Of a stretch of DNA of 64,000 nt, positions 1 through 64,000 are shown piece by piece. Position 1 is the stretch's first letter. Each line of letters begins with the position of its first letter. Under the pieces are notes generated by a model that worked only from the letters and a program-made list of their open reading frames with translations, ran no database searches and was not told the origin of the DNA. The translations under genes were made by a program, and so were the position numbers. The stretch is from Pecten maximus (Eukaryota), in NCBI RefSeq assembly GCF_902652985.1, contig NC_047015.1:56296001-56360000 (forward strand). The letters are read 5' to 3'.

Positions 1-12539: not shown

Positions 12540-15500
12540 TTTCAGATCGATGTTAAATTAAAATTTGAAATAATTTTAATATTTAATTCTAGAATATTTT
12601 TATCATCAGATCAATAAGCTATAACAAATTTCAAATATAAATTTTTGAATGCATTCCTCAAATCATTATATTTATTGGATTCTTTGAGAACTTTTTGAGT
12701 TCAAATATTTTAATGTATTTTTTAAAAAGTTTTTCAATACAGTCTTCACATTAATTTTTGACTCGTAGATAAAACTTTTAAAACTTGATTTTTCTGATAT
12801 AAATATTTTCAGGTCATTGTTGAATTAAGGTCCTAAATGTTCTTCTGAATAAAGTTTTAAGTTAAATTTATTTAAATGTATTTTTTAATAAATTTTTGAA
12901 TTCAATTTTCAGATTAATTTTGATATGAAGTCTAAACATGTTTTTACTTATTTTTCAAATACTAATTCTTAGATCCATCTTTCAGGTCATTGTTGAATTA
13001 AGTCATAAAATACTTTTTTGATTCTTTGAAATACATTTTAGAATATTTGAAATATTTTTGAAAAATTCTTGACATCAGTATTTTTATGCATTTATTCTTG
13101 TAATAAATTTTTGAATTCATTTAAATAATCTCATATTGATTTTTCAAATAATATTTGAATTCAATCTTCATATGTTTTAATAAATTTTTGAATATAATTT
13201 TCAGATTAATTTTGCCATGAAGTTTAAATATTTTTTTACTTATTTTTCAAATACTAATTTTTAGATCCATCTTTCAGGTCATTGTTGAATTAAGTCATAA
13301 AATACCTTTTTGATTCTTTGAAATACATTTTTAAATATTTAAAATATTTAAAAAGAATTCTTTACGTCCGTATTTTAATGTATTTATTCTTGAAATAAAT
13401 TTTTGAGTTCATTTAAATAATTAAATATTTATTTTTTAAAGAATATTTGAATTCAATCTTCACATAAATGTTTGACTTGTAGATGAAAGTTTTTAAGCTA
13501 GATGTTTCATATATGAATTTTTGAATTCATTCTTGCCATCAGTATTTCAATACTTAGTCTTTAATAGATTTTTGAGTTCCTTCTTTACATCAATAATGTA
13601 TCTAACCTTTAATGAATTTTTGAATTTGATCTTCACATTAATTTTTGACTTTTAGATGAAACTTTTTAAACTAGATTTTTCTGATATAAGTTTTTAGATC
13701 CATTTTTCAGGTCATTGTTGAATTAAGTCTTAAATATTATTTAATTCATTTGAATAAATTTTTGAGTTAAATGGTTTTTAAATATATTTTTTTAATAAAT
13801 TTTTGAATTTAATTTTCAGATTAATTTTGCCATGGAATTTAAATATTTTTTTACTTATTTTTCAAATACTAATTTTTAGATCCATCTTTCAGGTCATTGT
13901 TGAATTAAGTCATAAAATACTTTTTTGATTCTTTGAAATAAATTTTTGAATACTTAAAATATTTAAAAAGAATTCTTTACATCAGTATTTTAATAATGTA
14001 TTTATTCTTGAAATAAATTTTTGAATCATTTAAATAACTATTTATTTTTTAAAGAATATTTGAATTCGATCTTCATGTTTTTTTAATAAATTTTTGAATT
14101 TAATTTTCAGATTAATTTTCACATAAAGTGTAAATATTTGTTTACTTATTTTTCAAAATACGAATTTTTAGATCCAATTTTCAGGTCATTGTTGAATTAA
14201 GTCTTCAAATACTTTTTTGATTCTTTGATATAAATTTTTGAATACTTGAAATATTTAAAAAGAATTCTTTGCATTAGTATTTTACAAATGTATTTATTCT
14301 TGAAATAAAATTTTGAATTCATTTAAATAATTTAATATCTATTTTTTAAAGAATATTTGAATTCAATCTTCATGTTTTTTAAATAAATTTTTTAATTTAA
14401 TTTTCAGATTAATTTTGACAAAGTGTAAATATTTTTTTACTTATTTTTCAAATACTAATTATCGGATCCATCTTTCAGGTCATTGTTGAATTAAGTCATA
14501 AAATACTTTTTTGATTCTTTGAAATAAATTTTTGAATACTTGAAATATTTTTGAAAAATTATTGACATCAGTATCTTAATCATGTATTTATTCTTTAAAC
14601 AAATTTTTGAATACTTAAAATATTTTTAAAAAATTCTTCACATCAGTATTTTAATTATGTATTTATTCTTGAAATAAATGTTTGAATTCATTTAAATAAT
14701 TCAATATTTATTTTTTAAAGAATATTTGAATTCAATCTTAATGTTTTTTTAATAAATTTTTGAATTTAATTTTCAGATTAATTTTGACAAAGTGTAAATA
14801 TTTACTTGCAACAATAAAAAAATAAAATATTAATTTTGAATACATTCTTGATGAATTTAATAGTCCTTAATGTTTTCAGTTTTAAAAGTAAATTTTTGAA
14901 TGCAGATATATTTTTTTCAGATTAATTTTAACTTTTTAATCAATTTTTTTTCAAATACAAATTGTATTATCTTTTTTTCAGGTCATTGTTGAATTTTGTA
15001 TTTAAATATTTATTAATTCTTTTAAAAAAATTCTCGAGTTGAAATATATTCCTCAATAAATTTTTTAATTCAATTTTCAGATTGATTTTAACTTGTAGTC
15101 TTAACATTGTTTTAAAGATTTTTATAAATACATATTTTTGGATACATTTTTCAGGTCATTGTTGGATTTAACAGTCTTTAAATTTGTTTTAATTCTTATA
15201 AATAGATTTTGAATGAATTCTTGAAATATTGTATAGTTTATTATTTTTTAATTCAATCATCAGATCAATGTTTACTTGCCGCTTTAATTTTTTTTTTTTT
15301 TTTTTAATTTTTTAAAAATAAATTTTTGAATTTAAGTATTTTGAAATGTATTCCTGAAAGCATTTTGGAACTATCCGATTTGTTGACTTGTATTTTTATA
15401 TTATTTTTCAAATATTAATTTTTTCCGTATATTTAAATTAATGTTTAATTTATTAAAACAAAAATGAATTCATTCAAATATTTCAATATTCATTGTTAAA

Positions 15501-15760
15501 TAATTTTTGAATTCGATCTTCGGATTCATTTTGACTTTTTCAGGTCATCGTTCAGTTAAGTCTTTAAATATTTTTAAATTCTTAATTTTGTTGAATTCTT
15601 TTAATTGTTTTTTTTCTGTTAAGATCAATTTTTGATTTTTGAAATTCATTCTTGAAATTGTTTTTGTTTCCTTTAGATATTATTTCAAAATTTATTCTTA
15701 ATATATTTCGGATCAATTTTAATTACTTTTTCAATAATTCTAATTTTTGTTTTTATAAAT
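12540..15760 (+). repeat. Very T-rich degenerate tandem repeat tract
   Basis: 'tttcaggtcattgttgaatt' recurs at ~12807, 12980, 13272, 13705, 13886, 14179, 14473, 14976 and 15150, with a frequent spacing of ~293 bp. Confidence 0.85.
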
Positions 15761-15767
15761 TGATCTT

Positions 15768-15987
15768 TTTGCCTCTCAACTGATGAAGCCCGGGCAAACT
15801 TGTAACTTATTATTAAAGGGCAGAAACTCAATTGCCATATCGATTTCATATCATTCTCTTTCTATAATTGACATTCACTAATGTTTTGGCTGTTATTATG
15901 ACAACAAAACTTTATTAATAGTAACAATCCAGAAAAAGAAACATTTTCCAAAATTTATGAAATTATTTTGGCAGTTGAGTCTTGAGG
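15768..15987 (+). ncRNA. Type I hammerhead ribozyme (variant core, long loop III), predicted cleavage 3' of C15981
   Basis: Stem I: CTCAA 15775-79 / TTGAG 15982-86. Core: CTGATGA 15780-86. Stem II: GCCC 15788-91 / GGGC 15818-21. GAAA 15823-26. Stem III: CTCAATTGCCA 15827-37 / TGGCAGTTGAG 15969-79 (one G-U), then T-C. Pseudoknot: TTTGCCT 15768-74 / GGGCAAA 15792-98. Confidence 0.75.
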
Positions 15988-16685
15988 TCATTACACACCT
16001 CTTCTAATATTATGGAGCAGTTATCTCCGTTGTCAGTCCATTAATATCAATTATAGTTAATTATAGTTAACGTCACAGCATGATAGGAACATAAAAAATA
16101 TTCATTGAATCTTACAGTGCATCTATTCTTCAAGAATAAAATAATTGGGCGATATAGCTTTTGTGGCGAAATGACACTTGGGGATATATGGTTCCAAGTG
16201 GCTAAATGGTTTTCGAATTTGGGCGGTAGGAATCAAATTCGTGGCAAAATGTTTTTTTTCTTTTCTTTTTGGGACGAGTCTGTAATCCGTTTATATAGTA
16301 AGGAATGAAAAAACAGACATACAGTGAAAGCGCTAGTGCAAAATATTACTTTTGTCAATCATCAGTTTTATATATAATTTACTTGAAAATTTTCATCATA
16401 TGTGTGTATATATAAAGAAAAATAAAACAAGCCAAGATTTACCTTCATTTGCGGACTTTATTTGACGTTGCCGGGATATATGACGTCAAAAATACTGAAA
16501 ACGCCATAAGTTAACAACAGCTGTGACATCATTAACAAATTGTGCATGTAGGTTAGGTTTAAACATGTTGATAAACATTTTTTCTTTCAGTTCTTGAGCG
16601 ACCAAATACATGAAACTAATTCCTTGAACACTGGTGCATATGTGTGTGTGTATGTATTAACAAAGGAAGCCATATACATATATAA

Positions 16686-17712
16686 TCAAATATAAATCTT
16701 TGAATGCATTCTTCAGATCATTGTTAAATTTAGTCTTTAAATATTTTTTTTATTATTTAAATAAATTTTTGAATTAAATATTTTGAAATACTATTCCTGA
16801 ATACATTTTGGAATTCATCCAACAGATTTGTTGACTTGTATTTTTGTATTTTTCAAATATTAATTTTTTGCAATATATTATTTACATCAATGTTGCATTT
16901 ATTAAAACAGAAATGAATTCATTCAAATATTTCAATATTCATTGTTAAATAATTTTTTGAATTCGATCTTCGGATTCATTTTGACTTGTAGCCTTAACCT
17001 TTTTGTATCTGTTTTTAATGTAAATTTTTTAATACATTTTTCAGGTCATTGTTGAATTCAGTCTTTAAATATTTTTAAATTCATAATTTTGTTGAATTCA
17101 TTCTTGAAATGCTAAGAAATTTATTCTTGAAAAATAAATTTTTGAATTTAATAACCAAATCAATTTTGATCTGTAGCTTTAACATTTTATGTAGCTTTTC
17201 AAGATTTTTTTTAATTAATGAAATCATTTTTAAATGCATTTAATATTTTTTTAATTCATTTTTCAGATCAATTTTTAATTGACAGTTTTTCTGTTTTGGT
17301 CAATTTTTGATTTTTGAAATTCATCCTTGAAATTGTTTCTGAATTTATTAATTCTTTTTAATTGATCCCTTTAGATATTATTTCAAAATATATTCTTAAT
17401 AGATTTCAGATCAATTTTAATTACTTTTTCAATAATTCTAATAATAATAGTAATAATACATTTTGAACTGATATATTTTTTTAAATTTTCTTTATCTTTT
17501 TTTTTAATTTAAATTTTTTTTTCTTTTTTTTTTTAAATTTATCGTTTTGCCTCTCAACTGATGAAGCCCGGGCAAACTTGTTTCTTATTATCAAAGGGCA
17601 GAAACTCAATTGTCATATCGATTTCATATCATTCACTTTCTATAATTGAACACTAGTACTGGTGCATATGTGTGTGTATATGTATTAACAAAAGAAGCCA
17701 TATATATATATA
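16686..17712 (+). repeat. Diverged direct repeat of ~15320-15870 and 16626-16685
   Basis: Shared blocks include 'gaattcgatcttcggattcattttgactt', the hammerhead 5' half and 'ctggtgcatatgtgtgtg...gaagccatata'. Its start also matches 12631-12667. Confidence 0.85.
17546..17615 (+). ncRNA. Second, 3'-truncated copy of the hammerhead (catalytic half only)
   Basis: Same TTTGCCTCTCAA-CTGATGA-AGCCCGGGCAAA...GGGCA-GAAACTCAATTG, but the downstream TGGCAGTTGAGTCTTGAG strand is absent. Confidence 0.6.
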
Positions 17713-18815
17713 ATTGTGTGTGTGAAGCTATTGTAGTAATCACAATCCAAGATGTTTTACCTTATATTGTGACAACTACATTAGTTTAGAAAGGAGATAT
17801 ATTCTTTGTCTGAAGTTTGATTCTCTGGATACGTACGATACTGGGTTCGGATAATCTCAAGCATTTCTTATTCATAAAAAATGGCCATTTAAAACCCGTG
17901 AAACCATTTATTTATTTATTTAACGCTCCTGACGATATTTGCTAAAATCAATTTTCCATGTTCATAATTATGGCTTACCTTCCGAGCCACTGAAAGCCGG
18001 TCAGAGAGAGAGAGATATGTAAAGTCTCGACAAAGTGAATGAACGAGTAACTACCGTGGTGTTAGGTAGAGTATCAGCTTACAAGGAAACGAAAGCACCT
18101 GTTCCGATGAAACAAAAAGTGTTGTACATGTAGGTTTTGTGAGATAATTTTTCATGATTATTTTCGTCTTTATTGTTGGAAGGTACATGCAGAGTTTTGC
18201 TTCTCAGAGTTGAAATTGCAGTACTGTCTTGTGAAAAATGGATGTGGATTAAATCTTTTTTAACTTTGATTTTCCATCCTACGTCATCCAAAAGACGCTT
18301 GCATAAATGTTAAATATAAATTTTGAAAATGGCAGGGGTCTGGGTACTGTCCAAGCACAAGGGTTCGTTACAAATGACATGATATGCGAGATGGGTCGCA
18401 CTCGCATATGTATGCTTATAACATATATATATTGATTCATATCGGAATGTAACTAACCTGATTTAACTTCCATGTTGGATGAAATAAATACAATTCGTAC
18501 GTGTTCTTTGCGCTACTCTTCCAGATGTAACAGTGCTGTAATGGCATTGACTTGAAAATGAAAGCAGTTCAATGCTTAAATGATCAAATAGCAGATAAAG
18601 GTGTGTGTTTTTTCATTATTTGTAATACATCTGTCTAACCAGATATAGATTCCATATTGTGTGTCACACACTCAGCAAACCTAAGGGCCCAGTAGTAATG
18701 GCTATGGTGATCATGAGGCTGAGGTAAAGAGAAAAAAACACATAAACAGTTAACTTACTTTCTACCAGATTTATGCTCTTTGTGAGGCATTTAACATCGT
18801 TTTGCTCCGATAATG

Positions 18816-19153
18816 AGGGAGGCCGGGGTGGCCGAGTGGTTAAGGTGTCCCGACACTTTATCACTAGCCCTCTACCTCTGGGTTGCGAGTTCGAAACCTA
18901 CGTGGGGCAGTTGCCAGGTACCGACTGTAGGCCGGTGGTTTTTCTCCGGGTACTCCGGCTTTCCTCCACCTCCAAAACCTGGCACGTCCTTAATTTGTTT
19001 GTTTTTGTTTAACGTCCTATTAACAGCAAGGGTCATTTAAGGACGTGCCAGGTTTTGGAGGTGGAGGAAATCCGGAGTACCCGGAGAAAAAACCACGTCC
19101 TTAAATGACCCTGGCTGTTAATAGGACGTTAAACAAAAACAAACCAAACCAAA
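18816..19153 (+). mobile_element. tRNA-derived V-domain-type SINE (family A) with a nested antisense copy
   Basis: A box 'tggccgagtgg', B box 'gttcgaaacc', V-like 'tttctccgggtactccggctttcctcc', (AAACC)n tail. TSD CTCCGATAATG at 18805-15 and 19154-64. Confidence 0.9.
18994..19093 (-). mobile_element. 5'-truncated family A SINE inserted antisense into the SINE above
   Basis: Reverse complement of the SINE 3' half, flanked by the duplication CACGTCCTTAA (18983-93, 19094-104). Confidence 0.88.
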
Positions 19154-20139
19154 CTCCGATAATGTACAGAAGTGCAGTAATCTCTGCAATTCAGGGGAGG
19201 TAGCTATATGTGCTTATGACCATAATATTTCAGATAAATGATAAAAACAAATATTTCATTAAAATTTAGATAAACATTTAATGAAAACGATTCATTATAT
19301 TTTTTCAAAATACTATCAATGGAACAAAGCAAACTAAATAAATAAATTCCAAAACGTATGAGGATCCAAATTATCATTAACTAACACAATTTTTTGAAAA
19401 ACACGATCGCTTCTCATTCTGTCCTTCCATATTTGTTCTTCGTATAAGTGTTCATTATATTTTACTTTCGTTTTCCATGTATTTTTCACAGGAAATATTC
19501 CGTTTGATAAGTATTACTATTCTGGTAAGAATTTGTATAAATCATACTTTGAAATTATTATTATATCACTTACAAAACCGTTATTGTACATATTGGTCTC
19601 CGTATATACGCCATAAAAGTCGATTAAGAAATACCAGATATGATACACAAGTTCTTGCTGGTTAATCTACCAAGAACCAACAATTACTTAGTGTCTATAT
19701 ATTCCGTCATCCAAAAGAGCCGTGCATATATCAGCACGAGTTCTTTCATGAAACCCATTAATAGATTTAAAAAAAAAACATTGTGATCTTTCTAGCATTG
19801 AAATTCAACTTTTTGGAATACACCACAATTCATACCCATAAACTGCCTAAGCGTATACTGTTGATTTAATTAGTTTACCGATAGATAGTGGATTTAACGC
19901 ACATGGTGAGCTCCACTTTTAATTAAGCTCATAACACCACTTTTGAATTCATTACAAGCACGTACAGGGTGTTCATTACTATGAAAATTATAGTTTGACA
20001 TCATACCAACACGTGTTATATCCTTAACCAATGGGAGAAGGTGCTCGTAAAGATACAAATTCTCATCAATATTGCGCTTCTTTCTCTCTCGACAAAAAAA
20101 CAACATTTTACTTTTCACTGCAGAAAAACATAAATTTTA

Positions 20140-20510
20140 AATATCCATAAATCGAATTATGGATATCCATAAATCAATTTTAAATATCCATCAATCGAAT
20201 TATGAATATCTATAATTAGGATTTATGGATTTCGGTCATGTATATTCATTTCATCATTTATGTTATACGGGAAAAGACGTATTATACGTTTTATACTTGT
20301 GTCTAATCCCATTTGTGTTTTGACAATAAAATATGTTTAAATCAAAAAATCCATAATTCGATTTATGGTTATCCATAATTAGGATTTATGGATATCCATA
20401 ATTAGGATTTATGGATATCCATAATTAGGATTTATGGATATCCATAATTAGGATTTATAGATATCCATAATTAGGATTAATGGATATTCAAATTTGATCT
20501 ATGGATATAT
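20140..20510. mobile_element. Non-autonomous element fragment with palindromic ATGGATATCCAT repeats, interrupted by a LINE 3' tail (~20225-20345)
   Basis: Tandem 'ttatggatatccataattagga' units. The embedded 'acttgtgtctaatcc...caataaaaatatgtttaaatcaa' matches the LINE end at 45985-46040. Confidence 0.65.
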
Positions 20511-21132
20511 ATATATATATATAATCAGAAACTGAAAATATAACTATCAGTGAAAATTCTAAAAAAAAAATCCATTACGCTTTTTTCTGGCTTATCAAGA
20601 GTGAGAGCATACATATATCGCGGCGAATATCAGGTTTTTTGATAGTTATCAATAATCCTTCAAGTTTGAAATATTAAAATATCTTAAAATGGTCTATTAA
20701 TCTACGGTAATTGTCTTTACTGAAAGCAAAGTCATTTTCTGTGTGATATGTAAAAAAAAATACAGTATTTTATATGTCCAATAAAAGGTAATGGTTCTGT
20801 TACGTTTTGCATGCAATCTGTGTTAAACTCAAACGGTTACCGGGTATTTGATTTGACATGAATAACTTGTTATTTTGTCGAATTCCGTTTTATCGTTTAC
20901 CTTTTGCAAACATGACTTGGACATCAGATCGTTCTTGAAGTGACTAAGTGAACGAAACTTTATCGTGACTGTATATCGGCAAAACTACACCAAATTACAA
21001 GTAACATAACGAAACATTACATATATATTTACATGTATTGACCAGTCTTCAGACTAAACTGATGAGCGACAGAGCGAAGTTATAATGATTATATAATGTT
21101 GACAAATATTGACCAAACTTTTCACCAAAAAT

Positions 21133-21216
21133 GATAACTCGCTTAATTCGAACACTCGGATAACTCGAAGTTTTTTCGTGATCCCGTCGCCTTCGAGTTA
21201 ACGAAGTTCCACTGTA
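21133..21216. mobile_element. Tc1/mariner/pogo-type MITE end
   Basis: Repeated 'ataactcgaa' motifs ending in 'gttccactg|ta'. Confidence 0.5.
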
Positions 21217-21260
21217 CTGTACATGTACATGAGTTTACACAGGTAAATGGTCACCTAAGA

Positions 21261-21387
21261 TTTTGTTTGTTTTTGTTTAACGTCCTATTAACAGCCAGGG
21301 TCATTTAAGGACGTGCCAGGTTTTGGAGGTGGAGGTGGAGGAAAGCCGGAGTACCCGGAGAAAAACCACCGGTCTACGGTCAGTACC
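21261..21387 (-). mobile_element. 5'-truncated family A SINE
   Basis: Matches the SINE 3' half. TSD TGGTCACCTAAGA at 21248-60 and 21388-400. Confidence 0.9.
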
Positions 21388-22039
21388 TGGTCACCTAAGA
21401 ATCAGCTACTTTTCCAAAACAGGCTATAACCCTGCCTATAGCTAGTATCAAAATGCCTTCAAATCTTACCTGTGCCCAATGCGTCAGTTGACACTGATAC
21501 GTTAATTGCTCTGTGGATTGGCACGGTGACCTCTTCAGTGGACAACTTTACTACGAAATGTTACGAAAAGTGGCGACATAGGATTTTTTTTTCTTCTGAA
21601 TGTTCCATATGTTTGAATCGGCCACAGTTTTCAAAGTAAAAAGTTTATGCCTGGTATTTCAACTATTATCCATTCAATTTGGTATATTTATCAGTTACTT
21701 GTCTACGCATTGAAAACACGTTTATAAAAAAAAAAAAAAAAAAAAAGCGAGTAAAACGAAACGTACCTTGAATTATGGGTATCCGTAATTCGAATTTTGT
21801 GTGATATTTGCTGATATAACATTGTACAGCATAAAACCGTAGGATACATGTCATTTGGGTCAATTTCTCTTTTTTTCCAAACTGTAACAGCAGCGCCACC
21901 TTACAGGTTTTGCTGGAAGTCCACAATTCTAACCTTGTCAAGTTTTCTTTTTTTATCTAACCCGAAGATTTTAAAAGTTTGTTTATTTCCATATGCAGAG
22001 AACATAAAGGTAGCATTAATACATTATTCAATATATATT

Positions 22040-22198
22040 TAAGGATTGAATCTTGATTTGGTCGATTTCATGGGGTCATGAATTGAGTTGCTCTTGAGAT
22101 AAATTTAATGAACTGCGAAGCATTTCATGTTGAATTTGTCTCAAGAGCAACTCAATTCATGACCCCATGAAATCGACCAAATCAAGATTCAATCCTTA
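22040..22198. repeat. Long hairpin with ~60-bp near-perfect arms, probably a non-autonomous element end
   Basis: 'taaggattgaatcttgatttggtcgatttcatggggtcatgaattgagttgctcttgaga' followed by its reverse complement. Confidence 0.9.
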
Positions 22199-23779
22199 TA
22201 TTTCAATTTGTTTTTTTTTCGAATAAAAAAGTCGGTCTAGATATTAATGTCTCGAAGCTTGTGCAAGTCCAAATGCCCGATGAGTTCCGGATTGTGCATG
22301 TCTAGTCGGTCGAGTAAAATAGTCCGCAATTTTAGGATTGAAAATAGCATTATTTTGTCAAAATAGAAGTATCTAGCATATCTGGTCTTTCATAGAATAC
22401 AAGAATACATTATCAATTTGATAATTTTAATAATTATTCCATGTTTATAACAACAATATAGAAAAAAGTGAAATCGTTCCGCGGAAGGATTTTAACCATG
22501 TATTCATACGCACTGATCAGTGTTAATCTGGTCAAATTCATGAGCAAATGAAACAGATTAAGTTTGGTAGTTTCATTGAGTCCAACTTGAGTAGAAATTG
22601 AAATATTAAGATTTAAAAGGAGGCGGAGGACATACAGTTGATTTAATATCTTGGTTTCTGCATACGCCCAATGTCACAAGCGACAGCGGTACGACTGCGG
22701 GGACATTTGGGGGACTTCTGTCAATGTTTCCCATCACAATTAGTAATTGTTTTTTTATTTTATCATACCAGAAAATTGGCACTAGAACACGTTAAAGTGC
22801 TCGAAAGGCCTATAAAACAAGAAATATCTTTAAAAAAAGATAAACGGCATAGTTTTAATGCTGGTGATTATAATGTAGAACAGCTGGTGAAATAAATCAA
22901 CGAACTAATGCGTTTCAGCACAGATAACAAAATTATTAAATGCATATCTGCTTTTTGCATTTACCGCTACAATGATCAATCACATACATCAACTTGACCA
23001 GTAACGCCACCTGTCGCGTCATATCCGGGGTCAAGAGAATATTATACGGATATGTCGAAAAAGCAGTTGGTACCTTCGGCACCACATCTGCGTACACATC
23101 GAAACAGGTCTAGCTACGCCACTGATACGAAATATATATTTGTCGGTGCTCTTACATAGACAGTTAATCTATATAAGGATTTGACGTGAATAAACTCACA
23201 TTTCAAATTTTTGAACACTGATTGAGTTTAACGGCATGGTGACGTTATATAACCGTCATTGGTTAATTAATTCGATATCATGTATATCTAATTTTAATGT
23301 TGGAAATGTAAATGTTTATAGTGTCGCGTAAGTCTGATAAGTTTGGACATTTTAATGTATGATATCTATGTGCTTTTATGTATTCAAAAATGAGTGACAC
23401 TTAAATGAAATATATCTTATATTTTTTTTTAAATTATCTTCAATTTAGATGTGTTGGTAGTTAAATCAGATGACACATGTGTAATAAGTCATTTCCTTTA
23501 ATTAGCTTCGTATTATTCTCTAGCTTTTGTCATTTAATTGGTCGTCTACTAATTACCAAGAAGATGACACCACCAAAGTGTAATCAACCAGTATACTATA
23601 CCGGTCAGTTGAACCAACCATTTAAGTGATTTAGATATAAATATATCTTTAAGATTATTACTTTTTGGAAATGAAAATATGTCTTTGTATTTAAATTGTG
23701 TTGTATTTAACAAAGTACAAAATTTTATAAAATCCAGCGGAAGATTTTAACAAGTTTTTAACAATATTTAACATGTTTG

Positions 23780-23992
23780 AAAATTTTATTGACTTTGTTA
23801 TATTATTTTGTGTGAGTGCCTAATGTTATGTAGGCCTATATCTCTTTCGTACTGCAGTTGATCAGTCTGTAATATCATCTGTTGTCTATGTAACTATTGT
23901 AAGGAAATGGCTTCATAAGTTGTAATAACTTGTGCCAAATCCTATTTGCAAATATGTGTAAATAAAATATGTTTAAAGTCAAAAAAAGTCAA
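23780..23992 (+). mobile_element. 3' UTR fragment of a CR1/L2-group LINE
   Basis: 'ataagttgtaataacttgtgccaaatcc...aataaaatatgtttaaa' resembles the terminus at 45975-46040. Confidence 0.65.
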
Positions 23993-25659
23993 CCAACCAT
24001 GGTATCTTTGCTGCTAGACAGTGTGTCGACGCAGGTTGTCGTTGAAATAATGAACACTAGTACTGTATCGCTAAATCTTAACCTAAATTAAACAAACAAT
24101 TGCAGCATACATTTGTGTAACATACTTTGATGAATATCTCGTTTTGAACATATTTCTCCAGTAGTTGAATTTCTTTCCTCTTTTTTCCCTGTAAAAATTG
24201 ACATCAAATAATTCTTCCTTTTATTTTCGATTGGGAAATTAAACCGTGATATTTAGTATGTTGATTTGTTTTGAAGATTCACTCCATGCAGATGACCTTT
24301 CCTCGCGAGGCTAATTTAGAATGTAAAATTCTTAATAGCTTACGTTGTTTTTTCGTCCGTAGCAAGCTTTGATTCAATTGGAAATTTCATGCTGGTTAAT
24401 TTAACTCTTGGATATATTATTCTGGCATCAAAATGACATATGATTAATCGATATTCATATGAATCGTGTAATGTAAAAAGAGAGCATTGTTTCCATGAAA
24501 GAATTTAAACTTCAATATGTCTCAGTATTACGTATAATGTGAAGGATCCAATACACTTATATCATTTTCCAATTAATATATTCTGATCAAATGCACTGAC
24601 TACCTGATCACGTACTAGTAACCGTCACGCCCCTTTGTTTTTTTTCATTGGTTGTGAACTCCCCCCCGCCCCCCCCCCCCCCCCCCCCCCTCCCCTCTCA
24701 AGTTCACTCATTGGTTAATCTGTGTTCTGTGTAGCAGCATATCCCCCTTATACAAGTCATCAACGCCTTTATTGAACGCTCGTAACATTCGTCATTTGAT
24801 ATTTTGAACTTAGCGCTGCCTTGGATGAGCAGAAACATACATGTATATAACAATATATGTTTCTGGGATGATGAGGACACAGCAACCTTACAAGACATGT
24901 TAAATACTTTAGAAGAATATATATATAACATTTTTTATATAAATGCAATGTCGTCCACTAGCAGTGTTTAGGGACGAATCGTCTTTGAACTCTTCGGAAT
25001 ACTTTCACGTGCGGGGGAATTCAAAATATCTCTGCCGTTGGTCGGATAGCGTTCTAGTGTTTGAACATGATGCAGTCACGCTAGTATCCGCATTCGGCCC
25101 ACGTTTGCCGAAGGGTTCATTGTGGTTTCTCCAGTTACTAAAACATTATTCTTATTGTATTATATTGTATTTCCAGTACTTCTTATATATATTATGTGAT
25201 TGTATTTGTGATTTTTTGTGTTTTGATAAAGGGGCGGATTGCCTCGAAAATTTAACAAACCTTATTGTTTACACTGTTTGAATTACTTCTTTGCCCCATA
25301 TATATATATATATATAAAGGGATTTAAGACACATCGGCAGCTTCGCCCATATCTGTTCCGGCCATTATGTAAAACAACCCCGTTTTCACGCCGCACCGAC
25401 TTGTCCGATAGGTGGCACTGGTTTATGGATATTTATAATGCACATGCCAGTAACATCTTGGATCGATCATTTGTAAGTCTGTATCAATCAATAATACTAT
25501 TTATACAATACAATGTCTATGGCTTAGGTATAATCAATTAATCAGTCTCGACAATTACGACCCACTTTCATTTAATAACTATATACGGTCTATATTTCAC
25601 CTATGGTGTTTCGGAACTCCTCGTGCATGTGACCAAATCTACTGGTATATATAGAGGGC

Positions 25660-25934
25660 GCTGATTTATGGATATCCATAATTCATTTATGGATATTTAA
25701 AATTGATTCATGGATATCCATAATTCATTTTTTAATATTCATAAATCTCTTGCTATTATCCATTAATGAATTATGGATATCCATAATTCAAGACGAATTA
25801 TGGATATCCATAATTCAAGACGAATTATGGATATCCATAAATCATTTATGGATATTTAAAAATTAATTATGGATATTTATAATTATTTATGGATATCCAT
25901 AAATAGTGACTTTTTTTCCACTTTGGCTTGCCAT
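25660..25934. mobile_element. ATGGATATCCAT-repeat element ending in CCACTTTGGCTTGCCATA
   Basis: Same subrepeats as 20140-20510. The terminus is the reverse complement of 26447-26466. Confidence 0.65.
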
Positions 25935-26446
25935 AGGGGTGAACCCTGGGTATCAACCCTGGCATCCCTCAATTTTGCTTGGATAATAAAATTCAATTTG
26001 AAACATTAAATCCGTCAGTGGTCTGCATTTAGTTAGTATTAGCCCCTACTCCTACTATTTTTCGGCATAGCCGTACAATATTCCTTTGGCCCCGGATATG
26101 ACGCGGCAGGTGGCGTTACTGGTCAAGATGAAGTATGTGATTGGTCAATGTAGCGATATATATGCAAAATGCAGATATGAGTTAAAGACGAAACAAAGTT
26201 AAGATTGAATTGAATGCAAGCTGAATAAGAGGGTGTATCTTTTCAAATGACGCATTGATAAAATTATATTCCTGATTCAAATGTAGTGTTATTATCACCA
26301 AAAGTGATTCAAACTGACATGCTTTTGTTATCCGTGGTGAAACGCACTCGTTCGTGTTGTTTTTCAACAACAGTTTTACATTATAACCAGCAGCCTTTTA
26401 TCTTTTTTAAAGATATTTCTTGTTTCTATATAAATCTTCTCATTTT

Positions 26447-26700
26447 TATGGCAAGCCAAAGTGGAAAGTCCCTATTCATGGAATTCCATAATTCGATTTA
26501 TAGATATCAGTAATTATTTTCTGATTTCCATAATTCATTTTTGGAAATCAATAAATATTTATTGATATCCATAAATGAATTATGGAATTCCATAATTCGA
26601 TTGATGGATATCAATTAATACCTATTTTTGGAAATCCATAGACACATTTGTTAATATCAATAAATGATTTCATGTAAATCAGAAAATTATCCCTAAAATT
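26447..26700. mobile_element. Related element starting TATGGCAAGCCAAAGTGG
   Basis: Terminal motif plus degenerate 'atggaattccataatt' subrepeats. Confidence 0.6.
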
Positions 26701-27025
26701 GTATGAATCTATCGTGAAATACGCTAGAATGCAGGATTTAGCATTTTCCTGGTAATTTTTTCCCTGGGGGCGTTCCCCCGGACCCCCGTAATTTGGCAAC
26801 CCCGCCCCCCTCCAATAACTGAAAATCGTGAATCCAACACTGCAGACAACTGTGACTAGAGGTAGGTATTATCCATTAATGACTCAGATTATCGATGATC
26901 TGTAAAACAGTACAATACCAGAGGAATTATCAACAAATAACACAAATAACAAACAGGTATACATTTCACCGGAAAACATAACTGTTTATTTTGTTAGTGT
27001 TTACATTAAAAATGCATGTCTATAG

Positions 27026-27267
27026 CACAGGGGCTCGGTTTCGGGTTTTTGAGTAACATATGACATCCGTAAACAACCACAATACTATAAATTAAGTATT
27101 CGTATACATTCTAAAACCTTATAAACAATCGGGGTTATCGTTTTTTATACATCGATAACCCCGATTTTTTATAAGGTTTTAGAATGTATACGAATACTTA
27201 ATTTATAGTGTTGTGGTTGTTTACTGATGTCATATGTTACTCAAAAACCCGAAACCGAGCCCCTGTG
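27026..27267. mobile_element. Palindromic MITE with 8-bp TSD (hAT-like)
   Basis: Almost fully self-complementary (CACAGGGGCTCGGTTT...AAACCGAGCCCCTGTG). TSD GTCTATAG at 27018-25 and 27268-75. Confidence 0.92.
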
Positions 27268-27970
27268 GTCTATAGTACATCACTTCGCTGCTTTGCCGCC
27301 CTTTTCCTGAAGACGCCATCTTTCTGATGGAAACACGTCATCAGTAACCCACTGACGTTCACGGACAGAGACCGTGGGACGATTGGTACAGAAAATCTCT
27401 TTTTGGTTCTAAAAATAGCAACCAATCAAATACCACCATACTTCGGAACTCTTTTGTGTGAAACATTTTTGGGATCCCCGTCATGGGAGTCGCCACCAAT
27501 ATATGTAATATAATGGTCAATGACTTTAACGGACAAACATACATATTTATTATCAATAATAACGTTGATGTTTGGTTTTTGAAAGTCTTTGCAATTATGT
27601 ATTTGAAACTGTTCTTTCACTACCAAAAGTTAATCCATTGTGGCCACTGTTACTGTGTCGAACACAAAATCCCCCAAAAAGCGGTCTTCTGATTGGTCTA
27701 ATTTCCCGAAGAAATATTTTTCGGAAACGGCGAAAAGTGTACCAATCGTCCCAAGGTGTCTTTCTGTGAGCGTCAGAACAGTGGGATACCGACGATGACA
27801 GAAACCATCGCACACCGAAATTGGCTTCATTATCAGCGAATCACCGAGTGTGCAATTTCAGTGTTTGGCAAATTATTAATGCAGACAAATCGATATTCGT
27901 TACACGTGCATGGCTTTCACATAGAGTTTTGACTTTAGCGCAGATTTTCCAAGATTAACACACAATATTA

Positions 27971-29020
27971 TCAAACGTGTTTTATATCTCGGTGTTTGAT
28001 CTCGTTGGCTGGGGGTGGAGTAAGTGCCCGACTAGATTTGCTTTCTTCGAACTTGACCTTGAAGCTGGCACCGACGATGATCATACCATTGGTTATAAAA
28101 GTGAGGAACAAAAGTCCGTATGACATCCATATTGTCCCAAGATACTCAACTGTGTAATTTGTCAACTTTTTGTTGGCCGGATTCGTGTTCTTTATTTCTT
28201 CAAGCGTCGCGTTGATAAAACTGTTGGCAGTTGCAACAAGAAGCATATGGTGTAACTGATGTGAATTACCGACAATGTCAAACGTTCTTGGGAAGCAGCG
28301 TTCAGGGAAGTGGGCGATATATACTAATGCGTTGAGAAAGGCAAACAGAACATGCCATTTATGGAAATGTAACGTTTCGTCATTATCCAGATACGATGTC
28401 CAAATACAGCGATGAAGTAGAGGCACAAGAAGCCATAAGTAGAACAAACTTACAGTCGCTAGTTGAACGATTTTCGTTGCTTTATGTTCCATTCCAAGGT
28501 GGAACTTGGTCCAACAAAACGCTACGGTTAGTTGTATAGATAAATAAACTGAAACTGGACTTGACCATTTTGTGAGAAATGTCGCCAACTGTTTATCCCT
28601 AACCAGAAAGCTGTGACTAATATGGGTGGTACCCATTGCATATATTCCAACACAGCTATAATCCACGAAGAAGCAGGCGTAGTGCACACAATAGGATCGG
28701 TCGCAAAACAAATGCGCGCAAGAACTGCCAATCAGAAGTATGAATATGCTAATTAATCCTGCACCTAAAGATCGAGATTCGGGATCATAAATAAAATCAA
28801 ATGTTAGAGACATCACACGTGCCTTTTCGGCTATAAATAGAAAGCCAATGAGATGAGTCCAAATGTTCAGAGTTTGATTGTTGGCCTGAAAGACACTTAA
28901 AACATAATATGACCATGGTTGATACGATCGGCGGTAACCCGTATGTATGTGTTTGTTACACACAGCGGTCAGACCGTGGTCACTCGAGGTCACGGTGGGC
29001 GGGAAGTTGAAAATCGCCAT
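27971..29020 (-). CDS. PAQR family / membrane progestin receptor-like protein, copy 1 (349 aa, single coding exon)
   Basis: Motifs TGYR, NxWTH, SSCAH, DYS, PERCFP..FD..G.SHQLHH and ~7 hydrophobic segments. An acceptor (ttgcag, ending 29028) lies just before the ATG at 29020. Candidate 5'UTR exon donors CAG|GTAAGT at 31715 and 31807. Confidence 0.92.
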   Translation of the reverse strand: MAIFNFPPTVTSSDHGLTAVCNKHIHTGYRRSYQPWSYYVLSVFQANNQTLNIWTHLIGFLFIAEKARVMSLTFDFIYDPESRSLGAGLISIFILLIGSSCAHLFCDRSYCVHYACFFVDYSCVGIYAMGTTHISHSFLVRDKQLATFLTKWSSPVSVYLSIQLTVAFCWTKFHLGMEHKATKIVQLATVSLFYLWLLVPLLHRCIWTSYLDNDETLHFHKWHVLFAFLNALVYIAHFPERCFPRTFDIVGNSHQLHHMLLVATANSFINATLEEIKNTNPANKKLTNYTVEYLGTIWMSYGLLFLTFITNGMIIVGASFKVKFEESKSSRALTPPPANEIKHRDIKHV

Positions 29021-29076
29021 AGGGAACCTGCAATGAATTAAACGAATGCTCAATGAATTTCATGACTTGTAATCTG

Positions 29077-29224
29077 NNNNNNNNNNNNNNNNNNNNNNNN
29101 NNNNNNNNNNNNNNNNNNNNNNNNNNNNNNNNNNNNNNNNNNNNNNNNNNNNNNNNNNNNNNNNNNNNNNNNNNNNNNNNNNNNNNNNNNNNNNNNNNNN
29201 NNNNNNNNNNNNNNNNNNNNNNNN
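29077..29224. other. Assembly gap (148 N)
   Basis: Run of N. Confidence 1.
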
Positions 29225-29254
29225 GTATATATGATAGATAAACAAATTATTTGG

Positions 29255-29395
29255 ATGGTCAGATGGCACAATGGCAAAACACTTGCCTTTCACCTAGGCG
29301 ACCGGGACGTTTCCCCCCGGGTACACCGGTTTCCTCCCAAATTACCAACACGAGCGATTAATATAAGTTGTTTGGCAATTATTGTAAAATAAGTT
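29255..29395 (+). mobile_element. Degenerate family B SINE
   Basis: Homologous to 39785-40020: tRNA-like head, 'ccgggtacaccggtttcctccc' and 'atataagttg' tail. Confidence 0.7.
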
Positions 29396-30443
29396 GAGTT
29401 CACATTACATTATATTACATCATATTACATAAATCTACATCGGAGTTCGTGACCTTTGACCTGCTCTCTTGGACAAATAGTGACATATTCGTGCGATGGT
29501 GTTTTCGGTGTTTAGAAACGGTAATGTCTATTATTGAATAGATAGGGTAGGTTTCGTGCTTTCAAGGTTTTATTGATAGCACTGTGAAACACTAACGTGT
29601 GTAACAAGGGGTCACACGTATATAATTACAATGATACATGGCGTACAGTTATAAAATTTTACATTATTCTATACAATAAAGAATGTACACAGGCGTTTGT
29701 GAAATTTTGCTTGTACTTTTGGAAAATGTATAATATATATGAGGATGTAGCGTTGATAATGTTAACTTGCGTCTAAACACCTTTTCAATCTTGTTTTTCT
29801 AAAATTAATATTTAAATTTAAAAAATACGGCTTGCGTCCAAGCACCTTTTCATTCTTGTTTTCTAAAATTAATATTTAAATTTAAAAAATACGACTTGCG
29901 TCCAAGCACCTTTTCATTCTTGTTTTCTAAACTTTATATTTAAATTAAAAAAAAAATACAATGGTAACGCATTGCTTCTTGAATCGGTATGGTGTGAATC
30001 AGTATGGTGTGATTTTCTGGGTTACACGCGCCTGTGTAAAGTTAAAAGGAATAGTTCTTATCTTGTGTATTTTTACCTCAAATACCTCATTCAATAAGGA
30101 AACAACAAAGAAATCAACACTTAATCTCCTTGTTAATCGGAATAAGGAAGTGTACAATTGATACAAATTTAAACAGTCAAACGAGTAGTAAAAACTGCCT
30201 ATATCGCTGTCTTTTAACGGCACAATTGTCGTATTATTCTGATTGTGTCCATTGTTTATATTTTGGATAATCTGAGTGAATATATCATGACGAATCATGA
30301 CGTCACAGAGGCTGTTCTGTTTCTACATACGTGGGAAATAGTTTTAAATCTATAATGGTTTATGATAACTAGTTTTACATAAATATAAACCATTTGTATC
30401 AATGAATCAAGATGGTGAGATTGATCAGACAAATAAGGGAGAT

Positions 30444-30479
<36 letters not shown>

Positions 30480-32824
30480 AGTGGAAATAACCAGGTGTCA
30501 TTAAGTTCAAAAATAATATTTTTTACTTACGTTTTTATGCTTGAATATTGGGAACAGTTTAAATGTCATTTCTTGTAATCATTAAAGATAGAAAATACTT
30601 CAAATTTTGCCTTGTCGTTGTGCATTTTTTTAAGGGCCTACTTAAGGGCCTAGCAATGAAACCTACAATATATATAATGTCCTTGTATAGGTACAACCAG
30701 AGACATATACACACATACATGTACATGTATATTTGTCTCTGGTACAACACCTATACAATATCATCTTGTAATAATATAATGAGACGAAAATACATTATTT
30801 AAATTTACGTGGATTGTCATCAAATGTAAGCAATATGCGGATTTGTAGTCAGAATATTCAAAAAAATAAAAGAAAGAAAAAAAAACACAAAACCCTAAAG
30901 CTATATTAAGTGGTAAAAATTAGGACATGTACACGAATATTTACGTTGATGCATTCGAGAACTCGCTTTACCACCTAACTGGCACGTCCTACCCTGTAGC
31001 GTAGCTATGTCGTAAATATCGTAAGACACGCATATATGTAATAACACCTATATAATTAATGACGTCACAATAACCAGATGACGTCACACGATTGTCTCTG
31101 TAGAGAAAAACATAACCGCCCGTGTCGAAATTCGACCTTTCTTAATATAGAAATTGATTTCGGGGTTTCACTTGAATTCTTGTTAATATGAGATGTATGA
31201 TGAAGCTAATCTTAAAGACTTGTGACATATGAATATCTAGTATGCCTGCTCTATATCGTCACTAAACTGGAACATTGAGCATTTAACCTTACGACAGCTG
31301 TGGAACATTGTATATCTACAGTAGTAATAATTTCTTGCCAGTGTAAGATCTAGGACGCAACGTGTTGTTAACACATTAAACACAGGAGCCTGATAATATG
31401 TCACAGTCTTGGTGTGTATTTGGACCTAGGAGGATAGGGTGGGGCGGGGGTGGGGATGGGGGTGGGGGGTGGGGGGATTGGGTATATTAACACTGGATGA
31501 AAATGACTCGTCGATACATATAGATAGCCTATCCGTCTGATATAGTGTCTTCAATGTCGAAAATTGTTTTCTGCTCGGCAGAATAAGTCCAAATACACAT
31601 AGACTAGCTATATAACCAATTCTCGGGTCCCTGTGTTAACTTATACACGTATACAGAAATCTTTCTTACATACCCTTTAAACATACACGAATTTCTCAAC
31701 CATAGAATACTTACCTGTATTGTCACGACCTTTTCCAGTCGTGAATGTTGCCCGATAAATAACAACAACAGCTATAAATAACTCCTCTCTGACTTCATCA
31801 ACTTACCTGTATTATACCGAGCTGTGTACCGTAGAGTCAGGCCGGAAAGACCTCAGACCTGTCGTGTTGAACAGAAAGAGGAATAATTCAAGTCGGAAGA
31901 TTGCATTTTTTTCCAGGTATGCCCTCATGTAGTGAAGATCTGTCGAGTACACAGCTATAGGTACACGTTTACTGGTGTTCACCTTGCGATACTTCGGCGA
32001 TCATGCATCTGCTCCCGATATGAAAATCGACTCGCCAGCGTCATCAGTGTATATGCTTACTGAATTAAGCACAGCAGATCGTTCCGTTTTTGACGGTATT
32101 AAATTGTTATCCAAAGATCATACGTCAGGCTTTTTTTGAACGACATGTCAACCAAGTGCATTCTGCGTGTATATATATACAATATATGTGTGTGCTTGTA
32201 CTTGTATGTATACATGTGTATATAGATAGTTCATTCATATTGATATCGGATGTGCAAAGCCGGAAATATCCCATCCGTCACTTCGACTCTAGATCAGGCG
32301 AGTTATAACTTGCCAAGGGGGACACACTTCAACGCGCATGAGCATATGTGTACCCAATTGCCCGACCGAGGCGTTACTCAAAGATACGTCCTCATTAAAC
32401 CTTACGTACTTACTCTCCTCCATTTCCAAAAGAGCTACGTCTATTAACCCCTCCTTAGAATCGATTGTAAGAATAACTACGGCAGACAATCCAGGCTACT
32501 TTTTCAAATTAACCTTTGACCTTTTATGACCTATAGATCGACCTTTCTTGTTTGAAGATATGAATTGTAAAAAAAAAAAAAAAAAATCAAATTTATTCCA
32601 TCTTTTCCCAAAAGAAACAAGTCGAAAACGGTATCAAAATCGGACAGAGATATTGATCCCTAAAGTGCGCGAATCCACAGGGACTTGATAATTAGTTACA
32701 GTCTACATTTATTTGGACCTCCCCTAGTGTGTATAGCACGCATGAACACCCCCGGGGAGTCATTTTTACCGAATTTTAATCAAGCGGCCAGTCTGTGGTC
32801 CGCCCGATGGAAAACACTATATAA

Positions 32825-33197
32825 TGAACCTTAAATAAGCGGTCACCTGTCTAACCCGGTCAAAGGTCACGAAATCTGTCCCGAGTCGTTGTATCGTCCT
32901 GTATTAAGCGGCCATTTTGTCCGGAAGTAGACATCCGCGATGATCACATGACCAGGTATTTATATCGATCGTCACGTGGTTTCTTTTTTGTTTACGATAA
33001 TCTCCGCATAGAACCCTTCACACTGACCAAGCTTTGAAAACAGGATTGATAATTATGATATGACAAATTCAACAAACTGTTGAAAAAAGAATTGGGCAAC
33101 AGGCCGTTTCTGGCCAACCTGGTTTAAGCAGCCACCTGTCTTAAGCAGCCAATATCTGTCGGTCCCTTGGGTGGCCGCTTATTACAGGTTTGACTGT
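32825..33197. mobile_element. Tc1/mariner-type MITE remnant
   Basis: 'aagcggcca' subterminal repeats, ending in 'caggtttgactg|ta'. Confidence 0.6.
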
Positions 33198-34173
33198 ATA
33201 GCGTAAGGTAGCACACTTCAGTAGGACAGCCTGGCCATGGGTGATTTTTTTGTCAAGCAAATAACTTTTATGATATATAAAAAAAAATGAAAAAATAAAT
33301 GTACACTTTAATTGGTATATTCAGCTTGAAATAGTACATACAGGCTTCGCATTTGTTAAAACAAAAATTAATAAATTGGTTTCGGATTTTAAATTTCAGG
33401 ATTTTCCGAAAGTGTGTTTACACAGGAAATTGAGTTTTTCCTACAGCGAAAAATGGCCCACAGAAAAGGTAAGATAGCAGGAAAACTTAATTTACAACAT
33501 ATGTCAAAACAAGATTAATTCTGTCTTTGGGATAGAGATATTTAATTTCAAATAGGTTTCAGAAAAAAAATGTGTACAGAATTGTGTCATTTTGGTCAAA
33601 TATAATAATATTTTGCAATTTTTGAGCAATTTTTAAGCTGTTACCATGGTATTCACAGCTCTAAAAATCACAGAAAAAATAAGTTTACATATCCTTCAGA
33701 GCTGTATTAAAATTGCAAATGTTGTAAAGATTACAAATATATATATACTTTATTAGATGTAATATGTAGGGTTAACTGGCAATGTTCAAATATCTAAAAC
33801 ATGTGCCATATTTTTTCAGAATTGGGCATTTTTACTGTACACTTCTACCTAAGTATGTATTGAAGAAATTTGTCTAATATCTCCCAGCGGTAAACATCCA
33901 AGCAGGAATACCTAAATACACGTCATGTTTATCTCAATGTTTCTTTCGGATATAAAGTGACCTGCTATAATTTATTCATGTACACAACTCCAAATATCAA
34001 TATTCGTACCTCACATGTAATACCCATGTGATTGCATAGGTATATTATATAAACTACGAGGAAGTAGGTCATATAGGTAGATATTGGAAAGGTCATGACC
34101 TTACTAGCAGGCTATTGACCTAATACATGTAGTTTCCATTACTTTGGGAAGGCTAAGCAATTCTTAACCACTT

Positions 34174-34393
34174 CGCGGTGGCCGAGTGGTTAAGGTGTCC
34201 CGACACTTTATCACTAGCCCTCCACCTCTGGGTTGCGAGTTCGAAACCCACGTGGGGCAGTTGCCAGGTACTGACCGTAGGCCGGTGGCTTTTCTCCGGG
34301 TTCTCCGGCTTTCCTCCACCTCCAAAACCTGGCACGTCCTTAAATGATCCTGGCTGTTAATAGGACGTTAAACAAAATAAACCAAACCAAACC
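34174..34393 (+). mobile_element. Near full-length family A SINE
   Basis: Close match to 18821-19153, including A/B boxes and the AAACC tail. Confidence 0.9.
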
Positions 34394-34858
34394 AATAAAT
34401 AACACAGCTTTATTGTATTCTATACAAAAGAGTCTGCTTCTGGTTAGTATTTATAGAAAAGATATTAGCCCCTAGAATCTACTCTTACTATATCAACATG
34501 CCTACTTCCGTTCCATAGTCGATACAACGTCTGATCTTCAAGTGTTACACCTTGTTAGGGGCTAATATTGTTTTGTATTAATTACTATTGATTAATCCCA
34601 AAGCAGATGTCTGTAATTCTGTCAGTCAAAGAAAAGAGCGATAGCAATAGTGTAACATAGTATTAATACTTTAGCAAATTTGTAAGTTATCAGGAATGTC
34701 TTTATGTTGATGAAACCAGGCCTGGTGTTACAGAAAACATGTCATCATCATATTTGATATAAATATACATATAATCCCGCGAAATACATATTCAGTCCAA
34801 AATATCAGCTGATTTACATACATTATGATTCCTTTCCTTGACTTTAAATGTTTGCCAT

Positions 34859-36025
34859 TCATTGTGATTTATCAATAACGTATTCCTCTTCCGATGAAGG
34901 GTACGCATAGGGGTTGTTAGAGGATGGTTGAAATGTAGTTTCATCAGACACCAAGTTTTCGACCCAAATCCCTTCGTCAGACAGATGCTTCTTATCACAG
35001 AGATCTGTCCGTGAGGATTTAACACTGCTCGCTTCTTCTCTCGTTCCTGAATTTTGTGAATCTTTCATGATTGCATAAAGGATTGAAACTGCAATAACGA
35101 AACAATCGATATATATCATAAACATTACTACTCCGTACGAATTTTCAACTGTTCCAAGGCTTCTGCCCATAAACTTTACAATGGAAGACGAAGATTTTAA
35201 TTCTTCAAGCGTCACGTTGAGGAAACTATTAACGGTAAGTACTAGAGTGACGTGATGCAGCTGGTGGGAATGCCCGATAATGTCAAACGTTTTCGGGAAC
35301 CAGCGTTCTGGCAAATGTGCAATATACACCAACATATTGAGATGAAATAACATCACATGATGTATATGTAGTCCTAAGTTGTTGTCATGGTTACTGTGTG
35401 ACTGCCGGAAGTGACGATGTATCAACGGCAACACGAACCACAAGTAACTCGCATATGCAGCAAAGCCTTGTAATATCTTGCTTGGTTTATTGGCTCTTCC
35501 GAAGCGGATTTTTAAAAAAGAAAGTAATACTGAAAACTGCATTGCCAAATAAATACATCCGGGTCTCGACCATTTGGCTAGAAAATAGGCCAGGGTTTTT
35601 TCTTTGATAAAATAAGAATGGCTGATCAGGGTACAACCCAAGGAGTGTAGTGCTATGGCGTCGTAGTCCATACAGAAGCATGCGTAATGAGCCACTTCCG
35701 ATTTATCGCCGAAAATGTGAGCGAATGAGCTAACAGCAAGGAGCGTCAATATGCATAGCAGCCCTGCTCCTAAAGGTCGAAACGTTGGGTCGTGTAGCAT
35801 GTCAAAGGTCAATGAGATGTCATATGCCCTGTATGCTATAAATAGAAAACCAATGACATGCGTCCACACATTGAGTGTCTGGTTGTTGGCGTGGAAGACG
35901 CTGATGACGTAATAGGACCATGGTTGATGTGGGCGGCGGTATCCGGTTAGTATGTGTTTCTTACAAATTTCAGATGGCATCCGCTCAGCTAAGGTCAAGG
36001 TCGGTGGAGAATCGGGGAATTTCAT
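34859..36025 (-). CDS. PAQR / membrane progestin receptor-like protein, copy 2 (start MKFPDS; an alternative upstream ATG lies at 36079)
   Basis: Motifs TGYR, NVWTH, SSFAH, DY, PERWFP..FD..GHSHQLHH. Acceptor ttttcag precedes the ATG, as in copy 3. Candidate upstream donor AAG|GTAAAT near 36720. Confidence 0.92.
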   Translation of the reverse strand: MKFPDSPPTLTLAERMPSEICKKHILTGYRRPHQPWSYYVISVFHANNQTLNVWTHVIGFLFIAYRAYDISLTFDMLHDPTFRPLGAGLLCILTLLAVSSFAHIFGDKSEVAHYACFCMDYDAIALHSLGCTLISHSYFIKEKTLAYFLAKWSRPGCIYLAMQFSVLLSFLKIRFGRANKPSKILQGFAAYASYLWFVLPLIHRHFRQSHSNHDNNLGLHIHHVMLFHLNMLVYIAHLPERWFPKTFDIIGHSHQLHHVTLVLTVNSFLNVTLEELKSSSSIVKFMGRSLGTVENSYGVVMFMIYIDCFVIAVSILYAIMKDSQNSGTREEASSVKSSRTDLCDKKHLSDEGIWVENLVSDETTFQPSSNNPYAYPSSEEEYVIDKSQ

Positions 36026-36117
36026 TTTTTCAGTTCCTGAAAATTTAATAAATCGAAGAAGGTCCAACTTAGAATGCATTATTTAGACACATCTGTAATA
36101 GTAAGGAGTAATAAAAA

Positions 36118-36230
36118 TACTCTGCCCGCGCTCGGGACTCGAACTAATGACCTGGAGCTCTCAAGGCAAACAGTCTACCACTAGGCTTAAGGGAAATTCC
36201 CGCAAGTCTGAGCTAGTAAGGTGACTTGAT
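36118..36230 (-). mobile_element. tRNA-related SINE-like fragment
   Basis: The minus strand reads 'tagctcag...tggtagac...gttcgagtccc', with an insertion in the D-arm and no closing acceptor stem. Confidence 0.55.
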
Positions 36231-37064
36231 ACATTTTCATCAAATTGATTGGGCATCAAATCAAAAAAAAACTAAACAAACAAACAAAAAAAAAAAACAA
36301 AAAACTAAAACAGAAAAAGAAAGAAAGAAAACAAAAAGATAATCTTAGATTGTACAGGGAACCCGCGTTTACTCGACTCCTACGTATACTATTCCATGCA
36401 TTTGTAAAAGACGTGTCTTATTACTAAAATCCCAAATGCCCTTTAAACCGGAGACAACGAGACACAACCCCGATCCAGAAGGGGACGGGGGCAAAAATAA
36501 TTACCTATTACGTCATACAAGTGGGCTACAGCAGTTTTTGTTTTTTTCTGAGAGAATATTGCAAACCTCTACCAGCCAATAAAAATCACCGTAACAAATA
36601 GCGACGGCATTTGTATGTTTGCCACCAGATGCTATACAAAACGTTATGTAACATTTTTTTTCTCAAATAATTCATATGCATATGCATTTATATAACATTA
36701 GTAAGTAACATATAATTTACCTTCAAGAAATGTGGACAGCAAACGGATGTACTAGATATTCCACGTGTGATTTTGCGATTTGTCAAACAGAAATGTAGTC
36801 AGTCTGTGAGTGTGGTGAAATGTACGACCCGTGTCATCTATCAACTGTCGTTATCTAAAGCCAAGGGGAAGAAAAAGGGAGCGTGAACATCTGAATAAAT
36901 TGATGCTATAGGCTGAATTTGGTTTAGTTTATTTCTATGTATTGAGCCAGTTCGATACATGTACTTATTTCATTTAATTCAAAATACATGTTTAAACATA
37001 AATATAAAATTTGAAAGTTAAATTCAATAACAAAGCATAAATACTATTATGTCGAGCATCCTTG

Positions 37065-37600
37065 TTAATCCGGGGGTTACGATCAATTTCGCTACGAGTA
37101 CCCCGGGGGCTACAATCACGTACACTCGCTCCCTGTGCCCCGGGGTAACAATCACGTACATTCGCTCCCTGTACCGCGGGGGTTCCAATTACGTACTCTC
37201 GCTCTCTGTGCCCCGGGGGTTGCAATCACGTACACTCGCTCTCTGTGCCCCGGGGTCACAATCACGCACGTTTGCTCCCTGTACCTCTGGTGTTAAAATC
37301 ACGTACATTGTACGTTCGCTTCCTGTACCCTGGGGTTTTGATTACTTTCGTTCTCGATTTCTCTAATCCGGGGGCAAGGATCACTTTTACTCTCTCTAAC
37401 GCGGGTTTAGGATCACTTTCTCTCTCTGTACCAGTGTACCCTGGGTTGGGATCGCTTTCTCTAATCCGGAGGTAAGGATCACTTTCGTTTTATGTACCCC
37501 GGGGCTAGGATCACATTCGCTCTCTGTACCCCGGTGATGATCGTTCTCTCTAATCCGGAGATCGAGATTCGTCCCCTGTACTCCAGGGTTCACGACCATC
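37065..37600 (+). repeat. GC-rich degenerate minisatellite (~38-bp units grading to ~30-bp units)
   Basis: 'ccccggggNNacaatcacgtacactcgctccctgt' repeats, followed by 'ggatcactttctctct' repeats. Confidence 0.85.
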
Positions 37601-38069
37601 TTACTCTCCGTTCAGAGAGCAAAAGTTATCGCTTCCCCTGGAGAATCGAGGATGGACATACAAAACAAACAAGTTCGACCATCATTCACAAGATGTAAAA
37701 TATGTCTGAAAGGCACACGTCACATAAAAATTAATTCGTCTCGCGTTACTTTCTTTTTTACGGGTTCATAAAACTTATTCATCGGGATAAAAGTATGGAA
37801 TAGTTATATTGGATATAAAACCCAGAATAACCAGAACCAGAAAAAAGTACAGTGTTTAGCACAAATCATTGTGACGTCACACTTAAAGTGACGTCATACA
37901 TAAAGGTAATACTGAATTATTGTCTCTAAATCTGGCAATATCGTTGAAATCTCATATCACCTTCCTATAACTGGTGATGATACCAGCAAGAAGAAAATGT
38001 ACACATTTATAAATGTACACAAATAAATTGTAATATGCACCGGTAGAGTTTGGCTTAATTGTCTTCCAG

Positions 38070-39291
38070 TTATTGTGATTTATCCAAAAGGTATTCATCT
38101 TCAGATGAATGACATGCATTACAAGCAAGTTCTGTAAGTTCGTTGGTTGATGTTTGAAGTGACGTTTTAACCAATATCGAACTCGAATGACTGTCAAAAT
38201 AAGGTATGTTGGTGTCTTCGTCCAAAATACCATCACTAGAGGTCCGTGCTTGGCCATTGAGGTCACTCCGTGTGGCTTTAGAAATGTCTGGCACTTCTTT
38301 CGATTCCGAATTCTGACCTACTTTGACTATTGCAAACAGTGTCGCCACAGCAATAGCGAAACAGTTAAAATACACCACCAACATCACCGCTCCATACGTA
38401 TTTTCAATTGTTCCAAGCTTTCTGGTCATACACTTTATAAATTTGATTGAAGAAGAGGATTCCAACTCTTCAAGCGTCACGTTGATTAAATTATTTACAA
38501 AGATCACCATGATTATGTGTTGTAACTGATGGGATTGGCCAATAACGTCAAACATTTTTGGGAACCAGCGTTCTGGCACGTGTGCAGAATATACCAATAT
38601 GTTGAGTTGGAAAGATATCACGTGATATATATGACGCCCTAACGTGTTGTCATGGTAACCAGGAGACTGCCAGAAGTATCGTTGTATTAAGGGCAATGTA
38701 AACCAAAAGTAGCCAGAATAAACGGCATATCCTTGTAATATCTTGCAGAGTTTGTGAGCTCTTCCAAAGTAAATTTTTGTAAAGGAAAGCAACACTGAAA
38801 ACTGCATTGCCAAATAAATACATCCGGGTCTCGACCATTTGACTAGAAAATTTGCCCAGACCTGTGTCTCTTGTAAAATAGGTATGGCTTAATAAAGCAC
38901 AACCCATAGAATAGATCCCTATGGCATCGAAGTCCATACAAAAACACGTGTAATGGGCAACTTCCGATTTGTCCCCGAAAGTGTGAGCAAATGAGCTAGC
39001 AGCCAGGAGCGTCAAGATGCATAGCAACCCTGCTCCTAAGGGTCGAAACATTGGGTCGTGTAGCATGTCAAAGGTCAATGAGATGTCATATGCCCTGTAT
39101 GCTATAAATAGAAAGCCAATGACATGCGTCCACACATTGAGTGTCTGGTTGTTGGCGTGGAAAACACTGATGACGTAATATGACCATGGTTGATGTGGGC
39201 GGCGGTATCCGGTTAGTATGTGTTTCTTACAAATTTCAGATGGCATGCGCTCAGCTAAGGTCAAGGTCGGCGGAGAATCGGGGAATTTCAT
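38070..39291 (-). pseudogene. PAQR copy 3 with a +1 frameshift near 38847-38853 (pseudogene or assembly error)
   Basis: ORFs 38650-39291 and 38070-38813 are the two halves of a copy-2 paralogue. Removing one base from the AAATTTT run restores ...FLVKWSRPGCIYLAMQF. There are no other stops. Candidate 5' exon donor AAG|GTAAGT at 41367. Confidence 0.85.
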
Positions 39292-39390
39292 TTTCTTGGT
39301 CCCTGAAAAATGAATTAGAATAAGTTAAATTCAAAGAAATATCAAAATTTATAATTTTATGGTGAAACGGTCAAAGCGATCATGGATATT

Positions 39391-39610
39391 GTAGAAACCA
39401 TTACTTCAGACTAAATACTTGTACAGTGTAGAAACCATTACTTCAGACTAAATACTTGTACAGTGTAGAAACCATTACTTCAGACTTAATACTTGTACAA
39501 TGTAGAAACCATTACTTCAGACTAAATACTTGTACAGTGTAGAAACTATTACTTCAGACTAATACTTTTACGGTGTAGAAACTATTACTTTAGACTAAAT
39601 ACTTGTACAA
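39391..39610 (+). repeat. 37-bp minisatellite, ~6 copies
   Basis: 'gtagaaaccattacttcagactaaatacttgtacagt' at 39391, 39428, 39465 and onward. Confidence 0.95.
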
Positions 39611-39784
39611 TATATAGAAACAACAAAACATTATCAGACAAATGAAATTTGTTTTAGAATGTAAAAATATATTAATTTGGTACTCTCACTTACATAGTTT
39701 GAAATGAAAATGGTGACTTTGGTTACAGCTTTAAGATAGTTCAAAATTTTGTATATGTTAACAGTTTCGGGAAGAAGTTTTAAC

Positions 39785-40020
39785 GTTAACTTATTATTTT
39801 ACTGCAGTTTCGAAACAAGTTATATCAACTTATATAAATCACGCTTGTTGGCCCGGATGGAAGCGTGCTAGGAGTCTTACCGTGGGAGGAAACCGGAGTA
39901 CCCGGGAAAACCCCACATGGTCGGGCAGGTGACCACATACCTTTTCACGTCCGATCGAGGAATCGAACCTCGACCGCCCAAGTGAAAGGCAAATGCGTTA
40001 CCACTGTGCCACCCGACCAC
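39785..40020 (-). mobile_element. tRNA-derived V-domain SINE (family B) with LINE-like tail
   Basis: A box 'tggcacagtgg', B box 'ggttcgattcc', 'ggggttttcccgggtactccggtttcctccc', tail 'ataagttgatataacttg'. Confidence 0.85.
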
Positions 40021-40573
40021 CAATATAAAGAAGTTTTAGTCATATGATGCTTTTGTAGAAACTAAATTACACAGTTGGTATTGATGAAGAAGGTATAGAA
40101 CCTATCGATTCTGTCACACACAGTGTGTGACGTCATCGAACACAGAACAGGTGTGCGGCCATTTATTTCGTATGCAATAAAACACACATCTTTAATTTAA
40201 AAATATTGATACAACCTATAATAACTTAGTAGGGTTATCATTTTGAATTTTAGAATTAAATAGTCAAATTGTATTAATTGTCAGTATGAACGCAACCTAC
40301 AAGACATTAAATTGACGTCCGTTATAACGTAATGATTGAATGCATATAGCCAATAAATACAATTATAGGTCGTTTACTGGTTTTATTTATATAATGGTTA
40401 TTTTTAGATAGGCATGTCCTTTTTCTCTAGTGTGTGTGTGTTTTTTTTGTTTACTTGTTTTTGTTTATGTTTATATACTAGAGTGCTTCTTGGAAATCAT
40501 CATGAGCATTTAAATAATTTATAAAATGTCAATTAGCATCATAACTGAATTATCTGTAACAACTTTGAAAGCA

Positions 40574-41290
40574 CTGACGTCACGTAATTTCTAGGTAAAC
40601 ATGACATCATTTAAATCATCGTCGTCTAGAAGTTTGATGTAAGTCTATAACATGTGCTATCTCAGCAATGTACAAAGCGTTTACATGAGTTAGGTAAACA
40701 TGGCGTAAAATTGACGTCATATGGCTATTGCTACTAGAACATATAAATTCCTGTGGTTGCAATTCAGCTGAATTAGCGTAATCTCTTGGAAGACTCCAAA
40801 ATTGTATCTGTATATTTTTCTATTGTACTAGAACATATAAATTCCTGTGGTTGCAATTCAGCTGAATTAGCGTAATCTCTTGGAAGACTCCAAAATTGTA
40901 TTTGTATATTTTTCAAGAACGTGACGTCAAAAGTTCGTGACGTAAATTATATTGTTTAAAATTTCTGATTTACTGCAAAACTTGGTAGTAAAAAACCTCT
41001 GACGTCACGTAGATTTAGGCAAGCAATCATTTAAATCATTATCGTCTAGAAGTTTGATGTATAAGTCTGTAACATAAAACGTCGACGTGAGTTAGGTTAA
41101 CAAGACGTCAAAATGACGTCATATGGCTAGTGCTACTAGAACGTATACATTCCTTTGGTTGCAATTCAGCTGAATTAGCGTCATCTCTTGGAAGAATCCA
41201 AAATTGTATCTATATATTTTCAAGAACGCGACGTCACAAGTCCGTGACGTGATATCTATTGTCTAATTTCCGATTTACTTCAAAACTTGA
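40574..41290 (+). repeat. Nested tandem duplications (~425-bp offset, plus an internal 95-bp duplication)
   Basis: 40574 matches 40999 onward. 'tactagaacatataaattcctgtggttgcaattcagc' occurs at ~40732 and ~40827, with a variant at ~41134. Confidence 0.85.
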
Positions 41291-41752
41291 TGGTTTAACA
41301 AAAATAAAGAAAAAATGAAAAATGGTATTGATCTATGTTAGAAGAAACTGCATAATATATACTTACCTTTGACAACCGTCGTCACTAAACATAAACACGA
41401 GCTGATCCGTGGGAGTTGACCTACAGAGATGTACTCGGGGTACACAAGGGAGCTTGTATACTTTACTCTTCTGACACGATCCATCATTTCTGGCCATATT
41501 TTCAGCCCTTAGGGGTTATTTGTGTGCAGACTGCGTGAAACCCAGACGACCACAGCTGGTGGTACGATACAGCTCGGTGACATATCACGGTGGATTACTT
41601 CTCCGTCCAGAAACCTTAAATTCGCCTCTTAGGGTCATTCTGCATGTGTCAATTTCATTTGCCTAAAGAAAACGGTGGCAGGGGAGAAAATATCCACGTC
41701 CTTGACAGGACGAGTTAATACATATTCCTGGAGCTATGGCGGTAGTATTTCA

Positions 41753-44700
41753 TAAAATTATGTAAAATACCTTATATAATTTATAAATAAGACAGTTTGC
41801 TGTCAAGTTACAGGATATATAGGATGTGTTATATCCTAATAATTTGATCTTATGTATATGATTTGATATATTAATTAGATATATAAAATATCTTATATTA
41901 TTTGGAACTTTGATAGAAATTTATAAGAACAATGAGACCGATAAAAACAACAACAATTGTTTCACAATGATACACAATGACAGTAGGCCATAGTTGATTC
42001 TTCCATGTTCAGACATATTCAAATCAAACTGATATATCATCATTTACTGTTTGTTACGTGCAGATTTTCACTCAATTTTGAGTCAAATATTAAATACAAA
42101 CTAGTAAATAAGGATTTATATAAGCATATCCGATCTTCACTTTCTCTCGATCAATTAGTTATGTCACTACATACTTCTGTTCCATTTTCTATATTTCTTC
42201 TCGCTTTATCCTTACTTGTATCATCTTTCTTTCTCGTTTATCTACCTGTCTATTGTTTACTAAACCTTGACCATGACCGTTTATTAAGAAACCAAAATGT
42301 GTATTCAAGAGCCGTTTTCTTTCTCGGAATAGTTTATAATGCTATTATTGTGAATGTTTCCGATGGGATCACTGTGCGGTTGACTAATTTTGATAATGGT
42401 TAGAAGGTGATATATCCGCAATTTGGCACAGAGTTTCTATCGGAAGTTTTTACAATGTAGCTTATGGGGGACTAATTTTTAAGAAGATTCATTTTAAAGG
42501 TCACATCAGTGCTAATTTTTTTAGATATTTTATCTAGTTTGATAGCAAGTTTGATATCCTTCGTCTTTATGTGCATACAGTCACAATTTGACAACATATT
42601 CTATTACAATATTTTATTATTACTGTTGATATTGGACATGGATATAGAATCAAACCCTGGTCCCGCGGAAAATGAATTGTCTATATTTCATTTAAATACT
42701 AGGAGTATAAGAAACAAATTGGAATATATTGAAAATATAGCAGATGAATTTGATACCTTGTGCTTTACCGAAACCCATTTAGATCACCATGTACCATTTT
42801 CTGAATTAACTATACCGGGTTTTATGGAGCCGTTTCGAAAAGATAGAAATTTCTCAGGTGGAGGTTTATTAGTGTATTATTCTGATTCGTTGAAATGTAT
42901 TCGAAGATACGATCTTGAATTTGTACATGGAGAAAATATTTGGATACAAATCGAAATGGACAGGCAAATTTCATTACTGTGTACTTTATATCGACCGGAA
43001 GGTTCATGTCATCCTTTTTGGGAACATTTTAAATATTCTATTGAGAAAGCCTTAGAAATTACAACGAATGTGGTAATTGTTGGAGATATAAATGTTGATT
43101 TTTTAACCATATCGCATAACCATATTTTAAATCAAATTATGTTGGAAATGGACTTAACCAATGTTATTAATGAACCCACTAGACACGGATTGACGAGACA
43201 TAGTTTATTGGACCCTATTGTATTGAGTGATAATTCTAGATGTACAGATTCTCATGTTATTAAGATAGATCGTAATATAAGTGATCATGACGGATGTGTA
43301 GTATTCCTGTCTATACCCATTAGTCTATCCCGTAATTATACTCGTCAAGTCTGGTCATATAAAAATGCAGATTTTAATAAGTTAAATAATTTGATTAATA
43401 CTTTTGATTGGGAAACATTTTTCCAAAATTTTGATTCTGTTGATATCGCCTGTGTTAGATTCACTGTTTATGTTTATCATATGCTTCGGAATGTATACCA
43501 AAAAAATCAGTTGTTATTAGACCACAAGATAAACTATGGATGAATTCAGAACTCAGGAAAGCTATGCGGCTACGAGATAGAATCCGTAAAGTATTCAAGC
43601 GTGTTAAGTCCATTTCCAATCTAACAAAATATAAACAACAAAGAAATAAGGTCAATGATATGAAAAAGCATGCAAGGGAGTTGTTTTATGATAAAGTTGG
43701 GGACATTATTGATAAACTTGACACTAGTAACCCTAAATCTTATTGGAGATAAATTATATAAACAATCTGAGTAGCTGGAAGTTATTCCACCACTTACTAA
43801 CCCAGATAGTGGAAATATTTAACTTGGTGATGTGGAAAAAGCCAATATTTTGAATAACTATTTTTGTTCTATTTCAACAATTGATGATAGGGAGGTTCCA
43901 TTGCCAAATTTTAATCTTAGAACTAATTCTTTCCTTGACTCTGTTGTAGTCAGATCCGACGAAGTTTGCGATATTCTGAAAATTCTTAAACTAGGGAAAG
44001 CATCTGGTCATGATACCATAAGTCACCATATGTTAAAATTTACTGCAAATTCCATATGTAAACCTTTATCAATTTTGTTTAATTTGTCTTTTAATCAAAC
44101 AAGTTTTCCTGAAATCTGGAAGAAAGGCGTTGTACTTCCCCTTTTCAAAAAGGGTGATAGACGTTTAGTGTCCAATTATCGACCAATTACTCTTCTGTCT
44201 TGTATCGGTAAAGTTTTTGAAAGAGTTGTTTTTAAACACATATACAATTATTTTCATGAAAACTCCCTTTTCTATGAAAAACAGTCTGGTTTCAGGTCAT
44301 GTCACTCTGCAGTACACCAACTTATCGAAATTTACCACAATATTTGTTGTTCACTACAGGGAAAAAAAACACGCATGTCTTATCTTTTGCGACATCTCCA
44401 AAGCGTTTGACCTTGTATGGCACAAGGGTTTGTTAATTAAATTAGAAGCATATGGTATTAGGGGTGATTTTCTAGAGCGGTTAAAAAATTATATTTCTGG
44501 TCGTCAGCAACAAGTTTTAGTTAAAAATGTATACTCCAATACAGGTTACACGACTGCTGGCGTACCACAGGGAAGCGTTTTGGGACCCCTTTTGTTTTTA
44601 ATATATATAAATGATATTGTTGATAATATGAATAGTATATCTCGTTTATTTGCTGATGACACTTCGTTAATGTATTCTTCATCATCTCTTTTAGACATTC

Positions 44701-45800
44701 AAAGATCTCTTAATAATGACTTGCAAAAACTCAATAAATGGTCTCAAGACTGGCTCACTAAATTTAACCCACAAAAAACTGATGTATTGCTAATAACAAA
44801 TTAAAAAAATATTCCACCCTTGAACCTTAGTTTTGGAGAAGAAACTTTGAAATTAGTTGGTAACCATAGACATTTAGGTGTGACTTTCAGTTCGGATGCA
44901 AAGTGGTCCCTGCACATAGCAGAAATAATACAAACATGTATGAAAAAGGTATCGGTGTTAAGGAAATTCAAATTTTTGTTGAGTAGAAAAACTTTATTAC
45001 GAATTTATAGAGTATTTGTGCTGCCTGTATTGGAATATGCTTGTGAGGTATGGGATGGTTGTTCTCTGGCAGATGTAAATAAACTAGAACAAGTTCAACT
45101 TGAGGCAGCAAGAATCATTACCGGCATGCCATCTTTCTCTAGCAAACAATCTCTATATAAAGAATCCCAGCTCCAACCTTTATCTGAAAGAAGAAAGTTC
45201 CGTAAACTTTCAATGATGTATAAACTCCACAATGATTTAACTCCTTCCTATTTCAGCAATCTTCTTCCTCCATGAGTAGGTGAACGTAATTCGTATAATG
45301 TTAGAAATAAAGAAAACTATACCGTTCCAAATTTTCGATTGTCTACTTCTTATGAATCCTTTATCCCATCTTCTGTTAGGTTATGGAATAATGTACCTAT
45401 TGATGTCAGAGAACAGCCATCCATTAGTAGTTTTAAATCCAAAATAGAAAACAATCGTGATGTATTACCTATTTATTATCTAACTGGAAATAGAAAATTA
45501 AATGTTTTACACACAAGGTTAAGACATGTTTGTTGTAGCTTAAACTATGATTTGTATAGAGTAAATATAATTAATGATACAACCTGTGCATGTGGTAATG
45601 AGCGTGAAAACGTGTATCATTATTTTTTTGATTGTATATTGTACAGAAGAGAGCGTGAAACTTTATTTGATAATCTCTCCCGCTATTGTAATGTGACTCT
45701 TAATGTTATTCTCTGGGGTTCTCCTAAACTATCTGATGAACAAAATGGCTATATTTTTCAATATGTTCAAAATTTTATTAAATCCAGTAATCGATTTTAG

Positions 45801-45846
<46 letters not shown>

Positions 45847-46048
45847 AACTGGCATTAACATATTTACTTTTCATTCTGTCCCCCATCTCTGTCTTTTCTT
45901 ACATCATATACTTTATATACTGTATTATATTGTAAATTCATATTATGTACATAATGATTATTGGAAGAAGGCGTTTTTAAGTTGCGATAACTTGTGTCCT
46001 ATTCCTGTTGTTATATTTAACAATAAAAATATGTTTAAATAAAAAAAA
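41753..46048 (+). mobile_element. Decayed CR1/L2-group LINE (2A motif, APE endonuclease, RT, C-terminal Cys/His motif)
   Basis: APE motifs N.RS, TET, GGG, YRP, GD.N, SDH. RT motifs NYRPI, QSGFR, DISKAFD, GVPQGSVLGP, LFADD. C-terminal CACG..E...H...C. Several stops and frameshifts. 3' end caataaaaatatgtttaaa plus an A run. Candidate TSD AGTATTTCA at 41744-52 and 46049-57. Confidence 0.95.
45804..45842 (+). repeat. (TC)n microsatellite in the LINE 3' UTR
   Basis: Directly visible. Confidence 0.95.
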
Positions 46049-46984
46049 AGTATTTCAAGCATAATGATAATATAAATCTATAAAACAGTAGAAAGCTGTT
46101 TGTTACGTGTAGTTTTTCACGCAATTTTGTCGTTTTCCCAACATTTTAGTTTGGTTTGGTTTATTTTGTTTAACGTCCAATTAACAACATACTCCGATAC
46201 ACAAATATTAAATACATTCTAGTCAATATTTGGATTTCAAACATAATAATAATATATATAAAAATCTATAAAACAGTCGAGAGATGTATTTACCACTTTC
46301 CTGGAATTTAATGTTTTAAATTTCATGGGTGATTCGTCGCGTCGTGTATGGCCACATTTAATTAATCCTCTCTCCAGGCGCTTTACTTTCGGAGATTGTG
46401 CGGTGGTAGCCTCTGGCTGTTTATCGATCCAGTTCGTTGATCAAATATGTGTGATTTGTTGGACTTTGATATATAATTTGTTTAATCTTGCTATCGACAT
46501 TGAAAGAAATAATAATTTACTAAGGTATTCGACAGGGAGTTCCAACAATCCTATACTGTTTTTATTTAGATTTTTTTAAATTGTCTATTCATTTCCCTTT
46601 GTAGACTTTATTAATCTCTGTCTTTTTGCTGGACAGTGATATCGACTTAGATTAATTATCTGAGAAATAGGAAGTGATCACTAACTTCCTAGTTGTGTGG
46701 AGAATATTCGTATCAAGGTCGTGTTGTCAGTTTAGGGTATGTCCGGTCCTCCATAAAGTGTATTTACATGTACCTGATCGCTCTTCAATGTTTGTCTCTT
46801 GTATTTTGTTCGTTTGATTGATTTTATTTTTTTTTCTCTCGATTGAACTTTGATATTCTTTTCTTCGTTTTTGCTTGCTTTTTTTCTTTCTTGAGTTTTT
46901 TGTTTGTTTCATTTTGTTTTTGTTTTGTTTGTTTGTGTGTTTTTTTATTTTTTTTTTTTTTTAATTTTCTTAAATTTTGATTTT

Positions 46985-48390
46985 TAGGTCATCTGACCCG
47001 AAGGGTCAGGATGACCTATAGCCATCATGTTTCGTCCGTCGTCGTCCGCTGTCCGCCGTGCGCCGTGCGCCGTCCGTAAACTTTTCACATTTCAATCTTC
47101 TTCTCAAGTTCCTCCAGTGGCATTAAGATGAAACTTGCCAGAAATGATCCTGAGATGGTCCTGACTAAGTGTTGTTATTTTTCGGGTTGGTCCGAAATCC
47201 AAGATGGCCGCCATAGCCGCCATTTTGAAAACACATTTTAAACTTCTTCTCAAGTTCCACCAGTGCTGTTGGGCTGAAACTTGCCAGAAATGATCCTGAA
47301 ATGATCCCGACCAAGTGTTGTTATTTTTTGGGTCGGTCCGAAATCCAAGATGGCCGCCATAGCCGCCATCTTGAAAAACATATTTTAAACTTCTTCTCAA
47401 GTTCCACCAGTGCTATTGAGCTGAAACTTGCCTGAAATGATCCTGATATGATCCCGACCAAGTGTAGTTATTTTTCGGGTCAGTCTGAAATCCAAGATGG
47501 CCGCCATAGCCGCCATCTTGAAAAACACATTTTAAACTTCTTCTCAAGTTCCACCAGTGCTATTGCGCTGAAACTTGCCTGAAATGATCCTGATATGATC
47601 CCGACAAAGTGTTGTTATTTTTCGGGTCGGTCCGAAATCCAAGATGGCCGCCATAGCCGCCATCTTGAAAAACACATTTTAAACTTCTTCTCAAGTTCCA
47701 CCAGTGCTATTGAGCTGAAACTTGCCTGAAATGTTCCTGATATGATCCCGATCAAGTGTTGTTATTTTTTGTTATTTTTCGGGTTGGTCCAAAATCCAAG
47801 ATGGCCGTCATAACCACCATATTGAAAAACAAATTTTAAACTTCTTCTCAAGTTCCACCAGTGCTATTGAGCTGAAACTTGCCTGAAATGTTCCTGATAT
47901 GATCCCGACCAAGTGTTGTTATTTTTTAGATTGGTCTGAAATCCAAGATGGCCGCCGTAACCACCATCTTGAAAAACACTTTTTAAACTTCTTCTCCAGT
48001 TCCATTAGTGTCATTGAGCTGGAAATGGGTGAGGTTGTCAAGGAAGGAGGGCCAACAAAGTGTTGTTATTTTTTCGGCCTCGTGAAAACTTTGACATGGC
48101 AGCAATGGCGGCCATTTTGTAACATGATTGCGCAATCATGGTTTTCCTGAACAACACCTATTTCAAACTTCTTCTCAAATTCCACCGGTGGGATTCAGCT
48201 CTAACTTACCAGAAATTATCCTTAGATGGTCCAGACCAAGTGTTGTTATTTATTGGGTCGGTCAGAAATCCAAGATGGCCACCATGGCCAACAGTGCCAC
48301 TATATACTTGCTACAGAGAATGCATACTACAATAATATAAGGGTTTTAATTTAGAGTCAGATGACCGTTAAGGCCCCTAGGCCTCTTGTT
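46985..48390 (+). mobile_element. HINE/pearl(CvA)-type non-autonomous Helentron-associated element with internal 147-bp tandem repeats
   Basis: 5' hairpin/subTIR 'aggtcatctgaccc..gggtcaggatgacct', a (CGTC/CCGT) microsatellite, repeats at 47241/47388/47535/47682, 3' subTIR 'gtcagatgacc' and palindrome 'aggcccctaggcct' + cttgtt, inserted in T-rich DNA. Confidence 0.85.
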
Positions 48391-48667
48391 GTTTTTGTTT
48401 TTTTGTTTTATGTTTTTGTTCAGTTTTTTGTTTGTTTGTTTGTTGTTTTTTTTGTGGGTTTTAAAAAAATCTATTTTGGTCTTTTTATTTGATTTTATTT
48501 TTGTTGTTTTATTTTTATTTTTATTTTATGCTTTGTCACTAAATTTAATTTTGTTTGCCAGTTAGCAATATATATGTATGTCTGTTCAGGCTGTTTCTTT
48601 CAAAAGTGACACAAATTGTAGAGTGTAGACACAAGAGCACGAATGAACCACAATTATTAAGTGAATA

Positions 48668-49070
48668 TATAGAGGATATCTAACAGTGTCTTCAGTAATA
48701 CCAAATATATTTCACGAGTGGGGCTAATATCAAAATATTAGCCACACGAGTGAAATATATTTGGTATTACTGAAGATACTGTTAAATATTCTGTTTATTA
48801 CATTTTTTATCAACGAAAAACCTTCCCCGTATGCTAACTAGGCCTACAGCGAAAGTTTGCATACAAAAAATGTAGTTCCCCCTGTCCAGGTGCTGACATA
48901 TATGTCGGGCTTTCTGATTGGTCAATTATTGTGGTATTTTATAATCATTAATTTGATTGGTCAAATCAGCAAAAGTGATATGAAAAATATGATATTCTTC
49001 ACTAGTGAAAAATATCACTTTTATAAAATGAATAATTTTTGATATTTCACTGGTAAAAATGTAATAAAAC
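48668..49070. mobile_element. Hairpin-ended non-autonomous element
   Basis: Arms 'aacagtgtcttcagtaataccaaatatatttcac' / 'gtgaaatatatttggtattactgaagatactgtt'. Confidence 0.6.
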
Positions 49071-49194
49071 TTTGTTATACCAGATATACCGCTAACGAGA
49101 GACTGTTGATATCGAGCGTTATATGATACCACTTTGATGTATTTTCCAGTGACTGGGATTTACTTTTTCATATCGTATGTGTAAGGAGCTAGTT

Positions 49195-49640
49195 ATGGCA
49201 AGCCGTTTGAGTTTTTACTCATTTAACTATATATCTTTATTTAAATTTGAGATATCTGTATTGGTTGACAAAATACAGATATCTGCTTTTAAATGAGAGA
49301 TATCTGTATTCATGTGTGAAATAAAGATCTATATTTATTTTCTATCAAATAGGGACCAAAATTAAATATATATCTATATAATCTACAGATATCTCTATCT
49401 AAGATACAGAATTCTCTATTTGAAATACAGATATCTGAAATAAATATTATAGGTAAAAACCCTATAGGCATTATTGCCAGGCGTTTAGGTGTTTTTTTTT
49501 AATTCGGATATATTTATTTGAATTATAGAGGTATCTATATATTTATTGACAAAGTGAAGATATGCTTATTCAAATAAGAGATATATGTATTTTAAATACG
49601 GGTATCTTTATTTACGTTTTTAATAGAGATAGGTATCTGA
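49195..49640. mobile_element. Element with AGATATCT subrepeats starting TATGGCAAGCC
   Basis: Same terminal motif as 26447, with many 'gagatatct' palindromes. Confidence 0.55.
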
Positions 49641-52227
49641 ATTAAAAATAGAGATATCTGTGTAAACACATGTAATGTATTGGGAAATTCTTGTTAAGGG
49701 CGACAATCCTCGAGTATTACCTCCCTTGCCAAAATAATATAAAGCGATTTATCTATGCCATATAAGAGTGCGTGATAAGGCACTTGTGTTGTTGAAAAAT
49801 TATCACAGATTTTTCTTTTGTTTCCTAGTGTCAACAGTTAAAGGGACAGATATGTGCTTTTAATCATCAAGGTGTCTATGAATTTTTTTTTTTTTACAAT
49901 TTTCTTTTAAAGTGGCATCAAATAAAATTATGGTCATTTATTTTACTCCAAGCTTTTGTTAATTATCTGATGATGTGTAGACCCACTGGTTTTATTTCCT
50001 TATCTTCCCCTAAAAGTGTCATTATGCTGTCGACATTCGCTTGGTTGCGTTCCGTCGTTCATCCGGGTCGGTAATTATTACACCGATCTGTGTCAACCGC
50101 GTGTTTTAATGGCGAAACGAGGGATCCAAGAACGGTCACGAGAGGAAACACTTTAAATTTCGAGGTACTGCATTAACGTGAATTAAAAGAACTAACTTAA
50201 ATTGAAAATTTAAACAGCATGAAGATAATATAAAAGTCAGATGTGATGACACCCTCGTTATTGGTTAGGTTTGCTGAACCAGACGACGAAACGACAGGTG
50301 CCCGGACGAACACGTGTAGTTCGTCGAAATAGGTTCCGTTGCTATGAAGCTCCTTGCAGTAGGTAGGCCTAAGTCGATTTCTTTTTATCAAAACAATAAT
50401 ACTCTGATTCCATTTTGTTTATGTTATTTATGTGTGGTATAAAGGGCATGTGGGGATATTATAAAACAAATGCAATTTCTATAAACAGAAAGTATGCTTA
50501 AAACATGCCTAGTCATTATTCCTGTTCTTTCACATTTGCTTTTAAGGATGTTCCCTGGGTGAACTCTGAGTGAAATAGATCTATATGTATTCAAGACAAC
50601 ATATAATGTCACTTATCAGGTGTATTTGACAACATCCAGAAATATGTTCTGGATGATTTTTTCAGATGATTCAGATCAGATGATGATATGTTCAGATGAT
50701 TTTTTTTTTATTTGTCACTAATGTGTGAATTCTAAATTGATCATTCAATTTCTTTGCATACATTGAAATAATATGTTATGCATAGCACAATCATAATTGA
50801 AAAAGACAGGCATATTATAGTACTAAAACCAACAAAAATGGGAGCTCTGCTGTATTTACATCCAACAAATAATTTAGTACATATATACTGAATATTCCAT
50901 TTTTGGTGACTGTGTAAATTGTAAATGCCCGTAGAATATACAGGGACAATACAAATGCACCTGGGTACGTCGCCGATACCATTTAAGTCAAACCACACGG
51001 TGCAAAGTGAAAGTATATAACAAAGACCTAAATCTCGGCGTAATTCTACAAGTAGCCCTGGTATTTTTCTGTTGTGGTTGTCGAAAATCAACAGAAAAAT
51101 GTTTAACTTTGACAATAATTTTTGTCTAATGCAATTTTATCAACCGCTTTTAACGTAAAGAATGCCTTCCCAGCGAGTCACTAATGTAAAGAATCCACTA
51201 ATACATCCAACATGGCCGTCCATTCGGGTATCGTAGTTCGCAAGATCGGAGCCTTATTCGTACATTTAATGATCATTTTAGGCACAAAATGAGGTTATAT
51301 GTGTGAAATACATGCGTATTTGAGTAGGCTATACCTATATTTTATTTGTATTTGAGTGTGTTTGAGTGTATTTGAGTAAAAAGTCAAGCCGCCAGAAAAG
51401 AGACCCGAGAAAGGATATTACAGCGAAACATCTAGGCTAGCTTATATTTAATCCATATAAATTAGTATGGTGTGGCGTTAGCTGTGATCGCTAATTGATA
51501 CGCTGACAGTCATTTACAAAATATGGTACATAGTGATATAGACAATGTAAACTTTTATAGATTTACAATAAATGTAAGTGCAATGTACATCATGGCCGTT
51601 TTCGTTTTTGACAAAGACTCCCAAGGCCTGTATTAACATTTTCAGGTCCGTCAAGATATATGTTTGAAATATTTCATTTAAAAACTGACGAACCGGTTTG
51701 TCCGCATAAACAAACAGGCCCTGTGTTTTAATGATGAGTCCAGTCATGCTTGACTTCCAGACCACTGTCTCATAGAACATGGGTTCAAATCAGATTCACA
51801 ATGGGGACAGTAGTAGTCCACTAAAACTGACCAAAATTGCAGGCTCCAAAATTCTGACTGTAATAGATACGATCATTGTCATTTTTAGCCTACTACAGTA
51901 CCACGACAGGAGATGACACCTGTTGGGTTTGTTGTGTTATCACCAGAGTATTGGTTTTTAGACATAGAAGTGAATTTTCACCAATAAGTATTATGGTAAT
52001 ATGAATTGTAAGACAGATTTTTTTTTTACAATTTCAGAATAAGAACAGCGAATGATGGGTGGACCTTAATTCAGTTTCCCTTGAAATGCTTCAACTGGAC
52101 TATTGGAAATGATGACTCCGTGCTTTGTAATGAAAGGCACAGATCACAGCAAACTCTTGACAATAACCATTTTGAAAGAAAGTGCTGTCTTAAATAATCT
52201 TCACCATGTTCTTGAACAACAAACAGA

Positions 52228-53675
52228 ATGATCTGTTTACTGAAAATTTTCACAAGGAACTTTCTGCAGTGCAAGCAGCTGCATTTCATACAAATTATTT
52301 CAGCCTCCAGAGCTCCTTTTCATAATACTGTAAGTGAATATTGCATTGAAGTACCAAGATGATTTATTTGTGCCAAAAAGAAATTTCTAGTATATATGAA
52401 TTAGTCAGCAGTTGGATTTCCTCATAGGTCACCTGTACATAACAAACACCTCTCTATAAAGGTCACTTGTATATAGCAAAAACCTGTCTATAAAGACCAC
52501 TTTTTTTTTATTCCAGTGAAACACAATTCCTTGCCTACCTCTAAGTCTATGTAAAGTCCACTTTTTCTTTGTGCAAGTCCTTTGAGTGGTCTTTATAGAG
52601 AGGTTTGACTATATTTCACAAACTGCTTTTTCCTCTTTTTCAGTATATGCTTCAAGAACGCCAAAAGGTTTTAGAAACTAACCGCCTGAAAAAGAAGGGA
52701 CATCAGCTTAAATGGAACATGGTAGAAATAGTTAAACATTCCTCAGTTCTCGACTGTAAACCTGAGGATATGTTACGTTTGGCAAAGATCAATGAAAAAA
52801 AATACGGTAACAGCTGGGACCGAACTGTTTCCAAAGTCTACGCACTTAAACAGCATGGATTTTCCGTTCCACAAATGATTGATCATCATCGAATGTTTTC
52901 TCTGGGAAATAAAAAACTGAATACCATTTTAGATATGATTAGAAGTGAACCTTCAGGAATGTACATGCCACCTGTGGAATTTGGTACAAGTGACCGTTGG
53001 CTTTTTCGATATTTTCTCTATGCAAAAAATAACTCAAAAAAGAAACCTATGTCTTGTGTGTATGTTTGGAAACGATCAGTCACAAACAAGGAAAATGTTT
53101 TGAAATTTTTCAAAAGTAAAGGGATTACATTTTCTGAGGAAGATATCGCCAAGTATGACAAAACAGTAAATGGGATCTGTTACGAAAAGTTAGTTGCCCT
53201 TCTTGCACATGCTGCCGAGTTTGGAGTGACAGTTGAGGAACTGGATTTGAAGGAAATTTACAACTTCTGTAATTACAAAAGGATTTTCCCGAAATCTAGA
53301 ACGAAGCTACATTGCAAATTCTACGAATATTTGAAAGACCATCATGTAGATAGTGATTTGAAAGACCTTGTTTTACAGCACGAAGAAGATGTCACAGAAA
53401 ATTTAAAGGTCTTGATGAGTCGTGGATTCAGTTTTGAAGATATTGTCTCTTGCCCTGTAGTAGCTTGTCATTCTCCAGAAATCTTGCTTGTGTATCTAAA
53501 CAGCCTTCATGAACGAAAAGAACTTTGGCCAATGAAAAGGCTGACCACGGATAAGAAAAAAGTGCTAAATATGATACAGTATTATATAGAAAGAAATCAT
53601 AGGTTTAGCATGCAAGTTGTGAAGACAGAATCACATGCTTTCTTATGTTATGAGTTGAATATCTCTTCTCAGTAA
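52228..53675 (+). CDS. mTERF-family, mTerf5-like mitochondrial protein; coding exons 52228-52329 and 52644-53675 (~377 aa)
   Basis: Exon 1 MICLLKIFTRNFLQ... has no acidic residues (transit-peptide-like) and ends at a phase-0 GTAAGT donor. The acceptor tttttcag joins in frame. The C-terminus 'NLKVLMSRGFSFEDIVSCPVV...LNMIQYYIERNHRF' resembles mTerf5 proteins from memory. The CDS is well supported; the family call is less so. Confidence 0.7.
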
Positions 53676-54247
53676 AATTTTGTAATTTTAAAAATGTGTT
53701 TGTTTCAAGATTCACTGCATCACTTACATACACCATCCTTGTTGATACTCCTGGGGTTTCATGCATTGTGAATGTAATCCCTGGAGTACCAAGGATGAAT
53801 TTGTACCTAAATTTTGTTATGGTTTTGTTGTTTTTGAGCTATATGCTGGTTGGATAATCCAAATGTTTCTTGTAGTCAGCCCTTGTCAGATTTTTAAGAG
53901 GCTGATTGGAGAATGGAAGAACTTACATGTATGCCTTGATGCGAGATTGGCCAGTTGAAGCATGTAGTTTATCTTGTGTTTCAAGAAGTACTAGACGGAT
54001 TGTTTCATACCTGTATCAATCTAATTAAAATCTAGATGGTCATTCTTGTTACCTTACATGAACATGTAACGACATCTCATAGTGGGTTACGTCAAGATGA
54101 CCTTTGGAATAACCAATCAAATTATTACTTACAGAATCTTGGAAGTGAATTTCGTATATACGACATAGCATGACTAGGATGTATAGCTTGCATAATCTGT
54201 CAATTTGTTTCAAGTCAGTTCATCCAACGAAGCATATAGCTATATAC

Positions 54248-54468
54248 TTTTGGTTTGTTTGGTTTGTTTTTGTTTTATGTCCTATTAACAGCCAAGGTCA
54301 TTTAAATATGTGCCAGGTTTTGAACGTGGAGGAAAGCTGGAGAAAAACCACCGGCCTACGGGCAGTACCTGGCAACTGTCCCACGTAGGTTTTGAACTCG
54401 CAACCCAGAGGTGGAGGGCTAGTGTTAAAGTGTTGGTACACCTTAACCACTCGGCAACTGCGGCCCCC
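54248..54468 (-). mobile_element. Full-length family A SINE
   Basis: Reverse complement of the family A SINE. TSD ATAGCTATATAC at 54236-47 and 54469-80. Confidence 0.9.
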
Positions 54469-54849
54469 ATAGCTATATACATGCTGTACCGAAATAGTTA
54501 GCTTCAGATGCATGATGTGACGAATGGGTGAGATCAATGACATCAAAAAATTGACAATTCGTCCTGAAAGTGAAATATTGAGAGGAAAAAGGTCACCTTA
54601 ACGTGACCCCTTATGCAATGTTATTAAATGTTCATGTAACTTAGTGTGAATGACCATCTTGATTTTAATTAGATTGTACAACCTGTATGTAGTTCAAAAG
54701 AATTGTGAATTTCGACCATATTTTATATTTCCACATAATATAATTGACTATTTCTAAAAATTGCTTAAAACAAAATATCACAGATCAACTACATGTATCT
54801 GTTGCAAAAGAAAGGATTTCCGGTATTTACTTTATGCATCAATACAACA

Positions 54850-55510
54850 AACAAGCATACAAAGTATTGCTTAAGCAATATATGTAATCTACCTTCTAGC
54901 AATTAAACTCCTTAAATTTACAACTGTTTGAAGTTTAATCCAAATTTCCTCAAGTAAAGAAGCATCTAGAGTTTTGACAAGGATTTTCTAAAATAGTAAT
55001 AGTGACCTTGACCTAATGACCCTGACACTCGAACTTGTCCGAGATATTATCCCTGATAGGATTCTGAAGTTTGATGGAAAAACCCTCAAACACAGCCACT
55101 AGAGTGCTGAAAAGGATTTACTATACAGAAGCAGGTGACCTTGATCTGACCCCAACAATTCTTAATCTCGATCTTGTTGGAGGATAGTATGGTCCTTTAT
55201 CATTGTATGATGTTTGATCAAAATTCCTCAAGGAATGAAGCTACTTGAGTGCTGAGGGATTCTTTTCAAAAACTGTAACATTGACCTTGACCTTGACCTA
55301 ACAACCCTGAAACTTGGAACTTGTTGGAGATGTTAATGGTCCTCTATCATTATATGAAGATGGATTAATATTCCTCTAGGAATAAAGATGCTAGAGCTCC
55401 AACAAGGATTTTCTTTAAAAAAAAGTAATGGTGACCTTGACCTAGACCCAACAACCCTAAAACCAAGTATTGTGTGAAGTCAAAATCCCTCAAGGAATGA
55501 AGCCGCTAGA
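54850..55510. repeat. Degenerate ~140-150-bp tandem repeats with GTGACCTTGA (HINE-like internal array)
   Basis: 'tgaccttga' at ~55002, 55136, 55282 and 55432, with recurring 'cctcaag' and 'ctagag'. Confidence 0.65.
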
Positions 55511-56182
55511 TCAGAGTTTCATTGGTAGATATAGGGGACTAGTGATTTGAATCTTGTTGAGTGAAATATGTAAATATATTTGTATTACTAATTGTAAAAT
55601 TGCATTTTTTTTTCCATTTCTGAATATTAACCTGATGATATCTTCTTTACTTAAGGTAAATTGCAAACATAATGTAAATTCTTTAGCAATGCATGCATAT
55701 CCTCTCAACATCTGTAGAATTCTATGTTTTGTGTCGAACAGTGAACTCAAACATAAGACTACATATAATAGTATTATACAACATTCTTTCAGTATTTTTT
55801 CCCCTAACAACCCACTCCGTCAATAATCTCTAGCAGGACAACGTTTAGAGGGATCTACCAGAAAATTAAAAGGAGACAATTAGTGAAAGTTCTTCCAATT
55901 ATTTATTGTCTGGCCCATAACTTATAAACCATTGAATGTATAAACCATTGAATGTATCTCAATTAAACCTGCAGTAGACCTGCATTTAAGTGAATGACCT
56001 TGACCTCAAGGTCAAAGGTGAAGTAAGTGTAAAATACTACAGTAGTAATTTCTTGTGTAGGCAATAACTTTTAAACTATTAAAGATATCTTAATGGCAGC
56101 TGTTCTACCTTTATTGCCTACTGATTAAGTGCGGTACTCTGTTTCCAACAGAAAGCCATACAGCAAGTCAATAGTGCTCATT

Positions 56183-56248
56183 TGCCTGAGTTTCCTCTGG
56201 CCCTGACACCATGTCTGGTAGGTGTCAAGATCAGAGGAAACTCGGACT
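56183..56248. repeat. ~65-bp hairpin element, copy 1
   Basis: 'gagtttcctctg...tgacacc / ggtgtca...cagaggaaactc'. Confidence 0.75.
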
Positions 56249-56319
56249 ACCGGTAAGTGATCGTCTTGTGTCTTAAGGTTATCACTTGCACAGAGATACG
56301 GGGCCACCATACCTTAGGA

Positions 56320-56530
56320 CAGTTAGAGCACCAGTACAAGCCAGTCTGTACTGTTGTGGTTGTGTCCTTGGGCAAGACACTTTACTCTAATTGCTCTGGA
56401 TGGCATGCAACACGCTTCATGTATGTTGTTCAGTGAGATAGTCACCAACAAATTCAAGGATCATGACCCGCCTCAAAACAACACTGGCTGTTCATGGGAC
56501 GATATACCCAGCAAAAAAAAAACAAAAATA
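56320..56530 (+). mobile_element. CORE-SINE fragment
   Basis: 'ttgtgtccttgggcaagacactttactct' matches the CORE domain; A-rich tail. Confidence 0.7.
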
Positions 56531-59283
56531 AAAATTGTCCTGCAGCCTGCATAATTATTGAAGGTAGATAATCATCATTTAACAATTGCAAATGTATTGT
56601 GTAAACTTCAATAAATATGTTAAAAGTATTTTTTCCTCTGAATATATTTCTGCCATTTACCGTATATTTGACCCCTGAACTTCTATATATAGTAAAGCAG
56701 GAAACTTTACCAATAGTGAGTTTTAAACAATGAGTTTTTAGTCCTCTAATGGACTGCATGTATATTATCAGTTTTTATTTTTGGTTGAAGATGGTATCAC
56801 TTTTCAATACCTGTGTATACATGTACATACAGTATATATAAGTACCGTATACGGTTGGAAATTTTTCATCCTCGCAAAAGCTGAAGTCATATGAAGACAA
56901 TGTTGAGTCCACTCATGCATGCCATTCTAAAGTAATGTGTTGTCACAATGAAATGACATGACATAGCCTGGACATGTCAATTTAATCGGGGAACAAAACT
57001 CGTACATATATGATCTTCAACTTTACTTGAATTGAGCAGGTGCCAGAAGAATTTTTTTTGTCAAGGTGAGATGTTTGGGCATAAAGAAGCAGAGAGAAAT
57101 CAAATACATGAAGTACATGTACATATTGAACAACAAAAGCATAGGTAGTTTTTAATCAATAATTTATTTTTATGATATACATTTCAAAACAAATGACCAT
57201 TCTGTCTATATACAAATGTATTTAATTCTGATCCAATCCTACTAAAGTGATGCCTTGTGTCCTCCACCTCAATGTTTTACATTTATAACTTAAGGGTGTA
57301 TGCTACTAGATCTAATACAAAATATGTTTGTAGAACCAAAAATTGCTGTCCTGGCAAGTAACGCCCAGATGTGACCTTTGACCCCTTGCCTGTCCTCATC
57401 TTAAAGGTGAAGTCATGTTTCATTGGGAATTTCTCAAATTAGAAGTTGATATCCAAACAGAAATTTTGGTAATCTCTGACCCAAAAAAATGACACTGAGA
57501 GTAGAAATTTATGAATGGCAGGTGACAATGAACATATTTATTGTTACAACACACATAATGTGTTTGAAGTTTCATATTAAAATAGTCACTTTTTGGTAAT
57601 ACAATATATAAAAAAAAATCTTAACATCTATTGCACAAGGTTGAAGATTTAAATACATTTAAATTTCAACAATATGAAAATCAAATTTAAATTTATCACC
57701 TGAACACATACTGTACAACAATTATATGCTGCTAGTGACAATATAATGATATGTCAACAGACTGATATTGTTGGATGTGAGTTTCTAAGTCGACTACCTC
57801 GGGCCAGTTTCATCCATTTTCCTTAACTTCAATTTTTCAATAGAAAAGTATATCAGTACTAAAGGAAGGTTCCAGAACTAAAATTTTCCCTTTAAATTCT
57901 GATGCTTTCCTATGAGAAATCTTAATTTAAGTTATGTTGCAGATGAAAGTTGGCCATATTATTCTTTTTCACTGATCCTGTGATGATGTATGTAAAAATA
58001 TAGTGATAAGTTTTACTTCTTTAAATAGAAGCCATCAAATGATTAGTCCAAATTTTCTTTCTATCTATGCAGATAGGTCAGAACTTCTTACATACAGAAA
58101 ACAAGCAATTTTCCCAACCCACCCTCAGGTCAGCATTGATAATTATTTCCCCTGTTCCCTTCAACCTGACACATAAAAGGTATACATAATGTACATTGAT
58201 TAAAATGTAAGACAATATTTTATTAGCTTACATATATATTTAACTCCCTGTTCATCGTTCTCCAAATATTGTTTAAGCCCTGACCTGAGAGTGGGTCAGA
58301 AAAATTGCTTCGTTTTCTGTAGGTAAGAATTCTGATGTTAAATCACCATAAGGCAGCTTTAAAGGCGATACATTAACATATCAGAACCCTTCGGATTATC
58401 ACATGATAAATAGAATTTAAAAGTAAATGTAGTATCATATAAATATTGAATCTGTGTTTTCTGCATAGTACTACTGAATATTGGGGTACATACACATGTA
58501 CTACAACATCACAACCTTTGACATTTAGCAATAGAACTCAAGTCGCAAATCTAAAGGGATATACAATGTACATGTAAAATAGATATGGCCTTAAGCTTGC
58601 AAACATCAGAGTCAAACTCAATTATGGGGAGCGATAGCCATATCTCAAGTGTCAAATGAAATTCTTGTATTATTTAATCAGTATTGCATTGATTGACATA
58701 CATTCCAACACAAATGAATTATCTGCAACCTTGCTTAGATATGAAAAACAAGTGCCATTTATAAATTGTAATAATTTTTACACACGCTTGAAAAATAATA
58801 ACTTGGTAGGACAGACAGTATGATAAGCTGAGAAATCCTGGAAAAATATGTTTGAATTGAAGAAAAAATTCCTCCAAATAGGGATATGGTAAACTGAGCC
58901 ACAAGCTAGTCCTACTGAAGATGAAGTACACAAATTTTCTCTGCATTCACAAATCATATTCATTGTACAAACAAAATTTCAGTGAAAATATAAGATCCCT
59001 GAATTGTTACCGAGGGCAGGCCTAACAAAATAATTGTTACAAATCCTGTTTTTCTTTTTGCAATGAAATTATGGTTCAGATTTAGCATATGGTGTTTTTC
59101 AAAACTGCATTTCAGAATTTCCCCCCATGCTGCCGAAAGTAAGCCAAAAATTTTATGTGGTTTATAAGAGGCACTGAAACCTTGGACAGAAAGAGATTTC
59201 TTTTGTTTGGACTAAAATGTACTTCTTATGTTGGAGTAAATACTATGTACTACACACTTTTAATTAAGCCCTTTCATTCCAAT

Positions 59284-61585
59284 TCATCCTAATCGATGCC
59301 CACCCCCACCCCAGTTATTTCCCCTTGGCTGTCTTGGCCCACCAGGATTGTTCTGTTGTCTCGAACTTTGCTGACTCCAGTTTACAACGAAGAATAAAAC
59401 TGCTGCAAATATAATTCCGGGTAGTCCAAATACCATTAGCGCTATAAGGCAGCCTACTGTTACGATTGGCTGTACAGTGTATTGTCCAAGATTCCAGCTC
59501 GGAATTCCTAATCCCTGTAGCTTCTGATTGGCAATCTCAAATATTGAAACTTGTTGTCCATATTGTTGTTGTCCTGCCTCATCATGACGAACAAATCCCT
59601 AGGAAAAAGAAATATTTACTCATGATAGAATATGATACAACTTCTCTGTAAAAAAATTACATCTTTCAAGTGAAGTAAACCCTGATCCCATGACAATGGT
59701 ACAAAGAGATATAGACCATGGTGACAAATTTAGGGTATCATGTATACAACAAAAGATAGTACATACAATAACTTAGGTCTAAGACTTCTTCTAATCTCTT
59801 TTCTCATTATAGTTGTGAGTACAGTTTCTGTGATTCTAGTTTTTCACTGGACAGGGCCCCAGGGTTCAATCTAGCCTCTTCTTCAATATTTATGGGTAAA
59901 TCTCCCAAGTAGAATTATTTTCCACTTGCCATTAAAATTCCCCATATGACTGGTTCAGTTTTATTTAAGAAAATATTTTCTTTTTTATCAATTATAATGC
60001 CAATAATCTTGAACCTTTAAGCCAGACATCAATTACATAACATTTTTTTTTTACAAAAATAATTCAATATCAAGTCATGAAATTTATTTTGTAACTACAT
60101 ACCAAAAACGCGTCTACTAACAATGTAAGGGAGTAGTGGGGTTGGAGCTCAAAAGGGGGAAAGAAAAGAATTTTCAAATACAGGGAGGTGTTGACTTTCG
60201 TGTATTGTACCAAGATCTAGAGGCTCATCCCAAAATGGAAAAATATCTATGATATAAATATAGACTAGAAAATGTCTGTTCCTTGGTGAGGAACACATCA
60301 GCAGTTCCTGAGGTTAGCTAGTTATATTGCAACGGTACGGGATGAGATAGGCATGGGTAACAATTAGCCTGAGTTTCCTCTGGTCCTGACACCATGTCTG
60401 ATGGTGTCGGGGCCAGAGGAAACTCGGGCTAGAGTAACAATATATGGCCGCCCCCCCCCCCCATTTTTCATGGCGAGGGCATAATTAAATGAGTGTACAT
60501 GTTTTGTCATGGATGCTGAAATACTCAAATAATGTGAGTGATGCAGGCCCTTTGGACCTCTTGTTTTTAATGCTAATATTACTTCATAATTACTTTTCAT
60601 GAACTCAGCTTCACATAATATTTCCGTTAAACCATTTTTTTGTTTGTTTGATTTAGAAAAAGGTAGTTTTTTTAAACAGGAGGCCCAATGGGCCTATATC
60701 GCTCATCTGGCTCTACAGCAACTTTGAAGTTGATTGAGGTCATTTCTACAGATACTATACTGATTACAACTTTATTCAAATATCAGAGTAAGCTAGGTTT
60801 ATTCATGTCAATACATTTTCTAGTCCTTCATTCCAGAATACTATTGGACTAATATCATGTCTCAGTAACCCTTGACCATAGCAAAATCATTGTTTAAAGA
60901 TTAAAGCCTATTTCACCCCTTTGACCTTGAATGTAGGTCAATGTCATTCATTTGAACAAACTTGATAGCCCTTCACCCCAGCATGCTACAGACATGTCCA
61001 GCATCAAGTTCCTGTGCCTTTTGGTTATAATGAAGAAGTTGTTTTAAGATTTTAGCCTATCTGACCAATGTTACCTTGAATGAAGGTCAAGGTCATTTAT
61101 TTGAACAAACTTTGTAGTCCTTCACCCTTGCATGCTACAGACTCAATATCAAGTCCCTATAGCTATGCCTCTTGGTTATTAAGAAGTTGTTTGAAGATTA
61201 TAGCCTAATTGACCCATGTGACCTTGAATGAAGGTCAAGGTTATTTATTTGAACAAACTTGGTAGCCCTTCACCCCAGGATGCTACAGGCATAATATCAT
61301 GTCCCTGCACCTTTTGGTTATTACTTATTAAGAAGAAGTTATTTCAATGAAAAAGTTGACAGGTGGACGATGGACGCCACACCACGGCATAATATTTCGT
61401 GTAAAGATGAAGACAAATTTTCATAACTCTGATGTTAAAGGACACAAATTCAAGAGTTTTAGCAGAATTTAATTTTGTACCTGTCTTTGGCGAGGTTGCT
61501 GAGAATTTGATGAACTGCCAGTTGCAGTGGATGCCCTGGGGTCATTATCGGGAACGATGTCCCCATTGCTTAAAATCTTCACCAT
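59284..61585 (-). CDS. FAM241B: FAM241 family (FAM241B/C10orf35-like, DUF4605) membrane protein; coding exons 61585-61481 and 59598-59284 (139 aa)
   Basis: Hand translation: MVKILSNGDIVPDNDPRA...RQ|GFVRH...SIFEIANQKLQGLGIPSWNLGQYTVQPIVTVGCLIALMVFGLPGIIFAAVLFFVVNWSQ...GGGGHRLG*. This matches the vertebrate pattern MVRILANGEIVQDDDPR / GFPQWHLG. Canonical phase-0 GT-AG intron. Confidence 0.9.
60365..60431. repeat. ~65-bp hairpin element, copy 2
   Basis: 'tagcctgagtttcctctggtcctgacaccat...atggtgtcggggccagaggaaactcgggcta'. Confidence 0.8.
60675..61392 (-). mobile_element. HINE/pearl-type element with ~150-bp internal repeats, in the FAM241 intron
   Basis: Terminal 'aacaggaggcccaatgggcct' palindrome, three 'accttgaatg..ggtcaa..tttgaacaaactt' units and a GGAC microsatellite remnant. 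Confidence 0.75.
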
Positions 61586-61684
61586 CTGCTTTGCTTTGTC
61601 ATCTGAAAATAGAAAGCACGGTTATATACGCATGTATGTCTGTTTTAAAAAAAGCGACGTGGCTCTACTAGGGACGAGGGGTGC

Positions 61685-62456
61685 CAGACGTTTCGCCCCA
61701 ATGTCACAATGTCCCATGCCACAATGTCCCAATTTTTTTTCCTAATGTCCCAAATTTCTGTCACAATGTCCCAAGGAGGGTGTCACAATGTCCCAATGTC
61801 CCAAATTATTTGGGACATTGTGCCTGTCATTACCACAATGTCCCAAAATACCTTGCCACAATGTCCCAAATGTTACCACAATGTCCCAAAAATATTTCTC
61901 ATGTGTTAAATAGATGGAAAGTTGTGAGAGTGAATATCGGAACGTATATATCATGTTTCTTTTTATATATTCTTAAGTTCAACGGGGCATATATATCGGA
62001 ACGTATATATCATGTTTCTTTTTATATTTTATTAAGTACATCAGGATTTATATATCGGAACGTATATATATCATGTTTCTTTTTTTATATATTCTTAAGA
62101 ACAGAACCATAAACAGATAACATCAAAACGAAATATGACATCTTAAATCCATCCGATAAAAAAAATTACATGCCTTAGAAAACCAGTTTTCAAAGTCATA
62201 TGTCCATGGTGTTACCAATATTATCGTAGTAATAGACATTGATAGATGTAGTTATGTGCAATATACCTGAGAAATATTTTTGGGACATTGTGGCAAGGTA
62301 TTTTGGGACATTGTGGTAATGAAAGGCACAATGTCCCAAATAATTTGGGGCATTGTGACACCCTCCTTGGGACATTGTGACAGATATTTGGGACATTAGG
62401 GAAAAAAATTGGGACATTGTGGCATGGGACATTGTGACATTGGGGCGAAACGTCTG
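61685..62456. mobile_element. Foldback-type element with ~200-bp TIRs built of ACAATGTCCC subrepeats
   Basis: CAGACGTTTCGCCCCAATGTC... is mirrored by ...GACATTGGGGCGAAACGTCTG. Three ~60-bp internal repeats 'atatcggaacgtatatatcatgtttc'. Confidence 0.88.
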
Positions 62457-62629
62457 TAACAGACTGATTGATGACATGTCAGCCTACATGTATATTAGTC
62501 CGTCTTTAATGGTGGAGCAACGAATACCCTTTCCTCCATAATCATTATTTCATGTAAGACTAAGAATTTGGATCGCTACATAAATTCAAGATGACAATCA
62601 TTTAATCAAAAGATTACACAATTCTTACT

Positions 62630-62770
62630 AAACCAGATCTTGACGATACGATGTAGGTTGATTCGTCAACGATTTTCCGGAAGTTTACTCTGGATTGATT
62701 TTTGTGACTTTTGACGCAGAAGAGTTCTCATTGAAGAATTTCATTTCCTGATAGCATTTGCGAAACAGGT
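62630..62770. promoter_or_regulatory. Putative bidirectional promoter / first exons
   Basis: CpG-richer patch with ETS-type TTCCGGAAGT (~62674) between two divergent genes. Plus-strand donor CAG|GTAAAA at ~62768. Confidence 0.4.
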
Positions 62771-62943
62771 AAAACGAACATTAATGCCAGGTCATGATTA
62801 TACTTTCTTGTGGTTGATTTCAGCTCTAAATGTGTTAAACAGACGCAAAATATTTCGAATGTTAATATGCGTCTTCTAAAGTGGAATTGTGCGCGGCAAA
62901 CCCAGAGGGGCGTGTCTTGTCTTGAAGCTGGTGTTGTTTTCAG

Positions 62944-63157
62944 CACAGGGGCTCGGTTTTGGAATTTCTGAGTAACATGACAAAACACAAAATCTGGGTT
63001 ATCGATGTAATTTTTTTATACATCGATAACCGCGATTTTTAAAAAAGTTTTTGGAATGTATATGTATACTCAATTTATAGTGTTGTGATTGTTAACTGAT
63101 GTATTTCTTTATATGTCTCTGATATGTTGCTCAGAAATCCGAAACAGAGCCCCTGTG
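62944..63157. mobile_element. Second copy of the hAT-like MITE
   Basis: Same TIRs as 27026-27267. TSD GTTTTCAG at 62936-43 and 63158-65. Confidence 0.9.
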
Positions 63158-63641
63158 GTTTTCAGTACTTGCTGCACTGCAGCTCACTGCCCCAGTGAAG
63201 TCTATTACTTACATATTCTGTATCATGTACATGTGTAGTGTAGACTAAATATATATTCGATACTCGAGTGTACTGGATTTACTTAATTATTTATGTACTA
63301 GATTCTGAAAATGATCAGTATATAGGATTTCTATCATCATTCCAGACGCCAACATGTACAGTTCTAGTCATGTTATATGATCCTTCATAAGCAATAAATA
63401 TTCATCAATATTTGGTGAATGGTCAAAGAGGAATCTCCTAATCAAGTTGTTCCGGCCTTTCGTAGTCTGCCCCCCCTAGTCGTTCTGTCCCCTAATTATA
63501 ATTATGTACATTTTGTACATACACATGTTAGATATGATCTGATATACTGATGTTTACTGATTACTCAACGAAATACTGATGTATTGTCATTAAGGTAAAC
63601 ATGTACAATCACTCTTTATAAATTTGTTAATTTGTAGAAAC

Positions 63642-63794
63642 ATGGGTAAACACAAAAAGAACAAGCATCATGGTCACAGCAGCAGCAGCAGTTCATCCTC
63701 ATCCTCATCATCTGACAGCTCAGATAATGAGTACAAACATCTCCCCAAACATGAGAGGAAGATGAGAAAGAAGATGAAAAAACAAATGAAAAAG
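63642..63794 (+). CDS. First coding exon of an unidentified Ser/Lys/His-rich protein (continues beyond the window)
   Basis: Acceptor tttgtag, AAACATGG start context, MGKHKKNKHHGH(S)12DSSDNEYKHLPKHERKMRKKMKKQMKK, donor AAG|GTAGAC. Confidence 0.7.
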
Positions 63795-64000
63795 GTAGAC
63801 TAAGTATAATATACACTTTATCTAATAATTCGGGTACAATGCCAAACTTCGAATTATTCAAACTTTGATTAATTGTGTCAACAATAAATTTATCAATACT
63901 CATTTCAACTCATACATGCATGTATCTCAGTGGGTTAAGATAAATGCATTGGCTACTTGTAGCTGTAGACCAAAGTGAATTTGGGTCCAAAATTATACTA

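What the first reader, a model, noticed from the sequence alone, without database searches (positions are those of the whole stretch)
15768..15987. Hidden hammerhead ribozyme with a 131-nt loop III, double-A core variant and pseudoknot
Seen: every element of a type I hammerhead in the right order. Stem I is 5-6 bp, followed by CUGAUGA, a 4-bp GC stem II, GAAA, an 11-bp stem III closing 131 nt downstream exactly onto GUC, then the stem I partner. The 7 nt 5' of stem I (UUUGCCU) complement loop II (GGGCAAA). Established: stem I-loop II contacts, including pseudoknots, activate natural hammerheads. Unusual: extra As flank stem II (15787, 15822), and the long loop would defeat motif searches with loop limits. 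Activity is inferred only.
Basis: partly seen in the sequence, partly recalled or inferred. Interest (0 to 1): 0.9.

Follow-up and report, generated by a model that had tools for sequence, protein, structure and literature searches.

The report
Conserved long-loop hammerhead ribozyme variant
The reported motif is real: a hammerhead-type self-cleaving RNA, with two extra adenines and very large loops, is kept intact in about 65 copies and five diverged lineages of a scallop repeat, although standard ribozyme models miss it and cleavage itself remains untested.

Summary
It is not a chance look-alike. The window lies in the Pecten maximus assembly (exact match of assembly figures). The motif occurs about 65 times there, in five lineages (A-E) whose flanks and loops have diverged or are unrelated. 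Loop II is 20-79 nt and loop III is 32-146 nt. The pseudoknot tail, stems I-III, CUGAUGA, GAAA, GUC and both extra adenines stay essentially invariant. Lineage consensuses are 89-99% identical at hammerhead positions against 45-78% elsewhere (p 1e-4 to 1e-8). There are three compensatory double changes, two in stem III and one in the pseudoknot. The only core position that varies among complete copies is N7, the one position hammerheads leave free. Thirty complete copies show no change in core, stem I 5' strand, stem II or the extra adenines. Eleven copies that lack the 3' half carry eight such changes.

Rfam models find nothing, even in the compact 124-nt copy. The extra adenines amount to an A.A mismatch at the base of stem II; natural U.U precedents exist. 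Cleavage after C15981 is inferred only, because the available RNA data (contigs) cannot show RNA ends.

Verdict: supported, as a new variant of a known kind. The scan had noted other (49-nt minimal) hammerheads in this genome, but not this one.

The parts
15768..15773 (+). 5' tail UUUGCC, the 5' strand of the pseudoknot with loop II
   Evidence: Complementary to 15793-15798. UGCC is invariant in all lineages, while sequence further upstream is unrelated between lineages. The second pair changes U-A to A-U in lineage D.
15774..15779 (+). Stem I, 5' strand (UCUCAA)
   Evidence: Pairs with 15982-15987. Invariant in 30 complete copies and in lineages A-E.
15780..15786 (+). Core C3-A9 (CUGAUGA); N7 is U15784
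   Evidence: The only variation among complete copies is at N7 (U to A in two copies). Truncated copies show A6 to G.
15787..15787 (+). Extra A between A9 and stem II. With A15822 it forms an A.A at the base of stem II.
   Evidence: Invariant in every complete copy and every lineage.
15788..15821 (+). Stem II (GCCC 15788-15791 with GGGC 15818-15821) closing loop II (15792-15817). The pseudoknot 3' strand GGCAAA is at 15793-15798.
   Evidence: The stem is invariant. Loop II length is 20-79 nt across lineages, while GGCA at its start is kept.
15822..15826 (+). Extra A15822, then G12 A13 A14 and A15.1 (GAAA)
   Evidence: Invariant in complete copies. G12 is mutated in two truncated copies.
15827..15837 (+). 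Stem III, 5' strand
   Evidence: 12-bp helix with 15969-15980, predicted in every fold. Compensatory changes at 15.6-16.6 and 15.10-16.10.
15838..15968 (+). Loop III, a 131-nt variable insertion
   Evidence: 32-146 nt in other lineages, and unrelated sequence in lineages D and E. It has the highest substitution density within lineage A.
15969..15981 (+). Stem III 3' strand (15969-15979), U16.1 (15980) and C17 (15981). The predicted scissile bond lies between 15981 and 15982.
   Evidence: GUC triplet placed as in hammerheads. Conserved in all lineages. The cleavage position is inferred from the hammerhead rule and was not observed.
15982..15987 (+). Stem I, 3' strand (UUGAGG)
   Evidence: Invariant across lineages, and sequence diverges immediately after it.
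17546..17649 (+). Second, truncated copy: tail, stem I 5' strand, core, stem II, GAAA and stem III 5' strand only, with no 3' arm or cleavage site
   Evidence: 93% identical to 15746-15871. Sequence read. No second match to the 3' arm in the window. It carries a C to T change in the stem III strand.
15536..17102 (+). The ~1.5-kb repeat unit that carries the ribozyme near its start. It is tandem (2-3 units) at a few other loci.
   Evidence: BLAST of the window against other loci: units match 15536-17102 head to tail in L028, L010 and L011.
985..18552 (+). Host: a large non-coding composite repeat. It comprises a 447-bp satellite array, AT-rich 292-bp subrepeats, the ribozyme unit, a truncated unit and a tail. 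The window's copy breaks off at 18552.
   Evidence: The same order of parts occurs at 12 or more loci. No ORF of 150 aa or more lies in 1-27000.

Best explanation
This is a selectively maintained type I hammerhead-class self-cleaving ribozyme, a structural variant of the known class.

Shown:
- A three-way junction with hammerhead core sequence and topology.
- Conservation confined to the hammerhead parts across five lineages.
- Compensatory changes in stem III and in the pseudoknot.
- Faster decay of copies that cannot form the motif.

Inferred:
- As the repeat's + strand is transcribed, stem II and the pseudoknot (5' tail UUUGCC with GGCAAA of loop II) form first.
- The 12-bp stem III then clamps the distant 3' segment across a dispensable 32-146-nt insertion, and stem I closes.
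- The RNA cuts itself after C15981, leaving a 2',3'-cyclic phosphate on the upstream piece, which keeps almost the whole ribozyme, and a 5'-OH on U15982.
- The pseudoknot takes the place of the usual loop-loop contact that holds stems I and II parallel.
- The two extra adenines form an A.A pair stacked between A9.G12 and the first G-C of stem II.

Biological role (inferred, least certain):
- The ribozyme processes transcripts of a large non-coding composite repeat.
- At most loci, which have one complete and one truncated motif, it makes a single cut that separates the satellite-rich upstream RNA from the downstream part.
- At the few loci with 2-3 tandem units it would release ~1.5-kb unit-length RNAs that could be circularised, as in retrozymes.
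For: - The motif is complete and correctly ordered, and it is the only descriptor hit in the window.
- The genome holds about 65 copies: 53 by pattern with control 0, 64 by fuzzy 27-mer with control 0, and 65 by covariance model.
- Lineages A-E share only the hammerhead blocks. Loop II is 20-79 nt and loop III is 32-146 nt, and flanks are unrelated in D and E.
- Consensus comparisons: A vs C, 66/68 same at hammerhead columns against 110/149 elsewhere (p 1e-5). A vs D, 59/66 against 83/156 (p 1e-7).
- Compensatory double changes: 15.6-16.6 A-U to U-A (E), 15.10-16.10 C-G to G-C (D, E), and pseudoknot pair 2 U-A to A-U (D). There are also three wobble-compatible single changes.
- 98.6% of cells are paired, against 21-49% when partners are slid by 1-3 columns.
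- Within lineage A there are 8 variant alleles in 68 constrained columns against 83 in 176 others (p 7e-6). The core, stem II and extra adenines have none, and N7 has one.
- Internal control: 30 complete copies have 0 changes in core, stem I 5' strand, stem II and extra adenines. Eleven 3'-truncated copies have 8, including A6 to G, G12 to C or A, and G10.1 to U. Background divergence differs only about 2.4-fold. Further truncated copies are also mutated.
- The hammerhead fold is energetically competitive once the pseudoknot (about -6 kcal/mol) is added. MFE folds recover stems II and III.
- Precedents: pseudoknots in all three hammerhead types and a natural U10.1-U11.1 mismatch (PMC3088659); a U.U at the base of helix II in axolotl retrozyme hammerheads (PMC7229834); large loop insertions in discontinuous hammerheads (PMC2950038).
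- The genome carries canonical hammerheads elsewhere.
Against: - No cleavage data. The only runs served are assembled contigs, which cannot show RNA ends; some cross the site, and their origin as DNA or RNA is uncertain.
- No Rfam hammerhead model matches, even at E up to 10, either in the window or in the compact 124-nt copy.
- The A.A at the base of stem II displaces or replaces the quasi-invariant G10.1-C11.1 next to A9 and G12. According to PMC3088659, U.U is the best-tolerated mismatch there, so A.A may reduce the rate.
- Formal covariation is thin. Stems I and II never vary, and the tool count on alignment A1 sees only one doubly changed pair.
- MFE prefers a shifted stem I register (CCUC with GAGG) or pairs the tail with GGGCAG.
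- All lineages come from one genome, so the conserved module could owe part of its uniformity to recent spread or recombination.
Confidence: 0.7

Rival explanations
1. It is a hammerhead-derived relic. The module descends from a ribozyme, but the A.A at the base of stem II has made it catalytically weak or dead. It is conserved because it spread recently or because it serves as a structural or protein-binding RNA element of the repeat.
For: - The A.A replaces the near-universal G10.1-C11.1 stacking position.
- Mismatches there other than U.U were the less active ones (PMC3088659, section 8).
- Stems I and II show no variation at all, as expected for recent common descent.
- Rfam models fail.
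Against: - Every catalytic nucleotide and the GUC site stay invariant, while truncated copies of the same age mutate at A6, G12 and G10.1.
- N7 alone varies.
- The pseudoknot, which matters for fast catalysis, is kept and covaries.
- A purely structural role would not need CUGAUGA, GAAA and GUC.
Confidence: 0.2
2. It is a chance resemblance or a DNA-level signal. On this reading the 12-bp inverted repeat and conserved blocks are features of the repeat's DNA (for example recombination or replication signals), and the hammerhead-like letters are coincidence.
For: - Relaxed hammerhead descriptors hit random sequence about once per 4 Mb.
- Inverted repeats are common in mobile DNA.
- Transcription of the locus is not shown.
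Against: - Random hits never had a stem III longer than 6 bp.
- The three conserved blocks are mutually complementary in exactly the hammerhead arrangement, and the junction strands spell the hammerhead core. By my arithmetic this is of the order of 1e-6 by chance, given a three-way junction.
- U.G pairs alternate with U-A pairs, which is an RNA-level signature, not a DNA-level one.
- Block edges coincide with the motif edges in unrelated contexts (lineages D and E).
Confidence: 0.05

Closest known systems
Type I hammerhead ribozymes of metazoan repeats (Rfam RF00163 Hammerhead_1; Schistosoma, newt and cave-cricket satellite hammerheads; non-LTR retrozymes, PMC7229834)
   Same: - Type I topology, with stem I open and stems II and III capped.
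- Core CUGANGA...GAA, the A15.1-U16.1 pair and a GUC cleavage triplet.
- Residence in low-GC non-coding repeats of an invertebrate.
- A mismatch at the base of helix II has a metazoan precedent (axolotl HHR_Amex2, U.U).
   Different: - A.A interposed between A9/G12 and the first G-C of stem II.
- The stem I/II contact is made by a pseudoknot with the 5' tail instead of a loop-to-loop or loop-to-bulge contact.
- Stem III is 12 bp, capped by 32-146 nt, rather than 1-6 bp with a small loop.
- The host unit is ~1.5 kb, usually one complete copy per locus, rather than 150-450-bp tandem monomers.
- No Rfam model scores it.
Pseudoknot-stabilised hammerheads (Perreault et al. 2011, PMC3088659; crystal structure PMC11300833)
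   Same: A pseudoknot of about 6 bp links the stem II side to sequence attached to stem I. In the type II example tested in PMC3088659, this contact was critical for fast cleavage.
   Different: - In the common type II form, loop I pairs with the 3' tail after stem II. Here the arrangement is the circular permutation: loop II pairs with the 5' tail before stem I.
- In the crystallised form the pseudoknot replaces helix II. Here a 4-bp helix II plus A.A is kept.
Discontinuous hammerheads of mammalian CLEC2 3'UTRs (Martick et al. 2008, as described in PMC2950038)
   Same: The two halves of the ribozyme are separated by a long insertion in a loop, which hides the motif from loop-limited searches.
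   Different: - It sits in a repeat, not in an mRNA 3'UTR.
- The core is non-canonical at the stem II base.
Minimal 49-nt hammerheads of this same genome (RF00163 hits in tandem; Penelope-like type)
   Same: Same genome, same ribozyme class, and association with repeats.
   Different: Unrelated sequence. They have a canonical core next to stem II, a short palindromic helix III (CAGCUG) and 49-nt tandem units. They are found by Rfam, whereas the present family is not.

Membership tests
Hammerhead ribozyme (class) | Three helices around one junction in the order I-II-III. For type I, stem I is open and stems II and III are capped. | tested here: met
   Reading of the sequence. 98.6% of cells paired in 38 copies. 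Same layout in lineages A-E.
Hammerhead ribozyme (class) | Core strand C3 U4 G5 A6 N7 G8 A9 | tested here: met
   CUGAUGA at 15780-15786. Invariant except N7 in 30 BLAST-retrieved complete copies and in all lineages.
Hammerhead ribozyme (class) | G12 A13 A14, the A15.1-U16.1 pair, and H17 (not G) 5' of the scissile bond | tested here: met
   GAA-A at 15823-15826, U15980, C15981 (GUC). Invariant in complete copies.
Hammerhead ribozyme (class) | Stem II starts directly after A9 and before G12, normally with G10.1-C11.1 | tested here: not met
   A15787 and A15822 lie between, giving either A10.1.A11.1 or an inserted A.A, and this is conserved in all lineages. The pair is quasi-conserved rather than absolute: natural U10.1-U11.1 hammerheads exist (PMC3088659 section 8; PMC7229834).
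Hammerhead ribozyme (class) | Tertiary contact between the stem I and stem II sides | tested here: inconclusive
   A 6-bp complementarity between the tail and loop II is kept in all lineages, with one compensatory change in D.
Hammerhead ribozyme (class) | Site-specific self-cleavage giving 2',3'-cyclic phosphate and 5'-OH | not testable with these tools
   Only assembled contigs were available, with no read ends.
Rfam hammerhead families (RF00163, RF00008, RF02275-RF02277) | Score at or above the family's gathering threshold | tested here: not met
   No hit at gathering threshold in the window. No hammerhead hit at E up to 10 in 15500-16300 or in the compact copy L037:960-1130.
Metazoan non-LTR retrozymes | Short (150-450 bp) tandem monomers, each with a type I hammerhead, expressed as circular RNAs | tested here: not met
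   Units are ~1.5 kb. Most loci have one complete and one truncated motif, and only a few have 2-3 units. Lineages B-E are solitary. Circular RNA could not be tested.
Penelope-like elements (hammerhead in pseudo-LTR) | Reverse transcriptase/GIY-YIG ORF flanked by pseudo-LTRs that carry minimal hammerheads | tested here: not met
   No ORF of 150 aa or more in 1-27000 of the window. Only three short ORFs (120-275 aa, not searched for domains) lie in the 10 kb downstream at another locus. The genome's minimal hammerheads are unrelated in sequence.

The most novel reading that the evidence does not exclude
An active, previously unrecognised hammerhead subclass. Its core tolerates, or needs, an A.A pair between the A9.G12 pair and stem II. 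It is held together by a long stem III across freely expandable insertions and by a type I-specific tail/loop II pseudoknot. It acts as a single-cut processing signal at the boundary between satellite arrays and the rest of a composite non-coding repeat longer than 20 kb in scallops. If true, the accepted hammerhead consensus and the loop limits of standard searches would be hiding a further layer of genomic ribozymes.
Probability: 0.5. Interest if true: 0.7.

Novelty: new variant of a known kind. Interest (0 to 1): 0.6.

Why it matters
- Hammerheads are the best-studied small ribozymes, yet genomic censuses rely on descriptors and covariance models with a fixed core and short loops. This family passes every evolutionary test available here but is invisible to all five Rfam hammerhead models.
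- If it cleaves, it widens the accepted core, because an A.A at the base of stem II is conserved rather than merely tolerated.
- It would give a natural type I example of a tail/loop II pseudoknot.
- It shows that loops II and III can each absorb up to about 80-150 nt.
- The compact 124-nt copy and the natural set of dead, truncated copies make it directly testable.
- It links a ribozyme to a large satellite-bearing composite repeat in a bivalve, a setting different from the short tandem retrozymes described so far.

Tried and rejected
- Rfam at gathering threshold and at E up to 10 on the window region and on the compact copy: no hammerhead hit, only weak unrelated noise (miRNA and snoRNA models, E above 0.2).
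- Sequencing runs and read laying: only Logan contigs, two of uncertain kind (X1, X2) and two metatranscriptomes with nothing on the motif. They give no information on starts or ends, so there is no evidence for or against cleavage or transcription.
- Formal covariation on the MAFFT alignment: only one doubly changed pair. MAFFT misplaces lineage D's loop II and lineage E's middle block, so I parsed the elements by anchors instead.
- MFE folding alone does not return the hammerhead's stem I, because it cannot model the pseudoknot.
- Search for further lineages by covariance model R1: nothing beyond A-E.
- Exact-pattern scan of JGI metagenome contigs: no match.
- Literature search for hammerheads in scallops: none in the held library.
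- Host element: Penelope-like and LTR-retrozyme readings were considered and rejected for lack of ORFs and of complete terminal repeats. I could not classify the host.
- The element is non-coding and not a virus. I built no repaired or full-length version of it. Majority consensuses of the ~240-nt motif region were used only inside scripts to count differences.

Full report
**1. The observation**

- Tail UUUGCC, 15768-15773.
- Stem I, 15774-15779 with 15982-15987 (CUCAA with UUGAG, plus a U.G).
- CUGAUGA, 15780-15786.
- A15787.
- Stem II, GCCC with GGGC (15788-15791 and 15818-15821), around a 26-nt loop.
- A15822.
- GAAA, 15823-15826.
- Stem III, 11 bp (15827-15837 with 15969-15979, one U.G), or 12 bp with A15826-U15980, across exactly 131 nt.
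- C15981 as position 17, so the triplet is GUC.
- GGCAAA (15793-15798) is complementary to the tail.

A descriptor scan of my own returns this as the only hit on either strand of the window. The same relaxed descriptor hits a 20-Mb Markov shuffle five times, never with a stem III longer than 6 bp. A single sequence of this quality is therefore unusual but not decisive. The decisive evidence is comparative.

**2. Where the window is**

The genome handle has 918,306,378 bases in 3,983 contigs. Contig 1 is 60,076,705 bases and contig 10 is 44,824,366. These are exactly the figures published for the king scallop Pecten maximus assembly (PMC7191990).

**3. The motif is part of a repeat family**

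- A 351-nt query around the motif finds 43 matches at 80-96% identity to the query (91-96% for full-length matches).
- An exact pattern for the 5' half finds 53, with a reversed-pattern control of 0.
- A 27-mer with up to 3 mismatches finds 64, control 0.
- A covariance model built from the compact copies finds 65, all of them in the same set.

These copies fall into five lineages:
- A is the window's type: 30 complete copies and at least 14 copies that lack the 3' half.
- B has four intact copies and one decayed copy.
- C has four copies, and three further copies are intermediate between B and C.
- D has two complete copies and one truncated copy.
- E has one complete and one 5'-truncated copy.

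**4. What is conserved and what is not**

Across lineages, the flanks and loops diverge or are unrelated (D and E share nothing else with A).
- Loop II is 20, 21, 26 or 79 nt. In lineage E it carries its own long hairpin.
- Loop III is 32 to 146 nt.
- The tail UGCC, stem I, CUGAUGA, the first extra A, stem II, GGCA at the start of loop II, the second extra A, GAAA, stem III, GUC and the stem I 3' strand are kept.
- Conservation begins at the pseudoknot tail and stops right after UUGAGG.

Counting on lineage consensuses:

| Comparison | Hammerhead columns (same/total) | Other columns (same/total) | Fisher p |
|---|---|---|---|
| A vs C | 66/68 | 110/149 (plus 51 gap columns) | 1e-5 |
| A vs B | 67/68 | 47/67 | 2e-6 |
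| A vs D | 59/66 | 83/156 | 1e-7 |

**5. Pairing evidence**

- In the 38-sequence alignment, 98.6% of cells form standard pairs. This falls to 21-49% when the partners are slid by 1-3 columns.
- The tool sees only one doubly changed pair, because stems I and II never vary and MAFFT misplaces parts of D and E.
- Parsing each lineage by anchors gives three compensatory double changes:
  - stem III pair 15.6-16.6, A-U to U-A, in E;
  - stem III pair 15.10-16.10, C-G to G-C, in D and E;
  - pseudoknot pair 2, U-A to A-U, in D.
- There are also wobble-compatible single changes: 15.7-16.7 U.G or U-A, 15.3-16.3 U-A or U.G, and 15.12-16.12 A-U or G.U.
- Alternation between U.G and U-A points to constraint at the RNA level.

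**6. Selection within the young lineage A**

- Among 27 distinct complete copies, 8 variant alleles fall in the 68 constrained columns and 83 in the other 176 (binomial p 7e-6). The core, both extra adenines and stem II have none. N7, the one core position that hammerheads leave free, has one. Among truncated copies, N7 is seen as U or C.
- The repeat supplies its own control. Each locus ends with a truncated unit that keeps the 5' half of the motif but has no 3' arm or cleavage site. In the window this is 17546-17649.
- With copies retrieved by BLAST, that is, without regard to the core, 30 complete copies show 7 changes in 1,470 constrained cells. All 7 are in the two outer pseudoknot U's or are a conservative A to G in stem III.
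- Eleven truncated copies show 13 changes in 539 cells. These include A6 to G, G12 to C and to A, G10.1 to U twice, and stem I C to A or U.
- In the strict set (stem I 5' strand, core, extra adenines, stem II, GAAA) the counts are 0 of 780 cells against 8 of 286.
- Unconstrained sites differ only 2.4-fold (1.9% against 4.5%). About nine changes would therefore be expected in the complete copies if they were as free as the truncated ones.
- Three more truncated copies found later are also hit in the core or stem II.

**7. Folding**

- MFE predictions always recover stem III. For the compact and E copies they also recover stem II.
- They prefer a shifted stem I register (CCUC with GAGG), or they pair the tail elsewhere.
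- Forcing the hammerhead costs 2.5 kcal/mol in the compact copy and 6.6 in the window copy. The pseudoknot duplex, which the program cannot model, is worth about -6 kcal/mol.
- The hammerhead fold is therefore competitive, not dominant. This is usual for ribozymes that act co-transcriptionally.

**8. Comparison with what is known**

- No Rfam family matches at gathering score. No hammerhead model matches at E up to 10 around the motif or on the compact 124-nt copy.
- The genome does contain canonical type I hammerheads: 73 RF00163 hits, 21 above threshold, many as 49-nt tandem units. Their sequence is unrelated and has the short palindromic helix III of Penelope-like elements. Other first-stage notes of this scan describe those arrays.
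- The literature offers a precedent for each unusual feature taken singly:
  - Pseudoknots between the stem I and stem II sides occur in all three hammerhead types and are needed for fast cleavage (PMC3088659).
  - Large loop insertions define the discontinuous CLEC2 hammerheads (PMC2950038).
- I found no precedent for an A.A at this place, nor for the combination. No paper in the held library links hammerheads and scallops.
- The best description is a hammerhead-class variant that works like a type I hammerhead but fails one quasi-defining feature (G10.1-C11.1 next to A9 and G12) and all current models.

**9. The host**

The motif sits near the start of a ~1.5-kb unit (15536-17102). At most loci the unit is present once and is followed by the truncated unit and a tail. 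A few loci carry two or three tandem units.

- Upstream lie AT-rich 292-bp subrepeats. Further upstream is the 447-bp satellite array of 985-11750.
- The same order of parts recurs at 12 or more loci on many chromosomes.
- Other copies continue for several kb past the point (18552) where the window's copy breaks off.
- There are no long ORFs in the window's copy. The 10 kb downstream at two other loci has only short frames or frames lying beyond the shared homology.
- Lineage E's ribozyme lies directly after a 30-nt minisatellite of 47 units.
- I could not classify the host. It does not meet the definitions of Penelope-like elements, LTR retrozymes or short non-LTR retrozymes.

**10. Mechanism, with its status**

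Shown:
- A conserved three-way junction with hammerhead core.
- Freely variable loops.
- Compensatory changes.
- Relaxed constraint in incomplete copies.

Inferred:
- Self-cleavage after C15981.
- The pseudoknot acts as the stem I/II clamp.
- Stem III acts as a long-range clamp.
- The A.A stacks under stem II.
- The cut separates satellite-rich upstream RNA from downstream RNA, or releases 1.5-kb units where arrays exist.

Not shown:
- Transcription.
- Cleavage.
- Circular RNA.

The runs on offer were assembled contigs without end information.

**11. Verdict**

I put 0.7 on a maintained, self-cleaving hammerhead variant, 0.2 on a hammerhead-derived but catalytically crippled element, and 0.05 on chance or a DNA-level signal. 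It is a new variant of a known kind, of moderate to high interest. It is cheap to test, using the compact natural copy and the natural dead copies as controls.

Noticed in passing
window 985-11750 and 12 or more other loci (e.g. G000:C18:6712638-6722058, C11:1508303-1516220, C4:49799828-49805548): The 447-bp satellite array upstream of the ribozyme unit recurs upstream of the ribozyme units at other loci, in the same orientation. Satellite, AT-rich subrepeats, ribozyme unit and tail therefore form one composite repeat longer than 20 kb.
   Followed up: partly
L066:367-1772, with the ribozyme from about L066:1781 (G000:C12:36733585): The lineage E ribozyme lies directly after a 30-nt minisatellite of about 47 units. 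Its loop II is 79 nt and contains a long perfect hairpin. Its only relative (G000:C8:699683-700031) has lost the 5' half to a different 24-25-nt minisatellite.
   Followed up: partly
G000:C15:18199582-18200164, C16:2958335-2958921, C18:6794722-6795012 and others: Canonical minimal type I hammerheads (RF00163) occur as 49-nt head-to-tail units with a palindromic helix III (CAGCUG). They are unrelated in sequence to the family studied here. Other first-stage notes describe them.
   Followed up: partly
window 18552/18553: The window's copy of the composite repeat breaks off at 18552. Seven other copies continue with shared sequence for several kb, so the window copy is truncated or rearranged there.
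   Followed up: partly
window 15846-15945 (run X2): A contig of depth 69 in run X2 joins 15846 to 15945 and runs on into sequence that matches the 3' flank of locus L041. A short-loop relative of the ribozyme is therefore abundant in that sample. Whether the run is DNA or RNA is not on record.
   Followed up: no
window 61889-61934 (G000:C1:56357889-56357934, - strand): A dispersed ~115-bp repeat begins about 70 nt downstream of the lineage E ribozyme. It has many copies genome-wide, one of them partly present in this window.
   Followed up: no
window 15788-15795: GCCCGGGC (the stem II 5' strand plus the start of loop II) is an 8-nt palindrome conserved in all lineages. It could allow intermolecular pairing of two ribozyme RNAs. 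This was not examined further.
   Followed up: no
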